Below, piece by piece: positions 1 to 64,000 of a stretch of 64,000 bases of DNA (positions within the stretch are counted from its first letter, which is position 1; every line of letters starts with the position of its first letter). The translations under genes were made by a program, and so were the position numbers. Origin of the DNA: Paramoeba atlantica (taxonomy: Eukaryota > Protista > Discosea); the NCBI GenBank assembly GCA_977017575.1, contig CDRNVI010000040.1, positions 124,001 to 188,000 of the forward strand. The letters are read 5' to 3'. The notes under the pieces were generated by a model that searched no databases, was not told the DNA's origin, and saw nothing but the letters and a program-made list of their open reading frames with translations.

Positions 1-35
1 TCCTGGAGACTCTGCCTCTCGCTACCTCGACGCGC

Positions 36-692
36 ATGGGGTGCGCAGGGGCATTGAGGACTCTGTTCGAGCTCATGGGAATCGAAGGTACCCCATTGAG
101 TCTCTACGTAAAGGCCCTGCAAGCGCAGGGGGGGCTAGAACCCACGCGGCAGATGCTACCAATCACGCTACTTCTTCTAAAGAAGCTGAGACGTCATCTC
201 GACGTAAAGGAGAGCATGTGTTGCCTCCTGTGTTGGAAAGCCGCTGCGAGATGGACCGAGACCGCCGACCTGAGGCGGGAGCAGTTCGTGAGGTGTGGCC
301 AGTCACGAGGTAATCATTTATTGGGGCAGGGGGACCAAGACAACCCGTCTGAATCCTTACCGGCCGTACCTCTACGCGATAGTGACTGGACCGGGGACAC
401 CCGAACTGGCTCAGTTTGTGGGAAGTTTGAGACCAGGCCAGCGCCTGTGTTACACGACGGTCCGGGAGATGGACCACAGGATGAATCAACTTATGGAACA
501 CATTCCATAAAAAGAGGTGCAATTACTTACCTATTCCACGAGATCTCCCTCGGGAATCTCAGGATGGAGGACGTCCAGAACCTCACTAAACACCTCAACG
601 TCGAATCACTGTTGCGCTACAACGCAAGCAGTATTACAACGGCAAGGGCTCTCGGGACGCAGAGAGTCTCAGCACGTCTCCCAGTGCTGTAA
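36..692 (+). CDS. Tyrosine recombinase of YR retrotransposon 1 (probably 5'-truncated by the window edge)
   Basis: HSIKRGA (HxxR) motif, then KHLNVESLLRY with the putative catalytic Tyr; lies directly upstream of an RT-RNase H ORF. Confidence 0.75.
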   Translation: MGCAGALRTLFELMGIEGTPLSLYVKALQAQGGLEPTRQMLPITLLLLKKLRRHLDVKESMCCLLCWKAAARWTETADLRREQFVRCGQSRGNHLLGQGDQDNPSESLPAVPLRDSDWTGDTRTGSVCGKFETRPAPVLHDGPGDGPQDESTYGTHSIKRGAITYLFHEISLGNLRMEDVQNLTKHLNVESLLRYNASSITTARALGTQRVSARLPVL

Positions 693-703
693 CCTCGGAG
701 CAC

Positions 704-2377
704 GTGGCAAAGTGCTTCGAGGAAGTGCCTTACCTTCGCAGGCACTCCGTTGTTTGTGCACGCCGCTCTTCACGGCTAGCCAAGGCACACGACGCTCACC
801 TACCTTTGCACGTTAAGAAGTCGATACCTGTTATCCATTTGGATCAGGTTAAGGAGTGGATGAGTATGCCAGCTGCCACTCGTTTTCGCAAGGTAGTGGA
901 TGAATTATTATGGGTACCTAAAGCCCCGTACCCCGAACCTAGTGTGAAAGGTTCATTGCCTGAGGCGGACGTCCGATTGTTGGAGGACGCAGGCATAATC
1001 TCTAAGGTCCCGGCGCAGGAGTTGAGAAAGCGCCCATCGATGCAGTTCATGATTCCCTTCACGGTTGTGGAGACCGATGATGAGGGCAATCAGCGCAGAA
1101 GATTTATTTCATGGACAAGGGACGATAACGATAGATTAAAATCATATGAACCAAAGGTCCCATTATATCATCCCTCCAAGTATCTTCATAAGGCGCACGA
1201 GCCGATGGCTGTGAAGCGGGACTTCACATGCGGGTTTTACCAGATTGGTATCCCGAAGAGGGCGCGGCCCAAATTCCGCCTTAGAACGACCAGTGGAGAC
1301 GTGTATGAGATGAACGTCCTCTCGATGGGCCATAGGTGTGCACCGGAGGTTATGCACACGGTTACCGCCGCGATTGCTGGCGAGGCGTCGATTTGTTCTC
1401 AGCGCTACTCGTTTCACCGAGGCGCTATCGACGTTTATGTTGACGGAGTTCGGTTTGCAGGAACCGACTCCGAGGCCACCACGTACGCTCAGTTCATTGA
1501 CGAGCGTTGCGACAAGGCGAACGGTCTTTTCAAAGATCGGGGTCAGCCCCCTGTAGCACAGTACGTGTTCAATGGGGTGGCGTTCGACCATAACGCGCAT
1601 ACGGTCTGCCTGGGGCCGCGAGTGATCAGGAAACTGCGAGCCGACTCTTTCTTCAACATTTCCTTTGTTGACCTAGAGGCGGTGGTGGGGCGCCTCATTT
1701 ATGGCTCCGCAGTTCTCCGACTCAATATGCCGCGATTTTATTTCGCTTTGAAGGTGGCGCAACGGCGTATCAACTTGTTGAACCGTTGCCCGAAGTTATG
1801 TGACCGTCCGATCGCACTCCCTGTCGTCACTCGCTCCATGCTAGCAGAGTGGAGAAACGAGTTGTTGGAGAATGTTCCACGGTCTCCACCTCCCCATCCC
1901 GATGTTGTTCCACACAAGCATCGTCTCTACACCGATGCCTCGGTGAAAGGGTGGGGAGCGATTATGTATTTAGACAGCGGAGAGGTTTTGATTACGGGAG
2001 AGGCGTGGCCTGAGTCATCCTCGTATGAGGTGAATCGTGCGGAAGCTGCAGCAGTCCGCTTAGCCCTCGAGAAGTTTTCCGCGCATTGCCCCCGTGGAAC
2101 CTGCTTGGATGTCTTTGTTGACAACACCTCCTGTCAGGCTGCACTGAACAGGAGGGTCTCCAAGTCAAAGGGGGTTTCAATGGAATTGCGCGAAGTCCTG
2201 CGACTGACAGAGGACAAAGGTATTTGTGTCAAGGCAGCGTATATATCCACGGATGAGAACCCGGCGGATGCTGTCAGTCGCGGGAAGGAGATTGAGATGG
2301 AGAAGGTCAAGAGATATGAAGGTAAGATCGAGAGAGACATTAGTGATGTAGGCAGTCATATTCAGAGAAAACCCTAA
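704..2377 (+). CDS. Reverse transcriptase-RNase H of a DIRS/VIPER/TATE-like retrotransposon
   Basis: RT motifs (DFTCGFYQI, LSMG, VYVDG) and RNase H motifs (LYTDAS, RAEAAA, VFVDN, NPADAVSR). Confidence 0.9.
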   Translation: MAKCFEEVPYLRRHSVVCARRSSRLAKAHDAHLPLHVKKSIPVIHLDQVKEWMSMPAATRFRKVVDELLWVPKAPYPEPSVKGSLPEADVRLLEDAGIISKVPAQELRKRPSMQFMIPFTVVETDDEGNQRRRFISWTRDDNDRLKSYEPKVPLYHPSKYLHKAHEPMAVKRDFTCGFYQIGIPKRARPKFRLRTTSGDVYEMNVLSMGHRCAPEVMHTVTAAIAGEASICSQRYSFHRGAIDVYVDGVRFAGTDSEATTYAQFIDERCDKANGLFKDRGQPPVAQYVFNGVAFDHNAHTVCLGPRVIRKLRADSFFNISFVDLEAVVGRLIYGSAVLRLNMPRFYFALKVAQRRINLLNRCPKLCDRPIALPVVTRSMLAEWRNELLENVPRSPPPHPDVVPHKHRLYTDASVKGWGAIMYLDSGEVLITGEAWPESSSYEVNRAEAAAVRLALEKFSAHCPRGTCLDVFVDNTSCQAALNRRVSKSKGVSMELREVLRLTEDKGICVKAAYISTDENPADAVSRGKEIEMEKVKRYEGKIERDISDVGSHIQRKP

Positions 2378-2885
2378 GGGACAGGATCACCAAATACAAA
2401 AAAAAAGACAAGAAAAAAAACAAAGACAAAAAAACAAAGACAAAAAAAAAGCGGTCCTGGGGTTTGGAGGTTGTCCCTATAATTTCGGAAGGTTATGGAT
2501 GTTAATCGGTTAACAGCTCTTTATTCTCACGCCTTGTTTTTTCGGAAGCAAGGTTCCCCAATGTGAGGTAGAGATGAGTAAAGGTTTCCTTTGCTCTGCG
2601 GTTAGCGCCTTAATGTTTTTTAGCCGCGTCACTGTTGACACGGCCCTACGCATCACGCCTAGTTGCTCCACACTTCTAGGTACACAAGTTGGTCTAGGGC
2701 AGAGGTTAAAAGCGTAACCTGCGTAGCTCGTGTGAGCTTGTAAAGGGCGTGGCAGTGGACTGGTCATCTATTGCTATCGTTATCCTTTTGTGAGTTCTGG
2801 GATGGTATATGAAAAATTATTTTACTATGTGATTGGGCATTTCTTTGGTTATTTATATTGATTGTGTGACGTGTGTGTGGGCAGG

Positions 2886-3555
2886 TTGGCCGAGGGTTCC
2901 GGTGGGGGGGAATCCCGTTAACAACGTGACACATGATTATTGGTTTTATGCAGGCTTTCTTTTGAACTATGTTTGTGCATGTGAATTCTATCTATATATC
3001 GTATTATGTGTTCTTTGATTTTGGGACGATTTGGAAGTGTGATTATATTAGCCATAGGTATTTACTTATATTTGTTTGTTACTTATAAGTTTCATGGAGC
3101 CCCCTCGGCGTGGATTTCTAATAGTCCACGTTTTGAAATTTAGCCGAGGGGCTGTTATGTATTTGCCTGCTGGCCCTTCGGGGCACATAGTTTCTTCGAA
3201 TTATGATTTGTATTCAGAATTTTACATGGGATGGGTATTTACTATTATCTTATATATCCTTGTTAGGTTGTTATTTTACTTCGCTTTAAGTTTTTGTGCC
3301 CACCCACCAAGCCCCCAGCCATTTGGCCGAGGGTTCCGGTGGGGGGGAATACATTAACAACGTGACACATGATTATTGGTTTTATGCAGGCTTTCTTTTG
3401 AACTATGTTTGTGCATGTGAATTCTATCTATATATCGTATTATGTGTTCTTTGATTTTGGGACGATTTGGAAGTGTGATTATATTAGTCATAGGTATTTA
3501 CTTATATTTGTTTGTTACCTATATGTTTCATGGAGCCCCCTCGGCGTGGATTTCT
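2886..3555. repeat. Tandem ~437-bp AT-rich repeat (one full unit plus a ~233-bp second copy); third partial copy at 5240-5389
   Basis: 2886-3119 is nearly identical to 3323-3555; about 150 bp recur at 5240-5389; all copies share ...GGAGCCCCCTCGGCGTGGATTTCT. Confidence 0.95.
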
Positions 3556-4712
3556 GAACTCATTGTCACGTCGTCCTGATATGCTCTTATCTTGACTTCC
3601 GGGTAAAGACTGGCGATTTCCTTCAAAGGACCCTGCAGTAACGCACAAAAGTAGAGCGAGGATAGGGCGGACCCTTGTCTGAACCCACATGAACTTTCAA
3701 TCACGGAGTGTAACGAATTGTTTGCGAAGAAAAGGAAATCTGAAGGCTTGCCGTATTCTAGGTAAAACATTCTCATGAAAGGTTTGAAGATCGAAGGCTG
3801 TTGTAGTAGGGCTTGAGCAATTGCGGTACGATGCGGTGTTTTGTAGGCATTCTTAAAATCCACTGTGAGAATCGTGTAGCCGGTGTCGTGTTCGTCCAAA
3901 AGCTCATGAACTATTGATTCACACGCATTCCGTTGAAGAATACCTCGCTGCACTGGCTGGCAAAATTTCTCCACTGTATTGTTGTGTCGCATTAAAAGAA
4001 TCGTTCCGCAGATCTTGAGGATAGTGTCTCCCATTGCCACTGGTCGTATCCCGTTTTGAGGTTTTGCTAACGCGATGATCCTGCAGCGAGTTAGTCGTTG
4101 ACGAACGTTTTCTGCGAGATCTCCGTTGATGACGTCGCGGAACATGTGACAGAGTGCGAGACACGATTCCTCATCCTCTACCAGAAGTCTCATCATGTTT
4201 TCACTGAATCCTGTGGGCCCTGGCGATGCTCCTTTTGACAGCCTCGCCGTCGCTTGACGCACCTCCGATTGATCAACTACCCCGATTCGAGGGAAGTCTC
4301 CATCGATGTTTTGTGGTAAGGGACCTTTGGGGTGAAGGTCGCTAAGCTTGTTCGACTTCTCATCAGCACTGAGGGATGAATCTTTGTATATATTGTCTAG
4401 AAATGGCGTTTGTGACTCCATGGATTGTAGGGGGCGTCGTCGACGTCGCTTGACAGTGACTTTACGAATCGTGGTTAACGAGTATTTCATGGCGGAAAAG
4501 AGCTTGTGCCAAATTCGGTGGCGTTGGGGATACGCGCTATCGGCATAGTCACGTACTATATCTCTATAGATTGCGATCACGCAAGGGATAAACTCCGGTG
4601 CAACTGTGCGCAGAGTTGGCATTGGCTCCAGGTCCAAATCGTCTTCTGTGTGTCGGCATTTGACAGTTTGTGTGGTATGGGCCGTATCTTGTTGCACGCT
4701 GGCGTCCCACAT
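3556..4712 (-). pseudogene. CRE/SLACS-clade non-LTR retrotransposon RT, 3'-truncated just after YQDD
   Basis: KGASPGPTGF, IALAKPQNGIRPVAMG, TVDFKNAY, GFRQGSALS, AYQDD; the ORF runs into the repeat at 3555. Confidence 0.85.
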
Positions 4713-4976
4713 CAGTTTGAAAACACAAACGTTGGCTTGCGGACGGATATGTCATTTTAGATGAGGGCTAAGTATATATGATTTGCTTTGAAAATACTTT
4801 GTCTGAGGACCATAAAACCGCGATAGTGTCGCCAACCTGACTCTCGGCCACAACCCGTCCGAGTACTCCCGTGTATTCCATAGCCAGATTTCTGATATTA
4901 TCTCGTGAAATTCACGTCTGCTCTCCTCCCTGCAGCATATCAGTAATCTGGTATATATAAAGTCAACAAGGTACCC

Positions 4977-5018
4977 TAGGCATCATATCTCCGAGGAGAT
5001 GTTACCTCCCTAGAACAA
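4977..5018. repeat. 42-bp direct repeat, second copy at 7527-7568
   Basis: TAGGCATCATATCTCCGAGGAGATGTTACCTCCCTAGAACAA; 40/42 identical to 7527-7568. Confidence 0.95.
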
Positions 5019-5200
5019 TGAGGTCCTCTTGACCAGTTGATAATGCCAATAAGAAAGCTGAAAGCTCTGCTCGTATTGGTGTTGCGTTAATAGAGTCCAA
5101 CGTTTTGTCGTTAGTCGCTAGAATCTCGTTTCCTTCGAAGGCACATGCCCCTGCGAATATACTGTTCGAAAGCTTTCTCACTGAACCATCACAATATATA
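5010..5200 (-). pseudogene. RNase H fragment
   Basis: Manual translation IYCDGSVRK...PIRAELSAFLLALS...DLIVLG matches the first two acidic motifs of RNase H. Confidence 0.65.
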
Positions 5201-5222
5201 TATGAAGCAAGTTGTTATGGGG

Positions 5223-5241
5223 CAACAAGGTACAGAAACTG
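5223..5241 (-). other. Spliced-leader-like 3' fragment CAGTTTCTGTACCTTGTTG
   Basis: Contains the conserved kinetoplastid SL core CAGTTTCTGTAC; identical 19-mer at 34102-34120; its last 11 nt recur at 4964-4974 (-). Confidence 0.7.
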
Positions 5242-5389
5242 TTTATGCGTGTGAATTCTATCTATATATCGTATTATGTGTTCTTTGATTTTGGGACGAT
5301 TTGGAAGTGTGATTATATTAGTCATAGGTATTTACTTATATTTGTTTGTTACCTATATGTTTCATGGAGCCCCCTCGGCGTGGATTTCT

Positions 5390-5980
5390 ATCGCAAATGG
5401 GAAGTTGATAAAACCAATGACGAAGGTCTCCTGTCACATAATAGGCCTCTCCGAGGCATAAAAGTTCTTTCCTTATGTCCTCTGGGGAAGGAAGTTCGAT
5501 GTGCGGAGGTTCGTTAACAAGTCGACTCGCCTCCTTGGCATTAATAATGAGCCGAGCAACAGTTCTATTTTTCAGTGTTTTGAAGGCTCTCGCCCAACTA
5601 GTTACGCTTTTTCTATCGATATCGCGCAGAGTTCCACATTTCTTAATTTGACTAATATCTAGTGTAGACAAGGCGAACGTCTTATCAAAATGGCACTTTC
5701 TTGCTTCCGGTTGGAGCACGGAATTGAAGACCTCATCTCGTGAAAGTATGTCTGTGGCTTCTGTGAGCCAGTGTATATTCATCGAGCTCGACCATACTCT
5801 CAGTCGTCCAAGGAGAACACAACCAGCAACACTTATCGGATCGAGCGGCAATTCGGTGTGTGATGTGCCGATTCGTATATCGAATTCCTCTAAAGTACGG
5901 TGGTATAAGCCTGTCGATGTGTTTAAATGGTCACCTCGCCGTTGCTCTACGTACTCCATGTCGCCTGTCATACTACACAT
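5390..5980 (-). pseudogene. N-terminal RT fragment of YR retrotransposon 2
   Basis: RLIINAK...YVTGDLRHWFYQLPI (DIRS/VIPER-type RT); truncated by the repeat at 5389. Confidence 0.75.
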
Positions 5981-6184
5981 GAAGGAATACTGTAATGTGG
6001 GAGACTACTATTCTATCATGTCAGTTGTATCATCAACTTCTAACTTTTTTGTAGAATTTGGGACCTCTCATACGTGTAGATACTACTTACTCACATACAC
6101 TAGAGATATCACATATCACTAGAGGTATCGGCGAGAACATTTCCTTAAATTACTTTTACTAATGTTATGGCATGTTCGGCCCTC

Positions 6185-6865
6185 TTATTGGTTATGTTGA
6201 TTGGGGTGTCGGCTGTAATGTTGTTCGGCAGTTGCGCTTCGCCATCGTCCCAAGGATTTCCTTTCTCCGGGTTCAACACCCCTCAACTTTAGGTCAGTCG
6301 CCTTACCATGCCTCAGTGAATGCATGGACCAAATTCTTTTTGGATCCCATTTGTATTCGATGGCAGCGTCATTTATTATGTTGTTCGCTTCCCTGGCGCT
6401 CCAGTTTGGAAAGATTAACTCATCTGGACATCCCTTCTTTAAGATCATCCACATTCTCTCGATCTTGGCGTCTGTATCTCGCAAATACACTTTTATCTCA
6501 TTTTCCCTTCTCCCTTTCCCTCCAACGGCTCGAACGTACCACCGTCCGTTCTCCGTTCTTATCAGATGTTCCTTTCGAAGCGTCCTGATCTCTGAACTCC
6601 TGAGAAGGCCTTCGAAACCCAGTTTCACTGCTCCCGCGTAGATTCCCCTTCTTTGTTCCACGCATGTGAGAAGTAACTCCTGCAATTTCTGACCAAAAAT
6701 CGGGCCTTGTGTTCCTGCTTCTTCTGAGTTGGTATTATACTTGCTCTTTGTGATGCATTTCACGTCGCTCGCATTCACTGATGAGCCCTCGGAACGCAAT
6801 TCTGAATTTACTATCCTGAGTCCACCTTTCGGACTCCGGCAAATCCAGAGTTTGTCGGTGAACAA
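6185..6865 (-). CDS. Tyrosine recombinase catalytic domain of YR retrotransposon 2
   Basis: GLLRSSE, KGR, HSLRHG, LGRW...HY give the R-K-H-R-H/W-Y residues. Confidence 0.9.
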   Translation of the reverse strand: MFTDKLWICRSPKGGLRIVNSELRSEGSSVNASDVKCITKSKYNTNSEEAGTQGPIFGQKLQELLLTCVEQRRGIYAGAVKLGFEGLLRSSEIRTLRKEHLIRTENGRWYVRAVGGKGRRENEIKVYLRDTDAKIERMWMILKKGCPDELIFPNWSAREANNIINDAAIEYKWDPKRIWSMHSLRHGKATDLKLRGVEPGERKSLGRWRSATAEQHYSRHPNQHNQ

Positions 6866-7124
6866 GGGCCGATCTCATCTTTTCAAGTCTAGAGGGACTA
6901 TAGTGCTCAGCAATAATTGCCAGTACATCAATAAACCTAGACATTGCGATTTCAGATACGTGTTCTATGCTAAGCAGATGCATCAGGATGCGCCAGTCCC
7001 TAGTTCGTTCCCGAGCCGTGGAAGCTTTCACAGCCGCGTCTGTAAGTTGCTCTATTCTGTAAGAGTTTTTGTTTGCTTGTTGAAGCTCGTCCCGGACCCT
7101 TTTCAAGGAGACTTTTTTAAGCAT
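6735..7124 (-). CDS. ORF overlapping the YR; probable YR N-terminal core-binding domain in another frame
   Basis: Helical 129-aa ORF immediately upstream of and overlapping the YR catalytic ORF. Confidence 0.5.
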   Translation of the reverse strand: MLKKVSLKRVRDELQQANKNSYRIEQLTDAAVKASTARERTRDWRILMHLLSIEHVSEIAMSRFIDVLAIIAEHYSPSRLEKMRSALVHRQTLDLPESERWTQDSKFRIAFRGLISECERREMHHKEQV

Positions 7125-7279
7125 TCAACTTTTATGTTAGTTAAATCAGTTTTAAAGTAATGTGATGTAGAGGGACAGAAAGGTACAGAAAATTAATTTC
7201 GTGTGACTTTATACTGGTCTTCTCGACTTCTGCTTCTGCTTCTCCCTTACATCTTCCACCGTCGTTCTCCTTAGTCTAG

Positions 7280-7513
7280 TCAATTCTTGGGGCATTTCGC
7301 GTCACCCCCCTTGTGTCCAACGTTGCCTCTGCACTTGAAGCAATACGTCAGCGCACGACACTCGCGTGCGACATGTCCTAACCGATTACAGTTAGAACAT
7401 TTCGAAGGCTGGCGATTAAGGAAAGACATGTGACTTTCTTTTCGTGAGCCTGACATGCTTCCATCCCAATTTTGTTGATGCATGACACTTCCTTTCGCTC
7501 TTTCCGCGGTCAT
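7280..7513 (-). CDS. Gag-like zinc-knuckle ORF
   Basis: CSNCNRLGHVAREC and CFKCRGNVGHKGGDAKC (CCHC knuckles). Confidence 0.75.
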   Translation of the reverse strand: MTAERAKGSVMHQQNWDGSMSGSRKESHMSFLNRQPSKCSNCNRLGHVARECRALTYCFKCRGNVGHKGGDAKCPKN

Positions 7514-7759
7514 GATTTTGATTTTTTAGGCATTATATCTCCGAGGAAATGTTACCTCCCTAGAACAAGCCCCCCTTATCGCTTGCTAGGAGCTGTGCCA
7601 CGCAGCACGCAGGTCAAATCCGAAGATTTGACCAGATCGAGCGCGAGCAGCCAGCTTATCTTTTTTTTAACCCCTTTTATATACTACAAGAAAATCTTCT
7701 TTATGAAAAAAACACTTCTTTTGAAGTGAAAAAACACAACACACTCTAAAGATTATGCT

Positions 7760-8010
7760 GAATGACACCCACCCTAGTTCCTTAGTACCTTGTTATATCC
7801 GGTACCGGGCGGTGTCATTCTCACGCTGCGATGTCTGGGTGACCGTTACCCTAGTTATTTTGTGCCTTGTTTTGCTGGCACCGGGTAGCGTCATCCGCGG
7901 GACCTTGATTGTACCCACCCTAGGTATGTAGCGTCTTGTTGTGCGACGCCGGGTGAGTGAGCTAGGGAAGCTGGGGTCGCTACGCCCCATCATTCGACAA
8001 AAGTCGAATG
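7760..8010 (-). repeat. Three bulged-hairpin units plus a two-hairpin leader; candidate structured RNA
   Basis: Units at 7760-7820, 7847-7887 and 7916-7955; homologous to 14074-14373. Confidence 0.8.
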
Positions 8011-8152
8011 CCCTGACATACGGGGGGAGATACGCTCTCCTGTCCAGTAATGATGGATTGTTGTTGAGTGCATTTATATTTCCGCGGTCATGCGCAACCG
8101 CTGCGTTGTTAACATCATTTTTGCCTTTTTAGCAACCGCATTGCGTACAATA

Positions 8153-8584
8153 TTAGCGGTATCGTTGTCTCCCATGAGGTTTTGATGGCTTCCCCGTTCC
8201 GTTCATCACCCTTCCCGCTACCTTGCTCAGTAGCTTCCATACCATTTGATGAACACCTCGTGTCAACCATTTTGCGTTCAGCAATCCCGCTCCGCCGACA
8301 GCGTGTTCTTCCAATAAAGCTTCCTCCCCTACTTCCAGAGAGTCAGCAATCGCCCTTTTCATTCCCAAACTTTGTCGGGTGGCGATAACCCCTGGTGGTG
8401 CTATCGAGTCAATGAACGTCTGAGAGAGTTTAGGTGCCGCGTAGTTTCCGATGAGAGCGAAGAGTACACCCTCCTCTGACGAGTTTGTCTCATGCATCTT
8501 CGGTTTCGCTTCTTCGTCCGCGCGATCAACCTCTATCTTATTGAGCGCGTTTCGCGCAATTTCGAGAAGGAGCTTTCCCGTCAC
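8153..8584 (-). CDS. Hypothetical ORF (probably element-borne relic)
   Basis: 143-aa frame with no recognised motif. Confidence 0.3.
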   Translation of the reverse strand: MTGKLLLEIARNALNKIEVDRADEEAKPKMHETNSSEEGVLFALIGNYAAPKLSQTFIDSIAPPGVIATRQSLGMKRAIADSLEVGEEALLEEHAVGGAGLLNAKWLTRGVHQMVWKLLSKVAGRVMNGTGKPSKPHGRQRYR

Positions 8585-9140
8585 CTTTTTGTCATCCTAT
8601 TTGCCGTCTTCAACTAGACTAGCAACATCCAGTTTTTCAGCATCGGGAATGGTTTCTCCCACAGCTTTGAGCACGGAGAGAGTGAAGAAATGTCGCTTTG
8701 GCCAATTGTTATGTAAAGCAATGAAAAGGGGTGTCCACTTTTCTTTTCTATAATATTAAGTAGAACGTACTTTTCGAGAACCTTGTACTCGCCCTCGATG
8801 CAGTTGAGTATAGCGATGTCCGTCTCCGAGTCTGACATATAGTATGTAAATTGTACGCAACCGTTTGATATCACCTATAAAATTATGTAGGCTACACGTT
8901 TTCTCATATTGCGGTGGATCATATTCATATTGGCACATTTCATCACACTCGTATTTCTACATTGCATTAGTAGATGATGAAGGACTCTCCCACAGTGTCA
9001 AGCCAAGAAGTTAGCTTCTAGTCTTCAGAGCTGAGCCTAGAAGCATTTCTTGTCTCTCCACCGGGGCGAGATCAAAGTGCCGCAATTACCATCTAAAGGA
9101 TTTCTCATGTTTCGGTAATCACTTCGAAAAAAAACAAGAA

Positions 9141-10092
9141 ATGCTTCTGTCTGGTCTATCAAAATTCATTTCAGCATCTATACAATGTTGTCGGAATCCC
9201 ATCTTATGCAGTCGCATGGGTGGAATGATAACGGTACAGTCTTCGTCAGTAGTAGGGGTTATGAACCGATGGGGAGTAAGGATAAACACAAGGAAAACTA
9301 AAACACAGGTAATTCAACCTTGCAAAGCTGAAAAGTATTACACATCCGAGATAAAAGCACAAGAAGAAACTATTGAACAAGTACGGAACTTCTCATACCT
9401 TGGAACAGTTATCAGTGAAGATGCTTCATTGGAAGAATAAATAGAAAACAGAATAGGAAGAGCTTGCGCAGGTATGAGAAAATTTAGAGACTTGTGGAAA
9501 GACAAGGCTATCACAAGGAAAACGAAAAGACATCCTAGAAGTCTGTATAGTACCAATTCTACTATATGCGAGCTCAACGTGGGCGCTTACACCAACCCAG
9601 CATCTGAAACTCAACCGCGCCTAGATAAGATACATCAAAACATCTTTCGGCATACCATGGGTCAAGAACGACAATAGCGACTCCAATGATAAACAACACC
9701 AAGAATCTGCGAAGGATGCAATAAGATATACCTCCCAGAAGGAATGCCTATCGATCGCAGGAATGGACCCACTCCAGCCATAAATAGATGCCCGAAGTTT
9801 ACTGTTTGCTGGACACGTCGCAAGAATGGGTCCAGATAGGTTCCCGAACAGAGTGCTATTCGGCAAATTTCGATCAACTCAAAATAGAGGAAATACATAT
9901 AAACGAAGCCTGCCATGCTATAGTAGAAGCCTTGTAGCTGCACTGGAAAGAGTTGGGATAACAACAGATTGCTCATGGAAACTGAAAGCCCAGAATAAAA
10001 AAAGTTGGATAAAGACAATAGATGAATATAGAAAGAGCACGAAAACCCAAACGTTAAACAGAGGTACTAAAAAATCATTCCCAAGGAACTAA
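9141..10092 (+). pseudogene. RTE-clade LINE, C-terminal RT region, frameshifted
   Basis: GVRINTRKTK, FSYLGTVIS, RIGRACAG, LLFAGHVARM...PNRVLFG, W..KAQNKKSW. Confidence 0.8.
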
Positions 10093-10696
10093 AACTGTGT
10101 GAACGCTAGACCCTGTAATGGATAGGCCTGAAATGCACCCTGAAGATGATCCCCTAAGGGGAACTTCATACCGCTTTTCGGGTTGGGTACCGCTCATCTG
10201 CGGCTTGCAAATAACCCATTAAAACGGGGTTAGGGTCAGAATTCGGAGAGATAGGAGCCCTTTGAAGCCGAGGTTTAGCCCTTTGAAGCTGAGAAGCCAA
10301 GGCCACTCGGGGGTATAACACCCTAGAAGACTTGGTCCATTGAAGCTGAGGAGTCTAAACTGTTGAAGCTGAGACTCAACGCTCCCGAACTATGCCAGCA
10401 AGCAGTAATGGGCGGCTACTCCGGGGGAGGCCACTCTCGGTCCTGCGGAACACACTTATGTAGTCCTTGGATTTTGCATGCTGTCCTTGGATTTGAATGT
10501 CTCAACCTGAAAGGGTTAAGATAGTTTCAGCGGACAAGGTGGATGAAAATCCACCTTTGAGTAGTAGCCTCCCCCAAAGCTACCTCGGCTTACTCCGGGG
10601 AGGCAACATCCCGAATGGGATAGAAAGCCTAACAACATTCAACAACAATCTTCGTCAACGGTACCATTTGTGATGGAATTCGTGTTTTGAACCACC

Positions 10697-11385
10697 TACT
10701 ACCGCGTCTGGTACGGTTATTGTAACCAACAGGGGTGTCGTTCTCACCTTCTGTACCGCGTCTGGTGCTATTTATGCGACCCGTCAGGGGTGTCGCCCTA
10801 TTCTTCTGTACCGCGTCTGGTACTATTTGTGCGGCCCGTCACGGGTGTAGCCCTACTCTTCTGTACCGCATCTGGTACTATTCATGCGACCCGTCACGAG
10901 TGTCGTCCTGCTCTTCTGTATCGCGTCTGGTACTATTTATGCGACCGGTCAGGAGTGTCACCTTACTCTTCTGTACCGCGTCTGGTACTATTTATGCGAC
11001 CCGTTAGGGGTGTCGCCCTATTCTTCTGTACCGCGTCTGGTACTATTTATGCGACCCGTTAGGGGTGTCGCCCTATTCTTCTGTACCGCGTCTGGTGCTA
11101 TTTATGCGACCCGTCAGGGGTGTCGCCCTATTCTTCTGTACCGCGTCTGGTACTATTTGTGCGGCCCGTCACGGGTGTAGCCCTACTCTTCTGTACCGCA
11201 TCTGGTACTATTCATGCGACCCGTCACGAGTGTCGTCCTGCTCTTCTGTATCGCGTCTGGTACTATTTATGCGACCGGTCAGGAGTGTCGCCCTACTCTT
11301 CTGTACTGCGTCTCGTACTATTTATGAAACCGTCAGGGGTGTCGCCCTCTCCCTCTGTACCGCGTCTGGTACAATTTACGCGACT
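10697..11385. repeat. 55-bp minisatellite, about 13 units, with a 330-bp higher-order repeat
   Basis: Unit CTGTACCGCGTCTGGTACTATTTATGCGACCCGTCAGGGGTGTCGCCCTATTCTT; variants at 10751-10970 recur at 11081-11300. Confidence 0.97.
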
Positions 11386-11582
11386 GATCCCTTCTTGGTT
11401 CACCCAAAAGGGTGGTAAGCCGGAGCGCCACGTCAAGGCGAAGGATCGAGCTCCGGTGGAGAGACAAGAAGTGAGCGTCACGTGCGTGACGCCATACTTC
11501 CCGCTCACGTCTGTGGCCTCCTTTAACCCTGCTGGACCAAAACCACTTTCTGCGCCCCCCTCTTGTTTTCTGGAAAGGATTC

Positions 11583-11603
11583 ATGATGATGATGATGATG
11601 ATG
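11583..11603 (+). repeat. (ATG)7 microsatellite; possible RTE 3' tail
   Basis: Sequence seen directly; RTE elements typically end in short tandem repeats. Confidence 0.6.
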
Positions 11604-12339
11604 TATTGGGCCTTTTGACTCCGAAACGTTATGGCCCCTCAACTCCCCAAACGGGCAGTCCGAATACGTCTTTCGACGTATCCGGAGAGCCAGCCATAAC
11701 AAGCTACGGCTGACCTCCGCTTGGAGAGGAGTTAGGTTACAGCTAGGGAGGTGAGGTGCGCTATACCCCTGCACCTTAGGTAATGCAAATAAGGTGCCCC
11801 TTGACAAAAAAAACCACTCTATCTTTTGAGGGTGGATAAAAAAAACACCAAAAAAAAAGGTTACGGAAAGAATTGTGCAAGAGGTTTATAAGAGTGATAA
11901 CTGGCCCTGCGGGGCACATAATATTTCTTTATTATGACTTTCATAAGAATTTGAAGCGTTTGGAATTGAGTATACGTGTATCTATAGGAAACATTTTCAT
12001 TTCCAGTTTTAAAAATTTTTGCCCCACCCACCAACCCCCATAACCATTCCCCGCGTGGACCCGTTCGCCTAAGGAAGAAAACTTCGTTTGAACCACCAAG
12101 AAATCTCTTGGTGGTGGAGTTCAGGGTTGATATGTTGTATTGGTGATCTTGTTTTTATTGGCTACTTTACAGCAAGTATGCAGATTTTCTGAAAGGATTT
12201 ATGGCAAGAGAAAATCTGAGGAATGTAGTGTGCAAATGAGGGAAGTATATTTGTGATATTTTATAAAGCTTTCTATTGTTCTTTCTACTGTTTTATATGT
12301 TCCTCGAAGCGCAATTCAAACACATTCCAAAGATTATCC

Positions 12340-12410
12340 CGAATGGCACCCACCCTAGTTTCTTAGTACCTTGTTATATTCGGTACCGGGCGGTGCCACC
12401 CATTCTGCGT
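12340..12410 (-). repeat. Solo copy of the terminal bulged-hairpin unit
   Basis: Matches 7760-7820, including the flanking AAAGATTAT. Confidence 0.85.
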
Positions 12411-12438
12411 TGTCAGAATGACATCTACACGGCTTGGA

Positions 12439-12530
12439 GGTACGTTCGTCGAGTTCTCAACGAAAAACCTGATTTTCGTTGAGTACTCAACGAACCGTCG
12501 GATTTTCGTTGAGTACTCAACGAACGTACC
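12439..12530. repeat. Three 20-bp palindromes at 30-bp period
   Basis: TTCGTTGAGTACTCAACGAA at 12475 and 12505, variant at 12445; outer inverted repeat GGTACGTTCG/CGAACGTACC. Confidence 0.9.
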
Positions 12531-12714
12531 CTGTGAGGATTCATACCCAAACCTTCTTGGACTAGCTTTTCTATTTCGCTCCTTCCATCACCATTCCCCA
12601 CTGTGTCCTTGTGGGTCCCGGGCTTTGGACCGGTATATTATTGCCCTGCTTATACTATAAGCAGGGTTAAAGGAGGCCACAGACGTGAGCGGGAATTTTT
12701 ATAGTAGATACAGT

Positions 12715-13262
12715 GGCGCGTGAGAAAGTCAGTGACGGCAGTGTAGCTGCAGTGGCACGTGCGAGAGTAAGTGCACCGCCACGTGAGGAAGTGACTGCAG
12801 TAATGCAATGTGGCTGCAGTGGCACTCGAGAGAGTTAGTGTACTGCCACGGGAGGCAGTGACTGTATTGATGCAGTGCAGCTGCAGTGGCGCGTGAGAGA
12901 GTAATAGCACTGCCACGTGAGGAAGTGACTGCAGTGATGCAGTGCAGCTGCAGTGGCACGTGCGAGAGTAAGTGCACTACCACTGTAAGTACAGTGGTAC
13001 GTGAAAGAGTACTCTAAGGGTACTGCCACGTGAGGCAGTGAACGCAGTGTAGATGCAGTGGCACGTGAGAGAGTAAGTGTACTGCCACGTGAGGCAGTGA
13101 ACGCAGTGCAGATGCAGTGGCGCGTGAGAGAGTCAGTGACTGCAGTGTGAGAGTAAGTGCACTGCCACGTGAGGAAGTGACTGCAGTAATGCAATGTAGC
13201 TACAGTGGCAAGTGCGAGAGTAAGTGTACTGCCACGTGAGGCGGTGACTGTATTGATGCAGT
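12715..13262. repeat. Degenerate ~62-65-bp minisatellite
   Basis: Recurrent GCAGTGGCACGTG(C/A)GAGAGTAAGTG(C/T)ACTGCCACGTGAGG(A)AGTGA. Confidence 0.9.
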
Positions 13263-14073
13263 GTGTAGCTAGAGTGGAACGTGGGTGCAGGTGGCTGCAC
13301 ATGAAACACCCACATGAGAGACCGTGCGCCACCAGTGGCTGCACTGGTGTTCCATTTAGAGAGTGTTGTTACAGATCGCCATGTTATGGAAAGGTGGCCA
13401 GCTGGGAGATAACCCAGATTGAAAGGGGCGAGGGAGATACGAAGCAACAGGCGTGGCAGATTCCCACTGAAAAGAAATGGTATCTCCCCGCACCAAGTTC
13501 GTCTCCGAGCCAGCAAGCGCTAAGGCGTTTCTCGTGCGGGGAGATACTTTCTATAATCGAGGGTAGAGCGGTAGTTATACAACCACCGCAACAAGATAAC
13601 CAATAAAACATATCAACACTGAACTCCACCGCCAAGAGATTTCTCTCTTCCTTACGCGAACGCGGGGACCACCCTTTCGCCAGTCATTGTTCTGTCCCTT
13701 TAGCTCGTTGTTATATAGAATGCCCTAACCCGCCATCCACCTCTCTCTTTTTTTTTGTTTATTTCCCAAGGGCGAATATTTATTGACGACTTATCGGATC
13801 GGCAGGGTTCTTTTTGGTAGATACTTAATGTGGTTTAACTGCTATTTCCGTCTTTTTTAGAAAATTTAATAACTGTTTCAATTCAATGTTGATCCCAGGC
13901 GGCACACCGTTCCACATCTTAGAACGCACAAGCGCGACTTTTACCATCCTTGTGGAGGTATTCACTGAGTTGTGAATAAACCACCTCCCCATTGAGTTCC
14001 TGTAGCAGCAGCTGAAATTCGGCATAGATGCGCTTGCGCATCATCCCACATGCATCTGCCAGAGCAATCAGAG

Positions 14074-14373
14074 CATCCGGCTTATGTCGGATGATGGGAC
14101 TTCGCGATCCCAGCCTCCCGAGCTAACTCACCCGGCGTCAACATAACGAGACGCTAAAGGACTAGGGTGAGCGTACACTATCGCTTTCTGAAATTCCAGC
14201 ACCCGGCGTCAACAAAACGAGACGTTAAATAACTAGGGTGTTAGGAATATTTTTGTAAAGAGACTGCCCGGTGCCAACATAACAAGGCACTAAACAACTA
14301 GGGTAGCGGTCTTTCTCGTGGTGAACCACCCGGTGTCAAGATAACCAGACAACAGGCAACTAGGGTACGGTTC
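14074..14373 (+). ncRNA. Candidate structured RNA: two-hairpin leader plus four bulged-hairpin units with unique spacers
   Basis: Compensatory stem changes; G.U pairs favour the + strand; homolog at 7760-8010 (-). Confidence 0.5.
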
Positions 14374-14659
14374 ATCGGTGTTCTTAGTGCACGCCAATCA
14401 GTCGCTGACTCGATGACTTTTCTCGATCGGACTGAGCACAACAGACACCAAAGTAATCTTGGAAGGGGCGTACCAGCCTTCTCTGGTGAGGCCATATCCC
14501 TAGTTGGACAAACGGCCTGACAAATAGAAATAGAATGTTGATCCCATCTGACTTCGTTGATCTCTTCTTAATTGCTGCCAAACATGACCTATTACTGCGT
14601 TCGCAAAAATTTGTGATTTTTTTTTGCAGCTTTTGAAAGTGTTACACAATTTCAAAAGA

Positions 14660-15545
14660 AGTCACTCATGCTGCGTGCTTCGCGTTGAAAACTACCTCCG
14701 CGTTTAACGAAGGGCCTAAAAAAGAAAATTTGACCTGGAAAGCTGAAGAAAACTGAAGGATTTGCGCCAAAAGTAGCAGATTTTCGGGTAAAAATGGGGT
14801 GTTTTTCGCGTATTTTTGCTCTCAGAGCACTGAATCCGACATTATCACTCTTCGTAAACACGTTTGTTACCGGCCCCAAGCCCGGCACTGCCATATTAGG
14901 CGGAGTGTGAGGGTGAAGATTTCAACACAACTATAGCACGATTATGAACTTAAGAATATAACTGAACTACTTGTTTCTAGTATCCAGTAGAACTACTACA
15001 TTTAGCTCCATTTAACTAAACAATCTTACACGCCTGCAAATGTCACGCATCAATTCGCTTGGCCCCGGCCTGGCAATACTCCAGTCTCTGTAACGAGGAC
15101 CATGGGCTCCGTACCCTTCTGGGTACCACCGCCCCAGCATTCGTGCTGGGAGGCTCATGGGCTCCGTTTCCTTCGGGACACACTTGCCTTTTTTTGATCA
15201 AGCATTTAGGCTCTTCGTTAAACGCGGTGGATGTTTTCAACTTAGAAGTCACTCATGCTGCGCGCTTCGCGTTGAAAACTACCACCGCGTTTAACGAAGA
15301 TCCTAAAAAAGAAAATTTGGCCTAGACCCCCCCTGGACCCCCCCCCTGGACCCCCCCCTGGACACACCTCCTGGACCCCCCCTGGACCCCCCCTGGACCC
15401 CCCCTGGACCCCCCATTTTTTTCAATTTTTCAGTTTTAGACTGCCGGAGCCCCCTTTTATTTTTTTTTCTTCTATTATATTACTGTGTTCCTCTTTATAT
15501 TTTCACTGTTTTTGTTCACTTTTTTCAATAATCGAGGGTAAAGCG
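14660..15545. mobile_element. Dispersed repeat family A (non-autonomous DNA element) with ~110-bp hairpin module and (CCCCCCTGGA)n
   Basis: Segments recur at 16680-16830 (inverted), 18362-18470, 19060-19235, 50925-51140, 51460-51830, 56415-56470 and 13553-13590. Confidence 0.7.
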
Positions 15546-15963
15546 GTGTGGCGAGTAGCGGAGAAAAACTGACAAAATGGTAATCTCTCTCTAAAATATA
15601 CGTATTCGTTTCTTTTTGTCTCATTTCTTCACGCGCAAAGTCTTTGTGTTGAGATCAGCAAAATGCAACAAAAAACAGCCCAAACGGACACTTGGCTGAA
15701 AAGGATGCTTGGCTGGTGGGTGCCTTATTGGTGCGGAGGGGTTTGCTGGTACAACTGGGGGTTGCTTGTACAACCCCTCCGCACCAATAAGGCACCCACC
15801 CTTAACTTTTCAGCCAAGTGTCCGTTTGGGCTGTTTTTTGTTGCATTTTGCTGATCTCAACACAAAGACTTTGCGCGTGAAGAAATGAGACAAAAAGAAA
15901 CGAATACGTATATTTTAGAGAGAGATTACCATTTTGTCAGCTTTTCTCCGCTACTCGCCACAC
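15546..15963. mobile_element. Foldback/MITE-like near-perfect palindrome (~420 bp)
   Basis: About 155-bp outer inverted repeat plus inner inverted repeat GGGTGCCTTATTGGTGCGGAGGGGT. Confidence 0.9.
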
Positions 15964-16049
15964 AAGCTTTGAGGCGAGCATCGAAGCTCAAAACCGAATC
16001 ATCAATATAATCTTGAGGCAATTTACGCCAAGCTTTACGTACACTTTTT

Positions 16050-16350
16050 ATGGGGTCTTCTTTCTTTGCAGGATTGTATTCATCTACAAGATTTTGTACC
16101 ATGCTTCACACGCTTTCTATTGATGAGAGATCGGGGGAGCTAGGCGCCCAATTTTCAATAATTTCATTTTGCTGTCCTCAAGGTACGCTTTTGTCTCCTT
16201 GGAAATATGAGGTGTTGCCCCATCTTGCTGAAAAAAACAGTTTCGGGGGATTTTTTAATGTTTTAATGTACGAAACACATGTAATTGAGTTGGATGGAAT
16301 ACCAAGGTGTCTTTTGATTCTTTTTTTTTACTTCAGGGCCTTTTTTTACC
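16050..16350 (-). pseudogene. Tc1/mariner transposase relic
   Basis: Manual translation FFQQDGATPH and WAPSSPDLSSIE. Confidence 0.8.
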
Positions 16351-17481
16351 TCAGAGTATGATATTTTCAGGCGAATTGTTTTTCAAATATTTTCGAGTAT
16401 GTTTCACATTAACATTAAATTCGCGGGCTAGTTGCCTTATCGCAACCCCTTGATCAAGCCTCATGCGCAATAAAAATTTTCCACTTTCTTTAACACCACC
16501 CCTAGGGAGTCGCTACGTATTTCTTGGCGTGAAAAGTGAAAATTTTTCAAAAACAATTTCATCGTTTTTTTATTTTTCGAAGTGACTCAAAGTCAACGGG
16601 AACGTACAGATCTCAAAATTTTACACGATAAAGTGGTGCGATATCCCGCCTAGCCCCCCTCGTGCGAAAAATAAGGGTGGGTGACTTTTTGATGCGGAGG
16701 GGTTTATAATAGAAGAAAAATATATAAAAGGGGGCTCCGGTGATCCAAAGCTGAAAAATTCAAAAAAATGGGGGGCCCATGCGGGGGCGCCATGGGTGGG
16801 CATACATGTACGTCGCGAAATGTTTCATACATGTTCTTTTCTTTTTTGCCTCTACGTTGGTGCCCGCCAAGGAAACGAAGATGAGCGTGGTATCGCGCAC
16901 GGCATTCGACGTATCCCCGGGCAGGAGAAAGCCAATGATCCTCTTCACGTACACACGAAACGTCCTCGTTCTTTGGGTGATACTTTATCTTCCCACACCA
17001 CACCACACTCTTGCGGAAACAGTGCGTGAATTTAAATTAAAATTTCCATTTTTAAAAATGATGCATAATAAAAAGCTCACAAATTTTTATTTTCCTGTTT
17101 TTTTGTTACACAAATAATTGTGTTGAGTGTATGTAGTTATGTACAACCACTACAGTAGCAGATACCAAAAGAGTAAAAAAATGCGCCGCGAGCTGCGCAA
17201 ATTTTTCCCCTCACCTTTCTCCAAAATTCGCAACCCCCCTATTTAGAGGGTTGAAACCAGTCAAGTTTTGCCGGGTTTTGCATGGACACCTATTTTTTGG
17301 TGCGCCATTTAGTAGGAAAACACAAAAATTTTCATTTCTTTGGCGTTAAAAAATTCTGCGACGCACAATGGAGACCAAGTATGCTCTCCACTATTTTTGA
17401 CAAAGCACTTTTCTTCGCCACGTCAATGAGGACTACATTGCCTTTCATAGGTTTCAATTCTCTTAATATTAATTTTACTAG

Positions 17482-17654
17482 TACTATACCCGCCCTATCC
17501 TAGCGTTGCCTCAGTACCCCCCCTCATTAGCGTTGTTTTTTAGACTGTCTCTTCAAGACTCTCTTGCCGCGAAGTGGCGATTTTTTTTGACCCCCCCTCC
17601 TAGCGTTGCTTTTTCCCAAAACCAGGCAACGCTAGGATAGAGGGGGGGATAGTA
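17482..17654. mobile_element. MITE with TACTAT..C-run terminal inverted repeats
   Basis: TACTATACCCGCCCTATCCTAGCGTTGCCT paired with AGGCAACGCTAGGATAGAGGGGGGGATAGTA. Confidence 0.75.
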
Positions 17655-17899
17655 ATACTAAGCAGCAGAAGTTACACAAGAGTCTTTTTTTAGATACCCT
17701 TTTTAGCGTTTTTAGAACTTAGAGATACTTTTTGGAGTTTGTCACTACAGTTTTTAGACTTTTCGTTGGTATGGTAGTTGCTTTCACAAAGTCAAACCGA
17801 AAAAGAGAATGCGATGTACGACACAGTGTGGATTCAATAACCCATGAGCTTGAAGCGGAACTGCGCATGCACAGTGCGCCTTCAAGAAATAAAATGTGC

Positions 17900-18300
17900 A
17901 GTAAGCCCCCGCTTTTCATGAGAAAATGGGTCCCCTATGCATGTTTAACTGCAATATTTCTGATTTGGATGCCTGATAGATGGATATCTGCTATTTGTGC
18001 AAAGGGAAAGTCAGCCTACACGCAAGCTCAGTTCATGATTCATAGGGAATATTGGAGGTTTAGGCTGCCCCACCACGAGTTTGCAGCTTTGCTGAAAGAA
18101 ATTGAAGAGGAAATTCCAAAGGAAATGAGAATACCACATCCTGAATGTCCATTGTAAGTACGACTAATTGGTCCTCTTGGAAAATAGGCGTGCTCGCAAT
18201 TCTATTGTGCTCAAAGTTGAAAGGCCATTATAGAGATTTGTAGCTCATTCTAAAGGTAACAACTAGAGTTTTACTACTGCAGACTCCAACTGTAAAATTA
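17900..18300 (+). pseudogene. Possible PIF/Harbinger-type transposase N-terminal relic
   Basis: YWRFRLPHHEFAALLKEIEEEI...PL*VRL resembles the FRM..F..L...I / RL pattern. Confidence 0.3.
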
Positions 18301-18699
18301 TTACCACAAACTCCGCTTCATCTGCATGTTTATAATTTGTATACTCCTGCCATTAATAATAGTCGCTTCGTTAAACGCGGTGGTTGTTTTCAACATAGAA
18401 GCCATTCATGATGCGCGCTTAGCGTTGAAAACTACCTCCGCGTTTAACGAAGCGACTAAAAAAGAACAATCACCAAAACATCATGAAGAATCTATTCTTT
18501 GGGTGAATACGTTTTAGGAATCGATTTCGGAAAAATCTTGTTTTTACTTTTTTTTCGGTCAATTTTGTTTTGGGGGGTCACCCCAAAAATTTCGGAATTT
18601 TCGAACTTGTATCCTGATAAAAAACGCTTATCTAAAACTCACCGATCTCACCCACTCGTGCGCCGAGATACTTCCGCAGCTGGGAGAACATTACCACGC

Positions 18700-19484
18700 C
18701 GTTCAACTCCTGTAGCTGTAGGGCGAAATCCTGGACAACTTCCTCTCGTCTCAATCTGCATACATCGACAAGAGACTTGAGGAGGAGCTTCGTGTTGTTG
18801 TGGAGGGCTCCACCCGAAAGCAGGAATGCATACGAATTGTTCTTGTGAGATCAAGCCTGTGTTGACGTAGGCTTTCGTTTTACGACTGATTGCATCCTTC
18901 ATAAGGCGCATCCCCGTTTTACCTAGATTTGAGGACGACATTTTGTGAATTACAGTGAAGTCATAGTATACATGTATATCACCAGCTGGCCAATGGATTA
19001 CTATGTCCGGCCCTGAACGCATGAAAGAGCCGGTTCCACATGTGCGTTGGTGTGCTTGTCGGACCCCTCCTGCGCGTACCGGGGGGGGGGTCACCCCCAG
19101 GTGGTGGGAGGGGTGGAAAATTATCGCCGCGGCATACTCTACCACTTCCCAGCGCTCGATTTTAAAAAAAACATTTCGCGACGTACATGTATGCCCCCCC
19201 TGGACCCCCACCCCCTGGACCCCCCGTGGACTTGTCGAGCCCGATACGCGCTGGAGTTTCCTCTTCTGCCCTCGAAATGTCAGCTCACTCTTACCCAGGT
19301 AAGGCAACTCTGACCGATTTGCGGGGCATACTGAGCTTTTGTGGGCATCAATTATCCCACAAATGTTTTCTTCATACTTCCTTACTAAAAGTATGCGGTG
19401 AGTGACTTTAAGCTGTCCTCGAGCACTGTAACAATGCTGGTCACGGTGCTGTGCACCCTCGTTATTGGAATACCAGTAACGCAT
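18700..19484 (-). pseudogene. Restriction-like endonuclease (RLE) C-terminus of a non-LTR retrotransposon, interrupted by family-A repeat
   Basis: GPDIVIHW...YYDFTVIH (PD..D motif); repeat insertion at about 19060-19235. Confidence 0.6.
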
Positions 19485-19884
19485 TTTCTAACAATAACAT
19501 TTATTAACAAAGTTCGCTTGAAAACATTAATTACTTTGTTAATTTATGCTTTGTTAAATAAGCGTTGTTAATTTTAGTTTCTAGTATGTAAGAAAATGTT
19601 TTGTGAGATTTTTTTACGCGGAATCTCGATATGTAACTTTGTTCAGCCCAGTGAAATAAACTACGCTCCATAAATAAAGGTGTCAAACAAGAGGATGCCC
19701 AACACAAGTATCACTGTAAATGAAAAATGGGGTTTACAAGATTCGTTAAGCCCAACAAACTGAAACTCTTGAAAAGCGTAAAAATAAAGACTAGCCAAAA
19801 CCATCAAAATAGATCGAAATTAGAATCAAGAAAACACAATCAATATCAGAAAGACGCGATTTTAGCATAAAGCACTTTAGCCCA

Positions 19885-20502
19885 TTACGTACAGCCCTTT
19901 TTTGTAGCATTTTCTGGCGATGCAATTCTTTTTTCAATTTGGGCAAGAAGTACTCGGGGTTGCGCTCGCGCACCGGGCGTCCAACCGGACCGGGGCCTAA
20001 AATGAATACTCCCCAATGGAACCCAGTGGTTCAAATGGGGGGGTATGGCGTTCTGGTGATTTAAACTGTAAGGCACCCACTTGGGCTCCAATATTTCTTT
20101 ACGGTAATAAATACTTCCAAGTTTCAATTGATCAGGGACAACTTCTCGCTTTCTTGCCGGAAGCAGGCGACGGATAGAGTCACGCGAATAAAACTCGGGA
20201 AAATGAAACAGTATGTTCCCTTCATTATCAATAGATCCCCATAACATCACTCTAATGGGGTGGTGAGTTCTACTCATTGCGACCCCGTCCGTAGGACTTT
20301 GCCAACTCTTTCGTGCTGTGTCTCCTGCCTGAGAATACGTCTCGTCCGAAAACACTAAGTTCGGCCACATTGACTTGTGGACAACCGCATCTTCGCTTAA
20401 AAGACAAGAACTGAAGTGGACACGAGCTTCGCGCTTTTTAAGAGATAGCTGCAAGGTTCTTTCTTTCGTAGAATACGAGTAATTAAAATGATAATACAGC
20501 AT
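19885..20502 (-). pseudogene. Tc1/mariner-like transposase relic
   Basis: LVFSDETY and RVMLWGSI. Confidence 0.7.
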
Positions 20503-20999
20503 CTGCTTTCGTGTACTTGTTCGAAAGAAGACGAGAACATGTTCCGCTTGCTATGGTAAACATGAAGCAAAGGTCCACTTGTCGAAACATACCTGTTTCA
20601 TACGAAACAACCTTTCATCAAATACAGGTTTGATTCGCTAATAGCTCCTTTTGTTTTTTTGAAACGTTTCAGTAGGCGGCATCGTTGATTGCCGCGCTTT
20701 TTCGGACGCCCTCGTTGTCCGACTTTTTCTCCGGCACTTTTTTTTATGAAATCACTCTGCAGGTTTTATAAAAGTTTAATATTTTCATTTCTCTCCTTCA
20801 AGAATTCGTCGCAACGAAGACTCAACATTCCACATTTGCCTTTCACTTCTTCAAATTCCTTTTCAAATGTTGGATGCTCGTATTGCTATCTCTCGCGTTG
20901 AGGCTTGTAGTTCTTCCTTTTCAGCGATATTTGCCGAATCGAATGCCTCCAGCTTACGAAGCTTTCGATTGCATTTTCGAAGGTCAGTCCTCGTTTTTA

Positions 21000-22299
21000 C
21001 CTTCCGTCGAAGGGAAGGCTTCACTTAATGTGCTGAACGCCTGGGAAAGAAAGCGGCATTTGTTCGATTGAAGAACAGGTACAGATGTAGAAATAATCTT
21101 CTGCGAAGCTTCCAACACCTCCGCCGTAGTCGAATATAAATACATATCCTGCACCCATAATTACATCTCCTGCACCCATTTTCTCCACGCTCAAGTACTG
21201 TGTCGCTTAATATTCGCAATGATATACTTGTCGCAGGGTTGAAAAATATGGGTCATCTTAGCTGGTACGTTTACTACGCTGCAATTTTGTCTCTCCAACA
21301 ACTCCTGTACATTTCCATGTTGCGCAGCTTGATCAATTATCAATACTGCTGGAGAGTTGAGATCCCGAATTTGCCTTCTAATTTCTAGAAGTTTTTTCTT
21401 AAACCAGTCAGTCCATCTAGCGAACGTTGACGCATCTTGGAAATGAGAATTTCCCCGATGATCTTGGAAAATACGACTATCCTGGTCATTCGGAGAAACC
21501 TTCGCGTGAACCGTGCTCGTTGCTCCCTTCCAAATGAATTGCGCGCCGTGAAATTTTCCTATATCAGAAACAGGTGCACTGCATGTAAAGCCGAGGCGTG
21601 AGGAGCCTATCTGAATTGGCTTGCCTTTTTTAGGTCGCACCCAAGTCCATTTATGGTTGTTTTGATCAAGGTGACAAAAAAATTCGTCCATGTTAAACAC
21701 GAGTTCGCATCGAACATGAGCATGCTTTTCCAATTCTCGAAAGAATATTTCACCCTGTTTCTTTACTTCGGGTGGTGTGACACGCCGGTCGGAAGTTGCA
21801 GCGCGGAACGAAAAGTTGTTTGCATGAAGAATCTGCATGCTTCGATCCCATGAATCACTTACCACAAACGGGCCCCCGTTCTCCTCTAAAACTTCAGAGT
21901 CTTGTCAAGAAGTCCTTTAGCAATACTGGCGACAAACGGAGCATCCACAGATTGATTTTGGCCGTTGTAGTAATTAATTGCTGTCAATAACTCTGCATTT
22001 TCAGATTCAGTAAGTAACAGAGGTCTTCCGCGCTGATCGATAGGATCGCGCCCACGAAGTACGTAAGCGGTGTTCATACTCATTTTCTTTTCCTGGGATA
22101 AATTCCAAGAGCGAACGGCCTGTGCCAAATTATGCTTCTTGCATAGACTCTGGAAACTTTGAACTTCTTCCTCACTCCACGTTTTTCGGCGTTTTACAGA
22201 GCTTGTCTCATTTTTTTTAGTAGAGTAATTTTCCACTAAATGACGAACTTCTGAGGAGACCGGTGTTGTCTCCAACGGTGTCTGCACGAAAGATCCCAT
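21000..22299 (-). pseudogene. pogo/Tigger-like transposase (HTH plus DDE_1), disrupted
   Basis: HTH-like ORF 21886-22299; VFNMDE, LIIDQAAQH and PAKMTHIFQPCD in 21191-21865. Confidence 0.8.
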
Positions 22300-22492
22300 A
22301 CCGGACCGTGGCCTGAGAAAAACATTAATTATTAGTTATTTTTCACCAATTTTCAGTAAAAATTAATTACTTTGTTAATTTATGCTTTGTTAATAAAAGC
22401 ATTGTTTATTTAAATTACGTTGTAATGTGCGCCACCGGTAATCCCGTTTCTGTGGGATAATGAGGCGGGAAAGTAAAAAAATAGAAGGAAAA

Positions 22493-22825
22493 TACTGTAA
22501 CCCCCCTTTATACTTCGCTGGTCAGACTCCCCCTTTTTTTATAGTACTTCGTTTTTCGTGTGCCCCCGAAGGGGAGACAATTATTTTTTAAAATTTTCGT
22601 AATTTTTCTAAAAATTTTAGAAAAAAAACAAGAACGTTCTAAGTGTTCCCTTCTAGAAATGGAAGGTGATATAGAAGGAAAGACAGGAAAACTGGATGAG
22701 CCGCGCCGCGAAACGGCGCGGCCTTTTTTTACACTTGTTTTTACAGCGGGGAAAATATTCAGATCCCCGCCTTTATACTTCGTTACTGCTCAAAATGGGC
22801 GAAGTACAAAGGGGGGGTCACAGTA
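22493..22825. mobile_element. MITE family B (TACTGT...ACAGTA), close copy at 52976-53311
   Basis: TIR TACTGT(A/G)N(C)nTTTATACTTCG; internal GCGCCGCGAA(A/G)CGGCGC hairpin. Confidence 0.9.
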
Positions 22826-23171
22826 CCTAAAATATAGGAAAAATCGATGAAACTAAAGAAAATTGCAAGCTCCAAAAACGGATTTTTCTGTCCAAAATTA
22901 AAACTTTAAAAATGCGGGAAATGCAGTATCAAGTAACACGTATCTCTGCGAGAGCTCTCGACTGCGATGCTACTTTCCAAAATTGGACAATTTATACGAA
23001 TTTTGACCCCCTCTTATAATTTCGTGTCACCCCCTGTATAGTACATGACATGTCATGTATAATGTATGTAGTATGTACAAGGGTCTTATAAATACAATCT
23101 AAATCCAAGTTAGGTCTTAAATCTAAACTGCCGATTCCACATTTTTCGTGAATCTATACATCTAATTTGAT

Positions 23172-23600
23172 ATGCAATATGAGAATTATGAGCGTAATAC
23201 TTTTACGGAGCCAAGTCGTCTAACCGAAGAACTAAAGTATGCCAATGACCTGTTTCAAATGGGATTAAGGGATGCCGAGGCTGGATACAAAAGTAGTTGC
23301 ATCGGCTTAGCAGGAGGCATATTCTGTATACCATTGTCGGTCGCGGCATATAGGAGACTATGGTCCTTTTCTAGTCCAACAAAAAGCGTACTATATCGGT
23401 TTAGTTTTGTCCCAGAATTATCTTCTTCTGTGTTACGTTGTACGAATCCTTGGACACTTTGTATAGGCTGTGTATTAATGTCCTCTTCCATATCTGCGTT
23501 TTCATCCGCGAAAAAACTTTTTTACACCTTGCGACAACTTGACGAACAGCATGCCGCACTTTCCAATATTCAGTTTTTGCAGAGAAATTCCCTAACATAG
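23172..23600 (+). CDS. Hypothetical protein with hydrophobic segments
   Basis: 142-aa ATG ORF on the cluster strand. Confidence 0.55.
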   Translation: MQYENYERNTFTEPSRLTEELKYANDLFQMGLRDAEAGYKSSCIGLAGGIFCIPLSVAAYRRLWSFSSPTKSVLYRFSFVPELSSSVLRCTNPWTLCIGCVLMSSSISAFSSAKKLFYTLRQLDEQHAALSNIQFLQRNSLT

Positions 23601-23794
23601 TCCGTCAGACTTTTGTTCCCCGAGATACTCGGTATACCGACCTCGACCTACTGTACTCAAATATGCAAAAGGGGTACAATGTACTTTCGTACCGAATGTT
23701 ACGTGCGGTACGTGAATTCCTTATTTCTTAGCCAAGTACTTTTTTTGCACATAAAAGTTATAATAAAAGTTTTTTTACTGCTATCCGCCCCCAT

Positions 23795-24799
23795 ATGCTG
23801 GAAGCCACGTTCTCCGGAGCAGCAGCGTACGAAGTGAGGAGTGTGATTGAGTGCATTACGGATATTTTTCCCGAAACTGCCTTGGTGGGTGATCCTGGCG
23901 GGCTGGTGTTTCAAGGCATGGACACCTCGCACGTCGCGTTGGTATCCTTCAAAGTCCCAGCGGATCGTATAGAGAAGTTCCAATGCGAGAGAAATGTGTG
24001 CGTTGGGTTGAGTATGGCTCACCTTCGTACCGCGATCAAAGGGGTGGAACGGGATACGCTCTCCGTTACCCTGCGATACGACGCGTTGACGGCCTCAGAA
24101 TCCATCGAGGTAGAGATTGAGCATAGTGTTTCCCGTTTAAGTGTCTTCCTTATATTGTTGCGCACACTGACACCTGATATTGCGGATACTCCAAGTCTTG
24201 GTTACAGCACTCGGGTGGTGATGCCGAGTACACTACTGCTTCGGTACTGTCAAGATTTACGACAGTTTGGAGATACAATACACATAAAAATTGATCAGCA
24301 CGTTGAAGATGATGAAATCGTTGAAACAAATTTGGAAAGCACACATGGAAAAACTCAAAATGGATTCCTTGATGAAATTTCATGTGCAGGGCCTTACATC
24401 GAATTTGGAGGCAATGGAGATCAAGGATGTGGCCGACTAAGACTCGTTGCTCAAGCCATAACTCCACATTCCAGAGAATTCAGCATCGTAAAACAGGAGA
24501 TAAAGAAAGAAGCGGAAATAAAGAACGAACCGGAGATAAAGAGGGAGCAGGAGATAAAGAGGGAACATGAGAATGGTGAAGAAGAAATTCCTTTCCCATC
24601 GGATGATATCGGGATCGAGATAATACAACCAGTGGAATTGCGGTTCGCCTTACGGTTTATGAGCTCTTTCTCTAAGGCGCATAAGTGTGCCAAAAAAGTT
24701 GTGATTCAGCTTAAAAGAGATACGCCATGTGTATTGCAGTATAAAACAGAAAGCGGGAGTACGTTAACGTTCTACTTGGCACCTAATGCAGAGGACTGA
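23795..24799 (+). CDS. PCNA: Proliferating cell nuclear antigen, divergent, with insertions
   Basis: MLEA..., GLVFQGMDTSHVALV, QCERN, DLRQFGDT, FYLAP. Confidence 0.9.
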   Translation: MLEATFSGAAAYEVRSVIECITDIFPETALVGDPGGLVFQGMDTSHVALVSFKVPADRIEKFQCERNVCVGLSMAHLRTAIKGVERDTLSVTLRYDALTASESIEVEIEHSVSRLSVFLILLRTLTPDIADTPSLGYSTRVVMPSTLLLRYCQDLRQFGDTIHIKIDQHVEDDEIVETNLESTHGKTQNGFLDEISCAGPYIEFGGNGDQGCGRLRLVAQAITPHSREFSIVKQEIKKEAEIKNEPEIKREQEIKREHENGEEEIPFPSDDIGIEIIQPVELRFALRFMSSFSKAHKCAKKVVIQLKRDTPCVLQYKTESGSTLTFYLAPNAED

Positions 24800-25134
24800 T
24801 GTCCGAGTTTCAACCCCTATGATCTCTATACGGTAGTCATTATTTCCAAGTTTTGTCCCCAGCAACGATTCTCTCTGTAGTGATGAAACTGGTAGATCAT
24901 GACATTGAAAATTTGAAAGGCATTCAGTAGATTTTACAGAGAAGAGTTAATTTAGAAAATCTATACTTATGAATGTACTAATGCGATTCCTTACGTCGTA
25001 TGTGTTCACCTGAAGACATATGGGAGAACTTGAACAAGAATCTTAAACACGCTATTAGGTCGTTCTTGGATTTTCTTGGTTTTGTTGCAATCTAAAAAAT
25101 AATCATAAAAAAATAGGTAACACTACTCTCCATT

Positions 25135-26868
25135 ATGCCAAGTTCTGAGCAATTCGTTTCGAGGGCGGACAATGGATTAGTGCTTTCATCTATTTCACCG
25201 GATGGACTTGTTGAAAGTAAAATCTTGAGTGAGCGTAATGACTTTGTTGAAACACCCATCACATTCTGTGCAGATGGTCGACTCTTTGGTATTGCACATA
25301 CTGCAAAATACATGTATGCGAACGTCTGGAATTCCTCTGGTGAATTCGTTCTCCAGGTCAAAAAAGATAAACTTAGCAACGCCATGCTCTCACCGCTCGG
25401 AACCTATCTGCACGGACAGTCCACTCATCTCAACAATGAGAATACAGTCGTATGGGGGGTAAAAGCTGGACACTGCGTAGCAAGCCTCGGGAGTTTTCGA
25501 TGGCCGACTTTCCTGTGGACGTCGGATGAGACGCACTGCCTTAATTTAGGAAGGAGTCGTATAAGCCTTTTTAGATCCTTTGACGATCCTTCGGAGATGA
25601 GCTCGGAGGAGCAATTTCCATTCTCGCTCACTGAGAAGCAAACCTATCTTGTTGGTTTATCGGATAAGTTTCTTACGGTTCTTACGACAAGTTATGTGAG
25701 TGAGAAAGGGACTTTGTTTACGTTCTCGTTGTGCGACCCACGAAAATCTATTTTCACTCGCAGAATACCGGATGTCGAGGATGGGAAAATTGTCTATGCT
25801 GTCGACCAGGATACGTTTCTTATTCATTCCACCACATCGCGAGATAGCACCGGGAATAGCTATTACGGAACAAGCGCACTGCGCCTGGCCAGTGCCACGA
25901 AGAAATCCATGAAACTCGTAATAAACCTGGACGAGTATGTCCATGATTTTGCGTGGCACCCCCACAAGGTCGAGCTTGTTGTGCTCTACGGAAAAATGCC
26001 AAACAATGAGTGCGTCGTGCTGGATAGCACTGGGATTGTCTTGTTTCGTTTTCCGGTCGCTCCTCGAAACCAGGTGCGGTGGACCCCCAGTGGACGGATG
26101 GTAGCGCTCGGTGGCATTGGCGCTCTCCAAGGACAGTTTTCGATTTGGGACCGGCATGCTCTCGGGGATTCCAGCAAAAGCGCCGGACACTTGGGCTCGT
26201 TTTCAATGAAATGCAGTCAATTCGAGTGGTCCCCGTGCTCTCGGTACATTCTATGCAGTGTGGTGCAAGAGCGCTCCCGTGTGGAGAACCGGATTGTGAT
26301 TTATTCCCACAATGGGGATAAAATACACTCAGTAGGGTTTGAATGCCTGTGGGAGGCTCGGTGGCTTCCGAATCCCTCGCTGCCATCCTTTACTCCAGAG
26401 TTTGTGTATATTCCCTTCAATACGAATCCCTCAAAAAGTGGTCTTTTTGTTCCCAAGAATAAGAGCGTGACGGCATCCTTGTTGCTGCAGCGTTCGCGAT
26501 CGGATGTCCAAAGCGAAATTTGTGGCGTACCAGCATTTAGAAAAGAAAACCATACTCGTCACGCGGGTACCCCTGGAGCGATGATAGCGCGTGAGGTAAA
26601 ACTACCGGGTAGTGAAAATGGCAGGGGTCATGAATCAAGCGAGAAGCCTATGTCATTGAAGAGTCCAGTGACGCCAGTGCTGTCGGATTCGGATGCGCAG
26701 GATCTCTCTAAGCGTTTACGCGGCTTAGAAAAAAAGTTGCGTCAGATTGAACTACTAAAATCGGAACCTTTAGAAAACCGAACAGCAGAGCAAAACATAA
26801 AGATATCGAAGGCTTCGGAATACTTGAAAGAAACGGAAAGAATTCGCTCTGCCTTATCCAATGCGTAA
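25135..26868 (+). CDS. EIF2A: Translation initiation factor 2A (WD40 beta-propeller)
   Basis: SYYG, VHDFAW, YGKMP, GALQGQFSIWD, FEWSPCSR; C-terminal LEKKLRQIELLK. Confidence 0.85.
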   Translation: MPSSEQFVSRADNGLVLSSISPDGLVESKILSERNDFVETPITFCADGRLFGIAHTAKYMYANVWNSSGEFVLQVKKDKLSNAMLSPLGTYLHGQSTHLNNENTVVWGVKAGHCVASLGSFRWPTFLWTSDETHCLNLGRSRISLFRSFDDPSEMSSEEQFPFSLTEKQTYLVGLSDKFLTVLTTSYVSEKGTLFTFSLCDPRKSIFTRRIPDVEDGKIVYAVDQDTFLIHSTTSRDSTGNSYYGTSALRLASATKKSMKLVINLDEYVHDFAWHPHKVELVVLYGKMPNNECVVLDSTGIVLFRFPVAPRNQVRWTPSGRMVALGGIGALQGQFSIWDRHALGDSSKSAGHLGSFSMKCSQFEWSPCSRYILCSVVQERSRVENRIVIYSHNGDKIHSVGFECLWEARWLPNPSLPSFTPEFVYIPFNTNPSKSGLFVPKNKSVTASLLLQRSRSDVQSEICGVPAFRKENHTRHAGTPGAMIAREVKLPGSENGRGHESSEKPMSLKSPVTPVLSDSDAQDLSKRLRGLEKKLRQIELLKSEPLENRTAEQNIKISKASEYLKETERIRSALSNA

Positions 26869-27007
26869 TTAATTTGCTAAATGGCCACGCTTGCTGAAAT
26901 GGTCTTTCTCGTTATCTCGCCTATCTTCACGGGTTCTTCTCGAATTTTTTCGGGAACATAGGCGGCATATCAGTCTCAGAATACATTTTCCCTGGGATAC
27001 GTTATGG

Positions 27008-28104
27008 TACTGTGACCCCCCCTTTAATATGCACCCCCTTCCCCCCCCCCTTAATATGCACAAATTTTGGTGAAAGGGGACTTTTTTTCCTCCCAAAACA
27101 AAATGATTTTTTTTCTCGGTGGTTGCGCAGACAAAATTTCAGTTCGCCAATATCACAAAGCATGTTGACGTATTGGCCGACCGAACAGGACAACCCAACT
27201 TGGTCGAAACGACACTACCTGTTTCCAGAGACGCATGTTATGATTCTTATCTAGTCTTTTCTTGTGGTGCAAAAGGGATGATCGTAATCCTTGTGGTGCT
27301 CCTGTACCTTCGGAAATTTCGTATAGATGCTCCAACATTTGGCAAACGTGTGTGGCCATAGGAGTATCTTTGCTTTCACTAAATTCCTTGAGTGCCGCAT
27401 GTAGTTCACTACATTCGCTCAAAAAAATTTCACACTGCTTCTGAATGCATTGTGAGTCGTATTTAGTCAAGATTTTTTGACACCGCTTGATGGAATTAGA
27501 ATCTCGTGGCCCCTTTTTTGCTTCTTCGATGAATAACTGAATAGTTTGCAAATAGTTTGCCAGAAATTCCAAACCTTCCTCGTTATCACTGCCGTCATCA
27601 GTGGTAGAACCCCATCAGGGGTTTCGAGGCTAACATTTTTTATATCGCTACCATGTTCTTCATCGGAAGAAACAGAATTCACTTCACTATCGTCATCGCT
27701 TGAGCCTTCTACGATCCCTAGGCCGTAGCCGCGTCGTTCTTCTTGTGCATTCTCCAAAGATAGATACAAAAGATTCTCTATGTAGCCAGGCACAAAGGCA
27801 TCCATGTAATATAATTTGAGAAAACTTTCAGGTGGCAGAATACTAAAAAAATTGGAATAATAAGTGTATTTTGGAATAATAATAAAATTAGTGCCCGGCT
27901 ATCTCCGGGAGGGTACGTCCCTATGGCATATATGCCCTTAAAATCAATCAATCAATCAAGTTCGAAAAACGCACAGGAAATAAAGGCGCCGCGAAGCGGC
28001 GCAATGTTTTTCCCGGAGGGGCGGGTTCTTCCCCCTCTTACCCCCCCCCCCCTAATACGCACAAACCCCAAAAACGTGTGCATATTAAAGGGGGGGTCAC
28101 ATTA
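27008..28104. mobile_element. Family-B-type element, ~1.1 kb, with internal - strand ORF remnants
   Basis: ~27-bp TIR TACTGTGACCCCCCCTTTAATATGCAC; internal frames 27153-27572 and 27467-27805. Confidence 0.75.
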
Positions 28105-28636
28105 CTAGTTAACAGTTAATAGTACAGCGTAGTACTGATAGTGGGTAACAAAGACAAAAGAGACAGTTCTTCTAGTTTGTAGTCAGTTTTACAGAATATC
28201 ACGCATAGAGACAGGGAAGCAAGCAATAGGTTTCATTTTGCTTCGTAAGGAACCTTTGATTGTTACACCGTAAGTTCAAAGAAAGAAATGTTACACTTAA
28301 CGGGGAAACGCCCAAATGGCACAGGCCGCAGTACCGGGATGATGGCTGAGTGGGATGAGGTGATCTGCACCAGGGGGAGAGAAAATAATGTTACATTACG
28401 TTGATAAACATACATTACGTGTACGTGTATGATAAACATACATTACGTGTATGTGATTTCTATTAGAAGTCTTGCTTTTTCCAGAATTTTACTTGGAGGA
28501 TACTTACCACATTGACCTGAACTAAAAAATGTTGGATTTGTAGGAGAATTAAAGGAGAAAACTATCTACATGTCTTCCGTCACATTTATATGATCTTCTG
28601 CCATTTTTTTAGCACAAAACTAGTTGTCCGCACTGT

Positions 28637-29716
28637 ATGTCATCTAGTCGTTTTTTAGCCCACGTTCACAAAGGACCTTCATGTCGTTCTTGCGGTATTT
28701 TGCCACACTCTACCAAATTTATACCAATCGCTAGTGGCGGTGAATACAATCCTGGGGATAGTACTCTCAGTAGTGTATCAACTTGTGAACGAGAACTTTA
28801 TGACCCGAGTGGAGGATTCCGTGAATCTGATACATTGAACGTCGAGCATCGACAATATATGGAAATGAAACCGGAGACACATGATGCAAATATGGTGTCG
28901 CGCGACGACCACGAGCTAATGTCCGCTTTTATAAGAAATCCCGAGGCTTCATATGACCTAAATAAAGTTGTGGACAGTTTCGATCGTTTTTCCAATATGA
29001 AGATTCCTCGGACAACGTCCGAAACAACAGCCCGAGTAATTTCCGAAAGTAGTATGACAACATCCACAAATAGCGACACAGGTAACACGAACAAAGCCGA
29101 CGAAGTGAAGCAACCTCTTTTTAAAACCACACTAACTGATTTTCGATACGCTGCAGAAGAATCGAACGTTCCTTTCTTCCTTGCCGCTGGAACTGCACTG
29201 GGAGCGCATCGTGAAGGAAAATTTATTTCACATGACAACGATATCGATATTGGCATTTTTCGCAGGGATCTAACTTCACATGATGCCTTCTTAGAATTGC
29301 AATCTTGCATGAAACGAAACTTCTTGCTCTTCGACGTCTTGGGAGAATTCGACCACGGCCTAGAACTACGATACAGACATCGCTGGACGAAAGTATTACT
29401 TGATGTCAATCTTTTTTACGACGATAAAGGCAGCGTAAAAATGTACGATTCGGTTTCGAAAACGAACTTTGTTGTATCCGGAGATTACGTGTGGTGTGCC
29501 ACTTACTACGGAGATGCAGATAGGAGAAAATATGGTAAGTACCGATATAGACATAGTCCATTTAAACCTGAACTTTGTGATTTTAGTGGGAAACAATATT
29601 ATGTGCCCCCTATTCTTTATTTGGAGGAATATTTTGGAGCGCATTGGAGAATTCCAGAACGGTTTGATTATGAAGATGGTCTAAAAGGGAAGTACAAAAA
29701 TATAATAGTCGAATAA
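28637..29716 (+). CDS. LicD/fukutin-family nucleotidyltransferase
   Basis: FFLAAGTALGAHREGKFISHDNDIDIG; YLEEYFGAHW. Confidence 0.85.
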   Translation: MSSSRFLAHVHKGPSCRSCGILPHSTKFIPIASGGEYNPGDSTLSSVSTCERELYDPSGGFRESDTLNVEHRQYMEMKPETHDANMVSRDDHELMSAFIRNPEASYDLNKVVDSFDRFSNMKIPRTTSETTARVISESSMTTSTNSDTGNTNKADEVKQPLFKTTLTDFRYAAEESNVPFFLAAGTALGAHREGKFISHDNDIDIGIFRRDLTSHDAFLELQSCMKRNFLLFDVLGEFDHGLELRYRHRWTKVLLDVNLFYDDKGSVKMYDSVSKTNFVVSGDYVWCATYYGDADRRKYGKYRYRHSPFKPELCDFSGKQYYVPPILYLEEYFGAHWRIPERFDYEDGLKGKYKNIIVE

Positions 29717-30192
29717 GTGTGCAATCTAATGCACGAAACGTGGACTGGGTTAGAAAGGCAGAAGTCACCGGGTTAATAGTACGGCTTCAGCATGGTTAGT
29801 GTGGCGGCCCTTTACCTTCGAAAAAGGCCCTTTAAACCGAAAAACTCCTTGTTGTGATTGACGGCGACGTTATTCAGTTACGGCAATGGAACGACATACG
29901 TAAGAGCGAAGAAATCAGTCAGGATATGTTAATCTCTGCGCTTAACCAATTTCTAATAAGGCCGCTCCATCTTATTGGAGCGGCTTCATTGTTCATGCCT
30001 TGATGGTTCATGAACAAGAACAGAAGCGCGAGTTTAGTGTCTGTGAAAGATGAGCCTGGGGAGCGTCATATGCGCCCCCCGGATTTATCTACATATTCTC
30101 TGCCTTTTGAAGGCATGATAAAATAAAAAGTAACTAAAGTGCTGACGGGGTGGTGACAAGGGGTGAGGGCGAGGAGCTCTTACTACTGCTAC

Positions 30193-30475
30193 TACCGTAT
30201 ACCCCCCCCCCAATAATAGACCTCCACAGTAACAGAGATTAGGTTCGGGAGGGTGGTTGGAGGGGGGAGGGGGTGTTTGAGCGGGTGGGGGGCGCTGGGC
30301 TGGGTGAGGGTCGTTGCGCGGGAGCGAATGGCGTAGTTGCAGGCTTGTCTGAGCAGAAAATCAATGCATCCATGAACAACAAAGGTCTTTTCCCACCAAA
30401 AAAGCAAACCCCTCAGTAAGAGAGATTTGGCCATTTGGGTACAAAATCGATTCTATTACTGGGGGGTATACGGTA
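30193..30475. mobile_element. MITE with TACCGTATACCCCC TIRs
   Basis: Inverted repeat at both ends. Confidence 0.8.
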
Positions 30476-31816
30476 GCATGTCATCTGAACATAAAGTAAT
30501 AAAATATATTACATACTACAAAACCGTCACTTGTAAGTTCAGTATATTTTAGATTGCTTTGAGCACACAGGCGTCTTTCAGAAGAACTTGAATAGCTGAC
30601 TCAGTGGACATGACGGGTCGGTGCTGCTCATACATTTTGATAAATTTCAGGAACGAAGATACGGGGAAGGAAGTTGTTGAAAAAAGGGGGGGAAGTACCG
30701 CATGTGCAAATCTATCCGGAGTCTCCGAATTAATATTCACGGTCCTAATGTTATTATCGATGTGCGTTACACTTACACTTCTTTCGTTTTGCACGTTTTA
30801 CACTGCAGGTGCACATGCTGGTCTATGTTGTCTCAGGGGGGGTATTCTCACAAGTTTCAGTTTTCCGAAGCCATTTGGCACATTTCGTATTCGACGTTTT
30901 GCGCAGAACAATGCCCCATTGTACTATGACACTAGGACTCGACAGAAGGTTGTTTTCTTTGCCCACCCGGATTGGAATGCCCGAGTCCTCTGTGTTACGA
31001 GCTCTTGCTTGGACTTGAGATTGTTGGGGTGAGCTTTTTAAGGCTTCTTCCAACACGACCGTAGCATCGCGTCCCGCCTTTCGCGATGTTAGATCTGTAG
31101 GAATGGTCTTCGCTGACGAAATCTCACTTGACGCAGTGTTAGACTAACACTGCGTCAGGTTAACTCTAACTTAGAGTTACTTTCAGAAGGCTGATTGGGA
31201 TCAACGTCCTCAATTGTTCGATGTTTCGATTCACGTGTCTTTGATTTATATGCCATGGGAAAGTGTATCATGTAAAAAGGGGCCGTATATACGTACATTG
31301 TTATCCTGACGACCAGTGTACAAAGGCTTGATGCTGATTTATGGTTCATGAACCACCAAGATATGATTTTTGTCTCGCAAATTTGACATTCTTTTATCAA
31401 TCAGAAGCTAAATGGTAGATATTGTGGCTGTAGCTAGTTATTGTGCCGGGGGGCACAATAACCCAGAACACGGTTTATATATTTTTTGTCACCCTTCTGA
31501 AAACGACAAGAACAAAAGTCTCGAAAATCCCATGCTCTAGCGACGGGATGTGTGGAATCCAAGAATTCTACGGAGTCGTCGTACAGTGTCACCTGGTGAA
31601 CTTTCCAGTGCGTACGCTCTGCACTCCAGAACAACCGGAAAACAGATTGGGAGAAATCTTTCCTATGCTGATTGTAGTGCAGTAACTTGTGTTGACCCAT
31701 ATGAGTAAAAAACCGTTCTACACGTAATTACTAATAGTATTTGGGGAATATGCGCTCGGCACTGCCTCGTCCATTCATTTGGAATTTATATTGCGTGAAG
31801 TAAATGTTACTACATT

Positions 31817-32491
31817 TCATAAACTGCCCTGCCGAACAGGCCGGAGTACTACATGCGGGACCCGCAGTGGGAGACTACGGCCCGCCTCCGGTACCTGGTC
31901 GCCCCGACCTCGGAACCTGAGCTCCAGTGCGTGTGCGGTGCAACCCTCCGCAACGAGGAGTTCTGCGTACACGCACTGGACTGCAAGGTCAAGGGGAAAA
32001 CACAGGCCTCCCGTCACAAAGAGGTCAAAGAGGCCTTCAGAAACCTCTTGGTGCACTACGGGTTCAAACCCGATCTCTGCGAACCGAGGTTCGACAATGG
32101 CAGGGGGGCGAACATCTGCTTCCAACTGGGACGGAGGCTCGCCCTGGGAGATGTCACCATCGTAAACCCACTGGCCCCGTCCTATGTGGAGAAGGAGGCC
32201 GCGGAGCCGTCCCATACTTTGAGGATGGCGGAGGCCAACAAACGGCGCACTCATGAAAAGGTGGCGTCCGTTAGGGGTATGGACTTTTACCCCCTAGCCT
32301 TCACCACATACGGGATACCGGGCCCAGAGACCTTGAACTTCCTTAACAAGATGGCCCGGGCCCACACGTCCGACAAAAACGGATGTCTTTCGCACCTCCT
32401 GATGGCCTTCGGAGTGGCCATTCAGAAGGGCAATGCCCAGATCGTGCAGGCGGCGGTACAAGACTGGTACCGCCGCGGTATACGGGGATAG
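31817..32491 (+). pseudogene. 3' end of a CRE/SLACS-like element (CCHC plus RLE), 5'-truncated
   Basis: CVCG...HALDC, RHKEVK, GDVTIVNP, FYPLAFTTYG; short 3' copy at about 52895-52970. Confidence 0.8.
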
Positions 32492-34081
32492 CTGGGCGGG
32501 GAGTTCAGGGGGGGATTGCAAATTTCTCTTTTGTGCCGAGAAGTGAGATTGGGTACTCTTTATTATTAGTTACCTTCATCCATTCCATGACTGCTGGTTC
32601 TCACGAAAACGAGGCGCCAGACAAAACGCGCACTCGTGGCCCTTCCATGCAGGGCATTGGACTGCGTATAGTGTACGCAGCGAGCCCCTTTCAAGGAGCT
32701 GAGCCAGACTGTCCGGGGAAGGCAAAATGTCGCCCTTCTCTGTAACCGCGCCATGAGTAAGGGGTGTTCGGGTTTACAGTTTGTAAATTTCTCTTCCGAA
32801 TCTCTTCCAAATCGAGTCACGTACTTCATGGAATCACTAAAAATGAGAATTGGGCTGTCAACGTGCAACTAGGAAAAATGAGAATGCGTCTCTGAATGGC
32901 CATCTCAACGTGCAACTCCATTTGAGAACCAAAAATGAGAAAGGCCAAAAAAGTTCCATACAGCTTCTGCACTTCCTCTTTATACCTAATATTACTCTCC
33001 CCCTATCCTAGCGTTGTCTCGTTTGCCTTCAGTGGAAAGAGCTACCGTTGCCGAGACTGGAAAAGAATTCATACGACTTGCAACGGCCCCGGTTCTTGGC
33101 AAAGGGGGGCTTCGAATGATGTGCTTGCTTATCGGCCAACGATTTTCTAGGGAATATTAAGACATAGGGATGATAATTCAAAGATCGTAATTTAATGACA
33201 CTCATAGCTAAAGCGTATAACAACATGGGATTAATTAATTGTTGAAATCACTAAAAAAATCATGAAAATTAAATTCGGGAAAAAGTGAATGGAAAAATGA
33301 ATTTCACTGTCTCACACTCATTCTCTTTCCGTAGAGTTCTTCTTGGGCTTCGCTAGGTTCATTAACAAAGTTGTTGACGTCAATGAGGACGTGCTGCTGA
33401 AGAGGGTTTTTATTTACTTTATTTTATATTCTTCCATGTACCTCCCTTTTTTGTGGGTACCATTTTTTTTCGAAAAAAGAAAATCAGTAAAAATGAGAAT
33501 CTATCCAATTTCTACTAAAAAAGTGCTGTCAACGTGCAACAGGTCAATTCTGAGAATTGTGACGAAAATCTGCAACAAAGTGCTCTTTTACGCGGGAATG
33601 TGCAACTGACGATTCTCAGAATGTTGACTTGTACTGTAATAGAAAGATGAGCGCCGCGAAGCGGCGCGCTTTTTTTTTTGAGGGTGGAAAAATTTTCACC
33701 CTCGACCTGAAACATGCTACCCCCCCCCCACTTATATTGCCGTTTGGTCGAAAACCGCGGCACTATAAGTGGGGGTGAGCACAGTAATAATAAACAATAT
33801 TGTGCTGTTCCGAGCGACGGTGAAGCAAGCTCTGTTTGAGCGGACGCGTTGTCAGATGATGATTTTTCCAATATTAGAACAAGTGATGCGACACTCAACG
33901 AAGCAAGATCTGAGGAAAATTCTTCTGAAACAGAAGCAAGCGAATCTTCTGGAACAGATGACTCCAATGAAACTGAGACAGAAGATAGCTCTGCAGGATC
34001 CTCGGAATTATCTCATCCGGATGTTTTTCTTGCTGCATTTAACAGATTAGGCTACCTTCATCCTTGCAAAGCTTCCATTAG

Positions 34082-34120
34082 AAACATTGATTATCAAGGT
34101 ACAGTTTCTGTACCTTGTTG
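34082..34120 (+). other. 39-nt spliced-leader-like sequence
   Basis: AAACATTGATTATCAAGGTACAGTTTCTGTACCTTGTTG has the canonical SL length and register; not followed by GT. Confidence 0.65.
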
Positions 34121-35659
34121 GCACATTTTCCTTTAGTTCATCTTTTCTTTCCCCGGCAACGGGCATAGTCTTGCTGTTTTATATGCCCGTTGCCGGCCGG
34201 CACTAAGGCCGAAACTGTCCCTCTTTCTCGGCGAAGCAGGGGACGCGTTTCCACCCCTTCACTCCTTCCCGGATCACTCTTTGAATGAGTTTACTTCCCT
34301 CCCCGGCTTTCTTACCTTCGCGCCTTTCCTTCCCGGGGAGCCATGCACCACGGTGGCCTCCCTTGAGGACCACTGGGCGTGGCTCTGACTCGTCTTATCG
34401 CGAGGCAGCGCTCGGTTGCAGTGCGCCTCTCCGGCTGCGTAAAGAGAGGGCGAGTTGCCTGGACCCCCTCTACCGACAGGGTCCGTGCTAAACGCCCTTG
34501 GTGCGACATCCGTCATTACGGATTGAGCCGATTTGCCCTTGTGTAAGATTGTAGGTGCACTTCCTCCAATTTTGAAGAGTGGATGTTAAGCACTCAGCGT
34601 CAAAAATGTGTGGAACGAGGAACTTTGGATGCCTTCACCGTGAAACCACAATTACAGGAATTTCAGCGACACCTCCTATGGAAAATCAATCATGGGGTTA
34701 GCAATGCTGCTTTGCAGGACCCAAACCTTAAGTGGCTTCTTACGAAGGGACTGCGCTGTGTTCCTGGGGAAAGTACGATCAACAACTTACTCAGCTTTTG
34801 ACACCCTGAACATGGGGAGCAAGGTCGGGACCTTCTCGTGGTCTTCCCTGACACTGCCATCTCACTGATGGTACAGACGCCGACCAACTAGTTCTCGGTA
34901 AGCTTTTGACACCCTCAACATGGAGCCTCCCTGAGACTGCCATCTCAGAAAAGGGTTTTCAACCCCGGAACTGCGAGCCGAACGCCAGGCCCCCGAGATG
35001 AGCACCCCTTACAACATCCAATACAATTTTGGGCTTCTTGAACCCCTTTTAGCCTCCCTTAAAAGTTTCTCCCTTAAAGTTTCTCCCTTAAAAAAGTTTC
35101 TCCCTTTAGCCTCCCTTAAAAGTTTCTCCCTTAAAGTTTCTCAAACACTTTAAAGTATTTATAGTACTATAAATGGCATTTATAGTACTATTTTTTTTTT
35201 GAAATACTATAAACTATATACAGTATATGTATATAAAGTTTTAGGGACCCCTGGTATTTTTTGTGCTAACCAATTGGGCTTTATAAGCTGATTTTCTTAT
35301 ACACGGTATCAGTCTAGATACTTACGCAATTGGCTTAATATCTTGCTCCGTCGATGTCCTATAATTTCAGTTTGAAAGACTGTTCTACCACTTGACGATC
35401 CATCTGAGAGGCATCGGCTAGCGCTCGAATTAACTGTCTTTTGTTTTCATGTAGCGCTCCTCCAGCTCAGACTGGAAGACACTGATATCGATCGGTGTGG
35501 AACATGCCTGATTGTGCGTAAGTCTTCATTTTACGTTGGATAAAACCGAGGATAAAACCGGGTACGTGGATAGTACCCGGTGAAAAAGTCGCCCCACGTC
35601 AAAAAGTACGCTGGGCGCCTAGATGGCAAGTTTGGGGTGCTATAGGAGTAGGGTGGAGA

Positions 35660-36183
35660 TACTGTGCCCCCCCTAGTTATCTATCACACGTCAACCCCCC
35701 TTTGTTATTCTTTTAAACTTTTTTTTATTCTTTTAGACCGCATAAGAGGGTTGAAACCTATGAAAGACAAAACCCGCATATTTCTCATTGACGTGGCGAA
35801 GAAAAATACTCCCCCCTAGTTATCTGTCACACGTCACCCCCCCCTAGTTATCTGTCACTTTTTGGCGCTTCGATTTTTTTTCGTCGACTACCCCCCTAGT
35901 TATCTGTCACTTTTTAAAAATAGCTAAAATAGCTTTTTCCAAAAAAAATCATAAAATGAAACTTCCAGTTTTTCTTTTTGTGTTTCAAGTGAATGGTCGT
36001 GCGTGGTACTATGATAAACCGTTTCTGTAATTCCATGTTCTGACTTTTTTTTGCGACAGACACCCTCCCTAGTTATCTGTCGCACACTGATCCGCCTAGT
36101 TATCTGTCACACCCCTACCCCCCCTAGTTATCTGTCACCTTTTCACGAAGAGTAGTGACAGATAAGTAGGGGGGGGTACAGTA
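35660..36183. mobile_element. Family-B-type MITE with 7 direct and 1 inverted CCTAGTTATCTGTCAC-type motifs; partial inverted copy at about 40262-40455
   Basis: TACTGTG(C)n...(G)nTACAGTA ends. Confidence 0.9.
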
Positions 36184-36199
36184 CTTCATTGTTCTGGAC

Positions 36200-36560
36200 T
36201 CTGCTTTGTCCATCACGAGAATGTCCTAATTACAACGTTACTAAAGGTACCTTTCCCACGGAATTGTATTTTTCATTAAGACGGGGCCACGGTATACACC
36301 GCACGTACCGCCAAGGAGTACACTGAAAACAGTTCCCCCAATTCACCAGACCTTTCCCCTATAGAAAACCTTTGATCAATGGTCCAAGAGGTAGTGGACG
36401 AGCAGAATCCAGGTAAACCTTCACTCATCCGATGCACGATGTATACGCAAGGCGTGGTCTCGTTTTCTACAAAAATGATTGATAAAACTTTTTTGAGTTT
36501 CGATATTCGCCTCAAAGCGTGTACAAAATTGAATGGCGAAAAAGCGAAAAAATGATAAAT
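36200..36560 (+). pseudogene. Tc1/mariner transposase relic
   Basis: FH*DGATVYTAR and PNSPDLSPIENL*. Confidence 0.75.
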
Positions 36561-36947
36561 GTATTATAAATAAAAACCATCCTTAAAGATATTTTTGATT
36601 CCAGTTTTTAGCACGCAAAGTCTTTGTGTTGAGATCTTCAAAATGCAACAAAAATCAGCTCAAACGGTCACTTGGCTGCAAAGTTCGTGAGGGCGGGGGT
36701 GAATTTTCGCTGTGGAGGGTTTAAATACGTCAATTTCACAACGTTCGTTTTTGTGAACGCAAGTTCATAAAAAAATCACCCCTCCCCTAGCTCAGCAGCA
36801 CCCGGATGCACCCACCTGTTTCAACCCTCTTAGTAGCCTACGGGAATTATCTACTTGAATTTTGACAAAGCTTTAAAGAATACGACTGAATATTCAGCTA
36901 TTAAATGAATACTCCAGTATCTCACTTCTAAACTATTTTACTTCCAC

Positions 36948-38378
36948 ATGTCGTCTTTTAGCTCCATTGTCCCACAGATCGACCCCAACGTACTCCGTAC
37001 GTTACACACTGAGTTCAAATTCACAAGCCCCACTCAAATTCAGTCGTCCGCTCTCCCTGCGCTATTATCTGGGCGCAGTTGTAGCGTGCAAGCCGAAACG
37101 GGCGGGGGTAAAACGCTCTGCTTTCTTATACCGATCGTTTCTCGCTTACAGCAACATAAGCGCAGTGCAGATCCATGTCCATACGCCATCGTACTATCAC
37201 CCACTCGAGAGCTATCATTACAAACTGAAAAAGTTTTGGAAAAACTTTTGACGGGGTTCGATGGAAGAATCAAATGGGTCACTGTCATCGGGGGTACGAA
37301 AAAGTCACAGGACCACGCTCGGCTGCTGAAGGCCAATATTGTCATTGGGTGTCCGGGGCGTGTGTTGGACCACATGCAGTCTTTCACGGCATGGAAATTT
37401 CCTTCCCTCAAAGTATTCTGCCTGGATGAGGCAGATCGCATTCTTGACAGCGGCTTTGAAGAGCACGTCACCCAAATTCTCTCAAAGCTCCCGAAAACAG
37501 ATCTCCAGCTCATGCTCTTTTCCGCCACCCAGGACCACACAGCACGTGACGCCATGCAACGTGTGATTCAACAATTCGGCACCCTCGAGCACATTTCCAC
37601 CCACAAGAACGCCTCCGATGTCTGTCACCGTCTCGCCCACGGCTTCGTCGCGGTCCCCCCGGAACACAAATTCCTCCTGCTCTACACGTTACTCAAAAAA
37701 TACCACAGGAGTGGACAAAAAGTGCTGGTCTTTGTGGCCACCTGTAACCAAGTACGCTACTTTGCGGATCTCTTGAACTACCTGGACATCCCGTGTACCC
37801 CGCTGCATGGCCAGATGCGGCAGTCGACCCGCACCTCCACGTTCCACCAGTTCTGTGCGGCCAGCCACGGGGTGACGCTGCTGACTACGGATGTCGCGGC
37901 CCGCGGGCTGGACTTCCCCGCGGTGGATTGGGTGGTCCAGCTGGATGCGCCGGAGAGTGTGACGAAGTATGTCCACCGGGTGGGCCGCACCGCCCGGGGG
38001 GAACAGGGCTGTGGCAACGCACTGCTGATGCTGAGCCCCCAGGAAACGCCGTTTTTGGATTTTTTAACGGCGAAATTGACGAATCCACTGCAGCAGTATG
38101 CGATGGATACGAAAAAACTGAATGTGGCACTGCAAATGGAGTTGCAATCGCTCGTAGGGAAGAATTACTATTTGAGAAGAAGCGCGCATGAGGCGTATAA
38201 GTCGTTTCTGCAGAGCTACGCGACGCACTCGCTGAAAGTGGTGTTTGACGTGTACGCGTTGGATTTGTCCAAGGTAGCGACGGGGTTCGGGATGGAGACG
38301 GCTCCCATTGTGGATTTAGGGTTATCCGAGAGCTCGTTGAGGAAAAAGCGTGCGAAAAGAGTTCGACATGATGAATAG
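36948..38378 (+). CDS. HAS1: DEAD-box RNA helicase HAS1/DDX18
   Basis: DEAD, FSAT, HRVGRTARG; C-terminal KNYYLRRSAHEAYKSFLQSYATH. Confidence 0.88.
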   Translation: MSSFSSIVPQIDPNVLRTLHTEFKFTSPTQIQSSALPALLSGRSCSVQAETGGGKTLCFLIPIVSRLQQHKRSADPCPYAIVLSPTRELSLQTEKVLEKLLTGFDGRIKWVTVIGGTKKSQDHARLLKANIVIGCPGRVLDHMQSFTAWKFPSLKVFCLDEADRILDSGFEEHVTQILSKLPKTDLQLMLFSATQDHTARDAMQRVIQQFGTLEHISTHKNASDVCHRLAHGFVAVPPEHKFLLLYTLLKKYHRSGQKVLVFVATCNQVRYFADLLNYLDIPCTPLHGQMRQSTRTSTFHQFCAASHGVTLLTTDVAARGLDFPAVDWVVQLDAPESVTKYVHRVGRTARGEQGCGNALLMLSPQETPFLDFLTAKLTNPLQQYAMDTKKLNVALQMELQSLVGKNYYLRRSAHEAYKSFLQSYATHSLKVVFDVYALDLSKVATGFGMETAPIVDLGLSESSLRKKRAKRVRHDE

Positions 38379-38675
38379 GTGTGACTTCACCAACAGTTGT
38401 TTATTGCTTCCGTGGAGATGTCGCATCTATTTTGAGGAATATACACTCCACAAGATAAAGGGAAGGAGTAAAGATTCACTTACAGAGCTCAAGTACAGAG
38501 CGCTGGTTTTTTTAAAGATACGTCTTGTTTACCTAAAACGTACGTACGATATTTCAAGCTGGTATTCTTGTATGGTGTACTCATGCCGGATTTGAAGGTT
38601 CGATTCCTTTAATAATATTTCACTCAGCTTCTTTTGACCATACCTTTCAAAAAAAGACTTTTCTCTTTTTTCATA

Positions 38676-38873
38676 ATGTCGGCAAAATATGTATTTGCTG
38701 GATTAGTTGCGGTGCCCGTCATTATGATCGGGTCGAAGATAGTTCGAATGAATGCAATCGAAGACTACGAAAAGCACTTGGACATGCACCGTCGAGGGCA
38801 ATTCTCGTATAAAAGCACGATTTTGCATAAGTATCATCTTGATCAACTTCGAAAACTTGCTGATGCGAAATAG
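38676..38873 (+). CDS. Small single-TM hypothetical protein
   Basis: ATG after a pyrimidine tract; hydrophobic N-terminal helix. Confidence 0.5.
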   Translation: MSAKYVFAGLVAVPVIMIGSKIVRMNAIEDYEKHLDMHRRGQFSYKSTILHKYHLDQLRKLADAK

Positions 38874-40533
38874 TAGTTGTATTTGAAGAACTCCATTTGG
38901 CAGTTTCATGCATTAAGTAATGTTCTTTTTGATTCCTTAATCTCTTAGGAATTACTTAAAGCATACTTTAGCATACTTGAAGCTAAGCCAGTCTAACTCA
39001 AATGGGAGCATATGGAGAACACTTCTTTCTGTTCTTATGTTGGCGAAATGTTGCAAGTTTGAGAGATTCCGCATCGCGATGGAAGGACCGACGTTTTTGG
39101 CTGAAATTACTCAGGAGTATACGAAAATGTATCGAAGGATACATTTGAGTACTGAAGGATATAATGAGCTATGCATCCTCTTGGATGACGGTCGAGCCGT
39201 TTTCGCGTATGTTAGTGCGGTTTGTATGCTTATGGAGATGTGTTTGGGGCGGGATTCAGGCTCCTCAGCTTAGACTCGAGAATACAAGCTATGCACCATT
39301 CTTCTGACGAAATGTCCTTTGACATCAAGTAAAAGTCTTTATTTATCTTACAGTAAAAGGTCCTATTTACCTAAGTAAAAGGTCTTTCTTTATCTTACAC
39401 TAGAGTAGACTTTTCTTTACAATTTTGAATTTTCGATACATAAACTTTCCGGAATTTGACTTTTTTAATTCGTCAACCTCCAATTCGGAGGTTTGAACTG
39501 TACGTGGGGGGGGGGCTGTGAGCCTGTTGGACGTCCACGTTTCTTCGTACGTGGAGAAGGAGCATTGCCAGCAGAATAAAAGACTATTGGGGACTGCAAG
39601 GTCATCGAACGAGCAATGAGTTCGATGAGTGGAGTGCAGCACGTCCTGTTCGAGGAACGGAAACGCGAAGAAGATGTATCGATTTTTCGTTGAAGAGTCA
39701 ACGAACTGGCACTCAGTTCATTGAACGTTGAACGAGCGGTTTTCGGAAACGTTTTTTAGTAAGCAAGGTTAATGGTAAGCGAAACGGTAAGAGCCCTGGC
39801 GCGTACCAACAGGGACGGTAAGGACAGAAACAGTATCTTTAGGTCTTGAAGGATTAGTGCCTTGCATGTAAGAAAATTTCAGTGCCCAACACATTTTTTT
39901 ACCAGTCAGTTCTTGTTTTTTTAGCCAGCCAGGTTGAGCTCTGAGTCTCAGCAAAAAATACTGTATAATATACAGTATTTTTTTGTTCCTTATACTCTAA
40001 TGCACAAAAAAAGTACTGCCTGTGTACGGGTATTTAATATCCCTCGTAGTCCGATGCACAACTGACGGAACTCACTTACTCAAATTCTTCGGGGGGGGGA
40101 AGACCATAGTTGTCTTGAATGCACTTCATGACGCAAGAAACGAATTACAGAAACGGTTTATCATAGCACCACGCACGACCATTCGCTTGAAACACAAAAA
40201 GAAAAATTGTAAGTTTCTTTTTGTGATTTTTTTTTGGAAACAGCCATTTTACCTACTATTTTTAAAAAGTGACACATAACTAGGGGGGTAGTCGACGAAA
40301 AAAAATCGAAGCGCCAAAAAGTGACAGATAACTAGGGGGGGTGACGTGTGACAGATAACTAGGGGGGAGTACTTTTCTTCGCCACGTCAATGAGAAATAT
40401 GCGGGTTTTGTCTTTCATAGGTTTCAACCCTCTTATGCGGTCTGAAAGAATATAACCGAGTGATGCCAATACCGGATTTTTCACGACACGAACTCTTTTA
40501 CTTGTCTCTTCATCCTCTCTCCCCACCACCACC

Positions 40534-41436
40534 ATGCCCCTTAAACCCCTCCACCGCCCCTGGTTCCGTTTCGCTCTCGGTTTCACCACCGCCCTCACCA
40601 CCACCACCGCCCTGGTCTACACCCCTGTCCAGGCCTCCTCCCCTTCCCCCCCTCCCCCTCCCCCTGCCCTCTCCCCCTCCACCTACACCCCCCTCCCCCT
40701 CCTCCACGCCACCTACGAGTCCCCGGACACGAAACGGCTCCGTCTCGCGCTCCCCGACCCCGACACCCCCGCCCCCACCCCCCCGGCCTGCTGCGTCGTG
40801 CTGCGCTACGTGACCCCCGAGGGCACCGAGGTCGTGCGCCCCTACACCCCCCTGAGCGGCCCCCCCTCCCGCGGCGCCCTCGAGCTCCTGGTGAAGCGCT
40901 ACCCCGACAGCCGCATGGGGTCCCACCTGTTCGGGATGCGGCCCGGGGACGCGGTGGAGGTGAAGGGACCGTTCGTGAAGTTCCCCTACGAGCGGAACAG
41001 GTGGAGGGAGGTGGGGATGGTCGCCGCGGGGACGGGGGTGACCCCGATGGTGCAGCTGATGAGGGCGATCGCAGCGGACCCGGAGGACCGGACCCGGGTG
41101 AGGCTGATCTACAGCTGCAGGGGGGAGGAGGATGTGCTGCTGGCGAGGGAGCTGGCGGAGCTCGGGCGGCGGGAGAATTTCTATGTGTATATTACGTTGT
41201 CGAGGCCGAAGAAGGGGTGGAGTGGGGGGCTGGGCCATGTGAATCCGGATATGATACGGAATGTGCTGCCACAGCCGGGGGCGCGGGATGCGGTGACGCT
41301 GGTGTGTGGGCCTCCGGGGTTTATGGAGGCGATATCGGGGGACAGGGATTTTACCACCACACCCTCGCGTCAGGGTGCGCTCAGGGGGCTGTTGCGAGAG
41401 GCAAAATACGCCCCCCATGAGGTATTTAAGTTTTGA
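40534..41436 (+). CDS. NADH-cytochrome b5 reductase family protein
   Basis: RPYTP, VKRY...GRM-like, GPF, AAGTGVTPM, CGPPGFM. Confidence 0.92.
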   Translation: MPLKPLHRPWFRFALGFTTALTTTTALVYTPVQASSPSPPPPPPALSPSTYTPLPLLHATYESPDTKRLRLALPDPDTPAPTPPACCVVLRYVTPEGTEVVRPYTPLSGPPSRGALELLVKRYPDSRMGSHLFGMRPGDAVEVKGPFVKFPYERNRWREVGMVAAGTGVTPMVQLMRAIAADPEDRTRVRLIYSCRGEEDVLLARELAELGRRENFYVYITLSRPKKGWSGGLGHVNPDMIRNVLPQPGARDAVTLVCGPPGFMEAISGDRDFTTTPSRQGALRGLLREAKYAPHEVFKF

Positions 41437-41630
41437 GTGTAGTTTTTGTACATTTTGGAAACTAATACATGGAAAATCAAAACATGTTGGGTCTTAGTAA
41501 AACTGAGTCAACGTGATCGGGGCTTGTTTCGATATTTCGGTACTGTGATCCCCCCTTTCTTCTAGTCAGTATTTCGTTTAGTTTCTTATGTACATTTTTG
41601 CGTGATTACTATCTTGAATTATAGAGGAAA

Positions 41631-42035
41631 ATGTACGTGACGAGCGTTTTTCTATGCAGAGAACTTCCCAAAATTCTCAGTGCAGTAGCCACTTCGCCTG
41701 TTATAGATCAGGCGAGAAAGGACACAGATCTTGAAGGCAAACGCAAGCGTCTCCTTTTTCAAAGCACGTACAGGGGAATGGCCGAAATGGATTACTATAT
41801 TGGAAATTTTGCCACCGCATATTTGCCCACTATGACATCCAAGGAACTGAACGAGTGGGATGTGATCCTGCAAACTTCAGATCGCGATTTGTATAAATTC
41901 CTAATTATGCGTCAAAAGAAAGAAGTTCCTGAGACTTTGCAGTCCAGCTCTGTTTGGAAGAAACTGTTGGAATGTGGACCAGAACTTGTGAACGAAAATA
42001 TGGACCGCATTAAAATTAACTACAAGCTTACGTAA
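41631..42035 (+). CDS. SDHAF2: Succinate dehydrogenase assembly factor 2 (Sdh5)
   Basis: RKRLLFQSTYRGMAEMD...FA; SDRDLY. Confidence 0.88.
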   Translation: MYVTSVFLCRELPKILSAVATSPVIDQARKDTDLEGKRKRLLFQSTYRGMAEMDYYIGNFATAYLPTMTSKELNEWDVILQTSDRDLYKFLIMRQKKEVPETLQSSSVWKKLLECGPELVNENMDRIKINYKLT

Positions 42036-42169
42036 GCTTTACGTGAACAGTTTTTATTGGAAGAAAATCCATCATTAATCAGCCGTCCTAAATAGATTCC
42101 TCGTCTCATAAAAATCAATTTTTTATTCAAGTTATTAGAGGACAAAAGTCGAGATTTTAAATATTTTTC

Positions 42170-42607
42170 ATGGTTCGATTGCGGCCGGGCACCCGAAAGG
42201 TACCGACAGGATTCTCTAAAGTCGAGGACCGTTTGACAGAATTTGAGGACGAGATGCGCGAGGTTGTGTTAGCACCATCGGGACACGTTCCGAAGTCACA
42301 AAGCACGTGGCCTGTGCTTCGTGTGTCGAGAGAGCGCACACGATATTTATTTCACGCCCACCGGGACGAGGAAATTGACGATGAGACGTTACAATTCTGT
42401 ATCAACCAAGGCTTTGCGGAGTCCTCTCTGATCGATAAATGGTCCACGCGTGGGTATGAATCCCTTTGCTGCGTGCGCTGCATAGATACGAAAAACTCAA
42501 ATTTCCGGACGGTCTGTCGTTGTCGCGTTCCCCACTCTGGAAATAGTGACGATACATTTACAGGTTGTTCCTTATGCGGGTGTAAAGGGTGTTCCTCCGG
42601 TAGCTAG
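42170..42607 (+). CDS. BUD31: Splicing factor BUD31/G10
   Basis: WPVLR...ERTRY, GYESLCCVRC, CRVP, CGCKGCSSG. Confidence 0.92.
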   Translation: MVRLRPGTRKVPTGFSKVEDRLTEFEDEMREVVLAPSGHVPKSQSTWPVLRVSRERTRYLFHAHRDEEIDDETLQFCINQGFAESSLIDKWSTRGYESLCCVRCIDTKNSNFRTVCRCRVPHSGNSDDTFTGCSLCGCKGCSSGS

Positions 42608-42831
42608 ATGGCCAGAGAGGGCTAAAAGAAAGGCCTACTAAACGTTTGTGAGTCAGGCATCTTTTTGTTAGGCGGATGCCTTAGATCTCTTTAATGACAT
42701 TATTTTAATAGTTCTTCAGCTCTTTTTGTATCAACCACTTTTACAAACACATGTTATTTCCTTCGATTCTTTTGATTAGAACCTTGTTTCCTTAAAACGC
42801 TTTATCCCCCGAGGAAACTCTACCTACATAA

Positions 42832-43161
42832 ATGGCAATCAAACGACGTAACCATGGCCGCAGTAAAATGGGCTGTGGCCACACCAAACCGGTCCACTGT
42901 GTGAACTGTGGTCGACTCACCCCGAAGGACAAGGCTGTGAAGCGATTTGTGGTGCGCAACATGGTAGAGGCCGCCGCTGTGCGTGACATCAGTGACGCCA
43001 GCGTGGTGTACAACACCAGCACTGTGTTTCTCCCTAAAGTTTACATGAAACAGCGTTACTGTGTGAGCTGTGCGATTCACCACCGGATTGTGCGGCCCCG
43101 AAGCCACACCCTACGTCGCGTGCGCACCCCGCCGGTACGAGCACGACCGAAGCAAAAGTAA
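42832..43161 (+). CDS. RPS26: 40S ribosomal protein S26
   Basis: [30 protein letters not shown]. Confidence 0.97.
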
Positions 43162-43393
43162 GAGGTAAAATATGGGGTGGGGTGAAATCTTGTTGAAGTA
43201 AAGTAGCAAAGGACTTGTGGAAGTGGAAAGGGACCTGCATGACCCTGTTCTACAAGGAAAGAAGATAGGTGAGAAGAAAGAATGAAAATGTAAAGTTAAA
43301 AAACTTATTTCTGTACAACGTACGACAAACTCATAGGATAAATATCACGTTAAAATGAGAAAATAGTGCTTGACGAAGCATGAACCACAATGA

Positions 43394-43855
43394 ATGAAGT
43401 ACACTAGATCTTTTCTCTTATTCTTCATACGGTGTTTTATGTTTACACTCTCATTAAACCGCTTCAAAGCTGCACCTGCGCTGAGTACGAAACGTAAAAA
43501 GGGTCCGCCTCCGCTGAAGTTCGGCGCACAACTGAGTTGTGCGCTTTGCTTCTCGCGGTACCGAACCATGGAGGATTTCACCGCACACAAGACACTCTCC
43601 ACGCACACCTCCCGTTTGCAGTGGCGGGAAATGGAGGAGTGGTACAACACAGAGGGGCAGAAATTCCTTCAAGATAAGGAGGAGAAGGAATTTCAGCAAT
43701 TTGGTAACGAACGAGGAGGGCGACGTTCCCGAATGAACTTCACCTCGAGGTTTCATCCCGATGTGCTGCCGCCTAAGATTGCCCCGCCTGCCTCAGATAT
43801 TGTGGAGCCTAAAGATAAGCGGTGGCCTTTTGAGACTAGAGCAAAGGGGACATGA
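43394..43855 (+). CDS. Hypothetical C2H2-type zinc-finger protein
   Basis: CALCFSRYRTMEDFTAHKTLSTH; start codon uncertain. Confidence 0.6.
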   Translation: MKYTRSFLLFFIRCFMFTLSLNRFKAAPALSTKRKKGPPPLKFGAQLSCALCFSRYRTMEDFTAHKTLSTHTSRLQWREMEEWYNTEGQKFLQDKEEKEFQQFGNERGGRRSRMNFTSRFHPDVLPPKIAPPASDIVEPKDKRWPFETRAKGT

Positions 43856-44061
43856 GGCGAGATTGGTTCTTTGAGTGCTTGGCTTTCTTTTAGTCATGTA
43901 TTCTTGTAAAATCATTCCTAAGAACCCTTACACACATGCATGTAGAACCAGTTCCAAATTCTCTTAAAAAACGAATTTGTACGAATACCAAGTTGGGCCT
44001 ATTTACTTGTTTTTTTTTCACAGCCTGTTTTTCTTTTTGCTACCCCTCTCTCCCCACCTCC

Positions 44062-44619
44062 ATGAGTCAAGACTACGTTGAGTTGTGTTCCCACGTCCTA
44101 CAATGGCACTGTGCGGCGAACGACAACGCCCAAACCAGCCCCCTCCGCACCTCCTTCCACAGCTGTCGCGTCCCCCCGATCAGCATCTCCGACTACGTGA
44201 GTCGCATCCAGCGGTACAGCAAGTGCAGCCCGGAGTGCCTGGTGCTCGCCCTGGTCTATATCGACCGGTTCCTGCGGGAGACGAAAACGAGTCTAAGTTT
44301 TTTCAACGCCCACCGGCTGATTCTCATCGCCGTGATGGTCGCCGCGAAACTCCGGGATGACATTTACTACAGCAACGGGTACTATGGCCATATTGGGGGG
44401 ATACCCCGGGAGGAGGTGAATAAACTCGAGCTCACGTTCCTGACGACGTGTGACTGGACGCTGTGGGTGGATCCCGAGCTGTTCCGCGCGTATGTCCAGA
44501 ACTCCATGCGAAAGATCCAACTAAAGCCCACGCCGCTGGGGGCGGGTTTGCCGATTCCGGCACAGTGTTTAGCCCCGTTTTCGGTGCCTTCTCGTAATGC
44601 GCACTTTGTGGATAGATAG
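44062..44619 (+). CDS. PHO80/U-type cyclin (CYC2-like)
   Basis: PPISISDYVSRIQRYSKCSPEC, HRLILIAVMVAAKLRDD, NKLELTFL. Confidence 0.9.
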   Translation: MSQDYVELCSHVLQWHCAANDNAQTSPLRTSFHSCRVPPISISDYVSRIQRYSKCSPECLVLALVYIDRFLRETKTSLSFFNAHRLILIAVMVAAKLRDDIYYSNGYYGHIGGIPREEVNKLELTFLTTCDWTLWVDPELFRAYVQNSMRKIQLKPTPLGAGLPIPAQCLAPFSVPSRNAHFVDR

Positions 44620-44977
44620 AGGAATCCAAAAGGTGTGCTAACCGTACTTACCCCGTGTGAGGAAAAGAGGGGAGAGAAGCTAAGGAAACCTAGGCGTCCC
44701 TTTCTCTCCATTGCGGTCCCTAAATACGTGGATCGTATACAGTGGGACGGAGGGTAACAGTTTACGGATAAGAGCTTTTTGGCTCTAGGTGGATAGTGTG
44801 TATAGAGTAAATTCACAAGGTGACAATATACAAGCACAATTCTACTAGGATGATTACTCGGAACGAATACGTGAACTTATACGCAATTTTAGTTCGAAAC
44901 TTTGGTGATCGAAACGACAAAAAAGATTTGATTTCTTTTTCAAGAGAATATAACTTATGCATTAAATTAATACGAAC

Positions 44978-45667
44978 ATGTGGAACTGGTTGCCTTGGAA
45001 TTGGTTCCGCTCTTCACCCAATGTGGAGGATTCACAACGAGAACACAAGCGCGTGCTTCGGAGATGTATCCGACAAATGGCTCAACAGGAGAACAAACTT
45101 CGTATAAAGGAGCGTAGGCTCAAAGCAGAGATCGAACGACAGAATCAATCGGACACAACACCAGGGGCTCAAACGGCAGAGCTTGCCGCGATCCGCACCT
45201 TTATCGGGAAAATATCTCGTATTAACAAACAGTTGAATGTTTTGCTCATACGAATGGATATGGTGCAGTCCACACAAGCGATTACGGCAGCCCTCGGTGG
45301 CATATCTCAGGCGCTGTCAAACACAAACCGGAGCCTTCACTCAACCGAAACTCAAAAATCATTGCGTAATTTTGAGGAACAGGCGGCGTTACTGGGTATT
45401 AATGAAATGGCTCTTGCCGACGCGTTAAGCCTAGGGGCTGATGAGATGGCTGAAAACAGTACCGAAGAGGAGGGCAATCGATTACTGGAAGAATTGTCGG
45501 CGGAAGCTCGTCTGTCTTCTACGGCGAATATCTCCCAACCTGTAAGTAGCTCAGCAGGGTCTCCCACTCCAGAGACATCCTCCTCTTCTTTAGCCGATCT
45601 ACGTGCACGTTTAGATTCCTTAAAAGGTCCTTTAAAGAGCCAACGTTGTGAGGCGAGACCAGTGTAG
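44978..45667 (+). CDS. ESCRT-III subunit (VPS2/CHMP2-like)
   Basis: Basic N-terminal helices, RMDMVQST, acidic C-terminal half. Confidence 0.8.
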   Translation: MWNWLPWNWFRSSPNVEDSQREHKRVLRRCIRQMAQQENKLRIKERRLKAEIERQNQSDTTPGAQTAELAAIRTFIGKISRINKQLNVLLIRMDMVQSTQAITAALGGISQALSNTNRSLHSTETQKSLRNFEEQAALLGINEMALADALSLGADEMAENSTEEEGNRLLEELSAEARLSSTANISQPVSSSAGSPTPETSSSSLADLRARLDSLKGPLKSQRCEARPV

Positions 45668-45814
45668 TCATGATTCAATCTCTTGGAATTGCCCCCCTTA
45701 CACTGTACTGTATTCTATTTCATATTTGCCTTTCTATAAGGAGTGAAGTTAGATTCTCGATCAAGACTTGATTTTCGTATGTCGATCGAATCCGTGTATT
45801 CCCGGTGTCACTTA

Positions 45815-45905
45815 TCTCCTCCTTAACTCTACTCTATTTTTTCTAGATTTTCTTTTTCTCTAATCTTTACTTCTACCCACACCCCTTTTTTTCTCCCCGT
45901 CGCCC
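45815..45905 (+). promoter_or_regulatory. Polypyrimidine tract upstream of the Rieske gene (putative trans-splicing signal)
   Basis: Long CT-rich tract before the ATG; similar tracts precede 40534, 44062 and 59130. Confidence 0.5.
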
Positions 45906-46778
45906 ATGCTTCGCCGCACCTTCTCCAAAAGCATGGACCTTCTCATGCGGCAACTCGAGGGTCGTACCCCGCTGACCAAGGGTGACGTCACGGTGCGTTC
46001 CTACGCCGAGGAGTTTGGTCGCCCCGCGGTGAGCCCCACGCTCCATGCCAAGTACGGGTGGGCCGGGAAGTACGCCTCGGAGGAGTACGCCCAGATCAGC
46101 GACCTCGCGACCCGGGACGAGCTCCAACTCAACACTTACCCCCAAGGTGACTCCAAGGGGCTCACGTTCAACATCCACGATGAGAGCACAATCACCACGA
46201 ACTACTACGCCTCCTACGATGAGGAGTTCTTCCGGAAACACATTCTAAAGCCTCGACGGGCGGACCCGGACCGGGACCTGGTGTGTGACTTAGCCCTCAA
46301 CGCCTCACTCACGGGGCTGTTCCTGTTGTGGGTACGGTACCTGATTGCGCCGTTCTATTGGCTGGCCATGCCCCCGATGAAAGCAGTGAACCAGTCCAAT
46401 ATTGAGGTCGATATTGGGGTGCTGGATGAGAAGGAGTGCAAGACGGTGGTGTGGCGGGGGAAGCCGGTGTATGTGTACCACCGTACGGAGGAACAAATCC
46501 GGTTAATGGAGGAAACCCCGATGCGGGATTTAAAGCACCCGGAGAAGGACAGCGATCGGTTTCCGGTGAGGCCGGACCACACGGTGATGATTGCGATCTG
46601 CACCCACCTGGGGTGTATCCCGTTTGCGAATGAGGGGATCTACTCCGGATACTTTTGCCCTTGCCACGGGTCGCACTATGACATCAGTGGTCGGATTCGT
46701 ATGGGACCCGCCCCGCTGAACCTGGAGGTGCCGCCGTACAAGTGGATCGACGACACCACGCTGTATATTGGATCCTAG
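45906..46778 (+). CDS. RISP: Rieske iron-sulfur protein of cytochrome bc1
   Basis: CTHLGC, CPCHGS, GPAPLNL; long kinetoplastid-type N-terminus. Confidence 0.97.
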   Translation: MLRRTFSKSMDLLMRQLEGRTPLTKGDVTVRSYAEEFGRPAVSPTLHAKYGWAGKYASEEYAQISDLATRDELQLNTYPQGDSKGLTFNIHDESTITTNYYASYDEEFFRKHILKPRRADPDRDLVCDLALNASLTGLFLLWVRYLIAPFYWLAMPPMKAVNQSNIEVDIGVLDEKECKTVVWRGKPVYVYHRTEEQIRLMEETPMRDLKHPEKDSDRFPVRPDHTVMIAICTHLGCIPFANEGIYSGYFCPCHGSHYDISGRIRMGPAPLNLEVPPYKWIDDTTLYIGS

Positions 46779-47117
46779 GCCGTCGGCTGTGGTACTTCCC
46801 CTTTCTTTTTATTGAATAGTCGGAAAAGGTGGATAACCCCAGAAAATTCTAAAAAACGAATTCTGATCCAACATTGAAAAATAAGTTTCACAATAAAATA
46901 ACAAAAAAGAAAGAAGATGAGCCACAACTTTTTTAAACATCACATTGTGAATGTAAAGATCTGTAGCACGATTGATTTGTTTACTACCAAGTTCCCAATT
47001 AAGCTTTGCGCATACATGTAAGAAACATAAAACGATTTACCTTATCAAGTAGACACCACTTCGCACAAAAAGATATTTCAGAAAAGCCCTTTTTTTGGAA
47101 TTCTACACGAACTCTCT

Positions 47118-48866
47118 ATGCGTCGCTGGAACTATGGGTTAAAACTGCCCTTCACGCCTCCTTCCCTTCCCCTATGGCGCCTGGGTTCCCTAGCGCGCTA
47201 CTGCTCCGCGGCCGTCCAAGCCGCGAACGCGCTCAAACTCACCATCATCGACAACAGCGGCAAGCATTGCGACGTTTCCGACCCTAAACTTAACCTCCAC
47301 AAGTACAGCGAACTTAACACCCTGGAGTCTAACTTCCCCATCCCTTCGTATTTAACGGACTCCCTCACCACCTCCGGGTTTGTGACCCCCACTACGATCC
47401 AGCGCCACGCGATCCCGATGATGCTTCAAGGCAGTGATCTCATCGGTCTCGCGCCCACCGGCACCGGCAAGACCCTGGCGTTTGCGGTTCCCGCGTTAAT
47501 GCGCGTGGACCCGAGTGAGGCGTGCTGCCAGTGCTTGGTGATATGCCCCACCCGGGAGCTCGCCCAGCAAACCCACCAGGTGTTTGTGAAGCTCACCGCG
47601 GGGAGTGAGCTCAAGGTCGCGATGGCCCACGGAGGTAAGGGAAACTGGGAGTACCAGGCCCGACAGGCGAACAAAGCCCACGTGCTCATCGCCACCCCCG
47701 GTCGCCTGACCGATTTCGCGCGCGAGGGGGTGGTGCACTTCCGGAAGTGCGGATTCGTGGCCATGGACGAGGCCGACCGCCTCCTCGACATGGGCTTTGC
47801 CCCCCAGATCAGCGACATCATGACCTTCTTCAAAGAAAACCCCACCCGCCCGCAAACCCTCATGTGGTCCGCGACCTGGGACGAGAAAGTGCAAACCCTC
47901 GCGGACCGCTACATCTCCTCCAACTACCACATCGTCAGCACGGGCGCCCACGAGACCGGGCACAGCATCAACCCGCTCATCACCCAACGCTTCTACCTCC
48001 TCGGCGACGGCGACACCCCCCCGAGCCGTCTCCCCGCCCTCCTCCAGCTCTACGCCACCCGCACCCTCCTCCCCACCGACAAGGTGCTCGTCTTTGTCGA
48101 GCGCAAGTCCACCGCCACCGCGGTCCACGCCCAGCTCTCCCACCAGCTCAACCACGTGCTCGGGACCCCCCTCCCGCGGTCCTTCGCCGCGTGCATCCAC
48201 GGCGACCGCCCCCAGCACGACCGCGACCGCGCCATCCGCGACTTCCGCGGCCCCGACACCCACGTGCTCGTCGCCACCGACGTCGTCTCCCGCGGGCTCG
48301 ACATCCCGAGCGTCGCCCACGTCGTGAACTTCGAGCTCGGCCGCCACTTCGAGTCCTACGTCCACCGCATCGGGCGCACCGGGCGGAACGGCCAGCGGGG
48401 GTACGCCCACACCCTGCTGAGTCGGGGGGAGGACTGCGGGGTGGGGGTGGCGCTGGAGCGGTTCCTGCAGGTCGCCGGGGTGGAGGTCCCGCCGGGGGTG
48501 GGGGAGATGGCGGAGAGGGGGAGGCGGATGGGCGCCGCGAGGAGGGGCGGGGGGAGGTATGGCGGCGGGGGTGGGGGAGGGGGTGGGGGTGGGGGGGGAA
48601 GGCGACCGGAGGGGTTTGGGGGAGGGGGAGGGGGTGGGGGTGGGGGAAGGCGACCGGAGGGGTTTGGGGGAGGGGGTGGGGGTGGGGGGTATAGGGGTGG
48701 TGGGGGAGGGTATGGAGGGGGACGGGGAGGGGGAGGGGGAGGGGGAGGGGGGTATCGTGGACGAGGTGGTGGGGGAGGGGATCGTGCAAGAGATCGTCAT
48801 GGGGGGTCGGGGTATGGTGGAGGGGAGGGAGGACAGGGAAATCGGGGGTATGAGGTGGATTGGTAA
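47118..48866 (+). CDS. DEAD-box RNA helicase with presequence-like N-terminus and Gly/RGG tail (possibly KREH1/Hel61- or DBP2-like)
   Basis: [30 protein letters not shown]. Confidence 0.9.
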
Positions 48867-49270
48867 AAGGGGGAGGGGCATGGGTGATGTGGGGGAGATT
48901 TCCCCGCGGGAAAAATGGGGTTGTGGGTGGTTTAAGGCATTCACCCCGTTCGGAGTGCGTGTCCTGTTTTGGATAAATTTTTGTTTCGTTGTTTTATCGA
49001 GACCGTTAACATGAATGGTCACATTAATTTTGTAATGCAATGCACTCGCCTTTAGCTGAGAGATTTTTTTGAACTCTTGCTGCGGGGGTAGACAAAAAGC
49101 GATATAAAGGTATGATAAATTTTAAGGCATAAAAAACGTTCCTAATTTTAATTATCAATACGAAATACAGTCCAATTCCAAAATTTGGCCGAAACTTTAG
49201 TCTAATTCTATTGCGTACCTCTTCGAATCATTCTTTTTGATCAACTTTTTTCGTAACCGGCTACAAAAAA

Positions 49271-50080
49271 ATGGGAAAAGCTTCAAAGGACAAGCGTGAT
49301 ATTTTTTACCGCAAGGCGAAGGAGGAGGGCTATCGTGCCCGCAGTGGATACAAGCTTCTGCAACTTCTCGAAGAGGTCCCTTTGCTGGATGGCGTCGCTC
49401 GAGCGGTGGATCTGTGCGGTGCCCCAGGAAGCTGGAGCCAAGTACTCGCGGACAGACTATCCAACAACTCTGAGGCTTTGATTGTTACTGTGGATTTACA
49501 GGAGACCGCGCCCATCCCCGGCGTTCACACCATCCAGGGCGATATCACGCGAGACTCCACCGCACGAGAGATCCTGGATTACTTTGAAGGTGTCCCGGCA
49601 GATTTGGTCATTTGCGACGGCGCCCCGGATGTCACGGGACTGCACGAACTGGATGAGTATCTCCAGCATGAGCTACTCCTAAGTGCGGCGGAGATCACCG
49701 CGCGGCTGCTGAAGCCCGGGGGAGACTTTGTGGCGAAAATCTTTCGCGGTAAGAGTACCCCACTGGTTATATCCAAACTCCGTGTGCTGTTCCGACAGGT
49801 GTCCGTGATGAAGCCGCGGGCCTCCAGGACCAGCTCGATGGAGGCATTCGTGGTGGCCCGGGGGTTTTCACCCGCCCCCGAGTATCTCCCCTTTCTTCTG
49901 TCGAAGACAGACACAAAGGTCTACACGACGACACCACTTCCCTATGTCCCCTTCCTACAGTGCGGCGACCTCAGTGGGTACGACGCCGAGGTGTCATATC
50001 CCACCGCGGAGGAGGCGGTGTCGTTAGACCCTATCCATCCACCCATTCCACTGAAAAGTGAGGCAGAGGGCGGGAGTTGA
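49271..50080 (+). CDS. TRM7: tRNA 2'-O-methyltransferase TRM7/FTSJ1
   Basis: MGKASKDKRDIFYRKAKEEGYRARS, VDLCGAPGSWSQ, CDGAPDVTGLH. Confidence 0.93.
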   Translation: MGKASKDKRDIFYRKAKEEGYRARSGYKLLQLLEEVPLLDGVARAVDLCGAPGSWSQVLADRLSNNSEALIVTVDLQETAPIPGVHTIQGDITRDSTAREILDYFEGVPADLVICDGAPDVTGLHELDEYLQHELLLSAAEITARLLKPGGDFVAKIFRGKSTPLVISKLRVLFRQVSVMKPRASRTSSMEAFVVARGFSPAPEYLPFLLSKTDTKVYTTTPLPYVPFLQCGDLSGYDAEVSYPTAEEAVSLDPIHPPIPLKSEAEGGS

Positions 50081-50228
50081 ATGAATGGTTCCCATTTCAT
50101 ATGGTGCGTGTATCGTACTCAGACTTCAGATAAAAACGTAAGGCTATGACACTACACGGCGTTGTCCATTTACATTTCTAAATAAAATAGGCAAAACGAT
50201 TTTCACTACGCACACTCCTATTATTTTT

Positions 50229-50687
50229 ATGGCGGGGTCTCGTGATCGGCCTAGACAAGTGGATTCTCATCGTCCTCCTAAGCTATTTAAATCCTTTTCC
50301 AGCGGGGACAAAGCTAAAGGTTGGGATCCGCGTTTCGAAAGTGATTGCGGAACCTTGCAGCGCCATCATTTCCAGTCGTCGTACAAATTTTTGTTTGACA
50401 AACATCTTGAAGAACAACATAATCTGCAGGAGCAGTTAAAAGAACATCGCACGCGTTTGCGCAATATTAAACAATCAGCGAGAGAGTCTGATGCTCTCTC
50501 TAATATGGAATCACAAGAACAAGTTATAAACCAAATTCGAGATTTGAAGAGCCAAATTGCAAAGTATAGGACCGACTTAAACCTCGAGAAAGGAATCCGA
50601 AATCGGAACAAAAGGAGAAAAGGAAAATCTCCCACGACAGATGAAACAGGTAACAACGATGCAACAACCGTGCCTCGGAAATCTTGA
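50229..50687 (+). CDS. RRP36-like rRNA biogenesis protein (short)
   Basis: DPRFESDCG...FQSSYKFL resembles the RRP36 DPRF motif. Confidence 0.6.
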   Translation: MAGSRDRPRQVDSHRPPKLFKSFSSGDKAKGWDPRFESDCGTLQRHHFQSSYKFLFDKHLEEQHNLQEQLKEHRTRLRNIKQSARESDALSNMESQEQVINQIRDLKSQIAKYRTDLNLEKGIRNRNKRRKGKSPTTDETGNNDATTVPRKS

Positions 50688-51832
50688 AATCTTGCCTTCA
50701 GCTATCCTTTTTGCGTCGCTTAGAAACGTTGCATTGCAAAGTACTTACTGGAGACGATGCGGAACACCGAGGGACACCGATCTCAATGGACCCACACCGA
50801 GGGACTCACCTCTACAGCACTAATCTATAAAAAGAATTTGAACATTTATTCGGTATTCTTCCATAATTATTCACATTTAAATTCAGGGTTCGCAGAAACT
50901 ATAAAACTATCAATAATTTTCTTTTTTAGGCTCTTCGTTAAACGCGGTGGTTGCTTTCAACTTAGAAGTCACTCATGCTGCGCGCTTCGCGTTGAAAACT
51001 ACCGCCGCATTTAACGAAGAGCCTAAAAAAGAAAATTTAGCCTGGAAAACGGAAAGATTATAGCCAAAAATAGCCGAATTTCGGGTACAAATGGGGTCAT
51101 TTTCGCATATTTTTGCTCTCAGAGCACTAAATCCGACATTTGCGCGTGGGAAATCACTCGCAGGCATGAATGAAAGCCTACCGAACGTATTGGGTAGAGA
51201 ATGCGACTCCAACCATACCATTCTTTCGACACAAAAATGCCCCTTTAGGTCCGAAAAATACTTTTTCACCTTTTTTAGTCAAAAATGGGTCATTTTGGGG
51301 GGCGCAGCACAGTTCGAAGAAGTGATACCTTGCAAAAGCAACTGCGGAGAAAGCTAGTGTAGGTCCCAAACTATCAAAATACAATAGGGGAAACCATTTT
51401 GGAAAAATATTTTTTTTGTCATTTTTTCGCCAAGTTGAATTTTTTTTCAAAAAATTTTTTCCGAAAAAATCCGAACTTGGCGGACCCGTCCTGCGGATAC
51501 GCGGGGGGGTCACCCCCGGGTAGGGGGGTGGAAAATGCGCGCCAAGACCCCGGCTACCCTTTCTGCAGTTTTTTTTCGAAAACTAATTTTTTCGAAAAAA
51601 TTTGATCGACCATGCCCCCCCCCCCCTGGACCCCCCCCCTGGACCCCCCCCTGGACCCCCCCCATGGACCCCCCATTTTTTTCAATTTTTTTTTTCAGTT
51701 TTGGACCACCGGAGCCCCCTTTTATATTTTTTTCTTCTATTATATTACTGTGTTCCTCTTTATATTTTCACTGTTTTTGTTCACTTTTTTTTCAATAATC
51801 GAGTGTAGAGCGGTAGTTTTACAACCACCGCA

Positions 51833-52865
51833 ATAGTACTATATAGTTACTATAAACTTTTTTCGAAAACTATAAAAAACTATATTTTTTTGTTTCACAT
51901 TTTAGGCACTCCGAAGCTCACCAACACGCCATAAATACACGGCGAATTCATTTGTGTACGATTTTTCTTATTTTTAAACCCGAAAATTGATGCCCGAAAT
52001 TAAAGTTACGAGAGGTAGTTTCTGCAAAGATTATTTTATTGAACTGCTGCACACGGAGGGAAGTAAACAAGCGGTTGAATGTAACTTGTGTCAGGAGGGG
52101 ACGTACCCCAGTCCCATCGCGTGGCCTTGACAGATTGCCTTGTGCGAATCTTGCGTCCCGAACATCTTCTCACTGCATCGCTGTCGCCGCGCTTTGGCTG
52201 GAGCCACCGACGTTATGTCTTGGGACTGAATAACTGCTGCTCACAATTCTATGAGTTTGAATAAATACAATCATATGAGTCTGAATAAATTACGCGGTGT
52301 GTTGTCGAGTGGAGAGTTTGTACTTCCTATCGTCACTCCTTTCGCATGCGTTTCATTGCTATTTCTGAGGAGATGACACACAAGTTGATGATATTTTTCG
52401 GCGGTGATGGAATCACGGGGAAGAGGGAGCATGTTTCGATAGCTATGTAACCCAGGATAAAGTGGACGAGGGAGGTTCTAAAAGCACCTTTAAACCACCA
52501 CAAAAATAGAATGATATCTCCCGGTTTGTAAAGGATTCCGACGTGCCAAAAGAATCTTTAAGGGACATACCCTTCCATTTTTATGGTGGTTTAAAGGTGC
52601 TTTTAGAACCTCCCTCGTCCACTTTAGCTTGGGTTACATTTTTTTTAGAATTTCTTGTCATATCATACGTATGTAAGCGTGTAAGAACGCATGTAGAGGC
52701 GTGTGTATGTCCTTCACAAGCGGAGAGGACTCAAAAAATATCACTTGTAAATTGAAAAAAACTTTATAGTTTTCTTATAGTTTTATAGTAAAATATAGTA
52801 AATATAGTACTATATAGTAACTATATTCAATGAAAAAAACTATATTTTACTATATTATAGTTTCT
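51833..52865. mobile_element. ~1-kb segment bounded by inverted AT-rich ends, with an internal ~60-bp inverted repeat
   Basis: ATAGTACTATATAGTTACTATA at 51833 and its inverse near 52805; internal IR about 52445-52505 / 52575-52640. Confidence 0.55.
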
Positions 52866-52975
52866 GCGAACCCTGTTTAAATTACTTACACATGGAAAGC
52901 CCAGATGGTGCGCGCCGCGGTGCCAAACTGGTACCGCCGCGGCGTGCGCTCACTGGGTAGGGGGACGAAAATATA

Positions 52976-53311
52976 TACTGTGCCCCCCCCTTTATACTTC
53001 GCTGGTCAGCCCCCCCCCTTTATACTTCATTTTTTGTGTGCACCCCGAAGGGGGGCCGATTTTTTAATTTATTTTTCGCAAATTTTCTAAAACCTTAGAA
53101 AAAAACGAGAACGTTCCCAGTCTTTCCTAGAAATGGAAAGTGATATAGAAGGAAAGACAGGAAAACTGGATGAGGCGCGCCGCGAAGCGGCGCGACCTTT
53201 TTTTGCACTTTTATCTACACTTTGTTTTACAGCGGGGAAAAAATTCCACCCCCCCCCTTTATACTTCGTTACTGATCAAAATGGGCAAAGTATAAAGGGG
53301 GGGACACAGTA
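52976..53311. mobile_element. MITE family B copy
   Basis: Alignable end to end with 22493-22825. Confidence 0.9.
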
Positions 53312-53404
53312 AATTAATATTTTGCACACAAACTTTATCTATTTTTATTACACATTAAATTTAGGTAAAGAATAACACAGATTTAATAATGAACACATCA
53401 GGCG

Positions 53405-54316
53405 ATGACTTTGAATCAGTATACAAAAATTGACCGTATTGGAGAGGGAGCCTATGGCGTTGTACATAAAGCCCGCGATCGAGAGACGGGCAACCTCGTC
53501 GCGCTGAAATGTATTCGACTAGAAAACGATGAGGAAGGAGTTCCGTGCACAGCGATACGAGAAATTAGTCTCCTGAAAGAACTGCGGCACCCCAATTTAG
53601 TACGACTCTACGAAGTCCTCCACAATGAACGAAAACTCACACTTGTGTTTGAATATCTGGATATGGACTTGAGGAAATATTTAGATGAACAAAATGCCTC
53701 GCCTGTGCCTACATCCACGATTAAGCGCATGTCACGTCAGTTGTTGGAGGGGATTGCCTATTGCCACAAACGATGTGTGCTACATAGAGACTTAAAACCT
53801 CAAAATTTGTTAATCAACAAGGCACAGGATCTAAGAATTGGAGATTTTGGACTGGGCAGAGCCTATGGCATCGCAGCTAAGAAATTCACGCACGAAGTGG
53901 TGACGCTATGGTATCGTGCTCCCGATGTGCTACTTGGCAATGGAAATTATGGACCCGCAGTGGATATGTGGTCCGCCGGCTGCATCATGCTCGAGATGAT
54001 AACAGGTGAGCCTGTATTCCCGGGGCAGAACGATGCGGATCAGCTGCTTCGCATTTTCAAATTCCTCGGCGCTCCAAACGATACGTTGTGGCCAAGTATG
54101 CATGAGTATGCAAATTCAGAAAGGACTTTAGCCAAGCCAGAGTTTCGTAGAAACTATGCACCTGAATGTAAGCGCTTTTATGGGTCTTCCAAAGTACGGC
54201 GCATAGGTGCCGACGGAATAGATCTTATTCAAAACTTATTGTTGTATGAGCCTTACCAAAGACTAACGGCCGAGGAAGCATTAGAGCATCCCTATTTTAC
54301 ACAAACCACTGATTGA
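53405..54316 (+). CDS. CRK1: Cyclin-dependent kinase with PCTAIRE helix (CRK1-like)
   Basis: GEGAYG, EEGVPCTAIREISLLKEL, HRDLKPQN, DFG, VVTLWYRAP. Confidence 0.85.
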   Translation: MTLNQYTKIDRIGEGAYGVVHKARDRETGNLVALKCIRLENDEEGVPCTAIREISLLKELRHPNLVRLYEVLHNERKLTLVFEYLDMDLRKYLDEQNASPVPTSTIKRMSRQLLEGIAYCHKRCVLHRDLKPQNLLINKAQDLRIGDFGLGRAYGIAAKKFTHEVVTLWYRAPDVLLGNGNYGPAVDMWSAGCIMLEMITGEPVFPGQNDADQLLRIFKFLGAPNDTLWPSMHEYANSERTLAKPEFRRNYAPECKRFYGSSKVRRIGADGIDLIQNLLLYEPYQRLTAEEALEHPYFTQTTD

Positions 54317-54766
54317 GTATCAGGGAGTCTTTGTGTGGCAAGCCACAAATAGATTGTGAGCCACAGCCTGAGATTTATGCATGTAGGATAGTATGTACAG
54401 GTAAGTTTCGTTGTGTATACATACGTTGTGTATATTGTAGGCGAAGCGATATATTCTATACCTCTACCTTTTTATCAAGAAATATTTTTGTTTACAAGAT
54501 TTTTTTTGTTTTGTGAACCCAATGAGTTTGAATTCGCATAGGTTTACATTTTCATCAAAAATGAATGAAAGACGTGTACGTGGTCAAAATAATGTCTATT
54601 TTCAAGCCCTCAGGAGTAAAATATGGTTTCCTCAGTCATTACTTTTCAGAATAATAGTATCCATTTTTTTTTTAATATTTGTACCCTGAACTCATCACAT
54701 CCCTCCCCTAAATCCTATACCACCCCACCATGCCTCTGTAACCCTCTATCCCCCCTCCCTCCCTCC

Positions 54767-56053
54767 ATGCTCTCCGCCTACTACACCCACCTCGCCCACC
54801 GCGCCCTCCTCCACGACCCCTCCTCCCCCCACGCCCTCCACCGTCTCCTCCTCCTCTCCTCCTTCGACGAGGCCGCGGCCCACACCCTCCTCTCCCACGG
54901 CCTCGCCCCCGATGTCCTCCACCTCCTCCGCGCCCCCTCCACGCCCCCCCCTCCCTCCCCCTCGACCCCAACCCGCGCCCTCCACTTCCTCGCCCACCAC
55001 GCCTTCTACACCCGCGAGCTCGGGGACGCCCTCCTCGACCACCTCATCCCGCTCTGCCAGGCCCTCTCCCTGGCCCCCGCCCGCCCCCCCAAGGTCGCCG
55101 CCGCGGACGCCCTCCTCCATCTCGCCCGCGTCCAGCCCTACCGCTCCGCCCTCCTCCCCCACGCCGAGACCTTCCGGCACCTCCTCCAGACCCGCGACCC
55201 CTTCCACGAGCGCGCCGTCTGCGGCGCCCTCGCCTACGCCTTCTGCGACGACCACCTCGGGGACGCCGTCGCGCGGCTGCAGTACAAAACCGACCTCGTG
55301 AATTACCTCAACCAGGTCTACGTGCGAACCCACGACTTCGCGGCCTGGCGCTACGCCGTGCGCTGTCTCAGCCTCGCGGGGGGGTACAACGAGGACGTCG
55401 GGGACGTGGAGGGGACACGGGGGCTGGTGTGGGGGGTCCAGCGGGCTCTCCCCGAGTTTGTTCTGTTTTTCACGCTCACGTTGGGGTACGCCCGGGTACG
55501 CCACGTGCCGTGGAGGGATTGCTACCGGGTCCACGTGCCGCGGTGGGTGGGGTTTCGCCGCGCCCTGCTCGCGGGGGTCTATGCCGGGGGGCTCGGGGTG
55601 TACACCGGGAGCGCGACCGCGTGGCGGGTGGATGCGCTGCGGCAGGGGTTTGCGGCGCGCCGACAGAGGGAGGAGAGGCGGGTGAGGGGGGCGAGGGGGG
55701 CGGGGAGGGCACACACCCCGGACGATGCTGTCCAGGATCTTACGGAGATTACCCGGGCGGTGAGGAGGCGACAGGCGGTGGGGTATGGGGTGGGGGTGAC
55801 GGGGTTGCTGGTGGCGATGTGCCCCGTGCGTCCGGTGGTGTGGCCGCGGTGGGCGGGGGATGTGAAGTGGCGGTATCCCTGGGGTCCGGTGTTGTTTCCG
55901 CTGCCGTTTGGGGTGCCGGCGCCGAGTAAGCGGCTGATTCCCTATGTGGTGGTGCCGTTTGTCGGCGTGAAGGTTTTGCAGAACACGGTGATGTTTCCGT
56001 GCTCGTTGGCGGATTATTTGGTCAGCACGCAGGGTTCGCAACAGATGGAGTAG
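54767..56053 (+). CDS. Hypothetical helical-repeat membrane protein
   Basis: Long ORF with strong third-position bias and C-terminal hydrophobic segments. Confidence 0.75.
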   Translation: MLSAYYTHLAHRALLHDPSSPHALHRLLLLSSFDEAAAHTLLSHGLAPDVLHLLRAPSTPPPPSPSTPTRALHFLAHHAFYTRELGDALLDHLIPLCQALSLAPARPPKVAAADALLHLARVQPYRSALLPHAETFRHLLQTRDPFHERAVCGALAYAFCDDHLGDAVARLQYKTDLVNYLNQVYVRTHDFAAWRYAVRCLSLAGGYNEDVGDVEGTRGLVWGVQRALPEFVLFFTLTLGYARVRHVPWRDCYRVHVPRWVGFRRALLAGVYAGGLGVYTGSATAWRVDALRQGFAARRQREERRVRGARGAGRAHTPDDAVQDLTEITRAVRRRQAVGYGVGVTGLLVAMCPVRPVVWPRWAGDVKWRYPWGPVLFPLPFGVPAPSKRLIPYVVVPFVGVKVLQNTVMFPCSLADYLVSTQGSQQME

Positions 56054-56820
56054 AGCGGGGACGTGGTGGAGAGCATATTTGATCGTGGGAATGATGCAGG
56101 AAACAGAGTAGGGGTGTAAAACGATTTGGGTAACCGGCACTATAAATGTAGGTTAAAATCCATTTTTTTCTGATGATTTTTTTCCGCTCAAAAACACTTT
56201 TACGTGACTTTTTAAAACGTTTCCACTCATACTCATGACGTTCCAACTTATATTTCAATGCTTGGAATACTCAATGGACCGCCCAGGATATGCTACATTG
56301 GTCTACTACATTGGTCTACTTGGTATTGGTGACCTGTAAAAAGGATAAGGTGCGCTCCCAGGCGCTCCCAGACACTCCCATCCAGTTTGAACCCTCTTGG
56401 AAGCCACCACGGCTACCCCCTTCGCGTTGAGAACTGCTTCCGCGTTTAATGAAGAGACTAAAAAGGAGAAAATTGCGAAACGATCCAGAATAATCCAACT
56501 TTTGGTACAAATACCCGATTCTCCCCATATTTCGTATTCTCCCCATATTTCGGACGTTTTTTGGGGTCTTACCATTAGAGGTAGGGGGCACATCTGATCG
56601 AAAAAACGCGTGGTCTGGTAAGTAAGCTAAAAAAATAAATAAGGAAAGAGATCAACGAAAGATCAAAAACTTTTTTCTGAGTCCTTTTGGGCATGGTTGT
56701 TCAAACAAATTTTACTTGTTTTCAACCTACGTTTATAGTGCCGGTGAACCAACGATTTCGTACAGTGAGAGAAAAGGAGATTTTTTTGAATGAATTTTGT
56801 CTCTCTTACTGTTTTCAAAC

Positions 56821-57390
56821 ATGACCAATAGCAAACCTATGGATTTTCCCGTTATTGTTATTACGGGAACTCCGGGAACGGGAAAAAGCAGTCTATGCCG
56901 GCGTGTGGAAAAGTTATTGAATGCCAAGCACCTTGACATCAGCGCCATTGCAAAAGAGAATGGATATGTCGATTCTTACGATGAAAAATTAGAGACACAT
57001 GTTTTGGACGAAGGAAAACTCCTTGATCATTTGGAGAGAGAGTTGGCCGCCCGCAACGAGGCCGTCCTCTTGGATTATCATTCCTGTGGCTTATTTCCCG
57101 AGAGATGGGTTATGGGCCACCCTCAGAGTGTGGTCGTGGTGCTCAAGTGTTCCACTGAATCTCTTTTTGATCGTCTCTCCGACAGGGGCTATAGTGAAAA
57201 GAAACGTCAGAAGAACATGGAAGCTGAGATATTTCGCATATGCGAGGACGAGGCGAGGATGAGCTACCCGGAAGGCAAAGTATTTTCGTTCGAGAATAAT
57301 ACGAATGAGGATGCAGAGAGAATTACTCTTTTCTTGCAGGATCGTCTCAAACAACAGCCTGCCGCTGGTAAACGTCGAAAAGGTATTTGA
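56821..57390 (+). CDS. AK6: Adenylate kinase 6 / Fap7
   Basis: ITGTPGTGKS, LLDYH...FPERW, RLSDRGY. Confidence 0.9.
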   Translation: MTNSKPMDFPVIVITGTPGTGKSSLCRRVEKLLNAKHLDISAIAKENGYVDSYDEKLETHVLDEGKLLDHLERELAARNEAVLLDYHSCGLFPERWVMGHPQSVVVVLKCSTESLFDRLSDRGYSEKKRQKNMEAEIFRICEDEARMSYPEGKVFSFENNTNEDAERITLFLQDRLKQQPAAGKRRKGI

Positions 57391-57657
57391 TGGTATTTTT
57401 CTCATAAGAGGCCTGCGTGTTCTATGAATAGGTTTCTCTGTTCGTTGAACGCATTGAGTATTGTTTGGGGGATGTGCATATCCCACCCGACAAGTAGATT
57501 ATTTTGATATGTTTTGTTCTTTCCAAGTGATATCCAAGTAAAGGACCCACCTATGCAGTAAGGGATTACCGACGAAGTATACCTAAATTGCGCAAACAAA
57601 TTGTAGCCTAACGGGGTTCGATAGTGTTGCGTCTTCTATAGCTTGTCAGATCAATAC

Positions 57658-58560
57658 TCAAATGTGTGTAAAATCAACCGGAATATCGGGATCCTCAACT
57701 TGAATTTCGTAATACTCCATGTCCTGATGCGGAAATTTCAATTGCTTCGCTCCTTCATTTTCCCACACCGCGTAGAGCTCCAAACCTTCCTTTCGTACTT
57801 TTGCGTTAGATACTTTCCTTGATTGATAATCTTTGCGCTTCCAATGGGCCGTAGTGCCAAGGGTAGGGCTTTCACTAGGCACTAGGATTAACCTCTCTCG
57901 GATTAGGGTACACATTCGCCGTATGTCGCTTGCTGTCATGGGATCCCGTTCAACAGTCGTAGACATTGCGGGGGGAAGCTGTGCCGGTGACGTGGACCGA
58001 GTACGTGAAGACAAATTGCGAGTCGAGGTGATCTTCCCGTTGAAGAGAAAAGTATGAGAATATCGGAATACTTCAGCACAATCAAAAAGGTACAGAACCC
58101 TACTCCTTTTGAATGTACCTTTTGAGGCGGGACCGCTTTTCGACCGGGCGCTACCCACATTGTTTCGGGTATCATTAGTGTCAAATATTTTTTCGTCGGT
58201 AAAGATAACACGATTGCATGTCTGTTCGTGAGATTCATCCAAGCATTTAGTTCTTTTCTCTGCTGCTGATTTTGAACAAATATTGCGACAACCTTGCTGC
58301 AACCGAACCCGATGATAGTTTACGGTGTAAGATTTGTCCGAACTTGGAAGCGTAAACGATCTCCACCGATCGAAAAATCTGCATCATCCCGCTGGGAAGA
58401 ACAGCCAGAGAGCTGAACTATGCGATGATTCTTTTGCAATGCCATGTATTGTGCCCTGTTCAGTGGACATATCAGGTGCTTATACCGGTTTATCCGACGA
58501 AAGGACCAAAGTACGATAGCTGTGGAGAAAACGTTCTAATCTAAATTCGGTTAACTTTTG
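57658..58560 (-). pseudogene. Tc1/mariner (maT-like) transposase relic
   Basis: RVIFTDEKIF motif; frameshifted. Confidence 0.6.
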
Positions 58561-58686
58561 TTTAATGCTGTTGGAAAAGGGTTTATTTTGCGATACAAAT
58601 ATTAGATTTTGCAATACGGAATCACAGTTTACAATACATAAATTCCATGTGTTCAAAGAAGCTCAAAATTTGTTCTCCTATTCCTC

Positions 58687-58971
58687 ATGATTCCTAGAAT
58701 GTATTTCAGTCGTGGGCTCGAGAAATTCCGACTTAGACTCAAAACGATTCCATCACGTACATGGGAAATGACCCTCATGCCCCCTTTGACGCTGTTTGTA
58801 GGTTATCTTGTCTACACAAGTGAATACTTCCAAACCACATTGTTGGACAGCAACAATGCCTTTCCCGATCCACCAAAAGAGGATATTATGTCCTATCGTT
58901 TTATACCCATACGAGACCCCAAAACAGGACACTTACTCGCGTACAAGCAAATTCATCATCCCACGAGTTAA
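58687..58971 (+). CDS. Small hypothetical single-TM protein
   Basis: Basic N-terminus plus hydrophobic helix; cluster strand. Confidence 0.55.
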   Translation: MIPRMYFSRGLEKFRLRLKTIPSRTWEMTLMPPLTLFVGYLVYTSEYFQTTLLDSNNAFPDPPKEDIMSYRFIPIRDPKTGHLLAYKQIHHPTS

Positions 58972-59129
58972 CACCCGGTTGTGCAGCATTTTTAAATATT
59001 ATACCGCTATTTTTAAACTCTTATTCACAACTAAATAACAAATCATTCAATAATTTCTTAAAAAATAACTTCTAAAATCGATCACTCTAAACCTCTTTTT
59101 TTCTTTCCAATTTATTCCATACCCCCTCT

Positions 59130-59486
59130 ATGCGAGCCTTCCCCCGCCCCCGGCTCCCCTCCGCCCCCCTGCTCTCCTGCTGCCGCCGGTCCTACTTCTA
59201 CACCAACCCCGGGGAGTCGGGGATCTGGAACGCCTCCCTCCACCGCACGCAGCAGCTGCTCGCGGGTTGCATGCTCGGGGCCTGGGTCTTCTTCTTCTAC
59301 AATGCCTCCTACTCCCGCTGGTCCGGGAACTCGCAGTACGCCCCCGACACCTCGGACCTGTACGTGAGCGACGGCACCGAGCTGGAGGGGGAGGAGGGGA
59401 TGGCGCGGATGCGGATACAGTACGAGCGCGTGATGCCGTTCCTGGAGGAGATCCGGGAGAAACTCGAGGCGGGGGAGAGCGTGTGA
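59130..59486 (+). CDS. Small hypothetical, probably mitochondrial, membrane protein
   Basis: Presequence-like N-terminus, one TM segment, strong codon bias. Confidence 0.7.
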   Translation: MRAFPRPRLPSAPLLSCCRRSYFYTNPGESGIWNASLHRTQQLLAGCMLGAWVFFFYNASYSRWSGNSQYAPDTSDLYVSDGTELEGEEGMARMRIQYERVMPFLEEIREKLEAGESV

Positions 59487-59881
59487 GGAGGAGAATGCAC
59501 GCAAAGGGGACGGTAAGTGGTTTGGAGGGGCAGTGTAAAAACAATCTCGATGTACAGGGTTTTTAAATCAAGACGTTTTCGTGTGTTTATGCAATTTTGA
59601 TCCCGTAATGTACATATTCGAATTTGTTGTGAGTGTGTTCCCTAACTTGGGTATGAAGCAGCAGTTCGGAAAATGGAATGATAAATGTTTTAAAAATGGT
59701 GTTGTTTTATTATAAACTTTACTTTAAAAATGTATCATATTCGATGCACCAGAGGGGGGAAAGAACAAGGATTTTATGCTAAAGTGTAAGTGCTTACGGT
59801 ACCCACAGGAAACGTATTGGATAGCGCACGCGTTTCTAAAATAGGCTTGGTTTTTCCGTATATTTTCTTTAACACTTTATC

Positions 59882-60493
59882 ATGTCCCTGTCAGAGATTA
59901 ACAAAAAACTTCTCACAAAGCCCTATGTTGAGGGGTACGTACCTTCCAAGGCAGACGCTGAGTTGTTTCAACAAATGTTTGGCAACAATGCGAAAGTAAT
60001 CACCTGGGCGGCACGTATGGCTTCCTATTTTGCGTCTGAACGAAAGGGAATGCAAACTGTGAGTGACAGTAAACCGAAAGCGGAACCCCAAAGTAAGAAG
60101 AGTGCGCCTGCGGAAGAGGATGATGACGTCGATTTGTTTGGAGACGTCACGGAAGAGGAGCAAGCAGCACTGGAGGCACGCAAGAAGGAGGAAGAGAGCA
60201 AGAAGAAAGCCAAACCTGCTGTTATTGCAAAGTCGAATATTGTCATAGACATCAAGCCTTGGGACGACACAACCGATCTTGAAGCTTTAATGAAAAAACT
60301 CCGTGCGATAGATAAAGATGGCCTTGTGTGGGGCGCACACCGTTTGGACACCATTGCCTTCGGTATTAAGAAGCTGAAGGTGATGATCGTTATAGAAGAT
60401 GACAAAGTTTCATCGGATGATATCGAGGACATGATTATGCAATTCGAAGACGACGTTCAGTCTATGGATATTGCAGCGTGGAATAAGGTATAA
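59882..60493 (+). CDS. EF1B: Elongation factor 1-beta
   Basis: DDDVDLFGD, AKSNIVIDIKPWDD, VQSMDIAAWNKV. Confidence 0.96.
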   Translation: MSLSEINKKLLTKPYVEGYVPSKADAELFQQMFGNNAKVITWAARMASYFASERKGMQTVSDSKPKAEPQSKKSAPAEEDDDVDLFGDVTEEEQAALEARKKEEESKKKAKPAVIAKSNIVIDIKPWDDTTDLEALMKKLRAIDKDGLVWGAHRLDTIAFGIKKLKVMIVIEDDKVSSDDIEDMIMQFEDDVQSMDIAAWNKV

Positions 60494-60963
60494 ATAGCGT
60501 CATTCTGTAAGTTGTACTCGATTGTTTTGCCTTTTATTGATCGGGTTTCTCAATTTATTGACTTATGTTTTGATTTTAGGATTTCATAATTCAGTTAGTT
60601 CTCGTGCCAGTATTATTTATCACGAGCCTGTATTAAAAAGCCGCGTTCTAAAAAAAGCGTCGGAAATGAAAAATAAAAAGATCGAAATATAACTGATTAA
60701 CGAAAAGTTTTCTTTGCTAGTGCTCGAATACACACCATGTGCGTGACAAGGTGTGGAGAGAGCTTTTAAATGTTGTATTGATTCTTTTGGATCTAATGTT
60801 TTTTACTCTGATTTTTTGTATCCACAATAAAAAAGAAATTGGTATTTAGACAGCGAGTTAATAAAATTTATATTGAGCATACAGTATCTCTACTCTGGTA
60901 TAACTATGCCGTAAACCTATCACAGTTCCGCTCGAATCGTGCCTATAAAAGTACCTCAATAAC

Positions 60964-63900
60964 ATGTATCGACCTGTTTGGACGGGGCCTCTGTCTTGTC
61001 TTAGTCGTACTTCCATCCACTACCAAAATACACGAAGTATTTGGTCATCAGGAAAATATTTGCAGCAGTCTTTTACTCAAGGAACGTGGGAAGAGACGAA
61101 AACGTCTTGGGCTTGTCCATTGTGCAACTTTATGAATTATCCGAATCGGCTATTATGTATGAAGTGCCAAACTCGAAGGGGCGTACAGGAACCCAACACA
61201 GCATTTCAAGAAAAACCTACGGCTCCCGAGATCAACCTTAGTGTCTGTAAAACGGTCAAGCGCACTGGAGAATCAAAAGCATTAAAGGAGAATACACCTA
61301 CGAACCAGATATTACAAAAAAATCAAAACGGAACAGAAAATTCTACCTGGACGTGTACATGCGGGTCTCCGAATTCAACCACATCGTACTCATGTAGCAC
61401 ATGTGGTAAGGAACCATGCATACTAGATGACTCGCCTGATCTGGAGATTCCGCTTGAAGAAATTGAAACAGAAAATGCTTTTACTAGTATCTTATCCCCC
61501 AGGACAGTTCAAAAAGACGATGAACTAAATTGTGAAAATAGAGAGACTTTGGACCTCACGAATAAAAATGTGGAAGCACTCGAATGCCCAGATCATGCAC
61601 AACATCATAAAAATGTATTAAAGGCTGGTGCTGCTTTCTCGAACGAAGCAAAAATCAATGGTTGGATTTGTAAATGCGGAGCTCTTCTTTTCGACGAAGT
61701 CTATCAGTGCCCGAACTGCAGTACCAAGAGAGCACATGGGTTGTTGCCCAAGATTAATCAGACGGGAAAATTTGACAACGGAGAATGGATATGCAGTTCT
61801 TGTCGTCACATAAATGTAGCCAAAGCATTAATGTGTTCGAAATGCCCTCGAGACCGAGTACAAGGCGTTCCCATTCGAACTACCTGGTTGAGCGCGAACC
61901 CTTTCAGGAAAGGAAATTCCGAGAGTGGCGCTATTCGATCCTCAGAGAAGCTTGAGAAAAAATCTGATCAGCGTGCTACTAATACTGATGTCAATCTCCC
62001 GCTGCAGTCAACATGGTATTGCTTCTGTGGGAAGGCAAATTCGTCGAGTACAAATACATGCCAGGCTTGTGACACTGCGAAAATGTCTGCGGCATCGCAA
62101 TTAGGTGTCCAGCGTTCATCACACAGCAATCTAAATGAAGAATTACGTGACAATACAAAGGCTACTCTGTCACGAAACAGTACATCAGGGCAACAATTAA
62201 ATGTTGAAAAATGGGAATGCGAACAGTGTAGTTTTACAAATTCGGGATCGGACGAAAGATGCTTTTCATGCTCTTTTCAACGAGCTGTTGAGCCCGCATC
62301 ACCTTCAGGAACCAAGGAAACAACTTTGTCATGGTTCTGCTCCACATGCACCGCGGAAAACGATGAGAATGCTCAGAAATGCAAAGCTTGTGGCGCAATT
62401 TCTTCCACCCAAACAGAACGGCGTTTGGACTGGAAATGCAGTGTATGTAGGTTCGTAAATTTTGCATCCCGACACGAATGCAGGGTCTGTCTGAATCCCA
62501 AGTTGCCTAAGGCAAATTCACAAGATGCATGGCGCTGCCACTGTGGACAAGCCAATTCTCTGACTTCGACATGTACAGCATGTCACGCCAACAAATCATC
62601 CGACTTGCCTATAGCTGCGAAGGAAGTGTCTTGGAAATGTGTTTGTGGGATAACGAATTCCATGTCTGCTCTTTTTTGTCCACAATGTGGAAAGTCAAGT
62701 GCTGTTGGTAGCGTTTCTCGTGAAAATGTAGCCCCAAAAATGGATTGGAGGTGTACATGTCGCGCAATAAATTTTGCTCGACGTGCTTCGTGTTTTCGCT
62801 GCGGGACAGCTCGGAGCGCCGACAGTCCTCTCGTAGAGTACGGCACACAACCGAACAACAAGATGAATTGGTATTGCCAAAACTGTCATACTTTTAACTT
62901 TGCATCGCGAGCGAACTGCATAAAGTGCCGGGCGACATCAAAAGATCAGTGTGCACCTCGAACTGAGGTGAGTGAAATCAGCTGTGACTGCGGATATTCT
63001 TCTCCCACTGCCTTTGAAATATGCCCACAATGTTCCAAGACACGTAAGTCAATGAATACGATGTGCACATCACAGGACACAGATAAGAGAGGTGAGTTGT
63101 CCTACGGTGATGAAGCAGACTGGACTTGCATTTGCGGGTGCGTAAATTTCTCTCGTCAATTGCAATGTCTGAAATGTCAAAACTTGCGTCCTACAGGCAC
63201 AACTCCTACTGCTGCAATAAATCCAGCGAACTCCATGGATGATTGGCATTGTGAGTGCGGCATGCAGAACTTTGCGCAACGTAAAGATTGCTTTGGATGT
63301 ATGAAGCCTCGAACGAGCATAAGTGCTGGCGATCATGTTACAATGAATGTGACAGAACAAGCAAGAACTATGGTCAGGGTGTCAGTAGAACAGAGGCCAG
63401 GGGATTGGCTATGTCCAAGCTGTAGGGGGCTCAATTTTACATCGAGGAAATTTTGTTTTAGGTGTAATACGGCGAAGACAGCGAATGATCAAAGTTCCTT
63501 GAAGGATAAAGGTTCCAGTGCCTTAAACTTTGCAGCGAAACGACTTTGTAAGTGCGGTCGTGTGAATAAAGGGAATCAAGATGAATGTTTTGCGTGCAGA
63601 GCTAAGTTGCCTGAAGTAGAAGATAATTCAATTAATCAGCGGCATAGTCTAAATACGCGTGCTGCGCAAAACACGGGCCGGCCTGGTGATTGGCTTTGTG
63701 TCTGCGGTTACTTGAACTATCGCTCCCGCGCGTCATGCAATAAGTGTGCTTTGCCGCAATCAAGTGCCACAACTCATATATCTTCCGCTTCATCTTCTAT
63801 ATCCGTACATGGAGAGTGGACTTGTAAATGTGGTGCACTTAACTTTAGTCGAAGAAACGACTGCTTCAAATGTAGCGCTCCAATGGCTGAATCAACTTGG

Positions 63901-64000
63901 ACCTGTACATGTGGATCTCATCACGATCCCCGCATGAAACAATGTCTTTCGTGTTCAAAAGACCGTCCGAATCCCTCTAGTCACAGTACGAGTTCAAGCT
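60964..64000 (+). CDS. Multi-RanBP2-type zinc-finger protein, >1010 aa, open at the window end
   Basis: Manual translation found no stop from the ATG at 60964; 20 W-x-C-x(1-2)-C...C-xx-C units. Confidence 0.9.
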   Translation, partial: MYRPVWTGPLSCLSRTSIHYQNTRSIWSSGKYLQQSFTQGTWEETKTSWACPLCNFMNYPNRLLCMKCQTRRGVQEPNTAFQEKPTAPEINLSVCKTVKRTGESKALKENTPTNQILQKNQNGTENSTWTCTCGSPNSTTSYSCSTCGKEPCILDDSPDLEIPLEEIETENAFTSILSPRTVQKDDELNCENRETLDLTNKNVEALECPDHAQHHKNVLKAGAAFSNEAKINGWICKCGALLFDEVYQCPNCSTKRAHGLLPKINQTGKFDNGEWICSSCRHINVAKALMCSKCPRDRVQGVPIRTTWLSANPFRKGNSESGAIRSSEKLEKKSDQRATNTDVNLPLQSTWYCFCGKANSSSTNTCQACDTAKMSAASQLGVQRSSHSNLNEELRDNTKATLSRNSTSGQQLNVEKWECEQCSFTNSGSDERCFSCSFQRAVEPASPSGTKETTLSWFCSTCTAENDENAQKCKACGAISSTQTERRLDWKCSVCRFVNFASRHECRVCLNPKLPKANSQDAWRCHCGQANSLTSTCTACHANKSSDLPIAAKEVSWKCVCGITNSMSALFCPQCGKSSAVGSVSRENVAPKMDWRCTCRAINFARRASCFRCGTARSADSPLVEYGTQPNNKMNWYCQNCHTFNFASRANCIKCRATSKDQCAPRTEVSEISCDCGYSSPTAFEICPQCSKTRKSMNTMCTSQDTDKRGELSYGDEADWTCICGCVNFSRQLQCLKCQNLRPTGTTPTAAINPANSMDDWHCECGMQNFAQRKDCFGCMKPRTSISAGDHVTMNVTEQARTMVRVSVEQRPGDWLCPSCRGLNFTSRKFCFRCNTAKTANDQSSLKDKGSSALNFAAKRLCKCGRVNKGNQDECFACRAKLPEVEDNSINQRHSLNTRAAQNTGRPGDWLCVCGYLNYRSRASCNKCALPQSSATTHISSASSSISVHGEWTCKCGALNFSRRNDCFKCSAPMAESTWTCTCGSHHDPRMKQCLSCSKDRPNPSSHSTSSS

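Follow-up and report, generated by a model that had tools for sequence, protein, structure and literature searches.

The array of bulged hairpins that attracted attention in a 64-kb stretch of DNA (hereafter the window) is best explained as the conserved body of a small mobile element (about 0.3-0.55 kb) that encodes no protein. That selection acts on the structure of this element as a single-stranded nucleic acid is well supported. The preferred reading, to which a probability of about 0.5 is assigned and for which three copies (eight units) could be read, is that the element is a SINE-like retroposon with a structured RNA whose putative function is to bind mobilising proteins. It would move via an RNA intermediate, with reverse transcriptase supplied in trans as for SINEs; such an intermediate is suggested by the retention of sense-strand structure, by target duplications of variable length and by one copy that lacks its 5' part. 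The covarying-hairpin element matches no known RNA family.

Copies of the element and their insertion sites

A covariance model made from the units, together with a pattern search, located eight units of ~45 nt in the window, four on each strand, which belong to three copies designated R, L and M (Table 1). Over about 118 kb (the window and ~55 kb of related loci) the matches of the covariance model were exactly these eight units (R1-R4, L1-L3 and M1), and none lay outside the three copies in the rest of the window or in the related loci. Pairwise likeness among the units is 73-90%. In the R copy a unit reads CACCCGG, stem, A-rich loop, stem, a bulge ending in ACTA, and GGGTG. The four units that the initial annotation had placed at 14127-14171, 14199-14241, 14264-14306 and 14323-14373 are borne out at those coordinates, the last of them (R4) being the weakest. 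The "unrelated ~20-30-nt spacers" of that annotation are largely lower stems, which are divergent in sequence between copies yet paired. The predicted fold of the sense strand thus comprises a terminal 8-bp hairpin, a second small hairpin and three or four tandem hairpins of ~60 nt each. In each tandem hairpin a variable lower stem is followed by the conserved CACCC/GGGUG stem, a 3' bulge of 9 nt that terminates in ACUA and a 6-bp upper stem, which is closed by a conserved G.U pair and carries the 10-nt A-rich loop.

The R and L copies are ~73% identical (14068-14312 against 8016-7765 on the reverse strand), with the homology of R to L beginning at 14068, and no relationship was found between their 3' regions. 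The M copy is 90% identical to 7738-7817 of L and retains just the 3' 104 nt of the module. Unit R2 resembles a chimera of R1 and an L2-like unit.

Table 1. Window coordinates of the element copies, their parts and target-site duplications, and of the associated retroelement
Feature	Position	Strand	Description
R element	14073-14394	+	Complete, about 322 nt: leader with hp1 and hp2, four bulged hairpins, 27-nt tail
Leader hairpin hp1 of R	14074-14093	+	8 bp, 4-nt loop; extreme 5' end of element
Leader hairpin hp2 of R	14096-14111	+	GGGA...UCCC
Unit R1	14127-14171	+	Outer stem CUCACCC/GGGUGAG, 6-bp upper stem, 10-nt loop, 9-nt 3' bulge; -17.6 kcal/mol, z -4.08
Unit R2 with lower stem extending into "spacers"	14194-14247	+	z -2.76
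Unit R3 with lower stem	14257-14314	+	z -3.03
Unit R4	14321-14378	+	Degenerate, weak fold, z -0.14; contig depth near baseline
L element	7457-8011	-	555-nt insertion: leader, three bulged hairpins, decayed fourth unit, ~290 nt of further hairpin-rich sequence; z -5.22
L module (R-homologous part)	7738-8011	-	L1 7914-7957, L2 7844-7889, L3 7768-7813
M copy	12319-12422	-	104 nt, 5' part missing; unit M1 12349-12394 with lower stem; M1 z -3.36
5' target-site duplication of R	14065-14071	+	CAATCAG
3' target-site duplication of R	14395-14401	+	CAATCAG
5' target-site duplication of L	8012-8019	-	ATGTCAGG; codons M-S-G of gag
3' target-site duplication of L	7449-7456	-	ATGTCAGG; M-S-G, same gag frame
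Host gag, residues 1-283	8023-8838	-	VIPER/TATE-like tyrosine-recombinase retroelement; tblastn against intact relative L001
Host gag, remainder	7283-7448	-	CCHC zinc knuckle; followed by recombinase, 7115-6206
Degenerate VIPER/TATE-like tyrosine-recombinase retroelement	2900-11533	-	Order gag (CCHC), tyrosine recombinase, reverse transcriptase
Inverted arms of window retroelement	11444-11473 and 9044-9073		30 nt
55-nt tandem array, leader of window retroelement	10676-11386		About 13 units
Reverse-transcriptase fragments of window retroelement	from 5875 downwards	-

The R and L insertions are both flanked by direct repeats. CAATCAG is the sole 7-mer common to the flanking windows searched around R, and a contig of run X3 ends at 14396. 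The L copy interrupts the gag gene of a VIPER/TATE-like retroelement. Aligned with the gag of an intact relative from the same assembly (L001), the window sequence reaches residue 283 at 8023 and resumes ~570 nt later; residues 295-334 of L001, the zinc-knuckle end, align to 7402-7283. The 555-nt insert starts exactly with leader hairpin hp1, and the two copies of ATGTCAGG each encode M-S-G in the gag frame of their own side, so that the reading frame is continuous across the insertion site. Both duplications (8 bp for L, 7 bp for R) end in TCAG, adjoining the 5' end of the element, which may reflect either a preference for certain targets or microhomology at the 5' junction. A search for a target duplication around the M copy found none. 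Because gag continues on the far side of the L insertion and a separate direct repeat flanks each copy, L and R represent independent insertions, in opposite orientation, of a single element family. For the same reasons they are not the inverted terminal repeats of a single 6.6-kb element. The array is likewise not a leader immediately upstream of the retroelement, as it lies inside gag, and the true leader, with its 55-nt tandem array, is at 11.5-9.0 kb. The 7.8-kb homolog noted at the outset does contain related units, but as an inverted, independent insertion rather than a tandem partner.

Contigs of three public runs from the same organism were placed on 13300-15300, where the very small RNA run X5 gave no contig. 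In the two deeper runs the summed contig depth over 14037-14304 is 576-2111 versus 16-65 in neighbouring unique sequence, an excess of about 20-60 times over the flanks, and in one run position 14103 is covered by at least 13 different contigs. These values suggest tens of further copies in the genome, summed contig depth not being a copy number. The label of repeat-spacer array is misleading, as the hairpins make up the body of a mobile element that is dispersed, is flanked by target-site duplications and, by depth, has many more copies.

The degenerate retroelement of the window lies between converging gene blocks ending at 2377 (+) and 18648 (-). In run X1 one 255-nt contig passes from 13800 directly to 14559, free of mismatches and with GATC at both break points, so that a variant exists that lacks 758 bp (13801-14558), including the whole R element. 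Very high-copy repeats at 14657-14843, 15205-15548 and 50913-51835 lie on either side of the R region and are met again at 51 kb and in locus L002; their contig depth reaches about 100,000, and they are unrelated to the hairpin units. A second repeat family is found at 35677-36175 (-), at 40150-40450 (+) and in locus L010 (18285-18411), its inverted window copies flanking a DEAD-box helicase gene (36948-38378). It has a terminal palindrome (C-run, TTATCTGTCAC, loop, GTGACAGATAACTAGGG, G-run) followed by repeats of GTGACAGATAACTAGGGGGGG, and resembles the hairpin units both in containing ATAACTAGGG and in its order of parts, namely stem arm, A-rich stretch, CTA, G-run.

Conservation of the fold on the sense strand

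On their own, six of the eight units fold as sense-strand RNA into a common bulged hairpin (z -2.4 to -4.1), in which a 5-7-bp outer stem (CACCC/GGGUG) is directly stacked with a 6-bp upper stem, with a 10-nt loop and a 9-nt 3' bulge; the complementary strand of the units folds inconsistently. With a 13-pair structure laid on the eight-unit alignment, 91.3% of the cells are paired, whereas sliding the partners by one to three columns leaves 34-39% paired, and none of 500 shuffles reached the observed pairing score. The inner pairs 12/30, 13/29 and 14/28 show only compensated variation (C-G/U-A, G-C/A-U, U-A/C-G) and are never unpaired. These results confirm the earlier claim that the inner stem changes its sequence and keeps its pairing. 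The loop and 3' arm shared by L3 and M1 (AACAAGGTAC) are exactly complementary to the last bases (GTACCTTGTT) of a spliced-leader-like 39-mer at 34082-34120, a match with a chance of roughly 0.02.

Compensated pairs occur outside the units as well, in the leader hairpins and in the "spacer" stems. Between R and L, one pair of hp1 is compensated (C-G to U-A) and another goes from G.U to A-U, and hp2 has an A-U to G-C change, in agreement with the proposal that both leader hairpins covary with the copy at 7.9-8.0 kb. The "spacer" stems add four to ten pairs to each unit's outer stem, with wholly different sequence between copies, and the lower stems of L3 and M1 are set apart by a compensated change (A-U to G-C). 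The L/R consensus fold has 59 pairs, of which 11 are changed on both sides, although this structure was predicted from those two sequences themselves; the unit fold also arises from single sequences. Paired columns contain 26 substitutions; when these were placed at random in 20,000 trials, the mean number of broken pairs was 11.9, and every trial broke at least two.

A neutral repeat, in which palindromes persist by chance or through conversion between units and structure is not selected, is very improbable in the light of these data. It is true that the sample is small and the units are mutually related, and that the chimeric R2 shows conversion to occur, so that part of the between-unit compensation in matching positions may be gene conversion. 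Conversion from unit to unit cannot, however, explain the compensated changes in the single-copy leader hairpins and the unique lower stems. Not one of the 59 consensus pairs is broken in either copy, against about 12 expected, and unpaired columns differ between L and R more often (43 of 122) than paired ones (26 of 118). The suggestion of selection on structure thus stands, as selection on a single-stranded nucleic acid.

The non-canonical pairs point to the strand that folds. On the sense strand the L and R copies have ten G.U pairs and no A.C pair, and the eight units together have 12 and 3, respectively, consistent with the initial remark that most non-canonical pairs are G.T on this strand; the upper stem is closed by G.U in six of the eight units. 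The R copy folds better on the sense than on the antisense strand with RNA parameters (z -2.80 versus -0.67) and with DNA parameters (z -1.98 versus +0.32). In the L copy both strands fold strongly (sense z -5.22, antisense z -4.48), and the argument for polarity therefore rests mainly on the G.U asymmetry.

Proposed mode of movement and possible relation to the retroelements of the genome

Known RNA families provide no match for the element. Rfam gave none at the gathering score over the whole window and none at E values up to 10 over 13900-14500; over 7400-8100, the same relaxed threshold returned two chance-level snoRNA matches on the opposite strand, far below the gathering score. The assertion that the motif belongs to no known family is accordingly upheld on the element strand. 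No ribozyme model of Rfam matches either copy, which speaks against a known self-cleaving ribozyme class, and a snoRNA cluster is rejected; C/D or H/ACA-type boxes are absent. A pattern scan of JGI metagenomes gave five matches, all of them single chance matches without a stem. A CRISPR array does not fit units that are only 73-90% alike, spacers that pair with each other, or the eukaryotic retroelement context.

These negative results also bear on the rather improbable alternative of a cellular gene, present in many copies, for a non-coding RNA such as a precursor of several small structured RNAs, of which the copies found here would be retro-pseudogenes, with selection acting on a cellular function and not on mobility. 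The strong conservation of the structure, loops and bulges included, would suit such a gene, target duplications also fit retro-pseudogenes, and the window copies do lie in a retroelement graveyard between converging gene blocks. Apart from the lack of an Rfam match on the element strand and of snoRNA-type boxes, however, no copy stands in a gene-like context, and L and R are ~27% different with every pair kept, for which several active source lineages are a better explanation than dead copies of one gene.

The SINE-like retroposon accounts for a short, dispersed, non-coding unit, as seen in the three window copies and the contig depth, and for flanking target-site duplications (8 nt for L, 7 nt for R). 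The polymerase III-type head and the partner-LINE, A-rich or simple-repeat tail of SINEs are absent. ARAGORN detected no tRNA-like head, excluding a tRNA-derived SINE, nor did ARAGORN and Rfam find any tRNA, 7SL or 5S head in the element; neither L nor R has a poly(A), A-rich or simple-repeat tail. Their ends also bear no likeness to the (ATT)n-tailed non-LTR element of locus L003. This lack of the usual head and tail, the unrelated 3' regions of L and R and the failure to find a partner sharing either end count against the SINE-like reading. The L003 element was recognised in a 99% identical copy of the region in the ENA assembly (ERZ24900291), as an extra 1.5 kb (L003:7709-9208) between window positions 7437 and 7419. 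It is a 5'-truncated non-LTR element with a 436-aa open reading frame (C-terminus of reverse transcriptase and RNase H) and an (ATT)n tail, and it replaces ~17 nt of the target. Because this insertion is polymorphic, it is probably recent.

For the SINE-like retroposon a mechanism may be envisaged in which an A-rich motif (AYAAC) is displayed in loop and bulge, six to eight times per element, and the repeated hairpins would form a multivalent binding platform for a mobilising protein, which could be a Gag-like chaperone or a reverse transcriptase. The fold would be maintained by selection in active source copies, and the stem sequences would drift. Among protein binding, self-cleavage and recombination, the three functions put forward at first, we infer that protein binding is the most plausible.

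A role as single-stranded DNA is distinctly improbable. The hairpins would then be sites for a rolling-circle (Helitron-like, HUH) enzyme or, attC-like, for a tyrosine recombinase, and the repeated ATAACTAGGG would be a protein-binding motif. In favour of this role are bulged hairpins read by structure rather than sequence and G.T pairs on one strand only; CTAG follows the hairpin by 6 nt in each unit, as at Helitron 3' ends, the second repeat family has GATAACTAGGG beside its long palindrome, and Helitron-like proteins are encoded in the assembly. HUH/Helitron insertion and simple recombinase integration, however, make no 7-8-bp duplications such as those found here, which are real and include non-conserved bases; they argue against integration of the recombinase or HUH type. 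Moreover, CTAG always precedes GGGT, which pairs with CACCC, and never host sequence, the "spacers" of 20-30 nt cannot be cassettes, and a copy without its 5' part is typical of reverse transcription.

If the element is mobilised in trans, a possible though doubtful partner is one of the VIPER/TATE-like retroelements of the genome, the leaders of which contain tandem units with TAGGG on the sense strand. The recombinase of the intact relative L001 is 55% identical to that of the window element, and its leader has four 49-nt units, which begin or end 270 nt from gag on the upstream side and are enclosed by perfect inverted arms of 18 nt. These units have a CGCCC...GGGTG frame, and the complete ones end in ACTAGGGTGAGCG, a 13-mer that is also present in R1. 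The 55-nt array of the window retroelement (10676-11386) occupies the homologous position, and a third element, in L010, has three 66-nt leader units. The leader arrays of L001, the window element and L010 contain 7, 7 and 3 occurrences of TAGGG on the sense strand, against 0.2-0.7 expected, and CACC(C)-loop-(G)GGUG hairpins are present in the leaders of L001 and of the window's own retroelement. The link between the hairpin units and the recombinase retroelements, as judged from these sequence likenesses, is at most suggestive: the L/R units and the recombinase-element leaders (L001) share just the 13-mer and the outer-stem frame. The unit model scores a single unit of the L001 leader array, weakly, at 14 bits, and only via the outer stem and ACUAGGGUG, a likeness of about 20 nt. 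No significant structure was detected in the retroelement leader arrays, and no further units in the loci around the recombinase relatives L001, L002, L009, L010, L011 and L012. Protein searches with gag and reverse transcriptase returned the query itself as the sole match. In the public kinetoplastid assembly that contains L012 (NCBI GCA_001460835.1, CYKH01000520.1), probably that of Bodo saltans, a recombinase fragment is 43% identical to that of L001, in keeping with a bodonid or kinetoplastid affinity of the organism from which the window comes.

The same leaders invite the idea that a VIPER/TATE-like retroelement gave rise to the element as a solo segment of its leader or terminus, which its own machinery left behind or inserted, much as SIRE of Trypanosoma cruzi corresponds to the A2-B2 terminal repeats of VIPER (PMC6681497). 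The tandem array of intact L001, with its inverted arms upstream of gag and units ending in the same 13-mer, the leader hairpins and the enrichment of TAGGG on the sense strand are all in its favour. Such an origin nevertheless appears rather unlikely, as none of the five related loci holds an autonomous element carrying the L/R module at its end and the likeness to the leader arrays is limited to about 20 nt. In published complete VIPER and TATE sequences the motif occurs at chance level without enrichment, and the paper on VIPER/TATE terminal repeats does not mention hairpins. Target duplications are not expected of tyrosine-recombinase (DIRS-like) elements, and both L and R have them.

Other repeats adjoin the window retroelement. 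A perfect 36-nt inverted repeat (11498-11533/12660-12695) joins its 5' edge to the start of a 67-nt tandem array (12692-13263) that is rich in CAGTG and CACGTG. This array, at 12.69-13.26 kb, was considered as a relative of the units and rejected, since it has no TAGGG and no link to them. At 12445-12534 there are three tandem 30-nt units, each with the perfect 20-nt palindrome TTCGTTGAGTACTCAACGAA.

Comparison with known systems

Mobile elements with a non-coding body that is clearly selected for RNA-type structure are rare test cases for template recognition by reverse transcriptase or Gag. In the present element the hairpin is compact (~60 nt) and repeated, has conserved loops that are well delimited, and is amenable to direct probing; the lineage concerned, that of kinetoplastid relatives, is one for which no cis-requirements of tyrosine-recombinase retroelements are known. 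It also calls for caution in annotation, as hairpin arrays of this genome may belong to mobile elements and not to cellular RNA genes.

Among DNA-level systems, Helitron 3' ends resemble the units in having a hairpin of variable sequence with CTAG a few bases on. A Helitron terminus is nevertheless rejected, because CTAG is internal to every unit and always before GGGT, and because the insertions carry 7-8-bp target duplications and are not at A/T sites. Integron attC sites are also imperfect hairpins with unpaired bases that keep structure over sequence, occur in arrays and are linked to a tyrosine recombinase. In contrast, the present element is eukaryotic, has target duplications, and lacks R and L boxes and the GTTRRRY box; its intervals, or "cassettes", are just 20-30 nt and form stems.

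SINEs and non-autonomous retroposons, such as RIME and NARTc of trypanosomes, are alike in being short, non-coding and dispersed, in having target duplications that vary in length and in including a copy that lacks the 5' part. The element departs from them in having no tRNA, 7SL or 5S head and no poly(A) or LINE-derived tail that could be found, and in having a body of tandem covarying bulged hairpins. SIRE, a non-autonomous derivative of VIPER, is likewise a short interspersed kinetoplastid element associated with VIPER-like elements (PMC6681497), and the hairpin element has the motif and the tandem-unit layout in common with the VIPER-like leaders of this genome. Unlike SIRE, it has target duplications and no termini found in common with an autonomous element, and published VIPER and TATE lack the motif.

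A further and unlikely reading is that the tandem bulged hairpins are a new class of cis-acting recognition module, read as RNA or as sense-strand cDNA by a VIPER/TATE-type Gag, reverse transcriptase or tyrosine recombinase. Such a candidate module would be functionally akin to integron attC or to the epsilon signal of hepadnaviruses and, if true, would give a first handle on template choice by the poorly understood VIPER/TATE-type retroelements. Epsilon and the retroviral packaging signals are recognised by a Gag protein or a reverse transcriptase, and VIPER-like elements have an RNase H that groups with the hepadnaviral one (PMC6681497). Epsilon differs from the present units in that its bulge is 6 nt long and on the 5' side, whereas theirs is 9 nt and on the 3' side, and in that three or four units occur in series. 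The two have no similarity in sequence. Like epsilon and the retroviral packaging signals, the units are bulged stem-loops with a conserved bulge and loop, several of which would act together.
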